A DNA stretch of 56,477 bases, filler included, from Nitrospirota bacterium (lineage in GTDB: Bacteria; JACPQY01), in the NCBI GenBank assembly GCA_016180645.1. It is 2 parts of 2 records of this genome, joined end to end, with 100 filler letters (N's around TTAATTAATTAA, not from the genome) between each part and the next. Parts side by side here need not be neighbours in the genome. Positions count along the whole stretch, not along the records: positions 29,508 to 56,477 come from JACPAV010000044.1; 1 more part is not named here. The stretch is one strand, 5' to 3'. The notes under the pieces were generated by a model, which was not told where the DNA came from, did not search any database, and saw only the letters and a program-made list of their open reading frames with translations. Every line of letters starts with the position of its first letter. The stretch's first letter is position 1. Shown here piece by piece: positions 1-56,477 of this stretch. The translations under genes were made by a program, and so were the position numbers.

Positions 1-4
1 CGGC

Positions 5-3000
5 GTGCCTCCGTCCGTCACGGTCGAGCAGAACGGCGGACAAGCCGATCCCGCGAACACGCTCCCCGTCGTGTTCGACGTGACCTTCAGCGAATCGGTC
101 ACCGGCTTCGATCAGACCGATCTCACCTGGTCCGGCACCGCAACGGGCATCACCGCATCTGTGTCCGGTTCCGGAGCCACCTACACGATCAATGTGACCG
201 CCGTGACCGGCAACGGCACCCTGATCCCGGATATCGGCGTGGGCCTCGCTCTCGACGCCGCGGGCAACGGCAACACCGCCTCCAGCAGCACCGACAACAC
301 GGTCACGTATGACAACGTGGCCCCATCAGCCCCTGTCGTGGGCAGCTTGACCGTCACGATGAACGCCCCCGGCACAAACGACACCCTGTCCGGGGTAGCC
401 GCAGCCTTTGAGGCTGCGTCCACCGTCAAAGTTTACTCCGACGCCCTCTTGACGACTCTTATTGGCTCCGGACCGGCGGCCGGCGACGGGAGCCTGGCGC
501 CTATTTCAATCGGAGACAACCAGGCGGACGGCTCCGATCAAATCTACGTCACCGCCACCGACGCCGCGGGCAATCAGAGCACGTCCACGATCAAGATCAA
601 CGACGTGACCGCCCCGGCGGCGCCCACCGGCCTTACGCTCACGCAAAACGCTTCACCCACCGCCGACCAACTCTCCGGTGCGATCGGTGCCGTCGAAGCG
701 AGCGCCACCGTCAAGGTTTACTCGGACGTGGGTCTCACCACGCTCGTCAGTTCGTCCGCGGCCATCGCCGACGGTTCGTTTGCGGCCTTCAACGTCGGCG
801 ATAACGCCGCCGCGACCCTCTACGTCACGGCCACCGATGCCGGGGGCAACCCATCGACCTCCACGAGCGTGGCGAACGACATCACCGCTCCGGCCGCACC
901 CGTCCTGGGCAACCTCACGCTCACGCAGAATGCCCCCGGCGTCCAGGACCAACTCTCCGGCGCGATCGGCGCGGTTGAAGCCTCCGCGACGATCAAAGTT
1001 TACTCGGATGTGGGCCTCACGACTTTGGTCAGTTCGACTACCGCCATCGCCGACGGCTCATTCGCGGCTTTCAACGTCGGCGATAACGTCGCCGCGACCC
1101 TCTACGTCACCGCCGTCGACGCGGCCGGCAACCAGTCGGCTTCAACGAGCGTGGCCAACGACATCACGGCACCCGCCGCCCCGGTCCTGGGCAACCTCAC
1201 GCTCACGCAGAACGCCCCCGGCGTACAGGATCAACTCTCCGGCGCCATCGGCGCGGTTGAAGCATCGGCGACGGTCAAAGTTTACTCCGACGTTGGCTTA
1301 ACCACGCTGGTCAGTTCGACTACCGCCATCGCGGACGGCTCATTCGCCGCGTTCAATGTGGGGGATAATGCCGCTTCAACACTATACGTAACTGCAACAG
1401 ATGCGGCAGGCAACCAGAGCGCGTCCACCAGCGTCGCCAACGACATCACGGCGCCCGCCGCCCCCGTCGGCGCAAATCTTACCGTCACGATGAACGCCTC
1501 TCCCACGGCTGACCAGTTATCCGGGGCCGTCGGCGCGGTTGAAGGCTCCGCCACGGTAAAGGTTTATCAGGACGCTCTCCTCACCTCCCAGACCGGCACA
1601 ACCACCGCGGCAGCGGATGGAAGTTTCATTGCTTTCGGTATTGGTAACAACCTGGCGACGGCATCCGACCAGATCTACGTCACCGCCACCGACGCCACGG
1701 GTAACGTGAGCACAGCCACAATCATGACGAACGACGTAACCGCCCCCGCGGCGCCCACCGGCCTCACGCTCACACAGAACGCCTCCCCCACGGCCGATCA
1801 ACTCTCCGGCACCATCGGCGCGGTCGAAGCATCGGCCACGGTCAAGGTCTACTCGGATGTGGGTCTCACCACGCTCGTCAGCTCGACCGCCGCCATCGCC
1901 GATGGCTCGTTTGCCGCCTTCAACGTGGGCGACAACGCTGCCGCCACCCTTTACGTCACCGCGACCGACGCGGCGGGCAACGCGAGCACGGCCACCAGCG
2001 TGGCGAACGATATCACCGCTCCGGCCGCACCCGTCCTGGGCAATCTGACGCTTACGCAGAACGCACCCGGCACGGCGGACCAACTCTCCGGCGCGATCGG
2101 CGCGGTCGAAGCCTCCGCCACGGTCCAAGTTTACTCCGACGTGGGCCTGACAACGCTCGTCAGTTCCACCGCCGCGATTGCCGATGGCTCGTTTGCCGCC
2201 TTCAACGTGGGCGACAACGCTGCCGCCACCCTTTACGTCACCTCCGTTGATGCCGCGGGCAACCGGAGCAGCGACACCAGTCTGCCTAACGACATCGCCG
2301 CCCCCACGGACATGACGGCGAATTTCCAGTTCACGAACGCCTACAGCACCACCGGAAACAGCATCGACGTGTCCTGGACGGCCTTTTCGGACAACGTGGC
2401 CATCACCAATCACCGCCTGTTCACCTACACGGACGGCGCATGCACCACCGGCGCCGAGGTGCAGGCTTATGACGCGGCGGGCAACTCGACCACCAGCGCC
2501 TGTTCCTCCGATTCCATCATTGTCGACGCCGCCGCCCCCGCCGCTCCGGTCGCCGGAAGCCTCACCGTCGCGATGAATGGCCCCGGCGTGCAGGACCAAC
2601 TTTCCGGTTCCGTGGGCGCCGTTGAAGCGAGCGCCACCGTTAAAGTCTACTCCGACGGCCTCCTCACAACTCTGATCGGTTCCGGCAGCGCCATCGCGGA
2701 CGGCTCCTTTGTCGCCTTCAACATCGGCGATAATCAGTCAGATGGGTCGGATCTGATCTACGTCGTCGCCGTGGACGCCGCAACCAACCAGAGCGCCGTC
2801 ACCAGCAAAACAAACGACAAAACCCCGCCGACGTTCGCCGGCGCCGTGGTCGCCACAACAATTTCTACAACCGCCATCGATGTAATGTGGAATGCCGGTT
2901 CCGACGCCGTCACCGCCACGGGCAACCTCGTCTACGACATCTGCCAGTCCACAACTCCGGGAGGTTGCGCCACATTCACACCGACCTACACCAGCGCCGC

Positions 3001-6000
3001 CGGCGTCTCATTCCACAACGTCACCGGCTTGACCGCGGGCACCCGCTACTACTTCGTCGCCCGCGCCAAAGATCAGGCCGGCAACGCCGATACCAACAGC
3101 GTCGAAAAATCCGCCACCACCCAGTCCACCGGCATCATCCAGGCCGTTTCTGCCGGAGGCGGGACGCTGGGAGGCCACACCTGCTCGCTCATGAGCGATG
3201 GCACCGTTAGGTGCTGGGGAGACAACGATTATGGTCAGATTGGAGACGGTACCACCGCCGATACATCCTCACCTGTATCGGTTTCGGGTCTCACCCAGGG
3301 TGCGACGGTCTCCATCAGCGGTGGAAGCACGCATACTTGCGCTCTCGCCTTTGACGGCACAGCGAAGTGTTGGGGGCGCAACTTCAACGCCCAACTCGGG
3401 GATGGCACCTCAACAGACAGGCCGACTCCCGTGGCAGTCTCCACGCTGACCAGCGCGGTGATGATTGCGGCCGGCCAAGGCCACACGTGCGCGGTGCTCT
3501 CGGATGGATCGGCTCGATGCTGGGGCGCGAACAATTATGGCCAGGTCGGAGATGGAACTCTTTCGACCAGAACTACCCCCGTGGTGGTCACATCTCTAAC
3601 AAACGCGGTTTCCATATCGCCAGCCATCCTATCCTATTCTTGTGCCGTCATCTCAGACGGGACGGTCAAGTGCTGGGGGTATAACGGGAGCGGGCAACTG
3701 GGGGATGGGACGAATTCGGATAAATACACTCCCGTGGCGGTGAGCACCCTCACCGGCGCGGTTTCGGTCACAACCGCCAGCGGTGCTGGTGGGGGGTCGT
3801 CATGCGCTCTTCTCTCCGACGGCATGGTTCGGTGCTGGGGATATAACTACCACGGTCAACTCGGAGACGGAACAACGGTGAACACAACCACCCCGGTTGC
3901 CGTCAGTTCTCTCACCGGCGCGGTGGCCATCAATGGAGGCGAATACTACATATGCGCCCTCACGTCTGACGGGACGGTCAGGTGCTGGGGGTACAATGGT
4001 TACGGCCAACTCGGGGATGGGACGACAACAAACAAGCCCACCCCGGTTGCCGTCAGTTCTCTCACCGGCGCGGTGGCAGTCAGCGCAGGCAACGGACAAA
4101 CGTGTGCACTGCTTTCCGACGGGACGGTGAAATGCTGGGGCTTCGGTCAGTACGGTCAGCTTGGGGACGGAACCACCGCCAACCGCCTGACGCCCACCGC
4201 CGTCTCCATGCCCGCCGGCAACCTCGCCGTCATCTCCCCCAACCTCCACGAATCCACCGCCTCCGGCGCCCCCGCAAGACCGTTCCGGCAGGGCGTGGCG
4301 GGCGGCCAATACCATACCTGCTCGCTCGTTTCGGGCGGCACCATTCGGTGCTGGGGCCGAAATCTCAACGGTCAACTCGGCGAAGGTTCCACTACGGACA
4401 GCATTCTCCCGGTCGCGGTGTCGGCCCTTTCCTCGGCAGTCGATGTGGCTTCGGGCGAAGCTCACTCCTGCTCGCTCCTCTCCGACGGCACCGTGCGATG
4501 CTGGGGGTCGAACTCGGACGGCCAACTCGGCGACGGCTCCACCGCCCAAAACTCAGTGCCCGTCGCAGTCTCCGCCCTCTCAAGCGCTTTGGCCGTGGCG
4601 GCAGGGCAGGCGCACTCTTGCGCCCTGATTTCGGACGGCACCGCAAAGTGCTGGGGTGATAATGTAGTCGGTCAACTGGGCAACGGGACCTCAGTCGATT
4701 CCCTGTTCCCCGTGGTCGTCTCCGGATTGACCTCCGCCGTGGGCATTGAAACAGGCGACTCCCATACGTGCGCGGTTTCGTCGGATGGAATCGCCCGCTG
4801 CTGGGGATGGAATAATTTCGGCCAACTCGGCGATGGCACCACGGCGGATAAAATCTTCCCCACAATCGTGTCCGGCCTGACCAATGCCGCGTTGGTCTCA
4901 ACCGGCTGGAACCACACCTGCGCGATGCTGACGAACGGGACGGTGAAGTGTTGGGGCAAGAACGCACAAGGCCAGTTGGGAGATGGAACCAGCACGGATA
5001 AGCTTATCCCGAACGCCATCCCCGGTCTGATCGGCGTTACCGGGGTCAGCGCCGGACAAGACCACACGTGCGTCCTGAAATCGGATGGCGCGGCACGCTG
5101 CTGGGGATACAACGCCAACGGCCAGTTGGGAGACGGCTCAACGATCACGAGGCTTTCGCCGGTCATCGTCACCGGGATCACATCGGCTGTCGCCATCGAC
5201 GCCTCCAACAACCAGTATCACACCTGTGCGCTGATTGCGGACGGCAAGGTGAAATGCTGGGGGTACAATATCTACGGGCAGCTCGGCAACGGGAACACGA
5301 CGGATTCGCCCATCCCCGTCCTCGTCGATCTGAAACTCAACACCGCCGCACCCACGCCGCCCACGCTCACCTCCACCTCGCCGGCTTCGCCCTCGAACGC
5401 AACGACCACGCCCTTCATCATCGGCACAGCCCCCTCGGGCACAACCGTGAAATTGTACACGAACGGGACCTGCGCCTCCGCCATCGCCGCCTCCGGACCG
5501 GCCTCCAACTTTGCCTCACCGGGCCTCTCCGTCACCGTCACAGCCAACACAAGCACCACGTACTGGGCTACGGCCACGGATGGGGAGGGCAGGGTATCTA
5601 CGTGCTCATCCGGCAGCATCACGTACACGCACGACAACATCGCGCCCACCGATAACACCGCCAACCTCCAGTTCACGGCTGCGGTCAGCAACACCGGCAA
5701 CAATCTCGCCGTCACGTGGACGGCGTTCTCGGACACCAACCTTTCGGATCACAGGCTCGCGACCTACACGGACAGCGCCTGCACCGCGGGGTTTGTTGAC
5801 CACGGCTTCACCGGCTCCACCACCAACAGCGACAGCGTCATCATCGGTCCCCTGGCGAACGGTACCTACTGGGGCAAGGTGATAGCCTTTGATTCGGCCG
5901 GCAACTCGACTTCGAGCGCCTGCTCCACCGATTCAATCATCGTGGATGCGACCCCTCCGACTTTCTCCGGCATTGGAGGGACGACCGCCGTGTCGTCCAC

Positions 6001-8458
6001 TCAAATCGACCTCTCCTGGACCGCCGCGTCGGACACGATCACCGCCCAGGCGAACATCGTCTACGACATTTGCCAGACAACAACCTCCGGCGGCTGCTCG
6101 GCCTTCACCGCCACCTACATCTCGACCCCCGGCGCCGTGTCTTATAGCGTCACGGGCCTCACCACCGGCACGCGCTACTACTTCGTGGTGAGATCCCGCG
6201 ACGAAGCCGGCAACTCCGACACCAACACCGTCGAAAAATCCGCCCTCACGTGGTCCACCACCGGCGTCGCCCAAGCCGTCACCACCCACCTCGGCAACCA
6301 CACCTGTAGCCTGTCCGCCTCAGGCGGAGTGAAATGCTGGGGGTTCAATGGCTTCGGTCAGCTTGGGGACGGAACCACCGTCGATAAGACCACTCCGCTC
6401 ACCGTGAGCTCCTTGTCGAACGGTATCGCCGTCGCGGGGGGCTACTCACACACCTGTTCCCTTCTTTCCGACGGCACGGTGAAATGCTGGGGGCGCAATT
6501 TCTACGGCCAGCTTGGGGATGGGACGACGGCGGACAAATCGACCCCCGTGGCCGTGAGCAGCCTGTCTGGCGGTGTGGCCGTCGCGGCGGGCGCCCAGTC
6601 TCACACCTGTTCCCTTCTTTCCGACGGCACGGTGAAATGCTGGGGGCGCAATAACTACGGCCAGCTTGGGGACGGGACGACGGCGGATAAATTGACGCCG
6701 GTGACAGTTTCGAACCTGTCGAACGCCGTCGCCGCGGCGGTAGGTAACTCTCACACCTGTTCCCTGCTTTCCGACGGCACGGTGAAATGCTGGGGGTACA
6801 ATAACTATGGTCAGCTTGGGGATGGGACGACGGCGGACAAATCGATCCCTGTCGCTGTGTCCGCGCTGAGCGCGGCTGTAGCCGTCGCGGGGGGCTACTC
6901 ACACACCTGTTCCCTTCTTTCCGACGGCACGGTGAAGTGCTGGGGGTACAATGCCAACGGTGGGCTTGGGGACGGGACGACGGCGAATAAATCGACCCCC
7001 GTCGCTGTGTCCGCGCTGAGCGCGGCTGTAGCCGTCGCGGGGGGCTCCTATCACACCTGTTCCCTTCTTTCCGACGGCACGGTCAAATGCTGGGGATTCA
7101 ATACCTCCGGTCAGCTTGGGGATGGGACGACCGTGAATAAATCGACGCCCGTTTCCGTCACCTCTCTTTCCGGCGCGATCGCGGCCGCGGGAGGGTACGC
7201 TCACACCTGCTCACTTGTTTCGGACGGGACCGCAAAGTGCTGGGGCACCAACGGTTATGGCGAGCTTGGGGATGGGACGTCGGTGAACAAATCGACTCCC
7301 GTCGCCGTCAGTATGCCCGCCGGCCCGATGGGCGTCAAACTCCCCCGCCTCCACGAATCCACCGCCTCCGGCGCCTCCGCCCGCCCCTTCCGCGAAGGCA
7401 TCTCTGCCCACCTCGGCAGTCACACCTGCGCACTCATTTCCGACGGTACGGTCAAGTGCTGGGGCTACAATGTTGATGGTCAGCTTGGTGATGGCACCAC
7501 CACCAACCGGCTGACGCCTACTGCCGTGTCTTCACTTTCGAGCAGCTTGGCCGTCGCAGGCGGTGGCAACCATGCTTGTGCCCTCCTCTCAGACGGAACG
7601 GTCCAGTGCTGGGGGAAAAACCAATATGGTCAGCTCGGAGATGGAACGACCACGAACAGGACGACCCCCGTGGCCGTCTCGACGCTGAGCGCGGCGGTTG
7701 CCGTCGCGGGGGGCAGCAGCGGTCACACCTGTTCCCTTCTTTCCGACGGCACGGTCAAATGCTGGGGGCGCAATCTATATGGTCAACTTGGGGATGGGTA
7801 CTCTACCGACCGCCAAACCCCTGTCACTGTGACTTCTCTTTCAGGTGGCTTGACCCTCGCAGGGGGTCTCGATCACACTTGCGCGCTTCTTTCAGACGGA
7901 ACGGTCAAGTGTTGGGGGCGCAATCAAGTTTATCAACTTGGAGACGGCACCACCGCCAACCGCCTGACGCCCACTGCTGTATCTTCACTTTCGGGGGTCG
8001 TGGCCGTCGCGGCAGGGAGCCAGCACACTTGTTCTCTCCTCTCCGACGGCACGGCGAAATGCTGGGGATGGAACACCAATGGACAGCTTGGAGATGGAAC
8101 CGCCACCAACCGTCCCACCCCAACTTCAGTTTCTTCGCTCTCCGGCGTCATCGCGATAGCAGGCGGAGGAAATGCCAGCTACAGCCATACGTGTGCGCTC
8201 AAGTCGGATGGCACGGGATGGTGTTGGGGATTCAATAACTTTGGCCAGCTTGGCGATGGAACAACCGCGAGTAAGACCACTCCGATTGCCGTGTCAACCC
8301 TTGCCGGTGGCGTGGTGCTCACCGTGGGATCTGGCAGCACCTGCGCTGTCCTCTCGGACGGTTCGGCAAGATGCTGGGGGGGTAATGGTCAAGGTCAACT
8401 CGGCGACGGCACCACCACCACCCGCACCACCCCGGTTCCCGTGACCAATCTTCCGTGA
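5..8458 (+). CDS. Giant surface protein/adhesin (5'-partial): tandem ~95-aa Ig-like repeats, FN3-like domains and four RCC1/BLIP-II-type beta-propeller blocks
   Basis: 2817-aa ORF, open at the window edge. Repeated 'VTATDAAGN' Ig motifs, FN3 motif 'VTGLT.GTRYYFV', and ~50-aa 'HTC.LLSDGTVKCWG.N..GQLGDG' RCC1 repeats. Confidence 0.9.
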   Translation: MPPSVTVEQNGGQADPANTLPVVFDVTFSESVTGFDQTDLTWSGTATGITASVSGSGATYTINVTAVTGNGTLIPDIGVGLALDAAGNGNTASSSTDNTVTYDNVAPSAPVVGSLTVTMNAPGTNDTLSGVAAAFEAASTVKVYSDALLTTLIGSGPAAGDGSLAPISIGDNQADGSDQIYVTATDAAGNQSTSTIKINDVTAPAAPTGLTLTQNASPTADQLSGAIGAVEASATVKVYSDVGLTTLVSSSAAIADGSFAAFNVGDNAAATLYVTATDAGGNPSTSTSVANDITAPAAPVLGNLTLTQNAPGVQDQLSGAIGAVEASATIKVYSDVGLTTLVSSTTAIADGSFAAFNVGDNVAATLYVTAVDAAGNQSASTSVANDITAPAAPVLGNLTLTQNAPGVQDQLSGAIGAVEASATVKVYSDVGLTTLVSSTTAIADGSFAAFNVGDNAASTLYVTATDAAGNQSASTSVANDITAPAAPVGANLTVTMNASPTADQLSGAVGAVEGSATVKVYQDALLTSQTGTTTAAADGSFIAFGIGNNLATASDQIYVTATDATGNVSTATIMTNDVTAPAAPTGLTLTQNASPTADQLSGTIGAVEASATVKVYSDVGLTTLVSSTAAIADGSFAAFNVGDNAAATLYVTATDAAGNASTATSVANDITAPAAPVLGNLTLTQNAPGTADQLSGAIGAVEASATVQVYSDVGLTTLVSSTAAIADGSFAAFNVGDNAAATLYVTSVDAAGNRSSDTSLPNDIAAPTDMTANFQFTNAYSTTGNSIDVSWTAFSDNVAITNHRLFTYTDGACTTGAEVQAYDAAGNSTTSACSSDSIIVDAAAPAAPVAGSLTVAMNGPGVQDQLSGSVGAVEASATVKVYSDGLLTTLIGSGSAIADGSFVAFNIGDNQSDGSDLIYVVAVDAATNQSAVTSKTNDKTPPTFAGAVVATTISTTAIDVMWNAGSDAVTATGNLVYDICQSTTPGGCATFTPTYTSAAGVSFHNVTGLTAGTRYYFVARAKDQAGNADTNSVEKSATTQSTGIIQAVSAGGGTLGGHTCSLMSDGTVRCWGDNDYGQIGDGTTADTSSPVSVSGLTQGATVSISGGSTHTCALAFDGTAKCWGRNFNAQLGDGTSTDRPTPVAVSTLTSAVMIAAGQGHTCAVLSDGSARCWGANNYGQVGDGTLSTRTTPVVVTSLTNAVSISPAILSYSCAVISDGTVKCWGYNGSGQLGDGTNSDKYTPVAVSTLTGAVSVTTASGAGGGSSCALLSDGMVRCWGYNYHGQLGDGTTVNTTTPVAVSSLTGAVAINGGEYYICALTSDGTVRCWGYNGYGQLGDGTTTNKPTPVAVSSLTGAVAVSAGNGQTCALLSDGTVKCWGFGQYGQLGDGTTANRLTPTAVSMPAGNLAVISPNLHESTASGAPARPFRQGVAGGQYHTCSLVSGGTIRCWGRNLNGQLGEGSTTDSILPVAVSALSSAVDVASGEAHSCSLLSDGTVRCWGSNSDGQLGDGSTAQNSVPVAVSALSSALAVAAGQAHSCALISDGTAKCWGDNVVGQLGNGTSVDSLFPVVVSGLTSAVGIETGDSHTCAVSSDGIARCWGWNNFGQLGDGTTADKIFPTIVSGLTNAALVSTGWNHTCAMLTNGTVKCWGKNAQGQLGDGTSTDKLIPNAIPGLIGVTGVSAGQDHTCVLKSDGAARCWGYNANGQLGDGSTITRLSPVIVTGITSAVAIDASNNQYHTCALIADGKVKCWGYNIYGQLGNGNTTDSPIPVLVDLKLNTAAPTPPTLTSTSPASPSNATTTPFIIGTAPSGTTVKLYTNGTCASAIAASGPASNFASPGLSVTVTANTSTTYWATATDGEGRVSTCSSGSITYTHDNIAPTDNTANLQFTAAVSNTGNNLAVTWTAFSDTNLSDHRLATYTDSACTAGFVDHGFTGSTTNSDSVIIGPLANGTYWGKVIAFDSAGNSTSSACSTDSIIVDATPPTFSGIGGTTAVSSTQIDLSWTAASDTITAQANIVYDICQTTTSGGCSAFTATYISTPGAVSYSVTGLTTGTRYYFVVRSRDEAGNSDTNTVEKSALTWSTTGVAQAVTTHLGNHTCSLSASGGVKCWGFNGFGQLGDGTTVDKTTPLTVSSLSNGIAVAGGYSHTCSLLSDGTVKCWGRNFYGQLGDGTTADKSTPVAVSSLSGGVAVAAGAQSHTCSLLSDGTVKCWGRNNYGQLGDGTTADKLTPVTVSNLSNAVAAAVGNSHTCSLLSDGTVKCWGYNNYGQLGDGTTADKSIPVAVSALSAAVAVAGGYSHTCSLLSDGTVKCWGYNANGGLGDGTTANKSTPVAVSALSAAVAVAGGSYHTCSLLSDGTVKCWGFNTSGQLGDGTTVNKSTPVSVTSLSGAIAAAGGYAHTCSLVSDGTAKCWGTNGYGELGDGTSVNKSTPVAVSMPAGPMGVKLPRLHESTASGASARPFREGISAHLGSHTCALISDGTVKCWGYNVDGQLGDGTTTNRLTPTAVSSLSSSLAVAGGGNHACALLSDGTVQCWGKNQYGQLGDGTTTNRTTPVAVSTLSAAVAVAGGSSGHTCSLLSDGTVKCWGRNLYGQLGDGYSTDRQTPVTVTSLSGGLTLAGGLDHTCALLSDGTVKCWGRNQVYQLGDGTTANRLTPTAVSSLSGVVAVAAGSQHTCSLLSDGTAKCWGWNTNGQLGDGTATNRPTPTSVSSLSGVIAIAGGGNASYSHTCALKSDGTGWCWGFNNFGQLGDGTTASKTTPIAVSTLAGGVVLTVGSGSTCAVLSDGSARCWGGNGQGQLGDGTTTTRTTPVPVTNLP

Positions 8459-8482
8459 TTCGTTGCCCGTGGCTCGTGATTC

Positions 8483-8538
8483 GTAGCGTCCGGTTTCATA
8501 CCGGACGATCTTCCGCCCCGTGTAAAACGGGGCGCTAC
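8483..8538. repeat. GTAG...CTAC REP-like palindrome doublet (intergenic)
   Basis: GTAGCGTCCGG-tttcata-CCGGACG...CGCCCCG-tgtaaaa-CGGGGCGCTAC. Same family as the in-frame copy at 34376-34428. Confidence 0.75.
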
Positions 8539-8574
8539 GAGTTCTTCTTGCGCGCCACCCACCACTCGCCACTG

Positions 8575-8619
8575 ACCACGTCGCCCCCCACCCCCGTCCC
8601 CGTCATCAACCTGCCGTGA
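8575..8619 (+). pseudogene. Orphan duplicate of the last ~14 codons of the giant RCC1 gene
   Basis: Reads TTSPPTPVPVINLP* versus the gene end TTTRTTPVPVTNLP*. Confidence 0.65.
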
Positions 8620-8633
8620 GGCATGAAGAGAAT

Positions 8634-8704
8634 TGGGGTCAAGGCTTTACTTGCCATATCTAAATCCACCCCCGGGCCATGGGGTCAAGTCTTGAATTGG
8701 CATA
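8634..8704. repeat. Two 25-bp imperfect direct repeats (TGGGGTCAAG.CTT.A.TTG.CATA)
   Basis: Copies at 8634-8658 and 8680-8704, 21/25 identical, period 46 bp. Confidence 0.7.
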
Positions 8705-8759
8705 GGTTGGCGATTTCGCCCACCAACGAAGTCTACACCCCGCCCCTGCCTTGATGGCC

Positions 8760-8822
8760 TGACCTTCCATGGTCATGCGTGGGCAGGGACGGCGCCATCC
8801 TTGGCCCCGCCGATTCCGTGGC
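8760..8822 (-). other. Cluster of three ANGGA-loop hairpins (CsrA/RsmA-site-like)
   Basis: Minus strand reads GCC-ACGGAA-tcGGC, GCC-AAGGAT-GGC and TGACC-ATGGAA-GGTCA. Confidence 0.45.
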
Positions 8823-8846
8823 GTTCAGCCACGGCGCTCAACCCCA

Positions 8847-8875
8847 TTTACTTCCCATCCCCGCCCGCGTAGCAT
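8847..8875 (+). promoter_or_regulatory. Putative sigma70 promoter, leaderless transcript
   Basis: TTTACT-N17-TAGCAT, 6 nt before the ATG at 8882, with no SD sequence. Confidence 0.4.
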
Positions 8876-8881
8876 GTTCTT

Positions 8882-9277
8882 ATGAGCAAGCCGATTCGTC
8901 CTGTTCGCATCACAACCGCGAACGGCAAGAAAACCGTACTCCACGCCGTGGTGGATACGGGTTCGTTTCACACGATCGTAAGAAGCGATGTGCTTCCAGC
9001 GGGGACGCCGATCCACCCCTCCGTGATCGCAAAACAACTCCGGACGGCAGGGAAAGGCGGAAAAGTACGCATCAGCGGAGGCACGTACCTGGTGCTCTTG
9101 CTTGAAGGCAAGCTGATTGACACCCACGCGCTCGTTTCGCCGGACCTCCATCAACCCATGATCATCGGAGCAGGAACCATGCAGATGTGGGATGTCAGTG
9201 TTCTCAACAAGAACGGAGATACACAGGTACGCGTCGGCCGCGACATGCGTGATCCTGAAATCACCGAAGTCGACTGA
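8882..9277 (+). CDS. Small retropepsin-like (clan AA) aspartic protease
   Basis: 131 aa with catalytic 'AVVDTGS' and a downstream 'IIG' motif. Confidence 0.8.
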   Translation: MSKPIRPVRITTANGKKTVLHAVVDTGSFHTIVRSDVLPAGTPIHPSVIAKQLRTAGKGGKVRISGGTYLVLLLEGKLIDTHALVSPDLHQPMIIGAGTMQMWDVSVLNKNGDTQVRVGRDMRDPEITEVD

Positions 9278-9313
9278 CCGAATACGGACAGGAGACGCGG
9301 CGCGGGCGCGGAG

Positions 9314-10543
9314 CTACTCGACGCCGATGTGGCGGAGGGTGTTGATGTACCGGTGGATACCCTCGGCGATCCCTCGCGCCACCGCTTCCTGATACTTCTC
9401 ATCCCGCAGTCGCTTGGCCTCAGTGGGGTTCGTGATGAAGGAGGCTTCGATCAGCACACTCGGCATGTTCGCCGTGAGCACAAAGAAAGGCGCGTGTTTG
9501 GCTCCAAGATCCTTGGCGTCCGGCGCAATCTTGCGGACGGACTTGATGATCGATTTCTGTACGAGGGGCGCGAGAAGCGATGACTCGTTGATGAGCTCCG
9601 TGCGCGCCAAGTCTCCGAGAATCACTTCCAGATCGCTCATCTTGTCCTCGCTCATCTGGTTTTCACGCGCGGCGACGATCCTCGACTCCTCATCACTGTA
9701 TGTGAAGTTCAACGAGTAGGTGGCGATCCCCGACACGTGCCGTTGGGGATTCGCGTTCAAATGGATCGATACGAAAAGATCCCCTTTCAGGGCCTCTCCC
9801 TTGGCCGTCCGTTCTTCCAAAGGCAGGAATTCATCTTGGTCCCGGGTCAGAACGGCCTCCAATTTCAGATCTCGCTTGATCGCCTCCCGGAGCTTCCGGG
9901 CCAGAGCGAGCGCGACCGCCTTCTCCCTCAGCCCCTTGTGGCCGATGGCGCCGGGGTCCTTTCCACCGTGTCCGGCATCGATGACGATACGCCGGATTTT
10001 CAGTCCCGCGCTCTGGGCGATGGAAACGGAATCGGACGAGGGGTCTTTCACCGCGCGCGCCGGTTTTTCTGCGGGGGCCGATCCGTCCACGCCGTTGCGA
10101 AGGTCCATGACGATCCGATACGGGTCCGGCAGCGCGAACACATCGGCGCGCACGTGCCCCTTCAAATCCAGCACGATCCGGGCCGTGCGGTCATCAAACT
10201 GACTCATCCGAATGGTCGTGACGAGGCTGTCCTTCACGGGCATCGTCGTCCGCATCTGCGAGGGGATTTGAGTCTCCCGGATGTCGATGTAGATCCGGAG
10301 CGGCTTGGAGGCCGCGGGATCGGCGGCGAGTTCGTGAACCTCATATCGCGCCTCGGCCGACAGATCCAGCACCACTCGCGTGTAGTCGGGCTTCGCCCAG
10401 AATCGGACGTCCTCCACCGTGATCCGGCGGACCTCTTCAGCGCGGGCGGAAGAACCGACGGGACCCGTCACGCAGGGAAAATTCATCCCCAGGATCGTGC
10501 CGGCCAGGACGAGCCAGCGGATTCGTTTCGGTCGGGTGCTCAT
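9314..10543 (-). CDS. amiC: N-acetylmuramoyl-L-alanine amidase (AMIN + Amidase_3), AmiC-like
   Basis: Signal peptide, AMIN-type 'YTRVVLDL', then 'IVIDAGHGGKDPGA', 'FVSIHLNA' and 'PSVLIEASFITN'. Confidence 0.9.
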   Translation of the reverse strand: MSTRPKRIRWLVLAGTILGMNFPCVTGPVGSSARAEEVRRITVEDVRFWAKPDYTRVVLDLSAEARYEVHELAADPAASKPLRIYIDIRETQIPSQMRTTMPVKDSLVTTIRMSQFDDRTARIVLDLKGHVRADVFALPDPYRIVMDLRNGVDGSAPAEKPARAVKDPSSDSVSIAQSAGLKIRRIVIDAGHGGKDPGAIGHKGLREKAVALALARKLREAIKRDLKLEAVLTRDQDEFLPLEERTAKGEALKGDLFVSIHLNANPQRHVSGIATYSLNFTYSDEESRIVAARENQMSEDKMSDLEVILGDLARTELINESSLLAPLVQKSIIKSVRKIAPDAKDLGAKHAPFFVLTANMPSVLIEASFITNPTEAKRLRDEKYQEAVARGIAEGIHRYINTLRHIGVE

Positions 10544-13161
10544 TCCGAGTCCCGCGACTGTTTCACGAGACGGGATAGAATTTCAAACGCTTCGAGCGGT
10601 GTGAGCTTCTCGATCTGCATCCTTTGCAGTTGAGTCCGAATCGCGTCCGGAGGGGAAGCGGGGGCCGAGGATCCGGAAAAGAGATCGAACTGGGGCTGCA
10701 CCTCCTTCGAGCGTTGCTGCTCGTAGGCGAAGAGGAGCGTCTTGGCCCGGCTGATGACTTCCTCCGGAACTCCCGCGAGCCGCGCCACCTGAACCCCGTA
10801 GCTCTTGGATGTTCCGCCCTCCCGGACCTTGTGAAGAAAAATGATCCGGTTTCCCCACTCCTTGACGCTGACGTGGACATTCCGCGCTCCCTCCCGCTCC
10901 TCCCCCAGGCGCACCAGTTCGTGGTAGTGCGTGGCAAAAAGGGAGCGGGCCTTCACCCGGTCCAGGAGGTGCTCCGCCGTGGCCCACGCGATGGCAACCC
11001 CATCGTAGGTGCTCGTCCCGCGGCCGATTTCATCCACGAGAACCAAGCTCCGATCCGTGGCCTGGGTGAGAATCTCGGCGATTTCTTCCATCTCCACCAT
11101 AAACGTCGAGCGACCACCGGCGAGATCGTCGCTCGCCCCGATGCGGGTGAAGACGCGATCGACAATCCCGATCGTGGCCTCCTGGGCCGGCACAAAGGAA
11201 CCCATCTGGGCCATGATGACTTGGAGCGCCGTCTGCCGCATGAACGTGGACTTCCCCGCCATGTTCGGCCCGGTGATGATCAGCATGGCGGGCTGATCCC
11301 CTCCGAGGGCAAGATCATTTTCGATGAAAGGATCCTTCGTCAGGAGTTTCTCGATGACGGGGTGCCGCCCACTCACAATCTTCAGCACGGGTCGATCGGC
11401 CAGCTTCGGCCGGACGTACCGCCGCTCTTCCGCCAACTCAGCGAGACTCAGCAGCGCGTCCACGGTCGCGAGGATTTCGGCCATCGCCTTCAGCCGATGA
11501 CCGTGCGCGGCGAGACCCGATCGCAGCTCGTCGAAAAGTTGCTGCTCCAGGGCGCGCGCCTTCTCTTCGGCCCCCAGGATCCGGTTTTCCATCTCCACCA
11601 ATGATTCGATCTTGAATCGCTCGGCCCCGCCCAGCGTCTGTTTCCGCTGGTAGTCCGCCGGCACGCGGCCGAGATGCGACTTCGTCACTTCCAGCAGGTA
11701 CCCAAACACTTGGTGATACTTGACCTTGAGTGTTGGGATCCCCGTTCGCACCCGCTCGGTGCGCTCCAATTCCAGGAGCCATTTCTGGCCGTTTTCGACG
11801 GCGGTTCGCAGTTCGTCCAAGGGAGCGTGGTATCCCGCCCGAAAGACACCGCCATCTTTCGCCAGGGAAGGGGGGTCATCCACGACGGCCCGATGGAGCA
11901 GCGCGGCCAGGTCGCGCCCCTCGTCCAGGCGTGCGGCAAGGTTGCGGATCAGGGGAGACGTCCACGAGTCGAGTTGACGCCGGACCTCGGGCAGGCGGTC
12001 GAGGGATTGGCGCAGGGCGACCATCTCCCTGGGAAGGCTCTGAGCGAGGGCGTTTCGGGCGTTCAGTCTCTCGAAGTCGCACAATTCGGACAGAAGGGAT
12101 CGAATGTCCCGGCGTTCATCCTTTCGGCGAAGCCCCTCATCCACTGCGTCATAGCGGCTCTCGATGACGGCCACGTCGATCAACGGATACAGCAGCCATT
12201 CCATGAGTCGCCGTTTGCCCATGGGGGAGACCGTGCGATTCATGATGTCCCACAGAGTGTTCCGCGTCCCGCGATCTCGCAGGTTGGCCGTGAGCTCCAG
12301 GTTCCTGACGGTCGTGTCATCCAACCGGAGGAAGGCGGGCAGTGAATAGGGCTCGGGACTGCCGATGTGGGGCGGGATGGCGAAGTGATGCCGGCGGAGG
12401 TAGTGGAGGCACAGGCCCGCGGCACTTCTCTGAAGTGGACTGAGAGCGGAAGGTTCCCCGCCATCGAGATTCCTGGGATCGTCGTTTAATTCGATGAGCG
12501 CCAGGTTGCTGGGATGGGCGAGCCAGTCCCTCGATACTCTCCGGATTTCGTCGATCCAACCGGTTTCCGTTGAGTCTGTTTTTCGGACAATGACTTCCGG
12601 CGGTTTGGAACGGAGGATTTCAGACAGGACGTCGCGGAGGTTTCCGGTATCCGCGACCTTGAAATCGCCCGTTGTGAAATCCAGCTTGGCCAGGCCGAAG
12701 ACCATCTTTCCCTTCTCGGTTTCGGCATGAACGGCGAATAGATACCGGTGCTCGCCCGATTCAAGGAGGCTCTCCTCGACCGAAAGCCCCGGCGTGAGGA
12801 TGCGCACGGGCTCGCGCCTGAGAAGGGCGCGCCCGGATTTCGCCGTCGGCTGCTCCGTTTGTTCGCAGACGACCACCTTGTGGCCCTTGGAAAGAAGGCG
12901 GCTGATGTATTGGGAAGAGGAATGCCATGGAACACCGCAGAAGGGGACGTCTTCGTCCTTGTTCTTGGCTCGGCTCGTGAGTGCGATGCCCAGCTCTTTG
13001 GAAGCGAGCTGGGCATCCTCGAAAAACATCTCGTAGAAGTCGCCCATGCGGAAGAAGACGATGGCATCCTGATGGCGCTCCTTGATCTGGAGGTACTGTT
13101 GGATCATGGGGGTGACCCCACCGCCATCAGGAGATTTGAAATTTGAGATTTCAGATTTCAA
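10540..13161 (-). CDS. mutS: DNA mismatch repair protein MutS
   Basis: 'TPMIQQY', 'FFRMGDFYEMF', Walker A 'ITGPNMAGKSTFMRQ', 'DEIGRGTST', 'FATHYHEL'. Exact start is uncertain. Confidence 0.97.
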   Translation of the reverse strand: MKSEISNFKSPDGGGVTPMIQQYLQIKERHQDAIVFFRMGDFYEMFFEDAQLASKELGIALTSRAKNKDEDVPFCGVPWHSSSQYISRLLSKGHKVVVCEQTEQPTAKSGRALLRREPVRILTPGLSVEESLLESGEHRYLFAVHAETEKGKMVFGLAKLDFTTGDFKVADTGNLRDVLSEILRSKPPEVIVRKTDSTETGWIDEIRRVSRDWLAHPSNLALIELNDDPRNLDGGEPSALSPLQRSAAGLCLHYLRRHHFAIPPHIGSPEPYSLPAFLRLDDTTVRNLELTANLRDRGTRNTLWDIMNRTVSPMGKRRLMEWLLYPLIDVAVIESRYDAVDEGLRRKDERRDIRSLLSELCDFERLNARNALAQSLPREMVALRQSLDRLPEVRRQLDSWTSPLIRNLAARLDEGRDLAALLHRAVVDDPPSLAKDGGVFRAGYHAPLDELRTAVENGQKWLLELERTERVRTGIPTLKVKYHQVFGYLLEVTKSHLGRVPADYQRKQTLGGAERFKIESLVEMENRILGAEEKARALEQQLFDELRSGLAAHGHRLKAMAEILATVDALLSLAELAEERRYVRPKLADRPVLKIVSGRHPVIEKLLTKDPFIENDLALGGDQPAMLIITGPNMAGKSTFMRQTALQVIMAQMGSFVPAQEATIGIVDRVFTRIGASDDLAGGRSTFMVEMEEIAEILTQATDRSLVLVDEIGRGTSTYDGVAIAWATAEHLLDRVKARSLFATHYHELVRLGEEREGARNVHVSVKEWGNRIIFLHKVREGGTSKSYGVQVARLAGVPEEVISRAKTLLFAYEQQRSKEVQPQFDLFSGSSAPASPPDAIRTQLQRMQIEKLTPLEAFEILSRLVKQSRDSE

Positions 13162-13172
13162 ATTGCGAAGGC

Positions 13173-13835
13173 CTAGGCGTGGCCGGAGCCGTTCGTGGGA
13201 CTCGCGGAGGGCGGCGTCGAGCGTTCCCGCAGTGAAGGGAAGACCTCCATCCAGTCCTTGAGGATGGGCTCGATCTCATACTCCAAGAGATCCGCCATGT
13301 ACACTGTGTCCATGTTCTTCTGGGCCTTCTCCAACTCCCGGATATGCTCGTAAAGGCGGTTCTGTTTCGCGGTCAGCGTTTCCCCCTGGAAGTATTCGTC
13401 ATCGTAGTTCAACCGAAGGGCCACGCGCATGTTGGTCGAGAAGGAGACAAACCAGACCAGTCCATCGAGGCACTCCGCCAGGAGGCGATGGGCTGAAAGA
13501 TCTTCGCCCGAACGATATTTTTCGACGCAAACCCGAATCCCCTCACGGAGGCGGTCGAGATAGTCGAAGGCCCTGTCCAGCGCACCGACGACGGCCTCGG
13601 AAAGCGGCTCGGTTCGAAATTCTATCGATCGGACGTCCGCTGCGGGCGTCCCGGCCAACCGGGATTGGTTCTGGTCGGTGAGGTCTTCGCCATTGACCAG
13701 GATTTTTGAAACGAGGCGGTTCTTGGGGACCATCCGCCGCACGACGTCCCCGACCAACTCGTCGAGGGTGTTGAAATTATCCGGCAGGATCGATTCCTGC
13801 CGGCCGTCGATCACGATTTCCACTTCCTTGGCCAT
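13173..13835 (-). CDS. Conserved hypothetical protein (220 aa) of the maf/GT9 cluster
   Basis: ATG at 13835 with an AGGAGG SD. Reads MAKEVEIVIDG...MADLLEYEIEP. The longer ORF-track version overlaps the GT9 gene. Confidence 0.8.
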   Translation of the reverse strand: MAKEVEIVIDGRQESILPDNFNTLDELVGDVVRRMVPKNRLVSKILVNGEDLTDQNQSRLAGTPAADVRSIEFRTEPLSEAVVGALDRAFDYLDRLREGIRVCVEKYRSGEDLSAHRLLAECLDGLVWFVSFSTNMRVALRLNYDDEYFQGETLTAKQNRLYEHIRELEKAQKNMDTVYMADLLEYEIEPILKDWMEVFPSLRERSTPPSASPTNGSGHA

Positions 13836-13849
13836 GAGACCTCCTGATT

Positions 13850-15526
13850 CTAATTCTTTCTTTCTGCCAGACGGTCGAGGTACAGTTGGAGCGTTTGGCA
13901 GCGACGCTCCAGGGTTCCGAGATGAATCTGGGACATCTGCGCCCAATCGACCGCGGTTCCCCCGTAGATCCTCTCCCGCTCGAATCGATATTGTCTGAGG
14001 AGCGGTTGGAGGAGAGGATTCCGGTATCCTTCCTCCACGATCCTCTGGTCCCACTCCACGAGCTGTTTCAGCGCGGCCTCGGTTCCACCGGTGTCCGCCC
14101 CGTCTTGGAAGAGAGAAAACTCCAATTCCCTTGCGGTCTGTTGTGCGGCGCGCGACCAGTCCAGAATCCGGAGGAGGTCGTTCGGAAGGGGGGGAGAAAT
14201 CTCGCCGGCCAAGGTATTCCAGCCATACCACACGTCCACGGACTCTTTCAAATCCCGCCACCCGGCTTCCACATCCTTGAAATCGAGAGAGACTTTCCAC
14301 ATCTCGCGATACGCCAAAGACATCAGACCGTCCCGGCTCTGTTCCATCCTGCGAAGAGGGGTACAGAACAGCATGCCATCCGCATCCCTGCCGCTCCGGA
14401 AAAACGTGCAGTGTCCGTTGTAAATGGGATCGCGCGTTGGGGAGAGGCCGAGCAACAATTCCGCGCCGGTGGCCACATCCTCGGGATGAATATAGCGGTG
14501 ACACACGGTATCGCTGCACGGAAGGTTTTCCGAACATGGGGCGCACGGGATGTTCGGCTGGAGGATGAGATGCCCGGGACCGTAACCGAACGTTTCGGGG
14601 TAGTACACTGAGCCGAGGGAAATGACGACGCAGGGAACGCCCAGGCTGGAGGCGAGATGCATCGGGCCGGTGTCGTTGGTGATGAGGAGACTCGACCGCG
14701 CGAGCAGCGCCCGGGCCTGCTCCAGGGTTGTTCCGATCCCGTCCATCGTACCGGCCGGCAGGCGAGGCTTCATTTTTTCCCACAGGTCGCGCTCGGACGG
14801 GGCGCCGAGGACGAGGAAATCCAAGCCGGGCCGGCACGCAAGGAGGGCCAGCGCCTCGGCGAATTGTTCGGGCTCCCAGCGCTTTCGGTATTCGCTTGCA
14901 CCCGGCTGAACGGCAACCAATTTGTGCCCGGTCTGGAACCCATGCGATCGCAGAAAGGCATCCGCCCACGCTCGATCCGGTTCGGGAACAACCAGGGGAG
15001 GCAGGTCCTCGGGCGGACCCAGTCCGCATCCCCGGATGTACAGATCGACGATGTGAAACCGGTTCAATCTTCTCGTGGCGACCATCGTAAAGAGGTAGGT
15101 GAGCCAGTCGCCCTGAAATACGCGCCGCTGGCCCTCAACGATGACGTGCCCCAGCGTGCGGGTGGTCGGGGTCTGGAAGAAACTCATCAGGAGACCGCTG
15201 AACTTGCCGTGGCTGAGATTCACGATGAGATCGAAGGAACGGGATCGCATCTCGGCGGCCAATTCCTTGAAGTACTTGGAGCCTTCCGCGATGGGTGGTT
15301 CGGATCCGGATGGGGGGCGGAGGCGATTCAGGTCCAGAGGAACGAACTCATCCACGGGCGGCGAGAGCCAGCGGACTACTTCTCCCTTTTCCCCCTTGCC
15401 GTCCACGAAGACCGAGAGGTGCGATTCCGGATAGTTTTGCTTCACGGCCCAGTAAAACGGCAGGGCCTGGAGCTGGTCTCCCATCCGGTTCAGATTGAGG
15501 ATCAGGATCTTGTTGGGGGGGGTCAT
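13850..15526 (-). CDS. Glycosyltransferase family 9 (heptosyltransferase-like) with C-terminal extension
   Basis: 'LNRMGDQLQ', 'QPGAS..RKRW', 'LITNDTGPMHLA'. Confidence 0.88.
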   Translation of the reverse strand: MTPPNKILILNLNRMGDQLQALPFYWAVKQNYPESHLSVFVDGKGEKGEVVRWLSPPVDEFVPLDLNRLRPPSGSEPPIAEGSKYFKELAAEMRSRSFDLIVNLSHGKFSGLLMSFFQTPTTRTLGHVIVEGQRRVFQGDWLTYLFTMVATRRLNRFHIVDLYIRGCGLGPPEDLPPLVVPEPDRAWADAFLRSHGFQTGHKLVAVQPGASEYRKRWEPEQFAEALALLACRPGLDFLVLGAPSERDLWEKMKPRLPAGTMDGIGTTLEQARALLARSSLLITNDTGPMHLASSLGVPCVVISLGSVYYPETFGYGPGHLILQPNIPCAPCSENLPCSDTVCHRYIHPEDVATGAELLLGLSPTRDPIYNGHCTFFRSGRDADGMLFCTPLRRMEQSRDGLMSLAYREMWKVSLDFKDVEAGWRDLKESVDVWYGWNTLAGEISPPLPNDLLRILDWSRAAQQTARELEFSLFQDGADTGGTEAALKQLVEWDQRIVEEGYRNPLLQPLLRQYRFERERIYGGTAVDWAQMSQIHLGTLERRCQTLQLYLDRLAERKN

Positions 15527-17280
15527 GACGCCGGTCGCTGAACCCGTTCCTGCCAGAGCTGATCGAGAAGGAGGAAGACCATTTCCGTGTCGTCGAGGTT
15601 CCCTCCCTTGTTCTGGATGTCCCGCACAATGTCCTGAAATCCGATTTCAGAGCGGTCCTCATAGCGACGCAGAAAGGCGGTCAGTTCGGCGTCGCCTCTC
15701 GCCTGTTCGAGAAGGCGTTCCACCGGCGTCTGGCCCTCGAGGCGATGCGCGAAGCGGGGGTAGTCCCAGGAAAGGATCATCTCGAGGGCTTGTTGCATCC
15801 TCTTTTCGAACGAATGATCGCGGAGGGCCCGAGCCTGTGCCGCGGCGGCGATGACTCGGCGCTCTTCCGGATGTTTCAGGTAGTGATCGACCTTTTCGCG
15901 CGCCTCATCCAGCGTTGAGAAGCAGACGATCTCCTTGCCCTCTTCGAAGAGATCCGGCAGGAGTTCGCGGCGGTCCGTGATCTGGAAGGCTCCGATGGCG
16001 GCGATCTCAAAGGTCCGCGGGTTTACGAAATCTCCGTTGGGATTCACGCCGTCGTGGTACGTGGACGAGTGCAGATTGATGTTGATGTCGGAGGCGTTGT
16101 AAATTCGGACCACGTCCTCGGGGCTCAGCCAGCGGGCGTTTTCCTGCACGTGCCGGAACAGGATGGAGTTGGCGTCCCAGCCCGTTCCCCAGACCTTGAA
16201 ATCATATTGCATAAGGCCCATGAGGAATTGGCGGCGGTTGTAATAGCCCGCGCCCATGAACGAGACATCCGATCCATAGCGTGCGCGATCCTCCTCCGAG
16301 AGGTCCAGAGGTCGATGGAGCGATGGGGCGCAGGCCTGAGGCAGGTAGCCGAATCGGTGCTGAGTGGCGGAGCGGAGCTCTTCAAAAAAGGCTCCTTTCT
16401 GGATGGTGAAAAAATAGTCACACGCCGGGGCGATGGTTTTCCAGTAGGGAAAAAGCCGGAAATCCTCCACGAACCAGAACGCGGATGGGATCTTCATCTC
16501 GCGCAGCTTGGTAAAGACGCTGGGGGCCAGGGGACTTTGCGCCAGCGCGAATACGAGATCCGGCTTCCACTCCGCGCATCGTGCAAGGAAGAGGTCGGAC
16601 AGAAAAAGACAGAGCGAATTGTGGAGTTGGTTCCGGTGTCCGGGAACGGACGTCACGGTATCCACCTGGGCGAGTACATGCTCGTAGGGAGCGAAATCGA
16701 AAAGATCCACTTTGTGGCCGAGCGATCGGAACGCCTCGGCGACGTAGTAGGAGGTGCTGAGCGAACCTCCGTAGATCGGAGAGACGACGGCGATTTTTAA
16801 CCCCACCCTGCGGAGGCGGGAGTGCATTCGGAGTCGATTCAACGTCTCCATGATCATGTTGTAGAGGTCCGTGCGTCCCTTGGCGAGGCCCGGCGGGCTG
16901 AAAATGACGGCTCGCTGGGCGAAGGCCTCTCTGAGGGAATCGAGCCGGTCCAGCGACTCCCTGGAGTCGACCGAGAGAAGGGTGACGGAATTCAGTATGC
17001 CCGCGATATCGCGCGCCTCGCGCGCGAGTCCAAGAACTTCAGGATTCCATTCAATGACATGGATGTTCGGTTTGCAGCCTTTCTCGGTCGCCTTGCGCAG
17101 AAGCTGCTCAACCATGTAGCCCAGTCCGAAGCCCATCACGATGATCGGCTGAGAGGGGATCCATTCAAGGCGGTCGACCGCCTCGGTTGCTTCCCGAACG
17201 GGGTCGTACGCGCTGTGAAGGTAGGCCCCGTTGAACAGCAGTGTGGGGGCTCCGGAACGGGAAGTTTTCAGTTCAAACAT
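15523..17280 (-). CDS. CgeB/DUF3880-type glycosyltransferase fused to a Maf-like N-terminal domain
   Basis: N-terminal 'LHSAYDPVREA...GFGLGY'. C-terminal 'YLPQAC', 'DVSFMG', 'ININLH', 'VNPRTFEIAA.GAFQITD'. Confidence 0.85.
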   Translation of the reverse strand: MFELKTSRSGAPTLLFNGAYLHSAYDPVREATEAVDRLEWIPSQPIIVMGFGLGYMVEQLLRKATEKGCKPNIHVIEWNPEVLGLAREARDIAGILNSVTLLSVDSRESLDRLDSLREAFAQRAVIFSPPGLAKGRTDLYNMIMETLNRLRMHSRLRRVGLKIAVVSPIYGGSLSTSYYVAEAFRSLGHKVDLFDFAPYEHVLAQVDTVTSVPGHRNQLHNSLCLFLSDLFLARCAEWKPDLVFALAQSPLAPSVFTKLREMKIPSAFWFVEDFRLFPYWKTIAPACDYFFTIQKGAFFEELRSATQHRFGYLPQACAPSLHRPLDLSEEDRARYGSDVSFMGAGYYNRRQFLMGLMQYDFKVWGTGWDANSILFRHVQENARWLSPEDVVRIYNASDININLHSSTYHDGVNPNGDFVNPRTFEIAAIGAFQITDRRELLPDLFEEGKEIVCFSTLDEAREKVDHYLKHPEERRVIAAAAQARALRDHSFEKRMQQALEMILSWDYPRFAHRLEGQTPVERLLEQARGDAELTAFLRRYEDRSEIGFQDIVRDIQNKGGNLDDTEMVFLLLDQLWQERVQRPAS

Positions 17281-18823
17281 GACCGTCAGCCGCCTCTTGC
17301 GATTCGGTCGACCTTGCCCCACCACTCGCAACCGGCCGCGGAGCGGCCTCTTGTCCCCTCGGCCCGCCCGGCGTGCCGGTTGCGGGTGGTGGGGTGAGAC
17401 CGTAGTATTCGAACATCAGGGCCAATTCGGGGAACCGTGACTTGAGGTCCGTCAGGCTTCTTCGCAGGCGTGCATTTCGCTCTTCCGGCTTTCCGGTGGA
17501 TTCAAGGGAGGACAGTGAAGAAAATAGAAGTTGCGCGGTCTGAAGGGCCTCGACTCCGGGGCGAGGACCTTCAATGGAGTGGGGCAGCGGGGTTCCCTCG
17601 GGTCCCAGGATGCTGACCCAAAAGGCTTTGTAGAAATCGCGTTCGATGATTTCCTGCTCCGCGCCGCCGGTTGCGTATCCCAGCGTCCCGTCTTTCCAGG
17701 CCGGTACCGCGATGGCCGCCTCCGGCTGCAAGGTGCATTCAGCCGCCAGGCCGGAATAATCCCTTCCGTTTTGCGCCGATTCGATTTGGCCGCGAAGGAC
17801 ACCGAAGACCCACTCGGGGGACAGGGCGGCGTGGCAGGAGAAGTCCCGACAACAAGTCTCACCGTCCTGACAGGGATTGAAAGGAGTGGAGGCTTGGAGA
17901 ATGACGGCGTTTTCCGTCCAGGGGGCCGTCTCCACGTAATAGGAACTCCCCGTAAAGAGCGCGAGTGTGGGCACACCCGACCACGCGGCCACGTGCATGG
18001 GGCCGGTGTCCGGAGTGAGCAGGAGATCCAATTCTTCGAGCGCCTGTCCAAGCAGATGAGCGGGCGTCTCCGTGTTGAGGTCCACCCTTTCCAGATTCGG
18101 AACGAGAGATCGAATATTCTCTGCCGCGCCCCGTTCGGCGGGAGAGCCGAATAGCGTCACACGATAGGGGGTGTGTTCGTGGATCAGCTTGATGAGTGCG
18201 GCGAACGAGGCATTCGGCCATCTCTTCCGGTTGTCGCTGGCGCCCACCTGGATGCCGATTCGACCGGATGCTCGACGGGGCACCCGCGCGGGGTAGAGAT
18301 CGCGGGGTTCGGGTGCAAATCCGGCGCCGCGCATGAAGATCTCGGTGAGATTGAAGCCGTTCAGGCGTCTGTGCCGGGTGAGTGCGAGGAGATACGTGAA
18401 CCACCCTTGGTGGAGGATCCGGTGCGTGGAAGGGTCGTACCAGAACCCGCGGCGCTCGCGGCCTTTCGCGATTGAGGCGAGGATCGCCCCGGAGGGGGTG
18501 TAGTTCAGATTGCACACCATGTCGAAGGTTGTTTCCCGCAGTGGGCGGAGCCATCGTACGGCCTCGCGGAAACGCGCCGCATTCAAGATCTGCTCGGCGG
18601 GTGAGTCCCAGAATTCGGAAACGTCCAAGGGCCATGGCGTGTCCACCTCCGGAAACTCCCGGACCAGCGCCTCGTACCGTCGGTCGAACACGAGCGAGAT
18701 CTTGCACCTGGGGCGCCGGCGCTTGAGGGCGCGAAAGATCGGCACGGTTTGAATCAAATCGCCCATCCGCGCGCATTGGATGAAGAGCGCGTGGGCCGGC
18801 TTCGCGGCGGGCGTGGGGTTCAT
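17273..18823 (-). CDS. Glycosyltransferase family 9
   Basis: 'ARMGDLIQT', 'QVGAS..RKRWP', 'LLTPDTGPMHVAA'. Confidence 0.85.
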   Translation of the reverse strand: MNPTPAAKPAHALFIQCARMGDLIQTVPIFRALKRRRPRCKISLVFDRRYEALVREFPEVDTPWPLDVSEFWDSPAEQILNAARFREAVRWLRPLRETTFDMVCNLNYTPSGAILASIAKGRERRGFWYDPSTHRILHQGWFTYLLALTRHRRLNGFNLTEIFMRGAGFAPEPRDLYPARVPRRASGRIGIQVGASDNRKRWPNASFAALIKLIHEHTPYRVTLFGSPAERGAAENIRSLVPNLERVDLNTETPAHLLGQALEELDLLLTPDTGPMHVAAWSGVPTLALFTGSSYYVETAPWTENAVILQASTPFNPCQDGETCCRDFSCHAALSPEWVFGVLRGQIESAQNGRDYSGLAAECTLQPEAAIAVPAWKDGTLGYATGGAEQEIIERDFYKAFWVSILGPEGTPLPHSIEGPRPGVEALQTAQLLFSSLSSLESTGKPEERNARLRRSLTDLKSRFPELALMFEYYGLTPPPATGTPGGPRGQEAAPRPVASGGARSTESQEAADGHV

Positions 18824-20382
18824 GGTGCTAGAAAACGACGGAGGTTGGCAAGACGGTCCTGGAGACGCCGATAGGCTTGGATCGTTTCTTCTCGCGCCAC
18901 GGATGGATCCTTGGAAAAAACGAGGCTCTTTTCCGTAGAGAGCAGTCGAAGGAGAGGCGAAACGACTTTCCCAGGCGTCTGATCATCGAGCCGTTCGAGC
19001 AGCCGGTCATTCTGTTCCATGATCCGGATGCCTTGCCCGTTGGCCGTGGAGAGGGCCATCACGGTCTCCTGGAGGAGCACTTCGGCCTGGAGGAGGTTCG
19101 ACCGGATGAGCTCCGCGGAGGCCTCGGGAAGGTCCGAAGCCTCCCCTGCGGGGTGAGGCATTCCGGCCGGCTCAGGCCTTGACTTGTCCGTATCGGCGCG
19201 GAGCAGGCGTTTCCACCAACCGAGCATGAGAAGTCTGACCCTGTCCGCTTCGCTGAGCGCCGTTGCCCGATGAGGGAGGGTGCGCAGCCATCCATCCGGC
19301 CCGAACTCGGAACGATAGAGTTTCCAGCCCCGGAGTGCCGCCGGGAGCAAGGCAGGCTCGCCCCCGGCGATGGCGGCTTCCACCACCTGAATGATGCACT
19401 CCACCGGTGGGAGGGACGCCTCAGGCCCCGGTGGATCGAATGACCAGTGTCCATTGCCGTAGGGTCCCGTAATCGAATAGTGGGATTCACCCCGAAAGAT
19501 CGCGATCACACGGGTCCCGAGCGCGGTGGCCAGGTGCGCCGGCGCCGTGTCGCCGGAAACGAGGACGGCCAGCCGCGGTATCAACGAGCTCAACTCACGC
19601 CAGCCGATGCCTGTCGCATCCACCAGGGGAGCCGACGTCAGCGCCCGTATCCGCTCGAAGCATTCGCGCTCCTGGATGGATCCGAGAATGACGATGCGGC
19701 GTCCCGGTTTGGCGGCTGCGGAAACGGCCAGGGAAGCGACGGCCTCTGCGGGAAGGCCCTTCCGTTCCGAGTTGGAGCCCGGTTGAACTCCAATCAGGAC
19801 CTCTCCCGGATCGGCGCTATGCTCGTTGAGGAAATGGTGGCCCCAATCGCCGCCATCGCCCGGGGGCGAGGTGTACGGCTTGCCTCGCGGGGCGAAACCG
19901 CCCAAGCATTGAAGCACATCCGCCACGTGGGGCTGTGGAAAGTGGGATCCTTGGATCTCGGCGTGGAAGTAGCGGCCGATGAAATCGGGGGCATCGAGCG
20001 AACCATCGAGACGGGCAACGTACCCCCGGACTTCCCGTGAGCCCGCGAGGCGGGCCATGGTGCCTCCGATGTCGTTAAACGATGCGTTGAATACGCAGTC
20101 GAATTTCAGAGCGCGGAGGGTCCGTGCGAGGTCGGAAATCCGATGGTGCCCGGACAGAAAATCCTCCCGGTTTCCCGCATGCCACGAGGCGAGGAAATCG
20201 GCATCAAGGAGGAAAATCTCATCCAGGTCCGGATGGCCCGCCAGGGCCTTCTCGAACCGTTTGTTCACGAGAGCCGCGATGAAGGCCTCCGGGTGCCTCT
20301 CGCGCAGTCCGGAAATCAGCGGGGTGGTCTGGAGGAGATCTCCGAGGCGTGTGAGCTGGACGACAAGGAACTTAGGAGCCAT
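18820..20382 (-). CDS. Glycosyltransferase family 9
   Basis: 'QLTRLGDLLQT', 'QPGSN', 'VSGDTAPAHLA'. ATG at 20382 preceded by GGAGGG. Confidence 0.85.
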   Translation of the reverse strand: MAPKFLVVQLTRLGDLLQTTPLISGLRERHPEAFIAALVNKRFEKALAGHPDLDEIFLLDADFLASWHAGNREDFLSGHHRISDLARTLRALKFDCVFNASFNDIGGTMARLAGSREVRGYVARLDGSLDAPDFIGRYFHAEIQGSHFPQPHVADVLQCLGGFAPRGKPYTSPPGDGGDWGHHFLNEHSADPGEVLIGVQPGSNSERKGLPAEAVASLAVSAAAKPGRRIVILGSIQERECFERIRALTSAPLVDATGIGWRELSSLIPRLAVLVSGDTAPAHLATALGTRVIAIFRGESHYSITGPYGNGHWSFDPPGPEASLPPVECIIQVVEAAIAGGEPALLPAALRGWKLYRSEFGPDGWLRTLPHRATALSEADRVRLLMLGWWKRLLRADTDKSRPEPAGMPHPAGEASDLPEASAELIRSNLLQAEVLLQETVMALSTANGQGIRIMEQNDRLLERLDDQTPGKVVSPLLRLLSTEKSLVFSKDPSVAREETIQAYRRLQDRLANLRRFLAP

Positions 20383-21886
20383 CGCCGCCCTCCGCTCCGC
20401 TCCGGGGACGGCGATCGGAAGGGCCATCGGGATTCGCGCCGCGACCCGCTGCCCGTAGAATCCTGGCGTCGAAATCTTGGGAGGAGTGGGCCGACAGGCT
20501 CAGTAGAACTTGATCCAGCGGGGAGGACTGGGCGCCTTTGATCTGAACGCCGATGCGCGAGGTATTCACGAATCGCCTCGGAGGGCCGAATTGGATGCGT
20601 CGCTCGATCGCCCGGAGAAAGCGGTGGAAGTTGCGCAGAATGAAGGTTGATTTTCCGTCCACGGTCTGTGCCTTGGGGTGGAAGACGAGTTGCTCCTGTG
20701 GCACGCTCAGTTTCGCAGGATGGCCGATCGACGGGTATGTGCTGGAGTGCCCGCGCTGGTCGGGATTGGAAAGGTCCAGTCCAACGAACACAATGGGGTC
20801 GCACCCCAGCCGGATGGCCAGATCCACGGCGTAGACGCTGACTGAAGACTGGCCGTCCAGGACACCTTTGCTGAGGAGGAGGGCGTTGGAGTACATTCCA
20901 TGGCTCTCGTTCCCACCGAGCCCGACGAACTTGGGTCCCTCGTGGAGCGTGAGCACCTCCGGGGTGACTTGGGGAATGAAGACGAGAGGAACATGCCGGG
21001 CGCCGCTCCGGTGAAAGGCCGCGCTCACTTCCACCGGGTCGACGGCGATGGCCAGGTGCGGGCGAATTCCGGCCTGGGCCAGCGTGGGCAGCGCGGCGCC
21101 GATGGACAGGATCACGCCGTGCTCGCGGGCTTTCTCCAACTCGGGAAGGGCGTCGTCGAGCGAAGGGCCCGGCGCCACCACGAAGCACGGCTCTCCCGCG
21201 AAGAGATCGAACAGCTTCAATACCCCAGGGGACCGGACCACCGTCTCCAGGTTCGCCTCCAGATTTCTCCGAATCCGCTCGCTGTGCGTGGCCCAAAAGG
21301 CCCGATGCGCCTCGACCTGGTCCACAAACTCCTGAAGATAGAGGGACTCGTCCCCGGCAAAACTCAGCGAAGGCTTGTGGAAGTAGATCCGGTCCGGGTC
21401 GTTCAGGAATATCGGGTGCTGAAAAACTTTCGCAAGAATCTCGGCATCCGATCCCCAGATATACTCCAGCCGCGGATCCGACAAGAGATCGGCGATGGGG
21501 ATCCACTCCAGCGCGTACCAGAACGCGTCCGGATTGACGATGGTGACCGTGATCGTGGCTCCGGAGGGGATCCTCTGGAGCGCCTCGCGGACGTGATAGC
21601 CCAGGCCAAACCCCAGAATCATCGCATCCGAACCCGATCCGAACCGGCCCTGCACGAAACTTCGCGCCTCTCGAACGGGGTCACCGCTGCTGTGGAGAAA
21701 CACTTCGCGTCCATCCGGGAAAACCTTCTTCAGCGTGAAGGCGCCGGTCCGCGCGAAGGCCGGACTCAGTCCGGGCCAGCGCTGTTTCCAGTTCTGCACG
21801 GCGTGACCGTGCAAGTCGCGGTGGAACCGGTGCAAAGCCTGGAGGTTCTCAGAGAGGATATCTTGATGAGCGGCTTGAGCTTCCAT
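20372..21886 (-). CDS. Motility-associated factor (Maf)/MptE-like glycosyltransferase
   Basis: 'LHSSGDPVREA', 'LGFGLGYH', 'VVAPGPSLD', 'GCDPIVFVGLDL'. Confidence 0.82.
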   Translation of the reverse strand: MEAQAAHQDILSENLQALHRFHRDLHGHAVQNWKQRWPGLSPAFARTGAFTLKKVFPDGREVFLHSSGDPVREARSFVQGRFGSGSDAMILGFGLGYHVREALQRIPSGATITVTIVNPDAFWYALEWIPIADLLSDPRLEYIWGSDAEILAKVFQHPIFLNDPDRIYFHKPSLSFAGDESLYLQEFVDQVEAHRAFWATHSERIRRNLEANLETVVRSPGVLKLFDLFAGEPCFVVAPGPSLDDALPELEKAREHGVILSIGAALPTLAQAGIRPHLAIAVDPVEVSAAFHRSGARHVPLVFIPQVTPEVLTLHEGPKFVGLGGNESHGMYSNALLLSKGVLDGQSSVSVYAVDLAIRLGCDPIVFVGLDLSNPDQRGHSSTYPSIGHPAKLSVPQEQLVFHPKAQTVDGKSTFILRNFHRFLRAIERRIQFGPPRRFVNTSRIGVQIKGAQSSPLDQVLLSLSAHSSQDFDARILRAAGRGANPDGPSDRRPRSGAEGGDGS

Positions 21887-22262
21887 GTCCCTTCAGATCT
21901 TCACGGCCTTGGTGGGAGTTGCCTCCCCCTGCGGCGTCGGCCCTCATGGCCCGTGCGCTCGCTCCGCCATCGCCGTCCGCTGGGGAGGCGGACGGCGGGA
22001 CGGAAACTTAAAGAGGTACCCGGTTTCTCCGCCTCACGGCGGAGGGCCGTGGCGATGTCTTCCTAGCGTTTGCCCTTGATATCATCCATGATAATCTGGG
22101 CTGTAGTCGGAAGGTCCTCACGCTTCCCCCCAGGCACCTCTTACTTCCTCGTGGAATCATGCGTCCCATGACCTCATGAAACCCCGGTGCTTTGGGATCG
22201 GTTCCTTGCTGCGCTTCCATGCCTGCGCTTTCGATCCCAAAATATGCACAACATCTGGTATG
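21887..22262 (-). ncRNA. Candidate ~375-nt structured 5' leader/ncRNA upstream of maf
   Basis: 13-bp long-range helix with two G-U pairs (22130-22142 with 22011-22023), GNRA hairpins (CTCCGCC-GTGA-GGCGGAG and GGGAG-GCAA-CTCCC), a 10-bp stem (22191-22200 with 22233-22242) and ANGGA loops. Confidence 0.45.
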
Positions 22263-22292
22263 GTGGCCAATTTAAAATACTATATATAAGTT
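22246..22292. promoter_or_regulatory. Tandem NrdR-box-like sites
   Basis: GCACAACATCTGGTAT (22246) and ATACTATATATAAGTT (22277), 31 bp apart, versus the consensus acaCwAtATaTwGtgt. Confidence 0.45.
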
Positions 22293-22297
22293 GTCAA
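22269..22297 (-). promoter_or_regulatory. sigma70 promoter pointing toward the maf operon
   Basis: TTGACA-N17-TAAATT on the minus strand in an AT-rich patch. Confidence 0.65.
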
Positions 22298-22443
22298 CTG
22301 CTTTCGCGATGTCCCTTATGTCCCCTTTGACCACACCTATATTTTCGGAGATTTCGCAGGAAAGATGAGCTTCCCGCCGCGTCGAAATCGCTTTTGTTTT
22401 CAGAAGCCTGGTCGAATACCCCAATACCTGCAAGTCGGTGGTG

Positions 22444-22743
22444 ATGAGAAAACGGAACGACTGGATTCCTCTGGCCCGCTATACTTTGATCTTCTCTGCC
22501 TTTGCCCTTATGATGGTGATCGTTTTTGGGAACAAGGGATTGATCGAACGGAAAGTCCTGCTCCGGAACAAACAGGCGGTCGTCCGCGAAATTCGAAAAG
22601 CTAAAGTGGAGAATGAGGTTTTGCGCGCCCAGATCGATGCCATCCGCCGCGACCCCTCCGAGGTGGAGCGTCTCGCGCGTGAAAAATTCGGGCTCGGTCG
22701 CGAAGATGAAAAAGTGTTCCAATTGGTGCCCAAGAAGCCATGA
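22444..22743 (+). CDS. ftsB: Septum formation initiator (FtsB/DivIC family)
   Basis: One TM helix, 'FGNKGL', a coiled coil and '[10 protein letters not shown]...EKVFQ'. Confidence 0.85.
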
Positions 22744-25322
22744 GTCGGTACGAACCTGAATCGATCGAACTGAAGTGGCAGGCCAAGTGGGACGAGGCCC
22801 GTCTCTTCGAAGTGGACGAGACACGAGCCACGAGTCCCGAGTCACGTTCCACGAAATACTACCTCCTCGAAATGTTCCCCTATCCCTCCGGCCGGATCCA
22901 CATGGGCCACGTGCGGAATTACACGATCGGTGATGTGGTCGCCCGGTACAAAATGATGCGCGGCCACACGGTGCTCCATCCCATGGGATGGGACGCGTTT
23001 GGCCTCCCCGCCGAAAACGCCGCGATCGAGCGTGGGATCCATCCGGCGCAGTGGACACTCGACAACATCGCGTACATGAAAAGCCAGCTCAAGCGCCTCG
23101 GCTACGCCTACGACTGGCGGCGCGAGATTGCCACGTGCGATCCATCCTACTACAGATGGGAGCAGTGGCTGTTTCTCCGGATGCTGGAGAAGGGACTGGC
23201 CTACCGGAAAAAGTCCATCGTCAATTGGTGCCCCTCGTGCAGCACGGTGCTGGCGAATGAACAGGTCGAAGACGGCCGATGCTGGCGGTGCGACTCGGAA
23301 GTCGCCCACAAGGAGCTGTTTCAGTGGTTCTTCCGGATCACCGCCTATGCGGAGGAACTGCTGCGGGAGACTTACAATCTCAAGGGCTGGCCCGAGCCCG
23401 TCCTCATCATGCAGCGGAATTGGATCGGGAAGAGCGAGGGCGCAGAAGTGGATTTCCCCGTCGTGGGCAGCGATCTCAAAATCCGGATCTTCACCACGCG
23501 ACCGGACACGCTGTATGGAACGACGTTCATGAGCCTGAGCCCCTTTCACCCGTTGGTCGAAGAGCTTTCCGGCGGGTTGCCGAGCGAGCCGAAGGTGCGG
23601 CTCGAAGTGGACGCCATGCGGCGGGCCAAGCTGGCGGGCGGCGAGCGGGGACCCGCCGACCAGGTCGAAAAGAAGGGCGTCTTCACCGGTTCATACTGCA
23701 TCAACCCGCTTACCGGAAAGATGCTCCCGGTCTACGTCGCCAATTTCGTCCTCATGGAGTACGGCACGGGCGCGGTGATGGCCGTGCCTGCGCACGATCA
23801 GCGCGATTTCGAGTTTGCCAGGCAGTACAACCTTCCCATTGAAGTGGTCATCCAACCGGTGGCGGAGAAGCTCGATCCCGCCCGGATGGAGTGTGCGTAC
23901 GAGGAGCCGGGCGTGATGGCGAATTCAGGTCCGTTCGATGGAATGCCGAGTGAGGAGGGGAAAAAGAAAGTCATCGAGCTTTTGGAGAAGAAGGGAGTCG
24001 GCCGCGGGGCCGTCACGTACAAACTGCGCGATTGGGGGATTTCACGCCAGCGCTACTGGGGCGCGCCGATCCCGGTGATCCACTGCGACGCGTGCGGCGT
24101 TGTCCCGGTTCCGGAATCGGATCTCCCCGTCGTGCTCCCTCGCGACGTGGCCTTCACGGGAAAGGGCGATTCACCGCTCGCGCAGCATCCCTACTTCACC
24201 AAAGTGCAATGCCCCAAGTGCAAGTCCGCGGCCCGGCGCGAAACGGACACGATGGATACCTTCGTGGAATCGTCATGGTACTTCGCCCGCTTCGCGTGTC
24301 CCGATTCTGCAAACGGCATGGTGGATCCTCCGCGCGCGAATTTCTGGCTTCCGGTGGACCAGTACATCGGGGGAATCGAACACGCCGTTCTCCATCTGCT
24401 TTACGCCCGGTTCTACACCAAGGTCATGCGCGATTTCGGACTCCTCAAGACCGGCGAGCCGTTCCAGCGCCTCCTGACACAGGGAATGGTCATCAAGGAC
24501 GGCGCCAAGATGAGCAAGTCGAAGGGCAATGTGGTCGATCCGGACGAGATCATCAGGAAGTACGGGGCCGACACGGCACGCCTCTTCATCCTCTTCGCCG
24601 CGCCGCCGGAGTACGACCTCGAATGGAGCGACCAGGGCGTGGAAGGTGCCTCACGATTCCTCAGGCGTGTGTGGGATCTGTTTCAACGGCTCGATACGGC
24701 GGCCATCCTAGATGAACGAGAACGATTCGCGACGATCCTGAGAAACCTCGAACCTTCGAAAATACCGGAGCAGGCAGCCCAGGTTCTTCGGAAATGCCAC
24801 CAGACGATCAAGAAAGTTACGGAGGACATCGAGGACCGATTCCACTTCAACACCGCCGTAGCCGCGATCATGGAGTTTTGCAACACCTTCAATGCTTGGC
24901 ATCGGCCGCAGTTGGTCACCTACGGCCGAGGAATCGAAGAAAAAAGCCAGAGTTTGATAGATCAGCGTGCCATATTCTGGTTCTGTGTGAGGAATCTGGC
25001 GCTCTTGCTGGCGCCGTTCGTGCCGCATGTCGCGGAAGAATTGTGGAGTCAGCTCGGAGAGAAGGATTTTGTGTCACGGCATCCTTGGCCGGCGTGGGAC
25101 CCCAAATGGATTCAGGAGGAGGCGATTACGGTGATCGTCCAAATCGACGGGAAGCTGCGCTCCAAACTGATCGTCCCGCGAGACCTGTCCGAGGCCGAGC
25201 TCCGGGCGAGGGCCATGGGCGATCCCAAAGTGCAGCCGTGGGTCGCGGACCGACAGGTCCGGCAGGTGGTGGTTGTGCCGCAACGTCTGGTCAACATCGT
25301 CACTTCACCGAAGGCGGCATGA
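22740..25322 (+). CDS. leuS: Leucine--tRNA ligase
   Basis: '[14 protein letters not shown]' (HIGH), 'KMSKSKGN' (KMSKS) and editing domain '[16 protein letters not shown]'. Confidence 0.98.
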
Positions 25323-25870
25323 AACCCACGCCCCGCTCCCTGCTCATGGGCCGCTGGCTCGCGCCGTTTCTTTCGCTCCTCCTCGGCCTGATTACGGGAT
25401 CCTTCGCGTGCGGCTATCAGTTCGTCAATCGCGTCAACACGCTCCCCTCCCACATCAAGCGGGTGGCGGTCGGTGAGATCCGGAACGATACGGACGAACC
25501 GCACATCCAGACCGTTTTCTACCAGGCTTTCCAACAGGAGTTTTCGACGGACAGGAGATTGAACCTGACGTCGATCGAGAAGGCCGATGCCGTGCTCAGC
25601 GGAACTTTGAAACGGTTCAGCATTGAACCCCTGGCGTACGATATTGCGGGCTTTCCCTCCAAGTACCGATCGACCATCACGGTGGACCTCGAGCTCTACG
25701 ACAAGGTGAAAGACGAGATATACTGGGATGTGAGGGGATACTCCCGTTCCGATGAGTATGCCGCCAGCCAAACGGCGGGCATTTCGAAGGAAAACGAGGT
25801 GCTAATCCTCAAGAAACTGGCGGTTGATGCGGCGGAGGAAATCCACCGCGCCATCATGGGCAAGATGTAA
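25319..25870 (+). CDS. lptE: LptE-family lipoprotein
   Basis: Lipobox '...SFACGYQF', ATGA overlap with leuS, canonical leuS-lptE synteny. Confidence 0.75.
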
Positions 25871-25962
25871 GGCGTCCCACTCGTCACGCGTCCGCCATCA
25901 AGACCAACTACACGCTAAGATTCTACGACCAGGTCCTGCGACTGGGCTACATCCACTATGGA

Positions 25963-26694
25963 TTGTGGGAGGCGGGCGATCCACGCTCCGTGGAGGGCCT
26001 ACGCGCGGCGCAGGAGCGGTATGCGGAATACCTTGTGTCGAAAGTTCCAACCGGAGTGAAGCACATCCTGGATGTCGGATGCGGGACCGGTGGCATGGCG
26101 CTCAAGCTCAAGACGAAGGGGTACGCGGTTACCGGAGTGTCGCCCGACCCTTACCAGCAGGTCGAATTTTCGAAACGATCAGGGTGTCCCTTCTTTCTCT
26201 CCAAGTTTGAAGCGCTCAGGGAGCGGCCGAAAGCGGATCTCATCCTCATGGCCGAGAGCGTACAGTACTTCCCCGTCCAAGCAGGATTCGCCCAGAGCCG
26301 CGAGATCCTGCCGCCGCGGGGATGGATCCTGGCGGCCGACTACTTCTGCAAGTTCAAGGACGGGTCCAGACTCACAAAATCCGGTCATCTCGAAAGCGAG
26401 TACCGTGCCGCCGGAAAGGAGTCAGGATTCGAGATCGAGTTCGAAGAAGACCTCACCGAGCGGGCGGTGCCCACCCTGGAATTGGGATTCGGCTGGGTGA
26501 ATCAATACGCCATGCCGGCCTACGAACTCATGGTTGAGGCGCTTCGAAAACGTTATCCGCGCCTGACCCGGCTGGCCATGGTTTATTTTCGAAAGAAGTT
26601 GGACCAATTGCGCGAGCAGCTCGTCGTCATCGACCCCGACGCCTTCCGCCGAGCCAAAACCTACCGCGTCATTCTCTGGCGCCGCGTAGTGTAG
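25963..26694 (+). CDS. Class I SAM-dependent methyltransferase
   Basis: 'ILDVGCGTGG' motif. Family-like sequence ('..YDQVLRLGYIHYGLW') extends in frame upstream of the first canonical start, so the true start may be near 25897. Confidence 0.85.
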   Translation: MWEAGDPRSVEGLRAAQERYAEYLVSKVPTGVKHILDVGCGTGGMALKLKTKGYAVTGVSPDPYQQVEFSKRSGCPFFLSKFEALRERPKADLILMAESVQYFPVQAGFAQSREILPPRGWILAADYFCKFKDGSRLTKSGHLESEYRAAGKESGFEIEFEEDLTERAVPTLELGFGWVNQYAMPAYELMVEALRKRYPRLTRLAMVYFRKKLDQLREQLVVIDPDAFRRAKTYRVILWRRVV

Positions 26695-26847
26695 GCTTCC
26701 GACTCGCCTGTGGACGGGGCTGGGGACGAGCGTCCCCAAACACGAGACAACTCCACCCCACCGTTGCATTTCTGTCACATGGACAGAGAATCACCCCTAC
26801 GATGACGAAAACGGAGCGCCGGTGCATAGATGCAACTCCGTGCGCCG

Positions 26848-26863
26848 CGGCACGAACCTTGCA
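26848..26863 (+). promoter_or_regulatory. sigma54 (-24/-12) promoter for the cytolysin-like gene
   Basis: CGGCACG-aacc-TTGCA with exact GG-N10-GC spacing. Upstream palindrome TCTGTC-acatg-GACAGA at 26771-26787. Confidence 0.6.
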
Positions 26864-26969
26864 GGAGTAGGCAGGTCAATGCGATGGACCTGGGTGAGTT
26901 CGAGGCGGGGAGAAGATTCGGGGGGCCAAGGTAGAGGTGCGGCATGAAACAGACGCAGGAGGTGAAAAC

Positions 26970-35466: not shown

Positions 35467-37184
35467 CGTCCCGCCTCCACAATCGTAAATTGGACGCGGC
35501 GGTTGACCATCCGGCCCTCCACCGTCGAGTTGTCGGAGATCGGCGCGGTGTCGCCGTAGCCCTTGGCTTCCAGCCGGGAGGCATCGATTCCTTTTTCCAC
35601 CAGGTACTTCGCCACGGCCTCTGCCCGGGCCTGGGAGACACGGAGGTTGGTGGCGGGATTGCCCAAACTGTCCGTGTGCCCCTCCACCTTCACCCTGATC
35701 TCCGGATGCTGCCGGAGCGCGCCGGCCACCGCGTCCAGAACCGGGAAGGACTCAGGCAGAATCTCCATCTGGCCGGTTGTGAACCCGATTGTTTCGGAGA
35801 TGACAATTTTCTCCTTGGTGACCTCGACCGCCGGCGGCTCGACGGTCGGCAGAGAAGACTGGATTCCCGCCTCCGCGGGAATGACGGAGGGTGGGGCGGG
35901 CGCAGGAGCCACAATCGCGGGCGTGGGGGCCACGACCGTGGGCGCGGCTTCACGCAGCACCTCGGCCGGAAACCCGAGGAACGAAATTCCGATCAGGATT
36001 CTCCAAGCCGGCACGACTTCATCCTCACCCGGAAAATCCCCGGAGAGGACGCCCAGGTCCGCAGCCACCTCGCCCAGGACCCGGCGCGTCACCTGCGCCC
36101 TCACACCGGGTGTCAGCCAGATGGGGTTGCCGCCGAAACCGATATCGACGATCCGGCCTCTGCTGTCCAGCGCCCGGCCGTCTTCATCGTAGTACATGAA
36201 CCCTTCGAGGAAAGCCGTCAGTCTGCGACCCAAGTCCGATTCCACGGCGGCTCCGAGGAGGAAACTGTCCTCCGTGAGAACCCCGCGCGAGAGACGGGTG
36301 GACCGCGACGGCGCCGGATCGTTCGCGGCCACGTCGAAGACTTCGATCGTGTTGTCCAGCCGGTAGCCTGCGTTGAAATGGAGACGGAATCGGTCGAACG
36401 AAAGGGAGTTGAGAACCATCAGGTCGGGACTGAACGTGGCTGGGTCAACGAATCCGGTGCCCTCCGGCGCCAGGGCGCGGGCGCGGAAGGCGGCGGAGGC
36501 GGTCCAACGGTCTCCCTCACGCAGCGCAATCTTCGCGCCCAGCGAGAAATCGCCCAGGGACTCGTTCGTCAAATCTTGTGCCCGTCGATTGGGGTGTTCG
36601 ATGCGCGTGGTGTCACGCCTCGCCTCCCAGCCCACGGCCCATTCCGTGCGATTGAGGAGTCTGGCGTAGGCCGCCGAGAAACCGGGAACGGCCGGGCTCA
36701 GCGTGAGGGAATAACCGCCCTCGATGAGCCGGTGGTTTTCGTAGTCGCCCACGAATGCGTCCTGCTGAAAGAATCCGAAGTGGAACTTGTGGACCGCGAT
36801 GCCGGCGGGTGTGGTGCGGGCGTCGAGTGCGCGGACAAAGCCGCCTTGACCGCTGGGAGTTGTCCCCTCCGCTGCGCTTCGGGGATGACGATATGAAACG
36901 CCATCGGGTCTCGGCGTCGTCCCGTAGTCAAGCCCCCACGCGGGGGTGGCTCCGTGGAGGGCAAGTGCGAAAAGAAGAACCAAGGGGAGGGAGTTCTCCC
37001 GACGCAAGCGATCAACCTGAGAAACGCCCCGACCCCCTGCGAGGATACGGGGGAGCGAAGGGGCCGGGGCATATAGACTTGGAGGCCCGACTTGATGGAG
37101 TGCAAACCTTATGGAGACCGGGCGAGTCTTTTTTTCTCGCACTCTACGGGGCCCGGCTGAAGCGAGGGATCCCCGTGACTCCAT
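35463..37184 (-). CDS. OmpA-family outer-membrane protein (N-terminal beta-barrel + OmpA peptidoglycan-binding domain)
   Basis: 'VEGHTDSLG...NLRVSQARAEAV..YL...G', 'NRRVQF'. The true start is probably later (e.g. TTG at 37007, giving the signal peptide MRRENSLPLVLLFALAL). Confidence 0.88.
   Translation of the reverse strand: MESRGSLASAGPRRVREKKTRPVSIRFALHQVGPPSLYAPAPSLPRILAGGRGVSQVDRLRRENSLPLVLLFALALHGATPAWGLDYGTTPRPDGVSYRHPRSAAEGTTPSGQGGFVRALDARTTPAGIAVHKFHFGFFQQDAFVGDYENHRLIEGGYSLTLSPAVPGFSAAYARLLNRTEWAVGWEARRDTTRIEHPNRRAQDLTNESLGDFSLGAKIALREGDRWTASAAFRARALAPEGTGFVDPATFSPDLMVLNSLSFDRFRLHFNAGYRLDNTIEVFDVAANDPAPSRSTRLSRGVLTEDSFLLGAAVESDLGRRLTAFLEGFMYYDEDGRALDSRGRIVDIGFGGNPIWLTPGVRAQVTRRVLGEVAADLGVLSGDFPGEDEVVPAWRILIGISFLGFPAEVLREAAPTVVAPTPAIVAPAPAPPSVIPAEAGIQSSLPTVEPPAVEVTKEKIVISETIGFTTGQMEILPESFPVLDAVAGALRQHPEIRVKVEGHTDSLGNPATNLRVSQARAEAVAKYLVEKGIDASRLEAKGYGDTAPISDNSTVEGRMVNRRVQFTIVEAGR
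35859..35885. repeat. In-frame ATTCCC-N8-GGGAAT palindrome (dRS3/RPE-like) in the ompA linker
   Basis: CTGGATTCCCGCCTCCGCGGGAATGAC, translated VIPAEAGIQ. Confidence 0.8.
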
Positions 37185-37373
37185 GTTGTCGTGGGGAGCA
37201 GCATAACGAAGGCCGGCCGTTTGCCAATAGTCGAAACTGTGAGCGGGATGTAGCGGTTTGTACTACAGGGCGGACTAGACGCTGTTTGAAAACCTATCTC
37301 TGCGGTAGCCGCAGGCCATGGTCCATGCCGCGCCATCCTGGGCGCGGCGACATATCATGGCCCCGTACCCTCC

Positions 37374-37428
37374 GTGGCACGGGGCTTCAGCCTGCGTCCG
37401 AAGACGCACCCGTGAAGGGTGCGCCTAC
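37374..37428. repeat. Intergenic REP doublet
   Basis: ...CCTGCGTCCGAAGACGCACCC-gtgaa-GGGTGCGCCTAC. Same family as 31742-31797. Confidence 0.8.
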
Positions 37429-37470
37429 CAGGAGATCCCTTCCGGCAACGATGGCGTTTCCAAGCATAGG

Positions 37471-38124
37471 CTATTCCACCAGCTTGTGGTCGAGGGCGTA
37501 GCGGATCAGTTGGGCATTGTTCTCCAGGTTCATTTTCTCCAGGATCCGCGCGCGAAGGGTACTGATGGTGTTTACGCTCAGGGAGAGTTCCCCGGCGATC
37601 TGCGAGACGGTTTTCCCGGAGGCGATCATTTTGAGGACCTCAAACTCCCGGTTGGAGAGCCGTTCGTGGGGCGCCTTCGGCCCTCCGGACTCTATTTCCA
37701 TTGCCAGTCGTTCGGCCACGGATGGCCGGATGTATTTTCCCCCGTCCGCCACTTTCCGAATCGCCTCGATGAGTTCATCGAAGGGCGCTTCCTTGGTCAA
37801 GTATCCCGCCGCGCCGTCGCGGATGGCCCGCACGGCATACTCTTCCTCCGGGTGGACGCTGAAGATGAGGACGGCCAATTTCGGGTGGGCCCTCCTGACG
37901 CTTTTCAAGACCTCCAGCCCGCCGGGGCCCGGCATGGAAAGATCCAAGACCACCACGTCGCAAGGCGTGCGGCCAAGGACGGCGAGCAGTTCATCGCCGC
38001 CGGCCGTCTCGGCCGCCAGGCGTATCCCCGGTGTTTCCTCGAGCAGTTCCTTGAGGCCGCGACGCACAACGGCATGGTCATCCGCAATCAAGACGCGGAT
38101 TTCCCGAGGGGAAGTGAAATTCAC
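37471..38124 (-). CDS. NarL/UvrY-family response regulator (REC + LuxR HTH)
   Basis: 'VLIADDHAVVRRGL', 'LDLSMPG', 'LSNREFEVL..IASGK'. GTGA overlap with the kinase stop. Confidence 0.93.
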   Translation of the reverse strand: MNFTSPREIRVLIADDHAVVRRGLKELLEETPGIRLAAETAGGDELLAVLGRTPCDVVVLDLSMPGPGGLEVLKSVRRAHPKLAVLIFSVHPEEEYAVRAIRDGAAGYLTKEAPFDELIEAIRKVADGGKYIRPSVAERLAMEIESGGPKAPHERLSNREFEVLKMIASGKTVSQIAGELSLSVNTISTLRARILEKMNLENNAQLIRYALDHKLVE

Positions 38125-40049
38125 GAGTTTTGGAGTGGGACTCTCACCCAAACCCGGGTCCCATGGCCGGGCTTTCCCTCCACTTCGCATTCACCACCCA
38201 GCGCCACGGCTCGTTCCCGCATTCCCAGGATGCCGAGGGAAGTGGACCCCGAACGGCCGGACTCCTTGAACCCCTGTCCGTTGTCGACGATTTCCAGTGT
38301 AAGCCGGCGGTTCGTCGCATCGAGTCGGATGTCCACGGCCGTCGCGCCGGAGTGCCGGATCACGTTCGTCAACGCTTCCTGGGTGATCCTGAAAATGGCG
38401 GTGGACGTATGCGAATCGAGGGGAAGATCTTCGATTGGTGTCCGGAGGTTGCACTGAACGCCTGTCCGCTCCTGGAAGTCGCGGACATACCACTCCAGCG
38501 TGGCGATCAGACCGAGGTCGTCGAGCGTTCTGGGCCTGAGTTGGGTGGAAATCCTGCGGCCGGCGCGGATGAGATCCTGCACCACCGCCGTCATCCCCTT
38601 CACCTTCTTCTGCTGGGGCGCTTCACCCTGGGCGAGGTGTCGCTCCAGCCAGGACAGATCCAAGTTCAGAGCCGTCAGTCCCTGGCCAAGCTCATCGTGC
38701 AACTCCAGGGCCAGCTTCCGGTTCTGTTCTTCATGAGCCTCCATCACGCGGGCGGAAAGCGACTGGATGGTCGCGCGGGCCGTTCTGAATCGGGCCACCA
38801 TCGTGTACATGATGCAGATCATCATGACCGCCACACCGAAATCGGTCGGGTAGGCCGGCACCCTCGAGAGGATGGAGGAGTAGCCGAAGGCGCCCCACCA
38901 CTCGATTCCGATGGCGGTGAAGAGCACCGCCAGACCGGTCAGCACCGCCCACGCGCCGGCGTAGCGGAGAAAAATGCCTCTGACGCTCGCCGCCAGGGAG
39001 ACCACCGCGGCCAGCAAGTACAAGGGCAGCGAGAGCATCAGAATCTCCCCGGAGTACCGGTCAAGGCGAAACCATGCGACAAGGGACAGGAGCACACAAC
39101 CTCCGGCGGTGATGCGAGCCATCGTTTTCAGGGGCGCTTGGAATACGCGGACCGCCAAGATCCCACCCGCGCCCACCGTGAGGAACCACAGGATGAACAC
39201 GAGCTTCTGAATTCCGTGCGTTTTCAAGCCCGCGTCGTATGCAAGCTGGCTGTCCATCGCAAACGCCCCGCCATAGGCGAGCAACAGGATCGCGCAATAG
39301 AGATAGTCCAGGTGCTGGGGGTTCCTTGATTGAAGGAGTGAAATCAGCAGGAGGAGGAGCACCGTCAAGGTCAGGAAGACGCCCTCGAATTGTTTCCGGG
39401 CGCTCTCGCGCTCCGCCTTGACCAGCCGGAGCGACCTGAAGTCCCCCACGCCGATGTCCGAGTCCAACAGGCCGCCCGAGCCGTAAACGTTCATGACTCT
39501 GACCGCCAGGATGTTTGGCCGGTCAGAATAGAGAAGCTCGCGAGGCAAGGGGTAGACCCTCTCGGTCCAAGATGCCTGAACGAATCCTTGTCCCAGTTCC
39601 CCTTCGCCCCCGATCTTGACGCCATTCAAGAAGACCTCGTCGCTTTGGCCCACCCTTCCAAGATACACGGCGGGATCGACGCCAGGAAGAATGGGGTCGG
39701 AGTCGAATCGCAGCCGGTACCACCCGATGCGCTCGCCTCGCAACGGGATGGCGAGGGAGGGCCAACCCGCTGCCGCATCCCGCTCCGCCCACTCGGAATC
39801 ATTGTACGAGGGCGAAGACCAAGCGGGGTCGTCGCCGCTCCTGAACTTGGGGAGGCCGTCAAAAGGTTTGAGGGCGGCTCGGAGATCCCATGCCGCTTCA
39901 CTTCGCCGTCCCGGTGCCGGCCTCCATGCCGTTCCGATCACCGTCCCCGGAGGGGGTTGGAGCTTGGCGGAGAGGGCGGCGTCCACGTGGGCGGTGTGCG
40001 ACGGCCCCATGGTGAGGACCAGGAATGACAGCGCGCCGGTCAGCGCCAC
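38121..40049 (-). CDS. Membrane sensor histidine kinase (HisKA_3/UhpB-type) with an N-terminal jelly-roll sugar-binding-like domain and ~7 TM helices
   Basis: 'ELHDELGQ.LT', 'FRITQEALTNV.RH', 'DNGQGF', 'GILGMRER'. Extracytoplasmic 'GWYR..F', 'DEVFLNG.KIG', 'N.LAVRV'. Confidence 0.9.
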   Translation of the reverse strand: MALTGALSFLVLTMGPSHTAHVDAALSAKLQPPPGTVIGTAWRPAPGRRSEAAWDLRAALKPFDGLPKFRSGDDPAWSSPSYNDSEWAERDAAAGWPSLAIPLRGERIGWYRLRFDSDPILPGVDPAVYLGRVGQSDEVFLNGVKIGGEGELGQGFVQASWTERVYPLPRELLYSDRPNILAVRVMNVYGSGGLLDSDIGVGDFRSLRLVKAERESARKQFEGVFLTLTVLLLLLISLLQSRNPQHLDYLYCAILLLAYGGAFAMDSQLAYDAGLKTHGIQKLVFILWFLTVGAGGILAVRVFQAPLKTMARITAGGCVLLSLVAWFRLDRYSGEILMLSLPLYLLAAVVSLAASVRGIFLRYAGAWAVLTGLAVLFTAIGIEWWGAFGYSSILSRVPAYPTDFGVAVMMICIMYTMVARFRTARATIQSLSARVMEAHEEQNRKLALELHDELGQGLTALNLDLSWLERHLAQGEAPQQKKVKGMTAVVQDLIRAGRRISTQLRPRTLDDLGLIATLEWYVRDFQERTGVQCNLRTPIEDLPLDSHTSTAIFRITQEALTNVIRHSGATAVDIRLDATNRRLTLEIVDNGQGFKESGRSGSTSLGILGMRERAVALGGECEVEGKPGHGTRVWVRVPLQNS

Positions 40050-40825
40050 CGGTCGGATCTCGTCACAAATCGGGGGCGGGTTGTGGCGTTGGCAGGGGAT
40101 TGTTCGGGCGGCGAAGCCATCGACGCAGCGGCGTGGAGGATGAGCACCATCTCGCCGCGAATTTCATCGGGTTGCAGGCCGGCCTGAATCTCGGCCGGCG
40201 TACCCTCGTAGAGCGACTCATGAATTTTGGTCATCTCGCGCGCGAGGACCACGTGGAGGCGGGGCGCTTCGGCCACGAGGGCCCGCAATGTCTTGGCGAT
40301 TCGATGAGGGGCTTCAAAGAAAACGTACGTCCCTCCGCGTGTGTTCAGGTGGTCGAGAATTCTCCTGCGGTCGACCCGCTTCCGAGGGAAGAACCCAAGG
40401 AACGTTGCAGGCGGAACGGGTAGACCCGCGATGGAGAGCGCGGCCGTGATGGCTGAAGGGCCGGGGATGGGGTGGACGGCATGCCCGGCGTCGCGAACGG
40501 CTCGAACGAGCGCCGCTCCCGGATCGGATAGGGCAGGGGTGCCGGCATCCGTCACGAGGGCGAGCTTTCGTCCGGCATCGAGCCAGTCCAGAACTTCATC
40601 GATCCGTGCGGCCTCATTGTGCGCGTGGAGGCTGACCATCGGTTTTCGGATGCCGTGGCGGTCGAGAAGAATCCGAGTCACACGCGTGTCTTCGGCCAGG
40701 ATCATGTCGGATTCGTTCAAAATCCGGATGGCGCGCAGAGTAATGTCCTCCAGGTTTCCGATCGGAGTTCCGACCACGTAGAGCGCGCCCGGCCCCGGCG
40801 ATCTTGCTTCATTTGCTTGACGCAT
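40040..40825 (-). CDS. rsmI: 16S rRNA (cytidine1402-2'-O)-methyltransferase
   Basis: 'LYVVGTPIGNLEDITLRA', 'AEDTR', 'DAGTP.LSDPG', 'REMTKIHE'. Confidence 0.95.
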   Translation of the reverse strand: MRQANEARSPGPGALYVVGTPIGNLEDITLRAIRILNESDMILAEDTRVTRILLDRHGIRKPMVSLHAHNEAARIDEVLDWLDAGRKLALVTDAGTPALSDPGAALVRAVRDAGHAVHPIPGPSAITAALSIAGLPVPPATFLGFFPRKRVDRRRILDHLNTRGGTYVFFEAPHRIAKTLRALVAEAPRLHVVLAREMTKIHESLYEGTPAEIQAGLQPDEIRGEMVLILHAAASMASPPEQSPANATTRPRFVTRSDRWR

Positions 40826-40898
40826 CGTGTTAGTATTATATGCTGCTGGATCAAGCGATGCACTGGAAGGCCGCTACAACACCAAGGATGGGTGTGGG

Positions 40899-42593
40899 AT
40901 GGATCTCAACCAACTCCTGACCCTCCACCGGACGTACAAGAGTCTTGGACGTCTCCGCCAGATCGTGGCGGTCCTCTCCCGACACGGGTTGAGCCAGTTC
41001 TTTCAAACCAGTCCACTCGCGAAATTCATCCCCCTTCGGCGTCGGTTTCTCCGCGCCCTGTCCTCCGAGGATGAAGCCGTTCCTCTTCCGCGGAGAATCC
41101 GGCAGGCGATGGAGGAGTTGGGACCGACCTTCGTCAAGCTCGGGCAGATGCTCAGCATGCGGCCGGACCTCGTGCCGCCGGGGTTCGTGGAGGAGTTCCA
41201 GCGTCTTCAGGACGCCGTGAATCCGCTTCCGTACGACCAATTGAAGCCGGTTTTCCTGGCGGAATTGGGAAAGGATGCGAAAGAAGTTTTCGCGACTTTC
41301 ACGGAGAAGCCGATCGCCTCCGCCAGCATCGCCCAGGTTCACGACGCGGTCCTCCCCTCGGGTGAGAGGGTGGTGGTCAAACTGCAGCGGCCGGACATCG
41401 AGAAAACGATCGAACTGGATTTGGAAATCCTGGCGCTCCTCGCCGATCTCCTCATGAAGTATTTCCCCGCGCTGGAGGTGTTGAATCCCGCCGGCGTGGT
41501 GGAGGAGTTCAGCCGGGCCATGCGCCGTGAACTGGATTTCCGCCTGGAAGCGAACAACATGGATACCATCCGGGCGAACTTTACCGGAATGCCGATGGTG
41601 CGTATCCCCAAACTGGTCCGCGAGTTGAGCGGGAGGCGGGTGATCGTCATGGAGAGGATCGACGGCGTGAAGGTGACGGACCTCGAAACGCTGCGCCAGT
41701 GGGGCCTGGATCCGGTGGCTTTGGCGGGGCTGGGGGCGGACATTGTGATCAAGCAGGTTTTGAAGGACGGCGTTTTTCATGGCGACCTCCATGCAGGGAA
41801 CATCCTGGTGACGCGGCAGGGTGAGGTGGCTCTGCTGGATTTCGGCGTGTTGGGGCGGATGGACAAGAAGCTGACCCGCGGGATCGCGATGATTTTCGTC
41901 GGCCTTATGGAACAGGAGTTCGGCGTGATTGCGGAAGAAATTCTCGATCTCTGCCAGCCGCGGGACTACACGGACATCGCGCAATTCGAACGAGACATCC
42001 GGAACACGGTATTGCCGCACATGGGACTCAGCCTCTCGCAGCTTAACGTGGGCATTGTTCTTCTTGAGGTGTTTGGGCTGGCGTTCAAGTACCGGATTCG
42101 CGTGCCGCAGGATCTGTTTCTGCTCGCGCGTTCGCTCGTGACCATCGAGGGGATCGGCCGGGCGCTCGACCCGAAGTTCGACGTCCTGGAGGTGGGATCG
42201 AAGTACACCAAGGACCTCGTCCAACAGCAATTGGACCCGGAGATGCTGCGCAAAGAAGCGTTGGTGCTGGGCCGCACGTATCTCAAGATGGCCGGCCAGT
42301 TCCCGTACCAATTTCGCGCGTTCGCGAACCGGGCGTTGACGGACGGCATCCGCGTGGACGTGTCGGATCGGGACCGCGATTGGATCCTGAAACGGCAGGA
42401 GCGCGCGGCGCATGGCTTGGGCCTTGGGATCGTGATCGCGGCCCTCTTGGGATCGAGCACGGTCCTTTACGTGATGGATAGCAGCCTGAGGGTAGGTCCG
42501 ATACCGGTCCTCCCAGCGCTCGGCGCGGCGGCGGCGGCCTTCTTGGGCCTTTTCTTCATTGCGGGTATGCTTCCGCGGGGTCGTCACCGATAG
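40899..42593 (+). CDS. ubiB: AarF/ABC1/UbiB-family kinase
   Basis: 'ELGPTFVKLGQ.LS.RPDL', 'ASASIAQVH', 'FHGDLHAGN', 'LDFG', C-terminal TM helices. Confidence 0.9.
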   Translation: MDLNQLLTLHRTYKSLGRLRQIVAVLSRHGLSQFFQTSPLAKFIPLRRRFLRALSSEDEAVPLPRRIRQAMEELGPTFVKLGQMLSMRPDLVPPGFVEEFQRLQDAVNPLPYDQLKPVFLAELGKDAKEVFATFTEKPIASASIAQVHDAVLPSGERVVVKLQRPDIEKTIELDLEILALLADLLMKYFPALEVLNPAGVVEEFSRAMRRELDFRLEANNMDTIRANFTGMPMVRIPKLVRELSGRRVIVMERIDGVKVTDLETLRQWGLDPVALAGLGADIVIKQVLKDGVFHGDLHAGNILVTRQGEVALLDFGVLGRMDKKLTRGIAMIFVGLMEQEFGVIAEEILDLCQPRDYTDIAQFERDIRNTVLPHMGLSLSQLNVGIVLLEVFGLAFKYRIRVPQDLFLLARSLVTIEGIGRALDPKFDVLEVGSKYTKDLVQQQLDPEMLRKEALVLGRTYLKMAGQFPYQFRAFANRALTDGIRVDVSDRDRDWILKRQERAAHGLGLGIVIAALLGSSTVLYVMDSSLRVGPIPVLPALGAAAAAFLGLFFIAGMLPRGRHR

Positions 42594-42606
42594 GGGGTCT
42601 GAAGCG

Positions 42607-44748
42607 ATGAAACTCCTTCTCCGGCATCATCTGGGCGTCCTGAGCCTGGGCGGCGCGGTCCTCTGGGCGCTCGGTTACTACGATGCGTCCAGCCGTCTCA
42701 CCTACCCCACGTTGTTCTACTTGGTGCTGATTTCCGTTCTGTCGTTCTACCAGCTCTTTGGCTACCTCAAAGATCGGCATCCAAGTTGGGCCGGGCAGAT
42801 CGACCAGGCGGCCGGCCTCGGGATCAGCATGCGTGTCATGATCCAGGCGCTCGGAGGCTTCGAAAGCCCGTTCTATCCGGTTCTCTATCTGGCGATGGCG
42901 TTCGGATCGGCGGTCTTCAGCGTCCCCGTCGTGTTGGGCCTGGCGGGGTTTGTCGTCGGCATGGAGCATGTGCACGATTGGGCGGCGGGAACATGGTCTG
43001 CGCACTACCCGGGGGAAGTGGTGCGTCAGCTCATGACCGTGGCGTTCGCCTTCCTGCCGGGATTCTTCCTTCACCAGGAGAGGAAAGGGCGCCAAGCCTC
43101 GCAGATCCGCCTCCGCGCATTCGAGAAGGAGGCGCAATTCTTCGATTTCCTGAGGTTCACGGAACCCGGAAACGGCCGCCACGCCTTGGAAAAGATCTCG
43201 AAAAGCAGCCGCGAGCGGGATCTGGTGGCGATTTTGAGTGACGGCGATCGCCCGCTGGAGGAACTGACGAACTACCTTTTCGAGAAGCTCAAGCCGAACA
43301 CGGCGGCGGTGTTCATGGTGGACAATACGCGGGAGTCCGTGTGGCTCCGGAAATGGAAATCCGCGGGCAACCATCTCGACATCTGCCATCCGATCCCTTT
43401 GCGGGACAGCATTTTCGCCTGGCCGTACAACCAGAAGAAGAACCTGTACATCCCCGATGTAAAATCGCCGGACGTGCTCCAGTACTACACCGAGCCGCCG
43501 CCCGTGCGATCGTTGCTGTGTTCACCGGTCACGGTGGATGAGGAAGTGGCGGGATTCATCGTGCTGGATTCGCTGGAAGGGGACGCCTTCGAGAGCCAGC
43601 AGGATGCGCTCATGGGACTCAGCCGGGCGTATGCCGCGCACGCGGTGAGAACGCTCAAATCGATGCAGTACATTCATCAGGAGGGAATCGTTTTCTCGAC
43701 CTTCAACCAGGCGTCGCAACGGATCAGCTCGAGCCTCAACCCGCGTGAGATCGCCAAGGCGGTGGGCGAGGTGGTCAAGGGCGTTCTGGAGTGCGACGTG
43801 GTCGCCCTGGCGATCTACGAGACGGTTCCGGAGCGCATCGCGATCTATCATCCCATCGGGCTGAAACTCATTCAGGGCCGCTCCCGTGGCCACGCGCAGG
43901 AAGAGGGAGAGCCGATCGTCATCCGCCCAGGAGAAGGGATCATCGGGTGGACGATCGATCATAAGGAGCCGTTCCCAAAATTTACCGTGGACGACCGAAT
44001 GGCGCTCCTTGGGGATGAGGTTCGGCTGGAGGAGATCCGATCCTTCACGTGCCTTCCCCTCAATCTCAAGGAGCAATGTCACGGGGCACTGCTGGTCGGC
44101 TCGTACGAAAAGAACTACCTCGATGCGCGCGACCTGCACATCCTGCGCAATATTGTTTCTCAGACGGCGCTCGCCGTGGCGCACTCGAAGTCCTACCGGG
44201 AAAAGGAAATGCAATCGCTCACGGACGGTCTGACGACGCTGTACAACCGGCGCTACTTCTTGGAGGCCCTGGAGCGTGAAATCGACCGCGTGGAGCGATT
44301 CCCAGAGGAGTTCACGGTCCTCCTCATGGATCTGGACCACTTCAAGAGAGTGAACGACACGTTCGGCCACGCGGCCGGGGATCTGGTGCTCAAGAAAGTG
44401 GCGCGGCAGCTCAAGAGTTCCACACGCCGAATCGATACCATCGCCCGTTACGGCGGTGAGGAGTTCGGGGCGATCCTCGTGAACACCGTCGAGAAGGAGG
44501 GAGCCCGGTTTGCGGACCGAATTCGCCGGGAGGTATCGCAGCTTTCGTTCCCGGTGGCGGAACTCGGCGTGGCGGGGAAGGGAGTCGTGCAACTCAGCGC
44601 AAGCATCGGCGTGTCGGCCTTTCCGCACGACGCCCGGAGCTCGAAGGAGTTGGTCGACCGGGCGGACAAGGCTTTGTACTACGCGAAGAACACCGGACGC
44701 GACCGCGTCTCCACGTATTCGCGCATCAAGAACCTGCTGCCGAGCTGA
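42607..44748 (+). CDS. Membrane-anchored GAF-GAF-GGDEF diguanylate cyclase
   Basis: N-terminal TM helices, two GAF-like domains, 'DLDHFKRVND.FGH..GD', intact I-site (RxxD) and GGEEF. Confidence 0.92.
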   Translation: MKLLLRHHLGVLSLGGAVLWALGYYDASSRLTYPTLFYLVLISVLSFYQLFGYLKDRHPSWAGQIDQAAGLGISMRVMIQALGGFESPFYPVLYLAMAFGSAVFSVPVVLGLAGFVVGMEHVHDWAAGTWSAHYPGEVVRQLMTVAFAFLPGFFLHQERKGRQASQIRLRAFEKEAQFFDFLRFTEPGNGRHALEKISKSSRERDLVAILSDGDRPLEELTNYLFEKLKPNTAAVFMVDNTRESVWLRKWKSAGNHLDICHPIPLRDSIFAWPYNQKKNLYIPDVKSPDVLQYYTEPPPVRSLLCSPVTVDEEVAGFIVLDSLEGDAFESQQDALMGLSRAYAAHAVRTLKSMQYIHQEGIVFSTFNQASQRISSSLNPREIAKAVGEVVKGVLECDVVALAIYETVPERIAIYHPIGLKLIQGRSRGHAQEEGEPIVIRPGEGIIGWTIDHKEPFPKFTVDDRMALLGDEVRLEEIRSFTCLPLNLKEQCHGALLVGSYEKNYLDARDLHILRNIVSQTALAVAHSKSYREKEMQSLTDGLTTLYNRRYFLEALEREIDRVERFPEEFTVLLMDLDHFKRVNDTFGHAAGDLVLKKVARQLKSSTRRIDTIARYGGEEFGAILVNTVEKEGARFADRIRREVSQLSFPVAELGVAGKGVVQLSASIGVSAFPHDARSSKELVDRADKALYYAKNTGRDRVSTYSRIKNLLPS

Positions 44749-44829
44749 GCGGTCAAGCAAAAGTGCGCTTGGAGTTTGGTGAATTCTCCGTGTCGGATCC
44801 CTGACAAACCCGCTCAGGTCCCGAGGCTA

Positions 44830-44892
44830 AACCTCGATCGGACGCTGGCGAAGGCCGCCCGTGCAATGGGCTTCGAGGTCGTCGAGCCGTAG
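44830..44892 (+). pseudogene. Possible remnant of a PIN/VapC toxin C-terminus
   Basis: Reads NLDRTLAKAARAMGFEVVEP*, resembling the PIN C-terminal 'T.D..L..AA...G..V'. The upstream frame is unrelated. Confidence 0.35.
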
Positions 44893-45006
44893 TTCGACGG
44901 GAAGCTGCCCGCGCTCAGGTTGCCCACACTAGTCCAGGATGGTAGTCTTGCCCCCCACGTATCACGAGTAACGTGCGACGTGTAACGCGCCCCCCTCGGG
45001 GGCGGG

Positions 45007-45027
45007 GAGGCTGTAGCTCAGTCGGTA
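45007..45027 (+). repeat. 21-bp duplicate of the tRNA-Lys 5' end (to the D-loop)
   Basis: GAGGCTGTAGCTCAGTCGGTA, identical to 45115-45135. Confidence 0.92.
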
Positions 45028-45114
45028 CCAGCCATGGATGGTGCGGCACCGACGTGGCGCGGCAGGACGCCGCCCATCGCGGGTAGACTTGCAGCGGCCA
45101 AGTAGAGAAGTGTT

Positions 45115-45187
45115 GAGGCTGTAGCTCAGTCGGTAGAGCATCTGCCTTTTAAGCAGGGGGTCGCGAGTTCGATTCTCGCCAGCCTCA
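45115..45187 (+). tRNA. tRNA-Lys (TTT), CCA not encoded
   Basis: Acceptor stem GAGGCTG/CAGCCTC, anticodon loop CTTTTAA, T-loop TTCGATT. Confidence 0.95.
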
Positions 45188-45211
45188 TCAGCACCGTCCC
45201 CGGCAGGCTCG

Positions 45212-45240
45212 TTGACTTTTCCAGGAGGGGAGTCTACTTT
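45212..45240 (+). promoter_or_regulatory. sigma70 promoter for tRNA-Glu
   Basis: TTGACT-N17-TACTTT, 15 nt upstream of the tRNA. Confidence 0.55.
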
Positions 45241-45255
45241 CTCGTCTTCCGTTCG

Positions 45256-45330
45256 GTCCCCGTCGTCTAGCCTGGCCTAGGACACAGCCCTTTCAAGGCT
45301 GTAACACGAGTTCAAATCTCGTCGGGGACG
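45256..45330 (+). tRNA. tRNA-Glu (TTC), CCA not encoded
   Basis: Acceptor stem GTCCCCG/CGGGGAC, anticodon arm CAGCC-CTTTCAA-GGCTG. Confidence 0.95.
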
Positions 45331-45428
45331 CTCCTGTGGTTCATGAGGAAAGAGGGTCCAGGGCTTTTCGTTCCGGCCTCCTGCCTGACGAGGCCGATCC
45401 CTCCGTGGCGCGGCGAAGAATCGTGCAG

Positions 45429-45443
45429 CGGAGAGGGAGGGAT
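45429..45443 (-). repeat. 15-bp duplicate of the tRNA-Ser 3' end (from the T-loop)
   Basis: CGGAGAGGGAGGGAT, identical to 45534-45548. Confidence 0.85.
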
Positions 45444-45533
45444 CAACAAATGGCTCTCCTGCAATTTGTTCATCCCCAAAGTTGTCGCGCATCCTGCGCT
45501 CCATGGAGGTCTCTCCGAATACGCTTCGCGTAT

Positions 45534-45620
45534 CGGAGAGGGAGGGATTCGAACCCCCGGTCCCCGTAAGAGGACGCCCGCTTTCAAGGCGGGTGCTTTC
45601 GGCCGCTCAGCCACCTCTCC
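45534..45620 (-). tRNA. tRNA-Ser (TGA), long variable arm, CCA not encoded
   Basis: GGAGAGG...CCCGC-CTTGAAA-GCGGG...GTTCGAATC...CCTCTCCG. Confidence 0.95.
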
Positions 45621-45730
45621 GTGAAACTGTGCAGGCCATCGGAAACGTCTCCAGTCTATCTCGCCCATCCTTCCATGGCCCGCCTTATCCGGCAATGGAG
45701 TCGGCCCTCCTGGCCTCCATTTCCTTCCGG

Positions 45731-45767
45731 TCAAGGCGGGTGCTTTCGGCCGCTCAGCCACCTCTCC
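45731..45767 (-). repeat. 37-bp duplicate of the tRNA-Ser 5' half (ends exactly after the anticodon)
   Basis: Identical to 45584-45620. Confidence 0.93.
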
Positions 45768-45782
45768 TCATGAATTGTGGTC

Positions 45783-46910
45783 TTACTTCGTCGTGCTTGT
45801 GGTCGTGCCGGATGACGTGGTCCCGACCGTGGTGCCCGTGGCGGCCCCGGCGACTTTGTACGTTCCGCACCCCGTGATCTCCACGGTGACGGGGGTCGTG
45901 CCGGTGAAGATGATCTTTCCAGATTTGGCCGGCTCGTCCTCGCCGCATTTGGCCGGATCGATGACCACGTCCTTCAGCTCAACGGTTGCCTTGCCTTTGG
46001 CGCCTTGTTTGGCATCTTCGTCGTAATGAACGAACTCGCCCGTCGCGTTGACGGTGGCGGTACCGTCGGAATTCTGCGCCGCGGAGCCCTTGACGCTGTA
46101 GATATCCTGGCTGCCCCCATCGCCGCCCTCGCAGATATCGCTACTCTTCTCGTCGAACTGAACGGTCGAGCTGCTCCCTGAGATCGAGGCATGATCCTCG
46201 ATGGCGCACTTTCCCTTCTTGCCCAGGACCGTCAATTCCGTCGTGAGGGAAAGATCTCCCTTGGCCGTGAAGGAGGAGGTGCCCACCGTAAGCCCGGTTG
46301 AGGTGAAAAGGCCTTGGCCGGTGAACGACGCACCGAACGCGTCGCCCGAGGTGAGCGTCAGCCCATCGAACTTCATGCCGATCGCCGCATCGCCCTTGGT
46401 GAGATCGGACGTCCCCTGGATGAGGAGTGCTCCTTCGACACGAAACCCTTCAGGAGTCGTGCAACCGCCCTTGATCTGGACATCGACAGTCGAGCCGCTG
46501 GTGTTGTTGACCGTGGTGGGGCAAGGGCCGGAGGTCTGACGGGAGAGAGAGCGGCGCAGGAGGCGTCGGGGGGCTCCCGACATGCCGAAAAAGTCATCGC
46601 CGATCGACGCGATTTCGTTCGGATCGATGCTGCTCTTGATTTGTCCAAAGTGTACCGTTTCGAGCAAGTCGGCGGTGATCTCCTCGGCTCCGGCCGCGGC
46701 TTCCTTGGAGCCGTAGGCGGCTTGGGACAGCCCCGAGAGGGTCTGATCGATCTTCCCGGTGTCCTTGACGTCGGCTTCCTGAACTCCGGTTGCCGCTGAA
46801 GAGACGGCGGACCCGCCTGATGCCGCGGCTGTGGACTTGGAGGCATCCTCTCCGCAGGCCATCAGGAGCGGCACGGTGAGCAGCAGAGTTGTTTGCAGCA
46901 GGTGTTTCAT
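45783..46910 (-). CDS. Hypothetical lipoprotein, beta-strand rich
   Basis: Lipobox MKHLLQTTLLLTVPLLMAC, GGAAGG SD. Confidence 0.8.
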   Translation of the reverse strand: MKHLLQTTLLLTVPLLMACGEDASKSTAAASGGSAVSSAATGVQEADVKDTGKIDQTLSGLSQAAYGSKEAAAGAEEITADLLETVHFGQIKSSIDPNEIASIGDDFFGMSGAPRRLLRRSLSRQTSGPCPTTVNNTSGSTVDVQIKGGCTTPEGFRVEGALLIQGTSDLTKGDAAIGMKFDGLTLTSGDAFGASFTGQGLFTSTGLTVGTSSFTAKGDLSLTTELTVLGKKGKCAIEDHASISGSSSTVQFDEKSSDICEGGDGGSQDIYSVKGSAAQNSDGTATVNATGEFVHYDEDAKQGAKGKATVELKDVVIDPAKCGEDEPAKSGKIIFTGTTPVTVEITGCGTYKVAGAATGTTVGTTSSGTTTSTTK

Positions 46911-46935
46911 TCTTCCTTCCTTTCTTGAAATTGCG

Positions 46936-47529
46936 CTAGCGAGGGGCGTCCTCCACGAGACCTTCATCAAAGAATTGCCTCAGAATGCGACCGGTGGCGC
47001 CCCAGATGTCGTAACTCCCGAATTGATAGTGGGGAATGGTGAACGTGTAGAGATCGACATGCACGGGCGGGTCTTCGTGATAGATGGCCGGATTGCGCAG
47101 GGCCGCGATGGGTGCCGTAAAGATCTCCCTGATTTCCACCTCCGAGCGGATACGCGCCGCCGCTCCGTTCTTGATCCAACCCACGAACGGACTGATGCAG
47201 AAACCCGAGGGGGTCGGCTGATCGTCCAACCGGCCGAGAATGACGATGTCCGCCGATTTCACACCGATTTCCTCTTCCGTTTCGCGGAGGACGGTGTCCG
47301 TCAGATGCACGTCCGTGGAATCGGCCACGCCGCCGGGGAAAGAAATTTGCCCTTTATGGTGTTCGACCGTATCCGTCCGCACGGTGAAAAGGATATGCGG
47401 CTGATCCTCGAGGGAGAGAATGGGCAGGAGCACGGCGGCCCGGCAGAGTTTGGTGGTGGCCAGCCGCTGAACCGGTCGGTCCCGCAACGAGCGGCGCACC
47501 TCATCGGCCAGCGTGAACGGTTGGGTCAT
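46936..47529 (-). CDS. CoA pyrophosphatase (NUDIX, NudL-like)
   Basis: 'AAVLLP', 'HKGQISFPGG', 'LRETEEEIG', 'IWGATGRIL'. Confidence 0.9.
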   Translation of the reverse strand: MTQPFTLADEVRRSLRDRPVQRLATTKLCRAAVLLPILSLEDQPHILFTVRTDTVEHHKGQISFPGGVADSTDVHLTDTVLRETEEEIGVKSADIVILGRLDDQPTPSGFCISPFVGWIKNGAAARIRSEVEIREIFTAPIAALRNPAIYHEDPPVHVDLYTFTIPHYQFGSYDIWGATGRILRQFFDEGLVEDAPR

Positions 47530-47613
47530 GCTCAAAAGCATACTCCTCGGCCTCCGAATTTCAACGCGTGCACTCCCGGCACCCGTCACCGCGTGTTCCC
47601 GCTCCGATTGAGC

Positions 47614-47642
47614 TTGACCCACTCACGGTGTGATCGTAATAT
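47614..47642 (+). promoter_or_regulatory. sigma70 promoter for pilB, leaderless
   Basis: TTGACC-N17-TAATAT, 7 nt before the ATG at 47650, with no SD sequence. Confidence 0.55.
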
Positions 47643-47649
47643 TCATCGA

Positions 47650-49347
47650 ATGGCCGTTGAAGAAAAACTCGGGACCCTGCTTGTCCGAGAGAAGATGATC
47701 AGCCCGGAGCAGCTCCGGAAAGCGCTCGAAGAACAAAAAGCCTATGGCGGCCGCCTGGGATCAAGCCTCACGAAGCTCGGGTTCATCAAGGAGGAGGACC
47801 TTCTCAAATTCCTGTCCCGCGAATACGGCGTGCCCTCGGTGGATCTTCACAACGTCAAGATCGATGGCGGTATTCTCAAGACGGTCCCCCGTGACTTCGC
47901 GAAGAAGAACCGCCTCATGCCCATCAAGAAGGAGGGGGCCACGCTGACCGTGGCCATGAGCGATCCCACCAACATCGCGTTGAAGGACGAACTTCGCTTT
48001 CTGACCGGCCTCAACATCCAGCCCATGGTGGCGCCGGACCACCAAATCCAGGAGGCCATCGAGCGGCACTATTTCGTATCGGAAACGATCCGGGACGTCA
48101 TCGCCGAAGTCGGCGCGGATGAAATGGAGCTGGTCAAGGATGTCGAGGAGATCGATCTCACCGATTTGCGGGCCGCCACGCAGCAGGCGCCGGTCATCCG
48201 CTTCGTCAACCACATCATCTCGGATGCCGTGCGGCTGGGGGCGAGCGACATCCACGTGGAGCCCTACGAGAAGATTTTCCGCGTCCGCTACCGCATCGAC
48301 GGCGTCCTTCACGAGAAAATTCAGCCGCCGATTCAGCTCAAGGCCGCGATTGTGTCGCGTCTCAAGATCATGAGCAACATGGATATCGCCGAGCGGCGTC
48401 TCCCGCAGGACGGCCGCATGAAGATGCGCGTCCAGAACCGCGAGATCGACTTTCGTATCTCGATGATTCCGACCGTGCACGGTGAAAAGGTCGTCATGCG
48501 TCTGTTGGACAAGGACGCCCTCCAGGTGGACATGACGAAGCTCGGATTCGAGAAGGAGCACCTGGACGTTTTCAAGAAGGCCATCGCGCAGCCGTGGGGA
48601 ATGGTGCTGATCACCGGGCCGACCGGCTCCGGAAAAACCACCACGCTGTACTCGGCGGTGCAGGAGCTGAACAAGGTGAACCGGAACATCCTCACGGCCG
48701 AAGATCCCGTCGAGTACAACTTTTCCGGAATCAACCAGGTGCAGATCAATGAGGACATCGGCCTCACGTTTGCCGCGTGCATCCGGGCCTTCATGCGTCA
48801 GGATCCGAACATTATTCTCGTCGGCGAAATCCGCGACTACGAAACGGCGGAAACGGCTATCAAGGCGGCGCTCACGGGGCACCTGGTGCTTTCCACACTG
48901 CACACGAACGACGCGCCCACCGCGGTTACCCGGCTTCTCAACATGGGTATCGAGCCGTTCCTGATCGTATCGACGCTCCACCTGGTGGGCGCCCAGCGTT
49001 TGATCCGCAAGATTTGCCAGGAGTGCAAAGAGCCGGAAAAGGTTTCACCGGAAATACTTGGGCAGCTCGGCATTCCCAAGGAGAAATTGAATGGAGTGGC
49101 GGCCTTCAAAGGCAAAGGCTGCCGCGCGTGCAATGGGATGGGCTACAAAGGCCGGCTGGCGCTCTACGAACTCCTGCCGCTCAGCGATCCCTTGCGGGAG
49201 CTCATACTGCAAGGGGCGGCATCGACGGAAGTCAAACGCGAGGCGATCAAGGAGGGGATGAAATCTCTCCGTCAGGCCGCTCTCCAGCGGCTATTGGAAG
49301 GAACCACGACCATGGAAGAAGTTCTCCGCGTTACGCTGGCCGATTGA
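47650..49347 (+). CDS. pilB: Type IV pilus assembly ATPase PilB
   Basis: MshEN-like 'KLGTLLVREKMIS..QL..AL', 'ASDIHVEP', 'TGPTGSGKTTTLY', 'LSTLHTND', Zn motif. Confidence 0.95.
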   Translation: MAVEEKLGTLLVREKMISPEQLRKALEEQKAYGGRLGSSLTKLGFIKEEDLLKFLSREYGVPSVDLHNVKIDGGILKTVPRDFAKKNRLMPIKKEGATLTVAMSDPTNIALKDELRFLTGLNIQPMVAPDHQIQEAIERHYFVSETIRDVIAEVGADEMELVKDVEEIDLTDLRAATQQAPVIRFVNHIISDAVRLGASDIHVEPYEKIFRVRYRIDGVLHEKIQPPIQLKAAIVSRLKIMSNMDIAERRLPQDGRMKMRVQNREIDFRISMIPTVHGEKVVMRLLDKDALQVDMTKLGFEKEHLDVFKKAIAQPWGMVLITGPTGSGKTTTLYSAVQELNKVNRNILTAEDPVEYNFSGINQVQINEDIGLTFAACIRAFMRQDPNIILVGEIRDYETAETAIKAALTGHLVLSTLHTNDAPTAVTRLLNMGIEPFLIVSTLHLVGAQRLIRKICQECKEPEKVSPEILGQLGIPKEKLNGVAAFKGKGCRACNGMGYKGRLALYELLPLSDPLRELILQGAASTEVKREAIKEGMKSLRQAALQRLLEGTTTMEEVLRVTLAD

Positions 49348-49350
49348 GTC

Positions 49351-50445
49351 ATGGTCACGCTTCATCAACTCCTCAAGATCATGGTCGAGAAGGGATCCAG
49401 CGACCTCCACCTGACCACGGGCAGCCCTCCCCAACTCCGGATCGATGGAAACCTGTACCCCCTCAAGATGGAGTCGCTTTCGCCCACGGATACCAAGCAG
49501 CTCTGCTACAGCATTCTGACCGACGCGCAGAAGAAACGGTTCGAGGAGGAGAATGAACTGGACCTGTCTTTCGGCGTCAAGGGTCTGAGCCGGTTCCGTT
49601 CGAATCTGTTCGTGCAACGCGGCGCGGTGGCCGGCGTGTTCCGCGCGATCCCGTATCAGGTGCTCAGTTTTGAGGAACTCGGACTGCCACCCATCATGAA
49701 CGATCTGTGCAACAAGCCGCGGGGGCTGGTTCTGGTGACGGGTCCGACGGGATCGGGAAAGTCGACGACGCTCGCCGCGATGATCGACAAGATCAACACG
49801 GAGAATCACTACCACATCATCACGCTGGAAGATCCGATCGAGTTCCTCCACCAGCACAAGAATTGTCTTGTGAATCAGCGCGAGGTTCATTCGGACACGG
49901 AGGGCTTCGGCAAGGCGCTCAAGTACATCCTCCGGCAGGACCCGGATGTCGTTCTGGTCGGCGAGATGCGCGATTTGGAGACGATTGAGGCGGCGTTGCG
50001 AGTGGCCGAAACCGGGCATCTCGTATTCGCCACGCTCCACACGAACACGGCGGTGCAGACGATCAACCGTGTCATCGACGTGTTCCCGCCGTACCAGCAA
50101 TCGCAGGTCCGGGCGCAACTCTCGTTCGTGCTCGAGGCGATCATGTGCCAGTCGCTTCTGCCGAAGGCCGGCGGGGTGGGGCGGGCGATGTGCATGGAAC
50201 TCATGATTCCCAATCCCGCCATTCGAAACCTTATCCGGGAGAACAAGATTCACCAAATCTACTCGCAAATGCAGCTCGGGCAGGCCAAGATGGGCATGAT
50301 GACCTTCAACCAGGGGCTGATTTCGCTGTGGCAGAAGGGCACCGTTACGCTGGAGGATGCGATGTCGGTCTCGCCGGAGTATGATGAGTTTCAGCAGATG
50401 GTGAACCAGGTGAAGATGGCGCAGGCGAAAGGGAAGGCGGCCTAG
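49351..50445 (+). CDS. pilT: Twitching motility retraction ATPase PilT
   Basis: 'SDLHL', 'TGPTGSGKSTTLAA', 'AETGHLVFATLHT', 'AIRNLIRE'. Confidence 0.96.
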   Translation: MVTLHQLLKIMVEKGSSDLHLTTGSPPQLRIDGNLYPLKMESLSPTDTKQLCYSILTDAQKKRFEEENELDLSFGVKGLSRFRSNLFVQRGAVAGVFRAIPYQVLSFEELGLPPIMNDLCNKPRGLVLVTGPTGSGKSTTLAAMIDKINTENHYHIITLEDPIEFLHQHKNCLVNQREVHSDTEGFGKALKYILRQDPDVVLVGEMRDLETIEAALRVAETGHLVFATLHTNTAVQTINRVIDVFPPYQQSQVRAQLSFVLEAIMCQSLLPKAGGVGRAMCMELMIPNPAIRNLIRENKIHQIYSQMQLGQAKMGMMTFNQGLISLWQKGTVTLEDAMSVSPEYDEFQQMVNQVKMAQAKGKAA

Positions 50446-50448
50446 CGC

Positions 50449-51660
50449 ATGGCTAAGTTTGCTTGGGAGGGCCGTACCGTGCAAGGGCAGATGACGACGG
50501 GCTCCATGGAAGCACCGAGCGCGGAAGTGGCCCGCGATCTGCTCGGCCGTCGCCGCATCGAAGTGACCAAGATCACGGCGGAAGAGTCGGCATTCGCCGC
50601 GCTGAAGAACATCAAGTTGTTCCAAGGGTCGGTTACGGGGAAGGATCTCGCCGTTTTTACCCGCCAGATTTCCACCATGATCGACGCGGGCGTTCCCATC
50701 CTGCAAGCCTTGGAAATCATGGGCGCCCAGACGCCAAACAAGTATTTCCGGGGCGTGATCACGGCGGTCAAGGCCGACGTTTCCGCGGGTGCGACGTTTG
50801 CGCAGTCGCTGAAGAGGCATCCACGCGTGTTCGACCACCTCTACGTGAACCTCGTGGCATCCGGCGAGCAGAGCGGCGCGCTGCCCACCGTGCTCACTCG
50901 GCTGGCCATACAGATCGAAAAAATGGTGAAACTGAAGAGCATGGTGAAGAAGGCCATGATGTATCCGGCCGTGGTGGTCTTCGTGGCCGTGGGCGTGATG
51001 ACCCTGATGCTCGTGTACGTGATCCCGAAATTCGAAGGGATTTTCGAGGGACTGGGCGGTAAGCTGCCCCCGTTGACACAGGCGGTGATCGGATTGAGCC
51101 ATTTCCTGATCGACCATTTCGTGCTCTTTGGAGCGGCCGCGGGAGGCGCCGTCTTTGCTTTCATCCTCGGCCTCCGCAACGAAAAGTTCCGGAAAGAGGT
51201 GCACAGGATTCTTTTGCGGATGCCGATCTTCGGCACAATCATCAGGAAAATCGCATTGGCCCGCTTTGCACGGACGCTCGGCACGATGGTGACCGGCGGG
51301 CTTCCCATCATGGACTCCCTTGAAATCGTGTCGAAGGCGTCCGGCAACCTCATCGTTCAGGCCTCCGTGATGAAATTAAGGGATGAATTGTCCAAAGGGA
51401 AGACCCTCTCGGAGCCGATGTTCAAGGACAAGTTGTTCCCGCCGATGGTGGCGCAAATGGTCCAGGTGGGGGAGAACACGGGCCAACTCGAAAGCATGTT
51501 GGGAAAGATCGCGGACTACTACGAGGAAGAGGTGGACGTGACCGTGGCCGGTCTCACGAGCATTTTGGAGCCGCTTCTGATCGTGTTTCTCGGGGCAACG
51601 GTGGGCGTGATCATCGTGGCCATGTACCTGCCGATTTTCAAGATCGGCGAACTGGTGTAA
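50449..51660 (+). CDS. pilC: Type IV pilus inner-membrane platform protein PilC
   Basis: 'FTRQISTMIDAGVP', 'GEQSGAL', 'GENTGQL..ML', 'EP', 'MYLPIF'. Confidence 0.95.
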   Translation: MAKFAWEGRTVQGQMTTGSMEAPSAEVARDLLGRRRIEVTKITAEESAFAALKNIKLFQGSVTGKDLAVFTRQISTMIDAGVPILQALEIMGAQTPNKYFRGVITAVKADVSAGATFAQSLKRHPRVFDHLYVNLVASGEQSGALPTVLTRLAIQIEKMVKLKSMVKKAMMYPAVVVFVAVGVMTLMLVYVIPKFEGIFEGLGGKLPPLTQAVIGLSHFLIDHFVLFGAAAGGAVFAFILGLRNEKFRKEVHRILLRMPIFGTIIRKIALARFARTLGTMVTGGLPIMDSLEIVSKASGNLIVQASVMKLRDELSKGKTLSEPMFKDKLFPPMVAQMVQVGENTGQLESMLGKIADYYEEEVDVTVAGLTSILEPLLIVFLGATVGVIIVAMYLPIFKIGELV

Positions 51661-51685
51661 GACAGGCGCAAGGAAGGAGTACCGC

Positions 51686-51856
51686 ATGGCATTGGATCCG
51701 AAACTTCTGGAGATTCTGGCGTGCCCGAAATGCAAGGGCGACATCCATCTCACGAAAGAGGGAGATGGCCTCATCTGCGACAAGTGCAAGCTGAAGTACG
51801 CCGTCAAGGACGATATCCCCATCATGCTGATCGACGAAGCCACGCCGATCAAGTAG
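51686..51856 (+). CDS. Trm112/YcaR-family small Zn-finger protein (56 aa)
   Basis: MALDPKLLEILACPKCKG...C..C.LKYAVKDDIPIML, AAGGAG SD. Below the ORF-track length cutoff. Confidence 0.9.
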   Translation: MALDPKLLEILACPKCKGDIHLTKEGDGLICDKCKLKYAVKDDIPIMLIDEATPIK

Positions 51857-51982
51857 GGCCTCTCCCGCAGCCTGACCCGATAAGACGTCAATCTCAATCC
51901 GCCTGAGCGTTCGGCCTGCCGCGTGCTCACGTTGTGACGAAAAGACTTGACATTTGGCGGGCGATTTGCGAAACAGCCCTTC

Positions 51983-54900
51983 GTGAAGGGATACAGGGGA
52001 ATTCAAATCCGATTCGCGCCGCCGGCAGCCGTGCTTTTTCTGGTCTCGTCGCTTCAGGCCGGCATCGGCGGTCCCGGGTTTGGCACGGCCTCTAACACAC
52101 ACAAAGATATTCACGCGGACCCCGACGCCCCTGAAAAGCTCCTGATCGTCTCCGTCTCGGACGCCCCCGATCCATTCTCTCCGAATGGAGATGGAAGATA
52201 CGATCAGAACTCGATCACCGTCGACGGCACCGTCCGCCCGATCGACGGCCTGAAGGCGCAGGGCGAGTCCCACAAGGAATTCTTCTTCCGCGTCGAAGCT
52301 CGCATCCTCGATCCATTAGCCGGCCGGGTCGTCCGCAACCTCTCCGCCGATTTCCATGTCATTGCGAGCGGAGCGAAGCAATCTCGTTCCGCCGTCTCTG
52401 CCTCTGCAACATGGGACGGCAAGAGCAACTCCGGCCAAACCCTCCCCGACGGCACGTACCCCTACACCGTCGCCTCCTCCTACGTCCGCGTGGACTCCAA
52501 GACCGGCAAGGAGAAGTTGATCGATTCCGTGACGACCGATGGCGGCACGATCACCATCGACACCACTCCACCCACCTTCACCGCCCTTTCACCCGAAAAC
52601 GGATTCGTCAGCCCCGTTCCATCAGTTCAGATCACCGGAACTCTCTCCGAGAAGTCCACCCTCACAATCAATTCCCAGTCCGTCACTCTTCCACTTGATC
52701 ACTCGTTCACTTTTGACACTTCCCTCGCTCACGGAGCGAACATTCTCACTCTTCTCGCCGAGGACGCCGCCGGCAACCGAACCATGCGCACCCTCACGAT
52801 CATCTTCGACAACATCCCGCCGACCATCCAGATCCTCCGCCCCGCGCCGGATGCTTACGTCAACTCCGCAACGCCCGTCATCGAAGTCACCTACCACGAC
52901 CCCGAACCCTCCTCCGGCCTGGACCTCGCCACTCTGTCGGTCTTGGTGGATGGACATTCCATCGTCCCCGGGGACTCGTCCTCCGCAGATGACCCCATGA
53001 CGACGTTCCTCTCCATCTCCACATTCCTTTCCGACGGCCCCCACGCCCTCACCGCCTCCATCTCGGACCGCGCCCGCAACGGCGGCGACGCCGAACCCGT
53101 CTCCTTCACCGTCGACACCATCCCCCCCGTCCTATCCCTCTTTGATCCAGCCTCAGGACTGAGGACTCGGAACCCAGCACTTTTGGTTCGCGGCGCCGTG
53201 AACGAGCCGGGAGAAGTATTCGTGAACGGCGTGCCCGTTCCGCTCCAGCCCGTGGTGGCCGAGCCGATCTCTGTCGTCCCCGGCTTTACCGATCCCCCGT
53301 ACCTGAACTACGCCCCGGAGCGGGACCTGAGCGAGACCTTCGACGAGGGCATCCCCGGCGACTGGTTCCGCGGCCATACGGCCGGCAGCGGGGGCGTCAT
53401 GGCGGCCCAGGATGGGCAGGTCCTGTTTGACACGGGGCTTCAGCCGGTCGGGAGCGAGGGCAACAGCCTGGCGATGACGCCGGGCATGATGCAGCCGTTC
53501 GACACCTCCCAGGGGTTCACCGTTTCGGTCGATTTTGCGCTCGATGCCTTGCAGGGCACCGGCTTCTTCGGACTCCGCTTGGGCGATGCGACGGAACTCT
53601 CACCGGGCCGGATGAGCGAGTTCGGCTTCCGAGTCGAAACCTCCTCTCCCGCGCCGGAGGCGGGGGAAAACCCGTTGTCTTCCTGGGTCGAGGGTGTGTG
53701 GCTGCGGGCGGTCACATCGGAGGGGCGGATTTCCGAACAGAGCGATTCCTCCCTGTCCTTCTTTCCCGGCACGACCTACCGGTTCGAGATGGTCTATGAC
53801 CCCGCCGGCGCCACCTTGTCCGGTCGGGTCTCCGACCCGACGCGGCTTCTCTTTGACCGCACGATCGAAGGCTTTCGAGCGAACTACCCCGTGAGCGTGG
53901 CTGTCCAAGTGGCGACGCAGGTCTTGGACGCCGGGTCAAGCGGCGGGTGGCTTCAGGCGGACAGCCGGGTGGCGGTGCGGATGGACAACCTGATCGGCGT
54001 GAACCTGAAGCTCCCCGAGGCGTACCTCATGAGCAACTCGCCCCTTCGGATCGGCGAGACGAACTACAAGGAGATTCCCGGCCCGGCGGGGGTGCTGCCG
54101 CTGCCCGGAACGGTCTTTCTTCGGGAAGCCGCGCTCTCTCCGGAGTCGCTGGGACTCGTGACGGGCGACCGCGCCCGGGTTCCGGCGGACGTCGATCGGG
54201 ACGTGAACGCGGCGCTGCTCTCCACGAGCTTCGGGCCGAGGGTGACGGTGTATACGCATCTGGATCGATCCGGCTTCGAGGCGTTTCTCCATGCTGCCCT
54301 GGACCCCCAGGCGACGATCGACGCCTTCTTCCCCGCGTTCAAGTCCCACGGCGCGGGAAAGAGCTACACGTGGACGCTTCCGTCGCGCGGCTCCGGCCCG
54401 CCGGGCCCGCTCACGTTCACCACGCCCGTCGGTCTGGCGGAGGGTCCCAACCTCATCACCGTCACCGCCACCGACCTCGCCGGGAACGACTCCCTCCCCG
54501 TCTCCCGCGCCGTCACGCTGGACACCCAGCCCCCCCAGATCGTCTTGAACTTCCCCGCCTCGGGCCTCCGCACTCGCGACTCCACCATCCCCGTTCGGGT
54601 TTCCTATCTCGACTCCGGCGTAGGGGTCGACTTGTCGACCCTCATGATTTCCCTCGATGGCGTCAATGTTACGCCGCTCTTCGTCGCCCCCGACTTCGTG
54701 GAATTCCAGCTCACGCCACTGGATGGGAACCACACCCTCCTCGCCTCCATCCGCGACCGGGCCGGCAACTCAGCCGTCTCCGCCCCCGTCTCCTTTTTCG
54801 TCGACTCCACCCCGCCCGTTCTCACCCTCCACAGTCCCCAAGATGGCCAAATCTTCTCCACCGGCGAAGTCCTCGTGGAGGGCGAAGCGTTCGACATTTC

Positions 54901-56477: not shown

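Follow-up and report, generated by a model that had tools for sequence, protein, structure and literature searches.

Organization of the tRNA locus

The window (the whole stretch of DNA that was analysed, 56,477 nucleotides from an uncultured Nitrospirota bacterium) contains a group of tRNA genes in which same-orientation leftover pieces of tRNA lie 5' of tRNA-Lys, 5' of tRNA-Ser and 3' of tRNA-Ser, with a spacer of 87–110 bp between fragment and gene. The features are as follows.

45007-45027, plus strand: copy of the first 21 nt of tRNA-Lys(ttt), a 100% repeat of 45115-45135 that ends in the D loop
45028-45083, plus strand: distal part of the Lys spacer, called module S1, adjoining the D-loop junction at 45027/45028
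45084-45114, plus strand: proximal part of the Lys spacer, with a -10-like TAGACT (45084-45089) and a short leader
45114-45189, plus strand: tRNA-Lys(ttt), working gene (ARAGORN; Rfam RF00005, 76.3 bits)
45256-45331, plus strand: tRNA-Glu(ttc) (ARAGORN, Rfam)
45429-45519, minus strand: decayed cloverleaf-like copy of tRNA-Ser downstream of the working gene (fold, alignment)
45520-45532, minus strand: small hairpin UACGC-GAA-GCGUA directly past the tRNA-Ser 3' end (fold)
45533-45621, minus strand: tRNA-Ser(tga), working gene (ARAGORN, Rfam)
45622-45688, minus strand: proximal part of the Ser 5' spacer, with a leader, a -10-like TAGACT (45653-45658), the hairpin CCAT-GGAAGG-ATGG (45669-45678) and UAAGGCGGG (45679-45687)
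45689-45730, minus strand: 42-nt hairpin CCGG...CCGG just past the anticodon of an upstream partial Ser copy (sequence, fold)
45731-45767, minus strand: nt 1-37 of tRNA-Ser(tga), up to and including the anticodon, in an exact second copy (100% repeat)

The tRNA-Glu gene has no fragment duplicate of at least 11 nt within 450 bp either way. Four flanking ORFs were checked for domains (GGDEF, ABC1, T2SSE/MshEN and one without a family) and none carries an integrase domain, in agreement with the initial annotation, which had reported no integrase. Matches of 44950-45800 to a phage collection by blastn were limited to tRNA-Ser. Rfam at gathering scores returned tRNA alone over the entire window, and neither a Csr/Rsm nor an intron family came up when 44000-47000 was scanned with Rfam by E-value. 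One terminator-like site was found (45214-45234; shuffle mean 1.2), and the spacer hairpins have no T runs after them. A sigma-70 consensus scan of 44700-46000 gave 0 sites, and the promoter positions proposed here are based only on comparison with the upstream regions of tRNA genes in the relative genome G001, where TACAAT/TACACT-like boxes lie 20–40 nt upstream of a number of tRNA genes.

Fragment repeats and their break points

The three exact tRNA-fragment duplicates previously described (21, 37 and 15 nt) proved to be real in a repeat search of the stretch. The Lys repeat (45007-45027 = 45115-45135, 21 nt, 100%) has a spacing of 108, the Ser 5' repeat (45584-45620 = 45731-45767, 37 nt, 100%) of 147 and the Ser 3' repeat (45421-45443 versus 45526-45548, 87%) of 105; the exact core of the last is 15 nt long (ATCCCTCCCTCTCCG on the minus strand, 45429-45443). 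One repeat is a 3' segment and the other two come from the 5' part of their gene, and the break points fall where they had been placed, in the D loop (Lys), just past the anticodon (Ser 5') and in the T loop (Ser 3'). An assembly artefact, named in the initial annotation as a way in which the duplications might fail, is countered by their recurrence in independent assemblies of two other samples: Logan contigs of two runs on other samples of the same study, X3 and X4, reproduce the fragment-spacer-fragment order for Lys, and those of X3 also reproduce the Ser 5' unit.

The outer Lys fragment (45007-45027) is probably a displaced 5' end, and a 17-nt equivalent of it lies at the orthologous place in G001 (L081), together with a related spacer. 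The S1 motif in the window reads CCAGCC-ATGGAT-GGTGCGGCAC, then the hairpin GCGGC-AGGAC-GCCGC (45059-45073), and the short leader that follows the module resembles the leader of G001 tRNA-Lys.

The Ser 5' spacer (45622-45730) and the outer fragment (45731-45767) together form a 147-bp Ser unit. The apex of its 42-nt insert is GGCC-AGGAG-GGCC (45703-45715), and the segment past the insert pairs with the 5' strand of the anticodon stem (CCCGCC/GGCGGG); in the fold CCCGCCUUG pairs with UAAGGCGGG, which thereby re-forms the anticodon stem of the upstream partial Ser copy. A homologous insert of 44 nt occupies the same position in a partial copy of tRNA-Ser(cga) in G001; the two inserts share 19 identical nt (GTCGGCCCTCCTGGCCTCC on the plus strand), and in the counterpart segment of G001, GGCGCC, 5 of 6 positions are compatible with the local stem. 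The proximal block of the Ser 5' spacer is common to the upstream region of G001 tRNA-Ser(tga), a gene without an exact 5' half copy (alignment A2). In both 5' spacers the TAGACT boxes lie downstream of the hairpins, and the hairpins may thus lie outside the pre-tRNA leader. Two candidate explanations of these upstream pieces were rejected. An intron-containing tRNA (group I or bulge-helix-bulge) does not fit, as the upstream Ser copy has no variable arm, T arm or 3' acceptor strand past the insert and excising the insert restores no complete tRNA; a tandem duplication of promoter plus 5' fragment is ruled out because the DNA upstream of the outer fragments is unlike the spacers.

Downstream of tRNA-Ser, the decayed copy folds with an acceptor-like stem (CGGAGAG/CUCUCCG) that encloses the palindrome CTCCATGGAG, one hairpin at 45487-45499 (GCGC-AGGAT-GCGC) and a T stem (GGGAUG/GAUCCC). 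Within the loop of this T stem lies a 26-nt hairpin at 45445-45470, itself closed by an AGGAGA loop. The 3' end of the decayed copy, 45429-45443, is the 15-bp fragment of the initial annotation. The minimum free energy is -42.5 kcal/mol (z -4.51, 0/200 shuffles as good), and the alignment of three Ser loci gave 14 pairs, 5 with compensatory change. An (A/U)GGAU-loop hairpin lies about 40 nt 3' of 4/4 tRNA-Ser genes compared, on covarying stems (15/16 cells paired, GGAT invariant, 2/4 pairs compensatory). A covariance analysis of the spacers had been suggested earlier, and it is borne out: GGA loops are invariant over covarying stems in the four tRNA-Ser trailers as well as in three T-loop inserts.

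Variation in the groundwater population

The locus is unstable, with presence/absence and copy-number variants, and its structures are still changing in the natural groundwater population. One X4 contig joins 45583 to 45731 and skips the 147 bp at a flank depth of 4.19, with spacer bins at depth 0 to 2.8; this deletion allele is known from one low-depth contig, assembled at k=31 over a repeat of 37 nt. The 147-bp Ser 5' unit appears to be dispensable in part of the population. The depth of the Lys unit is about twice that of its flanks in both runs (90 versus 40–44 in X3; 9.5 versus 4–4.9 in X4), and X3 and X4 contigs stop at the ends of the Lys repeats.

Recurrence in a relative genome and association with GIY-YIG genes

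The only close genome is G001 (81% amino acid identity on a PilB-like protein), to which all tRNA-wide statistics given here refer; 40 further relatives matched the tRNAs alone and none matched the spacers. With a single close genome, ancestry and independent insertion are hard to separate. The layout recurs in G001 at tRNA-Lys and at three tRNA-Ser genes, with the GGA loops kept and the stems covarying. Its tRNA-Ser(cga) has a 5' half copy that carries the homologous anticodon-loop insert and is also interrupted in its D loop by an insert of S1 type, which starts with the S1 motif (L082), and its tRNA-Ser(tga) shows a decayed version of the Ser layout of the window. A scan of tRNA loci for fragment duplicates, as had been proposed, found same-strand fragments of at least 12 nt within 450 bp at 8/42 G001 tRNAs, one Thr/Tyr cross-match between neighbouring genes left out, against 2/51 tRNAs (29 loci) in the other relatives used as a control; among matches of at least 11 nt, 22/23 are on the same strand (3 of the 23 come from the window). 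The outer fragments in L081 and L082 are abutted by heptamer-repeat leaders, and similar leaders lie directly upstream of several intact G001 tRNAs, which fits the outer fragments as old 5' ends. The trailers of the 42 G001 tRNAs show no other conservation.

The genome of G001 has 5 matches to the GIY-YIG family PF01541, and 3 of them lie directly 3' of tRNA-Leu(gag), tRNA-Pro(ggg) and tRNA-Arg(ccg). Behind each of these three genes comes a tRNA copy in which hairpins of the CCCGCC-n-GGCGGG type take the place of D, anticodon or T arms or interrupt them. The three proteins have no NCBIfam name above cut-off, the sub-threshold match being a group I intron endonuclease (E 0.0086, 16 bits versus a cut-off of 56), and the best PDB match of the G001 GIY-YIG proteins is UPF0213 BH0048 (E 0.0095). 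When the window is compared with this arrangement, it has the same-orientation partial tRNA copy with loop-position hairpins and it has no GIY-YIG ORF in between; a tblastn search of the window found no GIY-YIG gene or remnant (best E 0.048, with no match at all in 45000-45800). The CCCGCC-type hairpins of G001 are unlike the AGGA-loop hairpins of the window, and the link to a nuclease is therefore drawn from architecture and lineage and not from sequence. No description of tRNA-associated GIY-YIG cassettes was found in the literature searched.

GGA-loop hairpins and dispersed hairpin modules

All six A(N)GGA hairpins named in the initial annotation are present within ±1 nt of their places, with the qualifications that GCC-ATGGAT-GGT (45031) has a stem of only 3 bp and that CC-ATGGAA-GG is better read as the 4-bp CCAT-GGAAGG-ATGG. 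Two further hairpins had been placed at 45375 and 45399. Structures do exist there, but the first has a 7-bp stem and a 9-nt loop with AGGCA, hence no clean GGA loop, and at the second the 3' fragment pairs over a long range, through 8 bp, with ACGGAGGGAT. The proposed enrichment and strand bias hold in the window. Across its five non-tRNA spacers (45028-45730; stem of at least 4 bp, loop of 3–8 nt, GGA in the loop or closing pair) 7 hairpins are tRNA-sense, two of which share one GGA, and 0 are antisense; dinucleotide shuffles of the spacers (n=1000) gave a mean of 1.35 (sd 1.19) and 0/1000 reached 7. As background, GGA hairpins account for 11.5% of the 2894 hairpins in the window. Around the 42 G001 tRNAs the flanks have 39 sense versus 26 antisense GGA hairpins and hence no general sense bias, and in the G001 tRNA-Cys trailer the hairpins have GGA on the antisense strand.

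Related loops occur in hairpin repeats elsewhere. A 72-nt repeat family with ANGGAN and CAGGAU loops like those of the tRNA spacers has 51 matches in G001, often between convergent genes, as GC-rich hairpin modules in mosaic combinations. Its orientation relative to flanking genes is unbiased (4 same, 4 opposite for co-directional pairs, a small count on ORFs called in this analysis), which points to recognition as DNA. A covariance model of the repeat scored well in the window at its own copy alone (37314-37385) and, with E allowed up to 10, had no match to the tRNA spacers. Applied to 15 loci of G001, it picked out one copy lying upstream of tRNA-His and gave a weak match (E 0.37) to the S1-type insert of L082, but found nothing beside the GIY-YIG genes or beside the Y1 transposase genes at 3/8 loci examined (Y1 has 8 matches in G001).

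The S1 motif has 13 matches with at most 2 mismatches in G001 versus 6 for a reversed control, some of them within ORFs. In five S1-type units the two GGA hairpins are spaced about 31–38 nt. An S1 copy in L163 is flanked by two copies of GACTGCCGAC. Three S1 units 68–69 bp apart on C67 of G001 were considered as a CRISPR array and rejected, the repeat being just about 22 nt and the units carrying S1 hairpins. A metagenome scan with CCAGCCATGGANGGYGCGG from the motif gave 80 loci, essentially all chance matches within coding DNA as judged from their flanks, and none was like S1 outside the motif itself.

Origin of the partial copies

Most likely, the Lys and Ser partial copies are unstable scars in the DNA, left by selfish cassettes that target tRNA genes, rather than proven regulatory RNA sponges. 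In the reading that we favour, at a probability of roughly 55%, the two working genes, Lys and Ser, are surrounded by stacked partial copies of tRNA genes, and the origin of the locus would lie at the DNA level, the hairpin-plugged copies being cassette remnants without a nuclease or miniature derivatives of the GIY-YIG architecture that is kept in G001. We infer the following course of events. A tRNA gene would be broken in a loop, and repair or insertion would supply a replacement segment with its own promoter-proximal DNA, which would restore a complete gene and push the old fragment outward. Small GC-rich hairpin inserts sit at the cloverleaf loop positions (D, anticodon, T) of the redundant pieces, and the direct repeats would still recombine to give copy-number and presence/absence variants. 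The GGA-loop hairpins would be part of a lineage-specific hairpin-repeat repertoire, and a nuclease or transposase probably recognises them in the form of single-stranded or cruciform DNA.

The idea of miniature tRNA-targeting elements advanced in the initial annotation survives in part. The modules are insert-like and bounded by tRNA-fragment direct repeats, they have a family in a second genome and they are polymorphic; they are not free-standing cassettes, since much of the two Ser spacers consists of a decayed tRNA-Ser copy with hairpins at loop positions.

An unlikely alternative, although the one that fares best, is that these are ordinary parts of tRNA units, the hairpins serving as terminators, RNase processing sites or promoter-region structures and the fragments being incidental local duplications. 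The (A/U)GGAU hairpin with covarying stems behind all four Ser genes would be expected of such a part, as would the presence of the proximal spacer block at a G001 gene that has no exact 5' copy. The hairpins are nevertheless free of T runs, terminator-like sites do not exceed the shuffle mean and trailers are otherwise not conserved among the 42 G001 tRNAs; the exact 21- and 37-nt repeats, the loop-specific breaks and the inserts within fragment copies would also be left unexplained.

The initial annotation had taken the hairpins for CsrA decoys, with spacers transcribed together with the tRNAs and A(N)GGA hairpins that would bind and titrate CsrA, a reading that we now consider improbable. 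A(N)GGA or CAGGA(U/A/C)G in a hairpin loop is the CsrA site type, which the loops fit, and their enrichment on the sense strand (7 versus 0), the invariant loops over covarying stems and the 31–38-nt spacing in the five S1-type units are in line with it; the sense bias and the conserved loops over covarying stems would fit an RNA function equally well. A check for csrA and fliW, suggested at the time, found that a csrA homologue adjoins fliW in G001, the closest genome. The presence of csrA in G001 speaks for decoys, and its pairing with fliW counts the other way, FliW being a protein antagonist of CsrA. Further arguments against decoys are the lack of an Rfam CsrB/Rsm match, the -10-like boxes that appear to lie downstream of the S1 and S2 hairpins, the unbiased orientation of the 72-nt repeat with its like loops, the antisense GGA of the tRNA-Cys trailer and the 39 to 26 count in G001, and the dispensability of the Ser 5' unit. 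CsrB/RsmZ RNAs likewise have several A(N)GGA motifs in loops of short hairpins; unlike them, the spacers lie in tRNA flanks, possibly upstream of the promoter, in a lineage with a FliW-type system. As a precedent, small RNAs transcribed within E. coli rRNA operons are described as interacting with Hfq and CsrA in vitro in the part of that report available (PMC8144298). In a wider version the GGA-loop modules would act in RNA as recognition sites for a protein. Trailers, leaders or read-through RNA of highly expressed tRNA genes, with dozens of dispersed 72-nt repeats, would form a distributed CsrA-titrating pool in a lineage with FliW-type CsrA, and the modules would spread via the loop positions of redundant tRNA copies; this version is no more probable.

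It is equally doubtful that the repeats are att-site scars, left by integrase-borne islands or prophages that integrated at tRNA genes and were later deleted, with remnants between attL and attR. Large integrative elements classically land in tRNA genes, integrases have sublocation preferences within them, and integration by tyrosine recombinases leaves direct repeats of tRNA segments with crossovers in the anticodon or T loops; the anticodon- and T-loop breaks carry this signature and the 15-nt 3' repeat of tRNA-Ser fits the pattern. Yet 5' segments, atypical for integrases, make up two of the three repeats, and we know of no integrase precedent for a break in the D loop. The spacers, only 87–110 bp long, form a family that is conserved across two genomes and across Ser isoacceptors, there is no island DNA in them, and the four flanking ORFs are free of integrase domains. 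Compared with the tRNA-gene fragments that integrative elements are described to leave (PMC9897764, as far as the available text goes), the locus shares same-orientation partial copies near an intact gene and anticodon- and T-loop breaks, and differs in its 5' fragments, its 87–110-bp spacers, its loop-position hairpins, the absence of an integrase and the recurrence at many tRNAs of one genome (G001).

Several other known systems offer parallels to the preferred reading of cassette remnants. Phage T4 SegB is a free-standing GIY-YIG homing endonuclease whose gene lies in a tRNA gene cluster (PMC2330249). The small GIY-YIG genes of G001 among or adjoining tRNA genes resemble it, and by analogy a presumed cut in tRNA-gene DNA might be followed by copying of flanking DNA; SegB is, in contrast, a phage gene with no hairpin-plugged partial tRNA copies in the available part of its description (PMC2330249), and the window has no nuclease gene. 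The Ssn proteins, single-domain GIY-YIG ssDNA nucleases with the hairpin repeats NTS/SRM, offer a second parallel by analogy in their very small size and in 20–50-nt hairpin repeats that occur both on either side of the gene and scattered elsewhere in the genome (PMC11893778). Two further GIY-YIG genes of G001 have flanking 15-nt inverted repeats. The word tRNA has 0 occurrences in the main text of that paper (PMC11893778), whereas the AGGA-type loops of the window lie inside tRNA-fragment copies. The third parallel is REP/BIME: the 72-nt repeat consists of dispersed GC-rich hairpin modules in mosaic, often between convergent genes, in a genome with Y1 genes, but no copies lie beside 3/8 Y1 loci examined and the model misses the tRNA-spacer hairpins. 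Insertion into tRNA-loop positions is, to our knowledge, not a REP feature.

The tRNA genes here gather very small structures, partial copies with hairpin-plugged D, anticodon and T loops, with consequences for annotation, through pseudo-tRNAs and through repeats that collapse in assemblies. Should the nuclease link hold, they would represent a compact class of selfish DNA that targets the cloverleaf of tRNA genes and keeps its host alive since one intact gene is always left. The loop-specific breaks offer a concrete hypothesis for the cut sites of single-domain GIY-YIG proteins.

The tRNA locus and its fragment repeats

The locus at 45007..45767 contains three tRNA genes:

45114-45189, plus strand, tRNA-Lys(ttt)
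45256-45331, plus strand, tRNA-Glu(ttc)
45533-45621, minus strand, tRNA-Ser(tga)

Exact second copies occur of the first 21 nt of tRNA-Lys (108 bp upstream), of the 37 nt of tRNA-Ser that run from its 5' end up to and including the anticodon (147 bp upstream) and of the last 15 nt of tRNA-Ser (105 bp downstream). These three duplications had been claimed in the initial annotation and were confirmed as exact by repeat comparison; all three keep the orientation of their gene. The neighbours are unremarkable (a GGDEF protein, an unknown 395-aa ORF and a PilB/MshEN ATPase); the four flanking ORFs tested include no recombinase, and a tblastn search of the window with three GIY-YIG proteins as queries gave no match. 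Elsewhere in the window, N stretches from 29408-29464 onward (88 N in at least two runs) were taken as a scaffold gap.

The Lys fragment-spacer-fragment unit is reproduced by independently assembled contigs of two further samples in the same study (runs X3, record 10, and X4, record 18), and the Ser 5' unit is also reproduced in X3 (record 14). In two independent runs the Lys unit (45007-45135) is covered about twice as deeply as its flanks (90 vs 40-44 and 9.5 vs 4-4.9), and the contigs covering it stop exactly where the repeats end; therefore the true genome probably carries two tandem 108-bp Lys units, or a second identical copy, collapsed in the window assembly. On the Ser side, 45583 is fused directly to 45731 in an X4 contig of flank depth, with spacer bins at a depth of 0 to 2.8, and thus an allele without the 147-bp unit exists, on the basis of this one low-depth contig. 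A relative is present in runs X5 and X10, which belong to two other studies; its identity over 45429/31-45620 is about 88%, and 23 and 24 differences were counted across the roughly 190 nt.

GGA-loop hairpins and decayed tRNA copies in the spacers

A count of hairpins (stem of 4 bp or more, GGA in the loop) in the five non-tRNA spacers gave seven on the tRNA-sense strand and none on the antisense strand. Dinucleotide shuffles gave a mean of 1.35 such hairpins and 0/1000 reached seven, against a window-wide background in which GGA loops make up 11.5% of 2894 hairpins. The sense-strand GGA hairpins reported from the sequence alone are hence enriched and strand-biased in the spacers, and the observation is genuine and not a chance pattern.

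A large share of the Ser spacer sequence consists of decayed tRNA copy. On the upstream side, a 42-nt hairpin (45689-45730) is placed directly after the anticodon of the tRNA-Ser copy and is followed by UAAGGCGGG, which pairs with the 5' strand of the anticodon stem, so that in the predicted fold this stem is re-formed around the 42-nt insert; in the counterpart segment GGCGCC of tRNA-Ser(cga) from G001, the closest related genome, 5/6 positions fit the local stem. Downstream of tRNA-Ser, 45429-45519 has a cloverleaf-like predicted fold (MFE -42.5 kcal/mol, z -4.51, with 0/200 shuffles as good), in which an acceptor-like stem, CGGAGAG/CUCUCCG, encloses the hairpin GCGC-AGGAT-GCGC and a T stem whose loop holds a 26-nt hairpin with an AGGAGA loop. 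The exact 15-bp repeat, described in the initial annotation as a fragment with a break in the T loop, is accordingly the tail of an entire decayed copy whose T loop is plugged. A covariance check of the spacers revealed compensatory stem changes under kept GGA loops: the T-loop hairpin at three Ser loci keeps its loop while its stem varies (5/14 pairs with compensatory changes), and in the trailer hairpin of four Ser genes 15/16 cells are paired, GGAT is invariant and 2/4 pairs are compensatory.

The same layout in the closest relative

G001, a Nitrospirae MAG whose PilB-like protein shares 81% aa identity, is the only close genome in the collection. It is not syntenic at the tRNA locus, yet its tRNA genes share the layout of the window. 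At its tRNA-Lys a 17-nt 5' fragment precedes a related spacer, and its tRNA-Ser(cga) has a 5' half copy followed by a 44-nt hairpin homologous to the 42-nt hairpin of the window, with 19 identical nt in common around GGCC-AGGAG-GGCC. This half copy is interrupted at the D loop by an insert starting with the Lys-spacer motif CCAGCCATGGA-GG-GCGG; tRNA-Ser(tga) shows the same layout, further decayed. Every fragment copy resembles its own adjacent tRNA rather than the tRNA of the other locus, and therefore the modules either were inserted independently or have had their flanks kept alike through recombination with the adjacent gene. The initial reading of these units as miniature elements is partly right.

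A scan of tRNA loci for fragment duplications showed that 8/42 G001 tRNAs have a same-strand fragment (12 nt or longer) no more than 450 bp away, a count that leaves out one cross-match between neighbouring Thr and Tyr genes, vs 2/51 tRNAs in other relatives (29 loci). One of these two is tRNA-Lys(ttt) of the lower-GC, more distant G018 (L148 1488-1710), with a 27-nt 5' fragment, a 113-nt spacer including a CCAGGAGG segment, and 3'-end copies downstream. Among tRNA-fragment matches of at least 11 nt, 22/23 are same-strand (three of the 23 being from the window). Tandem heptamers (TTCACGA, CTCACGG/A, CTTTACC) were also seen immediately 5' of several tRNA genes and outer tRNA fragments (L090, L093, L094 and L105 in G001; 44955-44985 in the window) and might belong to the promoters or leaders of this lineage.

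Small nuclease genes associated with tRNA copies

In G001, ORFs of 81-87 aa with a GIY-YIG domain (E 7e-15 to 4e-8) lie immediately 3' of tRNA-Leu(gag), Pro(ggg) and Arg(ccg), and beyond each ORF comes a second copy of a tRNA, with GC hairpins in place of its arms or interrupting them. These ORFs represent 3/5 PF01541 matches in this genome; the other two are related mini-genes, not at tRNAs, wedged between other genes (L338 ~1057-1360 and L339 ~1053-1360) and bracketed by a 15-nt inverted repeat, CCCCGCACCTATCCT / AGGATAGGTGCGGGG. The closest solved relative is the UPF0213 protein BH0048, then SLX1. The 3' side of tRNA-Ser in the window has the same architecture as the G001 nuclease cassettes, minus the ORF. 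To judge from these arrangements, the fragment duplications appear to be a lineage-wide trait with a link to small nuclease genes.

Dispersed hairpin repeats

The window also carries, in the intergenic region 37185-37470, one copy (37314-37385, minus strand) of a 72-nt structured repeat with an ANGGAG-loop hairpin, an outer stem GGCCATG/CATGGCC and an inner covarying CAGGAU-loop hairpin. It has 51 blast matches in G001 (3.3 Mb), many at contig ends. By our own ORF calls, four copies between co-directional genes run along the gene orientation and four against it, so that orientation relative to flanking genes looks random, and about eight copies have convergent genes on either side. The tRNA spacers are not hit by the model of this repeat; repeat and spacers therefore resemble each other in style and loop sequence without belonging to one family.

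The S1 motif, derived from the distal part of the Lys spacer (45028..45083), has 13 matches in G001 vs 6 for a control, although some matches inside ORFs may be chance. On contig C67 (L166 1500-1830), three S1-type units follow one another in tandem on the minus strand at a spacing of 68-69 bp and adjoin an orphan tRNA-Glu 3' fragment (plus strand) distant from the tRNA-Glu gene, and another match sits between two copies of a 10-nt repeat.

Proposed origin of the units

A break in a loop of a tRNA gene was probably the starting event, with repair by, or invasion of, DNA bearing a replacement gene segment and promoter-proximal sequence, which would leave the old tRNA fragment behind as a direct repeat. 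Hairpin modules would then accumulate at loop positions of the redundant fragments, and ongoing recombination of the repeats would yield the unit-less allele as well as the doubled unit. Three observations fit this proposal: the outer fragments in G001 directly adjoin heptamer-repeat leaders of native type, breaks fall at loops, and nuclease genes occur in fresh-looking copies. Candidates for the acting enzyme in G001 include the five GIY-YIG matches and eight Y1 transposase matches (PF01797; open frames of ~280-340 aa, e.g., L335, L336, L337); no copy of the 72-nt repeat lies beside the Y1 genes at the three G001 loci examined.

The nearest described systems include phage T4 SegB, tRNA fragments from integrative elements, REP/BIME palindromes, and Ssn nucleases with hairpin repeats, whose repeat-gene-repeat arrangement is resembled by the two inverted-repeat-flanked G001 genes; the main text on Ssn makes no mention of tRNA. 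Literature searches on GIY-YIG with tRNA duplication, miniature tRNA-fragment repeats and CsrA with tRNA spacers, main texts only, gave no account of hairpin-plugged partial tRNA copies.

The initial annotation proposed instead that such elements add CsrA sites to pre-tRNA leaders and trailers and so act as a CsrA sponge. A(N)GGA is a type of CsrA site, and the spacer GGA loops fit it. Both csrA and fliW, suggested as a check, were found adjacent in G001 (L290 2909-3771, contig C30), where the 105-aa csrA ORF extends over the start of fliW (182 aa), which is how the partner switch of flagellated bacteria is arranged; immediately downstream of this pair, the other strand encodes an HDOD/HD protein. 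Another of the nearest described systems is a set of sRNAs transcribed within E. coli rRNA operons, which are reported to interact with Hfq and CsrA in vitro (PMC8144298).

On the other side, a general sense bias is missing around the 42 G001 tRNAs (39 sense and 26 antisense GGA hairpins in their flanks), and GGA loops are antisense in the tRNA-Cys trailer. By our reading, a number of G001 tRNAs have TACAAT/TACACT-like boxes 20-40 nt upstream, and TAGACT lies at a matching distance in both 5' spacers of the window, downstream of the hairpins; a consensus promoter scan found no promoter at the tRNA locus. The dispersed 72-nt repeat and its orientation, the S1 matches, the missing general bias in G001 and the box positions point to the DNA level, and on balance a DNA-level origin is likelier than the putative CsrA sponge.
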